Positions 1-15,714 of a stretch of DNA of 15,714 bases are shown in pieces. The stretch's first letter is position 1. Every line of letters starts with the position of its first letter. Origin of the DNA: Archangium sp. (lineage in GTDB: Bacteria > Myxococcota > Myxococcia > Myxococcales > Myxococcaceae); NCBI GenBank assembly GCA_031367385.1, contig JANLPS010000362.1, positions 1 to 15,714 on the forward strand, written 5' to 3'. The position numbers and the translations under genes were made by a program. Under the pieces are notes generated by a model. That model worked only from the letters and a program-made list of their open reading frames with translations. It had not been told where the DNA came from and ran no database searches.

Positions 1-1
1 G

Positions 2-511
2 GCGGCTCCGGTCGGGGGCACGGTCGATTGGCGCGAGCGCACCCTGCAGCTGGCCATCTACGATGTGAGCGACCTGGGGCACCCGAAGCAGACCTTCACC
101 CAGAAGGTCGGCACCGCCTACGGCTGGAGCGAAGCGGCCTACGAGCACAAGGCCTTCAACTACTTCGCGGCGAAGAAGCTGCTGGCGATACCGTTCGCCG
201 ACTGGAGCTCGTCGTACGACGGCAGCGGCGGCAGCGAGGGGTACTGGAGCACCTTCACCTCAGACCTGCGCGTCTACTCGGTCGACGTGAACAACGGGTT
301 CGCGGTCAAGGGCGCAATCTCGATGCGCGACCTCTACCAATCGCAGAGCTCCTACGGGTGGACGTATTACTGGACGCCGTGGGTACGTCGCTCGGTCATC
401 GCCGACGACTTCGTCTACTCGCTCAGCGACTCGGGCATTCGCGTGGCGAACATCGCGAACTTGAACGCGCCGCTCGCGACGACCTCATTCACCCGGTACC
501 TCACGAAGTAA
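2..511 (+). CDS. Beta-propeller domain-containing protein (Beta_propel-like), C-terminal part; 5'-truncated by window edge
   Basis: Frame is open from position 2 (AAPVGGTVDWRERTLQLAIYDVSDLGHPKQ...) to TAA at 509-511. The LxIYDVSD..P, SEAAYEHKAF, LLAIP and RSVIADDFVYSLS segments resemble the C-terminus of secreted beta-propeller proteins. Confidence 0.75.
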   Translation, partial: AAPVGGTVDWRERTLQLAIYDVSDLGHPKQTFTQKVGTAYGWSEAAYEHKAFNYFAAKKLLAIPFADWSSSYDGSGGSEGYWSTFTSDLRVYSVDVNNGFAVKGAISMRDLYQSQSSYGWTYYWTPWVRRSVIADDFVYSLSDSGIRVANIANLNAPLATTSFTRYLTK

Positions 512-551
512 GGTTCTCCTCCGAAGGGCATCACACGCGGCGGCCCAGGCT

Positions 552-1454
552 TCAGGTCTGGGTCGCCGTTTTTATTCGTTCGAGCAACGCCTGCGCTGAA
601 GGCTCGACCGGCTCGGGTACGCCGTACTGCCACGACGCTGACGGCGGCATCGACATCAGAATCGACTCGGTGCGACCGTTCGATTGCAGACCGAAGTGGG
701 TGCCACGGTCCCACACCAGGTTGAACTCGACGTAGCGGCCGCGGCGATGGGCCTGCCAGGCGCGGTGGGCTTCGGTGTAGGCCTGGTGGCGGTGCCGCTC
801 GACGATGGGCAAGTAGGCGTCGAGAAAGCCGTTCGCGACCGCCTGGGTGAAGGCAAAGCATTCGTCGAAGGTGCCGCCGAAGGGGTGCGCGGCGTTGAGG
901 TCGTCGTAGAAGAGGCCTCCGAGGCCGCGGCGCTCGTTGCGGTGCTTCAAGGTGAAGTAGGTGTCGCAGTCGGCTCGAAGCCGTTCGTACATCGCCGGGC
1001 TGGTGCAGAGCGTGCGGGCGACCGAGTGCCAGTGCTGCTCGTCGCTTGGGTCGTAGAAATACGGAGTGAGATCGAACCCGCCTCCGAACCACCAACTGGC
1101 GCCGTCGTCGGTGGTGAAGAAACGCACATTCAGGTGGCTGGTGGGCACGAAGGGGTTGCGCGGGTGCAGCACCAGCGAGACGCCGAGGGCCTGAAAGCCA
1201 CGACCGGCGAGGTGTGGGTTGCGCTGGGTCGCCGCGGGAGGCAGTGCGCGGCCGCGAACGTCAGAGAGGGCCACACCACCCCGTTCGAAGAGTGATGCGC
1301 CCTCAAGAATGCAGGTGCTGCCGCCGCCTTCGAGCGTGCCACCGGGCGCCTTGGCCCAGTCGTCGCGAATGAAAGGCCGGTCGTCGAGGGCGCCCAGGGT
1401 CGTGGTGAGCGTGGTGAGCAGCGCTTCGAGCACCGGCTTGACGGCGTCACGCAC
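552..1454 (-). CDS. hemF: Oxygen-dependent coproporphyrinogen III oxidase
   Basis: Motifs GVSLVLHPRNPFVPTSHLNVRFF, WWFGGGFDLTPY, RGLGGLFYDDL and RRGRYVEFNLVWDRGTHFGL. Start re-assigned to GTG at 1454 (300 aa, 8-nt overlap with the hemH stop) instead of 1580, whose extension lies inside hemH. Confidence 0.97.
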   Translation of the reverse strand: MRDAVKPVLEALLTTLTTTLGALDDRPFIRDDWAKAPGGTLEGGGSTCILEGASLFERGGVALSDVRGRALPPAATQRNPHLAGRGFQALGVSLVLHPRNPFVPTSHLNVRFFTTDDGASWWFGGGFDLTPYFYDPSDEQHWHSVARTLCTSPAMYERLRADCDTYFTLKHRNERRGLGGLFYDDLNAAHPFGGTFDECFAFTQAVANGFLDAYLPIVERHRHQAYTEAHRAWQAHRRGRYVEFNLVWDRGTHFGLQSNGRTESILMSMPPSASWQYGVPEPVEPSAQALLERIKTATQT

Positions 1455-2457
1455 CGCTGGGCCTGCAGAGCCGCTCGAGGGTGTCGATGAAAGCGGGGTC
1501 GGCGTTGAGGCAGGGCACGACGGTGAGTGATTCACCGCCCAGTGAGCGAAACTGCTCGGCCGCGCGGTTGCCGAGCTCATCGAGCGTCTCGAGGCAGTCG
1601 GCGACGAACCCCGGAGTGATCATCGCGATGCGTTTGACGCCCTTTGAAGCGAGCTCTTTGATCACCTCATCGGTGAACGGCGTGATCCACGGGGTGCGGC
1701 CGAGGCGCGATTGAAAGGTCGTGGTGTGCGGCACCTTCAGCGTCGAGGCGAGCGAGCGGGTCGTCGCCAGACACTGGGCGCGGTAACAGTGCCGATTGGT
1801 CTCACAGCAATTCGGGCTCGAGAAGCAATGACCGGTGCCGTCTTCGCGACGCAGCTGCCGCTCAGGGAGCCCGTGGTAACTGAACAGCACGTGTTGCACG
1901 TCGCCCGGGAGCGCAGCCAATTGCGCGGAGAGCGCTGACACGTAACCGGCGTCATCGAAGAAGGGAGGCACCATGCGCAGCGACGGCACCCGCGGGTGGC
2001 CCTGGTAGTGATTGTAGACGGCCTCGCGCACCGACCCGGTCGAGGCCGACGCCTCGTGGGGAAACATCGGCACGATGGTCACGTCGCGAATGCGCAGCGC
2101 GTCGCACCGGGCCAGCGCGTCTCGAAGCGACGGGCTGCCATAGCGCATCGCGAGCAGCACCTCGGTGTCGGGCATTCGCGCCTGAAGCGCACGTTGCTGC
2201 GCCTGGCTGTTCACCAGCAGGGGGGAGCCCGCCTCGGTCCACACTTTTTGATAGAGCTTCGCGGTCGTGCTCGGCCTGAACGGCAAGATGATCAGGTTCA
2301 AGAGCAACCAGCGGCCCACCGCGTTGAGGTCGATGACCCGAGGGTCAGAGAGAAATTCTCGCAGGTAGGTGCGAACCTTGGCCGGCGTCGGCGCGTCTGG
2401 CGTGCCGAGATTGATCAGCACCACCGCGCGTTTGCGTGATTCGAGTGAAGTCGTCAT
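1447..2457 (-). CDS. hemH: Ferrochelatase (protoporphyrin type) with Cys-rich internal insert
   Basis: Motifs LINLGTP, YLREFLSDPRVID, GSPL, AMRYGSP, FSYHGLP, FQSRLG..PW..P and GFVADCLETLDE. ATGA overlap with the upstream regulator stop at 2454-2457. Confidence 0.97.
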   Translation of the reverse strand: MTTSLESRKRAVVLINLGTPDAPTPAKVRTYLREFLSDPRVIDLNAVGRWLLLNLIILPFRPSTTAKLYQKVWTEAGSPLLVNSQAQQRALQARMPDTEVLLAMRYGSPSLRDALARCDALRIRDVTIVPMFPHEASASTGSVREAVYNHYQGHPRVPSLRMVPPFFDDAGYVSALSAQLAALPGDVQHVLFSYHGLPERQLRREDGTGHCFSSPNCCETNRHCYRAQCLATTRSLASTLKVPHTTTFQSRLGRTPWITPFTDEVIKELASKGVKRIAMITPGFVADCLETLDELGNRAAEQFRSLGGESLTVVPCLNADPAFIDTLERLCRPSGA

Positions 2458-3143
2458 GGTCGAAACAGGTACCCTCGCCCGCGCAAGGTGATCAGGTGCA
2501 CTGGCGCTTCGGCGTCGACCTCGAACAACCGTCGCAGCCGCATGATGAAGTTGTCGACCGTGCGGTCGGTGGGGAAAGCGTCCATCCCCCAGACTTCTTC
2601 GAGAATGTCGGCGCGCGAGAGTGCTTCGTTCGGGCGCTGGGCGAACAGCTGCATCAACCGCAGCTCCTTCTCTGAGAGCGACAATTCACCCTCGGTGGTG
2701 AACGCCTGGCCGGTATCGAAGCGCACCCAGTGCTGGCCGAGCGTGAGCCGGTTGTCTTTCATCGCGCTGACCGAGCCGCCACTTCGCCGCAGTACCGCTC
2801 GCACGCGCGCCAAGAGCTCCTGCACGTCGAAGGGCTTGGGCAGGTAGTCGTCGGCGCCGCAGTCGAGGCCGCGCACCCGTGAGGCCACGTCACTGCGCGA
2901 GGTCAACATCACGATCGCCGCGCGCACGCCGCCTTCACGTGCGCGCCGGGTGAGGTTGAAGCCATCGCCTCCGGGCAGCATCACGTCGACCAGCGCCAGC
3001 TCGAATTGGGCCTCGAGCAGCTTGGCCAGGCCCGTGGGGTAGTCGATGGCGACCTCGACCGTGAACCCGGCGTGGGCCAGGTTGAGACAGACCAGGTCGC
3101 GCACCAACGCGTCGTCTTCGATGACCAGAATGCGCTCAGCCAC
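2454..3143 (-). CDS. OmpR/PhoB-family DNA-binding response regulator
   Basis: Receiver domain ILVIEDD, DVMLPG (phosphoacceptor Asp), MLT and GADDYLPKPF; winged-helix C-terminus LSRADILEEVWG...DRTVDNFIMRLRR...TLRGRGY. GTG start with GGAG upstream; 8-nt overlap with the kinase stop. Confidence 0.95.
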   Translation of the reverse strand: MAERILVIEDDALVRDLVCLNLAHAGFTVEVAIDYPTGLAKLLEAQFELALVDVMLPGGDGFNLTRRAREGGVRAAIVMLTSRSDVASRVRGLDCGADDYLPKPFDVQELLARVRAVLRRSGGSVSAMKDNRLTLGQHWVRFDTGQAFTTEGELSLSEKELRLMQLFAQRPNEALSRADILEEVWGMDAFPTDRTVDNFIMRLRRLFEVDAEAPVHLITLRGRGYLFRP

Positions 3144-4101
3144 GGGGCGCTCCGTCGCTGACCGGGAGCGAGACTGTGAACACCGAGCCCAGGCCCGGGC
3201 CTTCGCTCGACGCGGTCAGCTTGGCGTGCATGCGCAGCGCCAGCTGTCGTGAAAGGTACAACCCGAGGCCACTGCCGTGCGTGACGCCGTCGTGCTTCTG
3301 GCGGCGAAACGGGTCGAAGAGCGTCTCGGCCTCAGCGGAGGGGAACCCCTGGCCTTCGTCACGCACCGAGAGCACCCACTCGCGGCCGCTGACTTGGGTG
3401 TGCACTTCGGCGCGGCCTCCGCCGTACTTGTGGGCGTTGTCGAGCAGGTTCTCGAGAATGACCCGAAAGGCGTCGGCGTCGACCAGCACTTGCGCAGACG
3501 CGACGGTCTTTACTTCGAGCGTTTCGCTGACGCCGGTGCGGCTGCGGTGCTCGAGAATCTGGTTCACCAGTGACTCGGCGTCGTGGGTCGTGGTGGTCAC
3601 GCTGCCCGCCGCGGCGAGCGAACGCTGCCAGGCCAAGATGGTCTCGGTCAGGTGCTCCAACCGGTCGACCTCGAGCAACCCGCGCTTGATGAACTCGACC
3701 TTGCGCTCTTCGGGCAGCGAGCCCAAGCCCAGGCTCTGCAACAGCGCGCGCACTCCGGCGATGGGGGTCTTCAATTCGTGCGAGGTGAACTGGAGCAGCC
3801 GCTCCATGCGTCGCTGCGCGAGGCTGCGCTGCCGGGCGATGTAGACCAACGCGGCGATCGCGGTCGCCATCGCCGCAGCCATCGCGGCGAACTCGGTGGT
3901 GATCATGAAGTGCATGCGCGCGGCCTCGGCACTGAGGTCGGCCGGAGCGCCAGAGGTGAGCGCGTCGAGGCGTTCTTTGAGCGCGATGTTCTGCGTGACC
4001 AGGCGCTGCGAGAGCACCGCCCACCATGGCACCACGACCGCGACGACTGACAGCGCCAGCGCCGCCACCAGATATTCGAGCTTGGCCTTGAGAAAGGGCA
4101 T
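3136..4101 (-). CDS. Membrane sensor histidine kinase (2 TM, HisKA, HATPase_c)
   Basis: Two hydrophobic N-terminal segments; H-box SHELKTP, N-box ENLLDNAHKY, G1 DEGQGF, F-box LFDPF and G2 GSGLGL. Confidence 0.95.
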   Translation of the reverse strand: MPFLKAKLEYLVAALALSVVAVVVPWWAVLSQRLVTQNIALKERLDALTSGAPADLSAEAARMHFMITTEFAAMAAAMATAIAALVYIARQRSLAQRRMERLLQFTSHELKTPIAGVRALLQSLGLGSLPEERKVEFIKRGLLEVDRLEHLTETILAWQRSLAAAGSVTTTTHDAESLVNQILEHRSRTGVSETLEVKTVASAQVLVDADAFRVILENLLDNAHKYGGGRAEVHTQVSGREWVLSVRDEGQGFPSAEAETLFDPFRRQKHDGVTHGSGLGLYLSRQLALRMHAKLTASSEGPGLGSVFTVSLPVSDGAPRG

Positions 4102-4113
4102 CGCGTGGGCCTT

Positions 4114-5385
4114 TCAGGGCTTCAAGAGTGCGTCGAGAATGGTTTCGACGTTCGCCGGCGTGTGCGCGGTCGACAAGAAGCTCACTTCGTAGCCGCTCGG
4201 GGGCAGGTACACGCCGCGACCGAGCCAGGTGGCGTAGCTGGCGTGGTACCGGTCGATGACCTCTGAGCGAATCGCCTCGGCGCTCGTCGGCGCATTCGGC
4301 GTTTTCTCGAAGTAGGGCCAGAACATCGAGCCTTGCCGTTGCAGCGCCAGGCCATTGGCGCGCTGGCGCCACCCGGCTTCGAGCTGGGCGCCGAGCTTCT
4401 CGAGCGACTCGTAGACGCCGGGGCGATTGAGCTCTCTCAAGGTGGCGATGCCCGCCGCGAGCGTGACCGGGTTGCCGGCCATCGTGCCTGCTTGGTACAC
4501 GCCGCCGAGGGGCGCGAGCTGATCCATGATCTCTTGACGGCCGACGACGGCCGCGACCGGGAGCCCGCCTCCGACGATTTTGCCGAGCGTGGTCAGGTCG
4601 GGCTTGACGCCGACCAGGCGGCCGTAGCCACCGAAGTGAAAGCGAAACCCGGTGATGACCTCGTCGAAGACCAGCAGGGCGCCGTGCTTGGTGCAGTGCT
4701 CACGGAGCGCGGTGAGCCAGGCTTTTCGTTGCGGCAGCAGGCCGTTGTTCGCGGGCATCGGCTCGAGAATCACCGCGGCGAGGCGGCTGCCGTATTGCTC
4801 GAAGGCGCTGATCAACGCGGCGTCGTCATCGAGCGGCACCACGATGGTTTGAGAGGCGATGCTCTCGGGCACACCCAAGCTGTCAGCGAGCCCCTGGGTC
4901 ACGACGCCGCTGCCCGCCTTGACGAGGAGCGAGTCGAGGTGCCCGTGGTAACAGCCACTGAACTTCAAGATCATCGACCGCTTGGTGTACGCGCGGGCCA
5001 GGCGCATCGCAGTCGACACGGCCTCGGTGCCCGAGACGACGAAGCGAACCTTGCCGTGCTCGGGGAAGGCCTCGAGCACCAATTCAGCGAGCGCGATTTC
5101 GTTGCGGTGCACGGTGCCGAAGGCGAGCCCATCGCGCGCGGCGGCGACCACCGCTTCGATGACGGCCGGGTGTGCGTGCCCGAGCACCAGCGGGCCCCAG
5201 GCCATGCAGAGGTCGAGCAGGGTGTTGCCGTCTTCGTCTTTGGCGAACGCGCCTTCGCCCTTCGAGAAGTAGCGCGGAGTGCCTCCGACCTTTCGAAAGG
5301 CGCGCACCGGGCTCGAGACGCCAGCCGGCATGAGGTGCTGCGCGTGGGCGAACAGCGCCTCAGCAATTTTCAGTGAGTGCGGCAT
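4114..5385 (-). CDS. hemL: Glutamate-1-semialdehyde 2,1-aminomutase
   Basis: Motifs GVSSPVRAF, WGPLVLGHAHP, SGTEA, GCYHGH.D.LL, FDEVITGFR, LGKIVGGGLP (PLP lysine) and YQAGTMAGNP. Confidence 0.97.
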   Translation of the reverse strand: MPHSLKIAEALFAHAQHLMPAGVSSPVRAFRKVGGTPRYFSKGEGAFAKDEDGNTLLDLCMAWGPLVLGHAHPAVIEAVVAAARDGLAFGTVHRNEIALAELVLEAFPEHGKVRFVVSGTEAVSTAMRLARAYTKRSMILKFSGCYHGHLDSLLVKAGSGVVTQGLADSLGVPESIASQTIVVPLDDDAALISAFEQYGSRLAAVILEPMPANNGLLPQRKAWLTALREHCTKHGALLVFDEVITGFRFHFGGYGRLVGVKPDLTTLGKIVGGGLPVAAVVGRQEIMDQLAPLGGVYQAGTMAGNPVTLAAGIATLRELNRPGVYESLEKLGAQLEAGWRQRANGLALQRQGSMFWPYFEKTPNAPTSAEAIRSEVIDRYHASYATWLGRGVYLPPSGYEVSFLSTAHTPANVETILDALLKP

Positions 5386-6280
5386 GGGTCTCCGTGAGGG
5401 GCAGGTCGGCGAGTAGGCGGTTGGCGTGCTCGAGGGTCAGAGGCGTGTTCCAAGGCAGGTTCAGGGTGGCGAGCGCCCAGCGGCCGTCGCGCTCGAGACC
5501 GGCGTGCAAGGTGGTGCTGTTGCTGGGCAGGTAGGCGCCGAAGGGGCTCGAGCACCCGCCTTCGAAGGCGCGCAGCAAGGTGCGCTCGGTCTCGACCTGA
5601 CGGCGGGTCTCGGCGTCGTCGATGACCTTCAGCGCTGCGAGCGTGGCGGTGTCGTCTTCGCGGCACTGCACTGCGATGGCACCCTGGCCTGGAGCGGGGA
5701 TCCACACCGAGGGGGTCAAGGCGACGACGTGAAAGGCCGAGAGGTCGAGCTCGAGGCGGCGCAGGCCGGCGGCGGCGAGGATGATGGCTTCGTAGTCGGC
5801 GCGGGCGGCGAGCTTCGAGACCCGGGTGGGCACGTTGCCGCGAAGGGGCACGGCGGTGGCCCAGGGTGCGTGGTGGCGCAGGAGGGCCATGCGGCGCAGC
5901 GAGGAGGCGCCGACGCGGGCGCCTTCGCGTACGGGCAGGGCGCGCGTGGTATCGACGGCGTCGCGGCTGATCAGCAGCCAGTCACGGGGGTCGGCTCGCT
6001 GCAGAATCGCGCCGAGGCAGAGGCCCTTGGGTTGCGCGGTCGGGAGGTCTTTGAGCGAGTGAACGGCGACGTCGACCTCGTTGGCGCGCAGCGCTCGCTC
6101 GAGCTCTTCGGTGAAGAAGCCCTTCTCGAGCTTGCCGGCGAGAATGGGAGATTGATCAACGTCTCCGCGGGTCTCGATGACGATTTCGCGCGTGGCGATG
6201 CCGAGCCGGGTCGCGACGTGGTGCGTCTGCCAGCGAGCGAGCGCGCTGCCGCGGGTGGCGAGCCTGAGCTCAAGGGGCAC
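5360..6280 (-). CDS. hemC: Hydroxymethylbilane synthase (porphobilinogen deaminase)
   Basis: Motifs LATRGSALARWQ, TRGD, KGFFTEELE, VHSLKDLPT, GASSLRR, LRGNVPTR, PAPGQGA and EGGCSSP (cofactor Cys). Start re-assigned to GTG at 6280 (306 aa, 11-nt overlap with the hemA stop). Confidence 0.96.
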   Translation of the reverse strand: MPLELRLATRGSALARWQTHHVATRLGIATREIVIETRGDVDQSPILAGKLEKGFFTEELERALRANEVDVAVHSLKDLPTAQPKGLCLGAILQRADPRDWLLISRDAVDTTRALPVREGARVGASSLRRMALLRHHAPWATAVPLRGNVPTRVSKLAARADYEAIILAAAGLRRLELDLSAFHVVALTPSVWIPAPGQGAIAVQCREDDTATLAALKVIDDAETRRQVETERTLLRAFEGGCSSPFGAYLPSNSTTLHAGLERDGRWALATLNLPWNTPLTLEHANRLLADLPLTETHAALTENC

Positions 6281-7475
6281 GGCCGGCCCTCCGGGTGGCT
6301 TCGAGGAGGCGGTGGGTGAAGCCGCGCAGTTGAGCGGTGATGCGGCGGGCTTCTTTGGGGGGCAGGGTTGCGACGAGGGCGTCGATGTCGTCTTCGAAGA
6401 ACCGTTTTCGCTCTGACTCGATGGCTTCGAGCACGTGGTGCTGGGCCGCGTCGTCGAGGGCTTCTTCGAGCGCTTCGGCGCCTTGATCAGCGAGCAGTTG
6501 CAGGGCCGCCATCGAGTCGCTCTCGAGCGTGAGGCCGCGGCGGGCGAGGAGCGTGTCGAGGTCGATGCGGGCCCACCCTGGCGCCGAGACGACCTGCGCG
6601 GGAGAGCCGAGGTCGATGACGATGGGTGCCGTGTCGTCGGCTGAGCCAACCCCGTTCGTCCTGAGGCTCGCGAAGGAGGAACCCTGATCGCCATTGGCAT
6701 CGTTCGGCAAGCCCACCACGGCCAGCGGATCACCCCCGAGGACCCGTTCACCTCGCGGCGGCAACTGCAGATGCGCCTTCGGAGCACCACTGCACACGAC
6801 GACCGCCGTTGCGCGCTTCGCCTCCGCGGTGAATCGCTCCTGATCAGCCCTCCCGAACCCGCTTGCCCCGATGAACCCGTCTCGTCGCAGCGCTGCCAGC
6901 ACCTGCCCGCCGATATCGCCGATGCCCAGCACGAGCACTGCCGCCTCGCGTGACAACGACCTCAACTCCTGCAGCACCAGCGACTGCACTCCCACGCTTG
7001 CGCTCGCACCGGTCTCACGCCGAAGCTGCAGCATGCGGCCGAGCGCATGCCAGCACAGGTTCAACGTGCGGTCGGTCGAACGCAGCGCATGCCCCGCTTC
7101 GAAAGCCTTGATCACTTGCCGGCCAATGGCGTGCTCTCCTTCAGCGACCGACTCGAGCCCGAACGCCACGCGCACCAGATACGAGACTGCACCGCGAGAG
7201 ACCTTGGCGTGCATGGCCCGACCAGCCCCCGCTGCGCCCAGCCGCGACAGCAGCGCGCCCCGGAGCAGCTCGGCCGCCCAGGTCGGGTTGCTCGCTGAGA
7301 TCACCCATTCGATCCGCGAGCAGCTCTCGATGCGAACGATTCCGGTGGCATCGCCTCCGCGGCGAAGCAGTGCACTGGGCGAATCATCGGCCTCGTCGAT
7401 GGCTTTGAGCATCGCGCGCACGCTCGATGGGCCCTCGCGAAAGTCCATACCGATGACGGCGAGCGGCACGGTCAT
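6270..7475 (-). CDS. hemA: Glutamyl-tRNA reductase, divergent, with an in-frame insertion
   Basis: ESCSRIE (cf. STCNRTE), RVAFGLESVAEGE..I.RQV.KAF (cf. RVASGLDS.V.GE.QILGQV..AF), Rossmann VLVLGIGDIG and VIDLGSP (cf. IDLAVP). Located directly upstream of hemC and hemL. Confidence 0.88.
   Translation of the reverse strand: MTVPLAVIGMDFREGPSSVRAMLKAIDEADDSPSALLRRGGDATGIVRIESCSRIEWVISASNPTWAAELLRGALLSRLGAAGAGRAMHAKVSRGAVSYLVRVAFGLESVAEGEHAIGRQVIKAFEAGHALRSTDRTLNLCWHALGRMLQLRRETGASASVGVQSLVLQELRSLSREAAVLVLGIGDIGGQVLAALRRDGFIGASGFGRADQERFTAEAKRATAVVVCSGAPKAHLQLPPRGERVLGGDPLAVVGLPNDANGDQGSSFASLRTNGVGSADDTAPIVIDLGSPAQVVSAPGWARIDLDTLLARRGLTLESDSMAALQLLADQGAEALEEALDDAAQHHVLEAIESERKRFFEDDIDALVATLPPKEARRITAQLRGFTHRLLEATRRAGRAP
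6651..6677 (-). repeat. REP-like palindromic repeat copy inside the hemA coding sequence
   Basis: Plus strand cccgttcgtcctgag-gctcg-cgaagga versus reverse complement of 7531-7558 cccgttcgtcctgag-cgaagt-cgaagga: 15-nt and 7-nt exact blocks. Confidence 0.85.
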
Positions 7476-7523
7476 GATGCGCTCACATCGCGCGAAGATG
7501 CGAAGGGCCGCTGACCGGTTGCA

Positions 7524-7609
7524 GCGAGGGTCCTTCGACTTCGCTCAGGACGAACGGGTTTGGGCGCGGTCGTCGCGAGGGTCGTTCGAGTTCGCTCACC
7601 ACGAACGGG
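7524..7609 (+). repeat. Tandem pair of 35-nt REP-like imperfect palindromes in the hemY-hemA gap
   Basis: 7524-7558 gcgagggtccttcgacttcgctcaggacgaacggg and 7575-7609 gcgagggtcgttcgagttcgctcaccacgaacggg are 31/35 identical, separated by 16 nt. A degenerate inverted partial copy lies at 7492-7509. Confidence 0.9.
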
Positions 7610-7611
7610 CG

Positions 7612-8889
7612 TCATGCGGCGTTCGCCTCACGCGACGAGACGAGGTGCGCCACTGCCGCACGCCCCGCCTGCCGGCCAAAGGTCGCCGCGTCGCGCACGG
7701 TACCCGCGCCCAGATACCCACCCGCCAAGAACACCCCGTCACGCTCGACCGCCGCCCGCAGCGCAGCGACCCTCGCAGCATGCCCGAGCCTGGGAGGCGT
7801 GAACCCGCGCTCCCATCGCTCGACATGAAACACCGCCTCGGCGCGGCCGCCCGTCAGCCGCCGCAGATCTGCGTCGATGCCAGCCTTCATCGCAGCGTCA
7901 TCTAGCCCGACCCGCTCGGGATGCCACGCCCCACCGACGAACGAGGCGAACTGCGCAGGCCTTGTCGGGTCGAGTGAGCCGGTGAAGATGCACCCCAACG
8001 AGAACAACCCATCAGCCGGGTTCGCCAAATACCCAAATCCGTTCGGCAATCTCGACTCGGCCCCAGTCCAGTGAACGACGGCAATCGAGACCTGCTCGAA
8101 GCGGGGCACCGCGGGCTCCAACACTGACTGCAGCGCTGAGGGCGCCGTCGCAACCACCACGGCCTCGGCGACCAGATCACCGGTGACGTGCCACCCCGCA
8201 GCCGATCTTCGAAGCCGACCCGCAGGCCGCGCGAGGTGCTCGACCGCGGCGACTGCCCGCCTGCCAATCGACGAGAACCCATGCCGAAGGCGATACGACA
8301 CCGGCCGGCCAGGCACCCGTTTGGTGCCCTTGATCAACCCGCGAAGCACCGACCCGTGCGCGCGCTCAGCCTCGACCCACGCCGGGAGCGCGCTCTTCGC
8401 CTCGAGCTCGTCAATCGGAGTCGCGAACACGCCGGTCAACGCCGTCGCTGCGACCCGCTCGGTGAACGAACGACCAAACCGACGCTCGAGAAAGGCCTGC
8501 ACTGATTCACCATCGGCTCCAGCGGGCCCGCCGCCGAGCAGCTCACGGCAAAGCGACGCCCGTTCGCGCCAGGTCAGCGCTTGGGTGGTCAGCAGGCTCT
8601 TCGGCGAAGGCGAAATCGCGCACAGCTGCCCATCACGCACCAGATACCGCGGCAGCCCCGAAGGCAGCGGCAGCACCTCGCTGATCAGCTGCAGCTGTTC
8701 GAGCACCCACCACACGTCACTCGCCGAGCCCAGCAAGCTCTGCGGCCCGACCTCATGCCCCTTGACCGTGCGGAGCAGCCCACCAGGAGCAGGGTCGACC
8801 AGCACCACCGAGCGACCGGCGGCGCGTACCTCGAGCGCTGCAGCGATGCCGGCCATGCCAGCGCCGACGACCGCGACGTCAACCTGCAT
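7612..8889 (-). CDS. hemY: FAD-dependent protoporphyrinogen oxidase (HemY/PgoX family)
   Basis: N-terminal VAVVGAGMAGIAAA dinucleotide fold, GG..RT, EVGPQS, ESVQAFLERRFG, GFGYL, LGCIF and C-terminal LAGGY..G. Sits directly downstream of hemE with an 11-nt overlap. Confidence 0.88.
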   Translation of the reverse strand: MQVDVAVVGAGMAGIAAALEVRAAGRSVVLVDPAPGGLLRTVKGHEVGPQSLLGSASDVWWVLEQLQLISEVLPLPSGLPRYLVRDGQLCAISPSPKSLLTTQALTWRERASLCRELLGGGPAGADGESVQAFLERRFGRSFTERVAATALTGVFATPIDELEAKSALPAWVEAERAHGSVLRGLIKGTKRVPGRPVSYRLRHGFSSIGRRAVAAVEHLARPAGRLRRSAAGWHVTGDLVAEAVVVATAPSALQSVLEPAVPRFEQVSIAVVHWTGAESRLPNGFGYLANPADGLFSLGCIFTGSLDPTRPAQFASFVGGAWHPERVGLDDAAMKAGIDADLRRLTGGRAEAVFHVERWERGFTPPRLGHAARVAALRAAVERDGVFLAGGYLGAGTVRDAATFGRQAGRAAVAHLVSSREANAA

Positions 8890-9913
8890 GGGCCGAAACC
8901 TCGGCGCAGAGCGCAGCGACGTTGGCCTCGGGCGTGCCGGGCAAGATGCCGTGACCCAGGTTCACGATGCACCCGCGCGTGCCAATCGCGTCGAGCTCGG
9001 CGAGCAGCGCCCGGGTCTTCGCCCGCACCACCTCTTCACTCGCGAACAACAGCACCGGGTCGAGCTGCCCCTGCAACACCTTGCCCGGCAGGGCGGCCCG
9101 GGCTTCCGAGAACGACGTTCTCCAGTCGAGTGAAATGCCGTCGACCTCGACCTCGCGCAACACCTCGAGCAAGTGCATGCCGCCCTTGATGAACAAGATG
9201 ACTGGCTTGCCGCTCTTACGAATGAGCGCCGCGGCGCGATTCAGCGCGGGCACGGCGAACGCCCGGTAATCTTCTCGGCTCAGCAGCCCGCCCCAGGTGT
9301 CGAAGAGCTGCACTGCGTCGGCTCCGGCGTCGAGCTGCGCCAGACACAACTGCGCGGCGGCGTCGGCCAGCACGTTGAGGGCGTCGCGAGCCAGACCCGG
9401 GTCAGTGGCCATCAAGCTGCGGGCGAGTCGAAAATCATCACTGCCGCCGCCCTCGACGCAATACGAGAACAAGGTGAACGGGGCTCCCGCGAAGCCCAGC
9501 AGGCCCCACTGGCCTTCCAGCGCGTGATGCAGGTGTTTCACCGCGGCCGGCAGAAATTGCAGCCGGTCCATCAGATTGGCGGTGTTCCACCCACGCAGGT
9601 CTTCGCGCGAGCGCATCGTCTTGGTGAAGACCGGGCCCTCACCCTTCTCGAACGAGACCCCAGCCCCCAGCGCTTGGGGAATGACGAGAATGTCGCTGAA
9701 CACAATCGCCGCATCGAGGGCGAATTTTCGCAGCGGCTCGAGCGCGACGGTGGTCGACAGCGCGGGGGTCTGACAGACCTCCCAGAAGCCGTGCTCCGCC
9801 CGAACGGCTCGGTATTCAGACAGATAGCGGCCGGCCTGCCGCATCAACCACACCGGTGGCCGGTCGACCGGGCGCTGCTGAAGGGCCGCTAGAAATCGCT
9901 CTCGACGCTGCAT
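8879..9913 (-). CDS. hemE: Uroporphyrinogen decarboxylase
   Basis: Motifs PVWLMRQAGRYL.EY, DAAIVFSDIL, GFAGAPFTL..Y, QLFDTWGG and NLGHGI. Confidence 0.98.
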   Translation of the reverse strand: MQRRERFLAALQQRPVDRPPVWLMRQAGRYLSEYRAVRAEHGFWEVCQTPALSTTVALEPLRKFALDAAIVFSDILVIPQALGAGVSFEKGEGPVFTKTMRSREDLRGWNTANLMDRLQFLPAAVKHLHHALEGQWGLLGFAGAPFTLFSYCVEGGGSDDFRLARSLMATDPGLARDALNVLADAAAQLCLAQLDAGADAVQLFDTWGGLLSREDYRAFAVPALNRAAALIRKSGKPVILFIKGGMHLLEVLREVEVDGISLDWRTSFSEARAALPGKVLQGQLDPVLLFASEEVVRAKTRALLAELDAIGTRGCIVNLGHGILPGTPEANVAALCAEVSAHAG

Positions 9914-9946
9914 GGGCCCAAGTCGTAGCCAGGGCGGGCCAGGCTT

Positions 9947-9964
9947 CTGTCACAAGTCGGTCAT
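9947..9964. promoter_or_regulatory. Candidate OmpR/PhoB-type binding site (7-bp direct repeat, 11-bp period) in the divergent hemE/hemD gap
   Basis: CTGTCAC-AAGT-CGGTCAT matches the E. coli Pho box consensus CTGTCAT-A(A/T)A(T/A)-CTGTCA(C/T) at 15 of 18 positions. Confidence 0.55.
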
Positions 9965-10007
9965 GCGAGCTGCCAGTGCCCCCGCCGCGCCGGGTAGGGT
10001 CACCGCG

Positions 10008-10733
10008 GTGTTGACCTGGGCCATTACCCGCGCGGCGCGTGAATCGAACGCGCTGGTTGATCAGCTGACGACGCAGGGCCTCCACGCCCTGGCGTTGCCG
10101 TGCATCGAGCGCTCGACCAGACCAGTCTCGGCGTGGCGCCCACCAGGCCAGCGGGTCATCGTGCTCACCAGCGTGGCCGCGGTCGAGGCGGTCTCCGACG
10201 AGTTGGTGGCCTCAGCCCCCGCTCACCTCGCCGCGCTCTCGCCTCACACCAGCGCCGCGCTCGCGAAGCTCGAGCTCACGGCCACCATCGAATCGAGTGA
10301 AGGCGTGGTCGCGCTCGCGCAGGCCATCGCTCGGTCGCTCGACGTGTGGAACATTCGCGCCGCCAGCTTCTGGTACCCCACGAGCTCAGCGGGCCACGAC
10401 GCCCCCGAGCAGGCCGAGGCGATCGCCGCGCTGACGCCCTATGGCCCGGTCACCCGAGTCGCCGCCTACGACGTGGCCGCGCCCAGCGGGCTGATTGATC
10501 AGCTCCGCACCTTGCCGCGAGAAGTGGGAGTGCTCTTCAGCAGCCCCTCGGCGGTGAAGCACTTCATCACGGCCCATGAAAAGCTCGGGCTCACCCCGTC
10601 GGTTCGGCTCGCCGCCTGCTGGGGTGACTCGACCCGTCGTGCGGCCCAAGCCCATTTCTCACGCACCCACCTCTTGCCCCGAGCGCGAAATCTGGCCGAC
10701 GCGCTGCGCGAACTGGAGCTCTCCCATGGCTGA
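10008..10733 (+). CDS. hemD: Uroporphyrinogen-III synthase
   Basis: WAITR at the N-terminus, LPCIE, VLTSVAAV, RVAAYDV, LFSSPSAV and CWGDST (cf. IG.TT). Start re-assigned to GTG at 10008 (TTG 10011 or ATG 9963 are alternatives). 8-nt overlap with hemB. Confidence 0.85.
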   Translation: MLTWAITRAARESNALVDQLTTQGLHALALPCIERSTRPVSAWRPPGQRVIVLTSVAAVEAVSDELVASAPAHLAALSPHTSAALAKLELTATIESSEGVVALAQAIARSLDVWNIRAASFWYPTSSAGHDAPEQAEAIAALTPYGPVTRVAAYDVAAPSGLIDQLRTLPREVGVLFSSPSAVKHFITAHEKLGLTPSVRLAACWGDSTRRAAQAHFSRTHLLPRARNLADALRELELSHG

Positions 10734-11697
10734 GTCCTTTCCCTCCACCCGGCTTCGAAGACTGCGCCGTACGCCCGCCATTCGCCGGCTGGTGCGCGAG
10801 GTCGATGTCTCGCTCTCGCACCTGGTGCAGCCGTACTTCGTCGTCAGCGGCCGCGGGGTGGAGCGCGAGACCCGGCCGGGCAGCGGCCTGTGGCAGATGT
10901 CGGGTGATGTCATCGCCGAAGAGACGCGCCAGCTGCACAAGGCGGGCGTCGGCGGCGTGATGCTGTTCGGCGTACCCGACGAGAAATGGGCCGAGGCTGA
11001 CCCGCTCGCCCCTTCACTCTCGACGTTGCTCGATGCCGTGAAGCAGCTTCGCTCGGCCTGTGCCGAAGCGGTGATCATGGCCGACGTGTGCCTCTGCAGC
11101 CTGACAGATCACGGTCACTGCGGCGTGGTGGTTGATCAGCAGATCGACAACGACGCCTCGCTGCCGAAGTTGGCCGAGATGTCGGTGGCCCTGGCCCGCG
11201 CCGGAGTCGATTTCGTCTGCCCCAGCGACATGATGGACGGCCGAGTCGGCTTCATTCGCCGCGCGCTCGACGAGGCGAGCTTCAAAGACGTGGGCATCGT
11301 CGCCTATTCGATCAAGATGGCGTCGGCGTTCTACGGCCCGTTTCGCGCGGCCGCCAACAGCGCTCCAGCGTTCGGAGACCGGGCCAGCTACCAGATGCCA
11401 GCCTCGAACCGCCGCGAGGCCCTGCGCGAATTGCAGCTCGACGTCGACGAGGGGGCTGATCTGCTGCTGATCAAACCGGCGCTCTCGAACCTCGATCTCA
11501 TTCGCGACGCGCGCGAGACGACCCAGCACCCGCTCGTCGCGTACCAGGTGTCGGGTGAGTTCGCGATGGTGCGGGCCGCGGCCGATGCCGGCCTGCTCGA
11601 CTTCGAGCGCACGATGACCGAGATGCTGACTTCGATTCGCCGCGCGGGGGCTGACCTCATCATCTCGTACGACACCCGACGGCGCGCCGGGCTATAG
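10726..11697 (+). CDS. hemB: Porphobilinogen synthase (ALA dehydratase), Zn-binding Cys type
   Basis: RLRRLR, DVCLCSLTDHGHCG (three Zn-ligand Cys), PSDMMDGRV, YSIKMASAFYGPFR, LIKP and AYQVSGEF. ATG at 10726 with GGAG at 10715-10718; 323 aa. Confidence 0.98.
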   Translation: MAESFPSTRLRRLRRTPAIRRLVREVDVSLSHLVQPYFVVSGRGVERETRPGSGLWQMSGDVIAEETRQLHKAGVGGVMLFGVPDEKWAEADPLAPSLSTLLDAVKQLRSACAEAVIMADVCLCSLTDHGHCGVVVDQQIDNDASLPKLAEMSVALARAGVDFVCPSDMMDGRVGFIRRALDEASFKDVGIVAYSIKMASAFYGPFRAAANSAPAFGDRASYQMPASNRREALRELQLDVDEGADLLLIKPALSNLDLIRDARETTQHPLVAYQVSGEFAMVRAAADAGLLDFERTMTEMLTSIRRAGADLIISYDTRRRAGL

Positions 11698-11705
11698 CTT
11701 TGGGC

Positions 11706-11831
11706 ATGGCTGATGATCTGCGACCACCCGGCGGCTCGAAGCGCGCCAAGATTCTCGTCTTCGCCTTGCTGATCGCCTCGGTCATCTCGGCTGGCGCGTT
11801 GATCTCCTTGCGAGTGCTGCTCTGGCGGTAG
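11706..11831 (+). CDS. Small single-pass membrane protein, 41 aa (not in ORF track)
   Basis: MADDLRPPGGSKRAKILVFALLIASVISAGALISLRVLLWR*: basic patch followed by about 20 hydrophobic residues. Fills the hemB-lipoprotein gap in the same orientation as both neighbours. Confidence 0.6.
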   Translation: MADDLRPPGGSKRAKILVFALLIASVISAGALISLRVLLWR

Positions 11832-11848
11832 GCTATGCTGCTCGTCAC

Positions 11849-12685
11849 ATGAAAATCGTGCGATTGGGTGTGTTGGCGTTGGCCGCGTGCGGTGCTCCGG
11901 TTGGCAACGTCTCCTTCACCACCAAAGGCGACAGCTCGGTGACCGAACCGATACCCGCTGATTCACCCAGCAAGGCCGGTTTCGTCGACGGGTGGTCGGT
12001 GAAGCTGAAGAAGACGTTGGTGATCATCAAAGAGACCACGATCACCGACTCGACGGGCAAGGTCATCTTCAAGCAGCCCAGTGGGTTGCTCTACGACCTG
12101 AACCGCGCCGGGCCTTTCCCCGTGCAAGACGCGACTGACTTGCTGGCGAAGAAGTACGCCAAGGTGAGCTACGCCATCGGGTTCGACCCGCAATTTCAAA
12201 TCGTGAACATGGATGCGGCCACCGTGCCCGACGCGGCCTTGATGCGAAACAATTCGTTCGGCGTTTACATCGAGGGCACCGCCACCAAAGGCACGACCAG
12301 CAAAGAATTTCAGTGGGGCTTCGCGACCGATACGCTCTACGACGACTGCAGCGATGCGGCATCGGGGGGCGCCGGAGTCACCGTCAAAGCGGGCGCGATC
12401 GAGGCCGTCGAGCTGAGCATTCACGCCGACCACCTGTTTCTCGACAGCCTGACCGCCGAGTCAGGCAAGCTGCGCTTCGACGCGCTGGCCAACGCCGACA
12501 AACCGGTCGATGGCACCATCACCCAAGACGAGCTCAAAAACGTTCAGCTGAGCGCGGTGCCGTCGATGCCGTACGTGGTCGGCGGGGCCACCGAGGTGAA
12601 GACCCTGGCCGACTTTGTGCTCGCGGCGAGCCGCAACATCGGTCACTACCGTGGCGGCGGAGAGTGCACCGTCAAGGCCCGGTGA
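11849..12685 (+). CDS. Putative lipoprotein of unknown function
   Basis: Signal peptide MKIVRLGVLALAA-C with lipobox LAAC; beta-rich body with HADHLF and DGTITQDEL segments. Confidence 0.8.
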   Translation: MKIVRLGVLALAACGAPVGNVSFTTKGDSSVTEPIPADSPSKAGFVDGWSVKLKKTLVIIKETTITDSTGKVIFKQPSGLLYDLNRAGPFPVQDATDLLAKKYAKVSYAIGFDPQFQIVNMDAATVPDAALMRNNSFGVYIEGTATKGTTSKEFQWGFATDTLYDDCSDAASGGAGVTVKAGAIEAVELSIHADHLFLDSLTAESGKLRFDALANADKPVDGTITQDELKNVQLSAVPSMPYVVGGATEVKTLADFVLAASRNIGHYRGGGECTVKAR

Positions 12686-14304
12686 GCCTCCTCGACGAGC
12701 TCATCGCTGCCCGAAGCCGTGGCGACGCCAGCGGCGCGCTGACGTACGCGCTCAGCGAATGGCATCGCACCAAGCACCCGCGCGTGGCCGACGTCATCGA
12801 CGTGCTCGGAGCCGAGGCGCTGATCACCTTCTCGCCCCCAAAGACCAGAACCAAAGAGACGTTTCATCAAGCCTGGCTCGAGGTCGCCCGCGAACATGAC
12901 GAGGCGGCGACCGGGTGGCTGGCGCAGACGCTGACCCAGCGACTGCCAATCGAAGAAGATCATCGCGGCATTCTTCGCGACGATTACACGCAGACCAAGT
13001 ACGCCGCGCTCTTCGAGCGGTTGAACGCCCTGGGCCGCCGGGTGCCTGACCCGCGAATCGCCTCGGCGCTGTGCGCGATGCTCGAGACCCCCACCTTCGC
13101 CGTATGGGACTTGGAGCGCACCCGGCCGATCTATTCGCCGATCGCCGAGCTGATCAGCGGGCAGGGTGACGTGCGGTGCATCGAGCGGCTCCAGGCGCTG
13201 CAGCGGGCCCCGCGGGCGGCGAAGGGTATTCTGCGTGAGGTCGTCGCTGAGCTGATCGACCCGTTGATCACCGCGCTGCGAAGGGTCGACGTCGTCAAGC
13301 TCGATGAGCCCGAGGGGTGGCAGCAGCTGCTGCCCGTGTACCCCGTGGGGGTGGCCGACGAACGGCCCCTGCTCGAGGCCGTGTACGCACAGCCTTCGAA
13401 CGAGCGGCTCAGGGCGGTGTACGCCGACGCGCTGCTCGAGCGAGGTGACCCTCGGGGTGAATTCATTTCGCTGCAGTTGCTGCGCGACCCGAGCTCCAAG
13501 CAGATCAAGCGCATGAATTCGCTGCTGAAGAGCCACCGCGCACAGTGGTTGGGCACGCTTTCGAACGTGTTGACGCGGCCGGTTTTCGCAGGAGGGTTTC
13601 TTCAGAGTGCCGAGCTGGCGCAGAGCTCGGTCGCCACCGAAGAAGCCTGGCAGGCAGCGGCCCGGGCCGAGGGCCTGGCCACCATCGAGTCGCTGTTTCA
13701 GGGGCGCGGCACGGCGAACCATTACACCGAATTTCTCACCTCGGGAGCGTTGCGAAGCCTCAAGCGGCTCGACCTGCCTTCATACAAGCTCTTGTGGCTG
13801 CTCGAGAAACAGCCGCTGTCGCAAGGGCTCGAGCATCTGGTGCTCCCCGAGCGGGGTTCGGTGAAGCACCTGGTGAAGATCGGAGCGCTGCCGTTGCCCT
13901 CGCTGCGAACGTTGACCACGCCGATTGAAGCGGGCGAGACCGCCGAGTGGGTCGACTCGTTGATCAAGGGCCGGTTGATCGGCCGAATCACCCGGTACGA
14001 GGTGACCGCGCAATGGGGCACGGCGCTGCCTTTGATTCGCGAGGTGTTCTCGAGGTGGCCGGTGCTCGAGGCGAGTGCGCTCTCGCTGCAAGACGTGATC
14101 GAAGTGCAGCGACGCGAGAAGGGGCTCGCGCTCACCTTTTCGAATGCGGTTTTCGATGAAGCGATGGCGGTGTGGTCGTCGCTCCCGCAACCGGTGACCG
14201 AGGTGCGGGTGCGCACTCTGCGACACTGGCCCGTCAAAGACGTCGGGGCCCTGAGGGCGCTGGTTGAAGGGCGCTCGGCGACCTTGCAGATTGATGACAG
14301 CTGA
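12682..14304 (+). CDS. TIGR02996-like (repeat-companion) domain protein with LRR-like C-terminal region
   Basis: GTG at 12682 overlaps the lipoprotein TGA (GTGA); 540 aa. Central LLEAVYAQPSNERLRAVYADALLERGDPRGEFISLQL matches my recollection of the TIGR02996 pattern; LRSLKRLDL, LEHLVL and LPSLRTL are LRR-like. Confidence 0.8.
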   Translation: MSLLDELIAARSRGDASGALTYALSEWHRTKHPRVADVIDVLGAEALITFSPPKTRTKETFHQAWLEVAREHDEAATGWLAQTLTQRLPIEEDHRGILRDDYTQTKYAALFERLNALGRRVPDPRIASALCAMLETPTFAVWDLERTRPIYSPIAELISGQGDVRCIERLQALQRAPRAAKGILREVVAELIDPLITALRRVDVVKLDEPEGWQQLLPVYPVGVADERPLLEAVYAQPSNERLRAVYADALLERGDPRGEFISLQLLRDPSSKQIKRMNSLLKSHRAQWLGTLSNVLTRPVFAGGFLQSAELAQSSVATEEAWQAAARAEGLATIESLFQGRGTANHYTEFLTSGALRSLKRLDLPSYKLLWLLEKQPLSQGLEHLVLPERGSVKHLVKIGALPLPSLRTLTTPIEAGETAEWVDSLIKGRLIGRITRYEVTAQWGTALPLIREVFSRWPVLEASALSLQDVIEVQRREKGLALTFSNAVFDEAMAVWSSLPQPVTEVRVRTLRHWPVKDVGALRALVEGRSATLQIDDS

Positions 14305-14321
14305 GTAGACCCCCACGCACG

Positions 14322-14921
14322 ATGCTCGACGCGATCATTCTAGACCTCGGCAACGTGCTCGCGTTTCACGACAACGAATTGTTGTTCGCGAACATGGCCA
14401 AGGCGTTTCACACGACGCCCGAGGCGATGCGCGCCCGCCTCGACGGCGGCCTGTGGGACCGGGTGAATCGCGGAGGGCTCCCAGGCGGGCAGCTGCTGAA
14501 CGAGCTCAACGCGCGGCTCTCGGGCTCGCTGACCCTCAGCGAGTGGCTGCGGTTGTGGAACTGCCATTTCACCGTGAACCAGCCGATGGTCGACGTGGTC
14601 GAGCGGTTGATCGGCCGGGTGAAGCTGGTGCTGTTGTCGAACACGCATGATCAGCACGTTGGGTATCTGCGGCCGCTGCTGCCGGTGCTCGAGCGCTTCG
14701 ATGGGCTGACCCTGTCGTACGAGGTCGGAGCGGTGAAGCCCGAGCGCGTCATCTACGAGCACGCGCTGAAGTTGGCCGGCACTGCGCCCGAGCGCACGGT
14801 GTTCTTCGACGACGTCGCTCGCTACGCCGAGGCCGCCTCGCAGGTCGGCATGCATGGCCGGGTCTTCACCACGCACGTCGATTTCATCAACCAGCTGGCG
14901 AAGCTCGGGTTCAGGGTATGA
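14322..14921 (+). CDS. HAD-superfamily phosphatase (YihX-like)
   Basis: Motif I ILDLGNVL, motif II LSNT, motif III SYEVGAVKP and motif IV FFDD...A...GM. Confidence 0.9.
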   Translation: MLDAIILDLGNVLAFHDNELLFANMAKAFHTTPEAMRARLDGGLWDRVNRGGLPGGQLLNELNARLSGSLTLSEWLRLWNCHFTVNQPMVDVVERLIGRVKLVLLSNTHDQHVGYLRPLLPVLERFDGLTLSYEVGAVKPERVIYEHALKLAGTAPERTVFFDDVARYAEAASQVGMHGRVFTTHVDFINQLAKLGFRV

Positions 14922-15714
14922 GCACGGCGAAGCGGCGGCTCCCCGCGACGGTCATCGCGCTGAGCTTGACCAGCTTGTTCAATGACATCGGCACCGAGAT
15001 GGTTTTCCCCCTGCTGCCGGCGTTCTTGGTGATGCTCGGCGCGGGGCCGACGTTTCTCGGCCTGCTCGAGGGCGTCGCCGATGCGACCGGGGCACTGCTC
15101 AAGTATTTCAGCGGCGGGTGGTCAGACCGCATGTCGCGGCGAAAGCCACTGGTGTTGTTCGGGTACAGCGTGACGGCGCTGGTGAGGCCGTTGATCACGC
15201 TGGCGAGCGCTCCGTGGCATGTGTTGGCGGTGCGGGTGACTGATCGCGTGGGCAAGGGCGTTCGGGCGACTCCGCGTGATGTGCTGCTGGCGTCGAGCGT
15301 CGAGCCATCTGAGACCGGGCGCGCGTTCGGGTTTCACCAGGCGATGGATCATGCGGGCGCCGTCGCGGGGCCGCTGATCGCGACGATGCTGCTTGGGTTT
15401 CACGTGCCGATGCGCACGGTGTTCGCCATCGCCGCGATACCTGGCGTGCTGGCGGTGCTGTTCGTGCTGATCATCAAAGAGCGGCCGGTGACGCGGGTGG
15501 TGACGGGCAAGACCGACGTGGCGATGCCCTTGCCTCCGCGTTTGAAGGGGTTGCTGGGTATTTTTCTGGTCTTCGCGTTGGCGAATTCGTCAGACGCGTT
15601 CTTGTTGTTGCGGGCGAAAGAGTTGGGCGTGTCAGACGCGCTGCTGCCGGTGCTGTGGTGCGCGCTGAGCGTGTCGAAGATGGTGTGGTCGGTGCTCGGT
15701 GGCGCCTGGAGCGA
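14918..15714 (+). CDS. MFS transporter, 3'-truncated by window edge (not in ORF track)
   Basis: ATGA overlap with the HAD gene stop. Translation MSTAKRRLPATVIALSLTSLFNDIGTEMVFPLLP...GLLEG...SGGWSDRMSRRKPL...DRVGKGVRATPRDVLL...GRAFGFHQAMDHAGAVAGP shows multiple TM helices and MFS motif A; no stop before the end. Confidence 0.92.
   Translation, partial: MSTAKRRLPATVIALSLTSLFNDIGTEMVFPLLPAFLVMLGAGPTFLGLLEGVADATGALLKYFSGGWSDRMSRRKPLVLFGYSVTALVRPLITLASAPWHVLAVRVTDRVGKGVRATPRDVLLASSVEPSETGRAFGFHQAMDHAGAVAGPLIATMLLGFHVPMRTVFAIAAIPGVLAVLFVLIIKERPVTRVVTGKTDVAMPLPPRLKGLLGIFLVFALANSSDAFLLLRAKELGVSDALLPVLWCALSVSKMVWSVLGGAWS

Follow-up and report, generated by a model that had tools for sequence, protein, structure and literature searches.

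A HemK/HemR-like two-component system within the heme biosynthesis cluster of a myxobacterium and its probable operator upstream of hemE

The closest described counterpart of the system considered here is HemK/HemR of Leptospira, also named Hklep/Rrlep. In L. interrogans, the kinase and regulator genes (LB014/LB015) were reported to lie between hemL and hemE and to be co-transcribed with both (PMC2266917). The same report describes a kinase with two membrane segments and H98, a regulator with D53, mutants that require hemin or ALA, and a swap of the kinase loop F31-S62 that still rescued growth (PMC2266917). The Leptospira hem-box has been given as TGACA[N6]TGACA, and HemR activates hemA (PMC11426443). 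In L. biflexa, HemK is a kinase by default and ALA triggers its phosphatase activity via T102; whether HemK senses ALA, a later porphyrin or heme is stated there as an open question (PMC11426443). The L. biflexa hemKR genes (LEPBIa1423/1422) are unlinked to hem genes, yet the system controls hemA (PMC2266917, PMC11426443). For Bdellovibrio, linkage of two-component and hem genes was mentioned in one sentence, as "data not shown" (PMC2266917). In the literature found, HemKR has been experimentally studied only in Leptospira; our search of the open-access literature returned no report on a myxobacterial HemKR-type system.

The locus described here is from Archangium sp. The window, i.e., the whole stretch of DNA analysed (15,714 nt), is the entire contig C233 of an 8.0-Mb genome. 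Its minus strand carries the order hemE-hemY-hemA-hemC-hemL-HK-RR-hemH-hemF, HK standing for a sensor kinase and RR for a response regulator, with hemD-hemB diverging on the plus strand. By Pfam and NCBIfam assignments, the cluster encodes all nine enzymes leading from glutamyl-tRNA to heme. The features are:

552..1454, minus strand: hemF, oxygen-dependent coproporphyrinogen oxidase (NF003727, above cut-off; start at GTG 1454 inferred, frame open to 1580)
1447..2457, minus strand: hemH, ferrochelatase (TIGR00109, above cut-off)
2454..3143, minus strand: HemR-like OmpR/PhoB-family response regulator, 229 aa, GTG start (Pfam Response_reg and Trans_reg_C)
3136..4101, minus strand: HemK-like sensor kinase, 321 aa (Pfam HisKA and HATPase_c, hydropathy, AlphaFold model, alignments)
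4114..5385, minus strand: hemL, glutamate-1-semialdehyde aminomutase, which makes ALA; conserved upstream neighbour of the kinase (NF000818, above cut-off; synteny)
5360..6280, minus strand: hemC, hydroxymethylbilane synthase (TIGR00212, above cut-off; start near 6280 inferred)
6270..7475, minus strand: hemA, divergent glutamyl-tRNA reductase (TIGR01035, 41.9 bits, below the cut-off of 209.55)
7612..8889, minus strand: hemY-type protoporphyrinogen oxidase (92.2 bits, below the cut-off of 97.85)
8879..9913, minus strand: hemE, heading the minus-strand unit (TIGR01464, above cut-off)
9948..9963, minus strand: direct repeat TGACC-GACTTG-TGACA resembling a hem-box, in the spacer between the divergent hemE and hemD (motif and matrix scan)
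10008..10733, plus strand: hemD, uroporphyrinogen-III synthase (PF02602; start at GTG 10008 inferred from register with relatives)
10726..11697, plus strand: hemB, porphobilinogen synthase (NF006762, above cut-off)

The divergent hemA carries a 39-residue in-frame insertion. Between hemL and the kinase gene there is a 12-nt gap (4113-4102), the kinase and regulator genes overlap by 8 nt, and an ATGA at 2454-2457 holds both the regulator stop and the hemH start. An earlier sequence-only reading of the window had reported these three junctions, all of which proved exact when the coordinates were rechecked, and such spacing suggests that hemL-HK-RR-hemH are co-transcribed and translationally coupled. 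Motif and matrix scans found no internal box within the minus-strand hem unit; therefore expression of the pair probably relies on the promoter of hemE. A sigma-70 scan of the window placed no promoter at the hem-box, and the nine terminator-like sites in the window are near the number expected by chance (6.2 +/- 2.5).

The sequence-only reading compared the pair with HssRS and HrrSA/ChrSA and thought it possibly undescribed. These were the wrong comparators, the window layout being that of L. interrogans LB014/LB015, and an OmpR-type pair right after hemL had already been published in that species (PMC2266917). As in Leptospira, kinase and regulator genes directly follow hemL within the hem operon; the kinase is about 300 aa long with two membrane segments, a short loop, and a HisKA histidine with threonine at +4. 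Further shared features are the regulator Asp53, the WW and R-x3-M-x3-E residues of the kinase, the FPT-x-RT-x-DN wing/helix region of the regulator, and a sense-strand TGAC direct repeat placed some 50 nt ahead of the first hem gene. There are also differences. The window pair is followed by hemH-hemF, and the Leptospira pair by hemE-hemN. The window box heads hemE and is common to the divergent hemD-hemB, whereas the Leptospira box heads hemA; the consensus of the Myxococcota box is less strict at its fifth position (TGAC[G/A/C]), and a matrix scan of the window genome found no further convincing box target. Compared pairwise with their L. interrogans counterparts, the kinase is just 24% and the regulator 32% identical. 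Linkage of two-component genes to heme-synthesis genes outside the spirochetes is shared with Bdellovibrio, and in our regulator tree the one Bdellovibrionales regulator retrieved (P0350) grouped with the Leptospira type, not the Myxococcota type. HssRS and HrrSA/ChrSA are two-component systems with membrane-embedded sensing that control heme homeostasis, as the window pair probably does. HssR drives the efflux pump hrtAB via a different repeat; HssRS is linked to hrtAB, whereas Pfam found no transporter genes beside the pair within the window. HrrA and ChrA are NarL/LuxR-type regulators, in contrast to the OmpR-type (Trans_reg_C) window regulator, which lies inside the synthesis cluster. Overall, the locus is likely an already described system, here in a group new to it, and not a new kind of system.

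The window kinase has two hydrophobic segments by hydropathy (about residues 5-30 and 67-90), separated by a short outside loop. Its AlphaFold model (26 sequences, mean pLDDT 84.8) shows a helical hairpin, with helices 2-50 and 57-126, leading directly into the DHp and no folded sensor domain; neither Pfam nor the model gave a HAMP or PAS domain. H108 (the phospho-site) and T112 (the phosphatase residue) of the kinase and D53 of the regulator are invariant in alignments of relatives but, because they are generic to many systems, their match to Leptospira is weak evidence of membership when taken alone. A membrane signature, W26-W27 plus R62-M66-E70, is also present in the kinase. In its DNA-binding region the regulator reads WGMDAFPTDRTVDNFIMRLR, for which the L. 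interrogans equivalent is WGEESFPTNRTIDNSIVRLR; the RTVDNF helix recurs in two paralogues encoded in the same genome. Among the best 15 PDB sequence matches to the regulator and the best 60 of 108 to the receiver domain there was no HemR entry, Foldseek returned generic kinase cores only, and ESM Atlas matches were unnamed HisKA fragments. Identity with PhoB/PhoR was rejected on NCBIfam scores (regulator 173.6 bits vs. a PhoB cut-off of 296.2, kinase 79.3 bits vs. a PhoR cut-off of 334.2).

As a comparator we used L. interrogans chromosome II, which shows hemL-kinase-regulator-hemE. The window-type and the Leptospira-type alignments alike show W26-W27 and R-x3-M-x3-E with no or almost no variation. 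This signature was defined from the present alignments and is not a published criterion; WW plus M-x3-E occurs in 113/115 window-type and 106/108 Leptospira-type kinases, counts that leave out 5 and 12 matches, respectively, that were short or had no H-box, and in a spacing-bound version of the test it occurs in just one of 58 kinases of the window genome, the window kinase itself. Profile-profile comparison of the two types, restricted to the parts before the H-box, gave a probability of 92.5% (E 4.8e-7). Searches of the window genome gave mixed ranks. The window kinase came first with a full-length Leptospira kinase profile (97.2 vs. 88.8 bits) and fifth with an N-terminal-only profile (E 4), and the window regulator was best with the Leptospira DNA-binding domain (62.4 vs. 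56.2 and 70.3 vs. 66.0 bits) and fourth with a full-length regulator profile. Single full-length Leptospira queries gave no reciprocal best match, the kinase ranking seventh and the regulator third. When the plasmid set was searched with the regulator at E 1e-30, Leptospira was not among the matches listed; with hemL it was. In a tree of catalytic cores built without the membrane part, and hence without the signature, 18 window-type and 13 Leptospira-type kinases stood apart from 22 own-genome paralogues (SH-aLRT 98), and regulator trees joined window-type and Leptospira proteins with support of 95/92 (one Leptospira row) and 93 (14 Leptospira rows). Because the Leptospira branches are long and the outgroups come nearly all from one genome, orthology of the pair to HemK/HemR is likely, not proven. 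We place the pair in the HemK/HemR family with high confidence.

Uncultured Myxococcota make up most of the closest relatives. We compared the 80 top-ranking loci out of 249 with a relative of the regulator: a hem gene lies no more than 10 kb away in 66, and 57 show hemL-HK-RR in that order, so the linkage of the pair to hem genes is not a chance one. It also persists through several gene-order rearrangements. The sequence-only reading had proposed a gene-neighbourhood comparison and held that homologs lying mostly away from hem genes would speak against it; a hem gene was lacking nearby in only 14/80. In a few loci (L014, L073 and L074) the regulator follows hemL without an intervening kinase. 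Downstream of the regulator, the next hem gene is hemH in 42 loci and hemF or hemB in 5 each, while 28 have none, and therefore hemL, not ferrochelatase, is the fixed neighbour. Coupling to ferrochelatase, as the earlier reading proposed it, is thus not what is conserved. A survey of Myxococcota genomes (E 1e-60 or better, with 10 candidates scored per genome) gave a kinase profile match in 31/201 sampled genomes and in 9/73 within the window genome's own family, and HemKR would thus be a patchily spread controller of heme synthesis in Myxococcota. In the four kinase-lacking genomes searched for it, the regulator was not found either (best 216-220 bits vs. 378 for the true orthologue). These four, three of which belong to the box-control negatives described below, keep 5-10 other OmpR-type proteins.

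The 5' end of the window box lies 50 nt before the hemE ATG, and the box has one mismatch to the published TGACA-N6-TGACA; the perfect L. interrogans box lies 53 nt before hemA. Taken alone the window box is non-significant (0.48 expected by chance). Comparison with relatives is more informative. A TGAC-N7-TGAC repeat, a relaxed pattern chosen after inspection of the data, occurs on the sense strand within 150 nt upstream of hemE in 36/36 loci vs. 2/4242 control windows (35 relatives and the window, each with hemE and 150 nt upstream; two truncated loci were dropped). The published pattern is matched within one mismatch in 27 of these 36 loci, and the box lies 48-55 nt before hemE in 26. With a matrix derived from relatives, the window box outscores every other site in its genome (29.1 bits, the next scoring 22.3), and in the 19-kb L. 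interrogans locus the same matrix gives its top score to the hemA box (15.6 vs. 8.1 bits). The presence of the box also tracks that of the kinase. Among the hemE loci of 28 hand-picked, related genomes from the kinase survey, every one of the 14 with the kinase had a box near hemE, and none of the 14 without it had one upstream of that gene. In the former, 12 boxes lie on the sense strand at up to about 110 nt, one is about 270 nt upstream, and one is inverted before a hemH-hemE unit; 5 of these 14 genomes duplicate training loci and 9 are outside the training set. The negatives are 14 genomes of one family, with 1.5 kb on either side of hemE covered in most, and one has a core match beyond the hemE 3' end. 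The window regulator very probably binds the box at 9948-9963.

Elsewhere in the genome, the site ranked second by the matrix (C46:36751, 22.3 bits) lies before tonB, and at this site the window genome would echo Leptospira exbB1/exbD1. The HemKR regulon takes in heme oxygenase as well as TonB/ExbBD uptake genes. A near-identical tonB box was found in 5 of 23 tonB loci (genomes G000, G201, G207, G179 and G059), and in three of them (G201, G179 and G059) the gene immediately upstream of the boxed tonB encodes another OmpR regulator. The hem-linked system is absent from G179 and G059, and G059 has no box at hemE; therefore the motif is not exclusive to the hem-linked pair. Since the site is kept in these two genomes beside another OmpR gene, tonB was not counted as a regulon member, and the tonB-associated box was assigned to a paralogue regulator. 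In total, the matrix found 2 genomic sites above 19 bits and 47 above 13, compared with 2-13 and 19-127 for column-shuffled matrices; counts no higher than those of shuffled matrices show no wider regulon.

Taken together, we are fairly confident that the window pair is the Myxococcota form of Leptospira HemK/HemR, feeding back on the cluster through the hemE box. This agrees with the sequence-only view of a dedicated, likely autoregulating heme system, which gains support from the conserved linkage and the conserved operator before the cluster. It is unlikely that the similarity arose by convergence, with an unrelated, HemKR-like but non-orthologous OmpR-type pair recruited beside hemL and perhaps sensing membrane heme, redox or oxygen. 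The low identity to Leptospira, the failure of full-length single sequences to give reciprocal best matches and the long branches in the kinase-core and regulator trees would fit such an origin, as would the operator, since many OmpR/PhoB operators consist of 11-bp repeats of the TGTCA type. However, WW and R-x3-M-x3-E would have had to arise twice at the same positions, along with the same gene position and a box on the same strand at the same spacing (50 vs. 53 nt), and the kinase cores group independently of the membrane part.

The box could also be read by another regulator, PhoB-type or the C46 paralogue, with the embedded pair controlling other genes. We take the window box to be a reverse-complemented pho-box-like repeat, and the near-identical tonB boxes, the OmpR genes directly upstream of three of them (two in genomes without the system) and the two own-genome paralogues with the same RTVDNF helix all point that way. 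This reading is nonetheless very unlikely: the hemE box tracks the kinase (14/14 vs. 0/14), though the four searched negatives keep several OmpR-type proteins; G059 has the box at tonB and none at hemE; and the pair scores far under the PhoB/PhoR cut-offs. That both genes are mere passengers, without a regulatory tie to heme synthesis, is improbable in the extreme. The 14 regulator loci lacking nearby hem genes and the few in which the regulator follows hemL without a kinase between them could be so explained, but the linkage outlasts rearrangements of gene order, and box and kinase co-occur. Moreover, L. biflexa hemKR is likewise unlinked and still controls hemA (PMC2266917, PMC11426443).

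If the window pair works as HemK/HemR does in L. biflexa, the kinase would be active by default and phosphorylate the regulator, and a phospho-regulator dimer on the box would switch on the hemE unit; the same site might also activate the divergent hemD-hemB. By this analogy, the regulator probably activates rather than represses hemE. Since the hemE unit includes both regulatory genes, a positive loop would result. The signal may well be ALA or another pathway metabolite, again by analogy, with buildup of ALA or a later porphyrin causing the membrane part to flip the kinase to a phosphatase via T112, so that transcription would fall. In an L. biflexa-like kinase (P0210) whose F31, S62, H98 and T102 match the published numbering, the signature residues R52, M56 and E60 fall inside the swapped F31-S62 segment. 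A loop swap that lacks these residues and still rescues growth fits an off-switch role and not the default on-state, suggesting that R52/M56/E60 serve switching off rather than on. Spirochetes and myxobacteria share WW and R-x3-M-x3-E, with an outside loop that ranges in length from about 35 to about 100 residues. The cross-phylum comparison points to a few membrane residues that may bear on what HemK senses. Tentatively, we propose that WW and R-x3-M-x3-E form the HemK ligand site at the outer membrane face, that one box serving two divergent promoters gates all nine heme enzymes, and that, where hemJ replaces hemY, the regulon gained a box anew at hemJ, although we consider this combination doubtful. 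Of the 11 loci that have hemJ and no hemY, 7 carry a second box ahead of hemJ.

The hemE/hemD spacer (9914-10007) contains an A, 22 nt past the hem-box-like TGAC direct repeat (the box), that is conserved in 25 of 26 loci. The spacer lacks a clear ribosome-binding site for hemE. Together, these observations suggest that the hemE leader is very short, which would place the box near -42.

Among loci encoding relatives of the regulator, at L014, L073, and L074 the regulator follows hemL and no kinase lies between them, and at L002, L012, L030, L047, L115, and L118 both the kinase and the regulator are located apart from the hem genes. L002 and L014 carry an identical isolate name, which suggests that the system is split or has been duplicated. 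In the more distant relatives (L059-L080) the outside loop of the kinase is longer by about 60 residues, despite which the WW and R-x3-M-x3-E signature of the membrane region is retained. hemJ is the convergent gene after hemH or hemF at L004, L006-L009, L011, and L014. It is present in close relatives whose locus lacks hemY, and has its own box in 7 of 11 hemJ loci.

Two segments of the window's minus-strand hem unit share a short repeat:

6635-6751, minus strand: in-frame insertion of 39 codons inside hemA, from alignment with relatives; one copy of the repeat
7476-7611: hemY-hemA spacer; two copies

The insertion is missing in all eight aligned relatives, and the hemA reading frame runs through it uninterrupted. 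The spacer is the sole long gap of the unit and is far shorter in relatives. A loose pattern count gave 287 copies of the repeat in the genome.

Elsewhere in this genome (G000), contig C46 carries:

C46:35979-36770: tonB, with a TGAC repeat of three half-sites in front of it
C46:39898-42182: neighboring OmpR pair

This pair likely targets tonB; cross-talk with the HemR-like protein is possible.

Other features of the window were:

11849-12685, plus strand: ORF encoding a probable lipoprotein
about 12690-14304, plus strand: ORF whose product presumably has a TIGR02996-like motif
537-569, plus strand: hairpin of 15 pairs with a T-tail

A Pfam search returned no match for either ORF. The first ORF and hemF are convergent, and the hairpin between them is likely a terminator.
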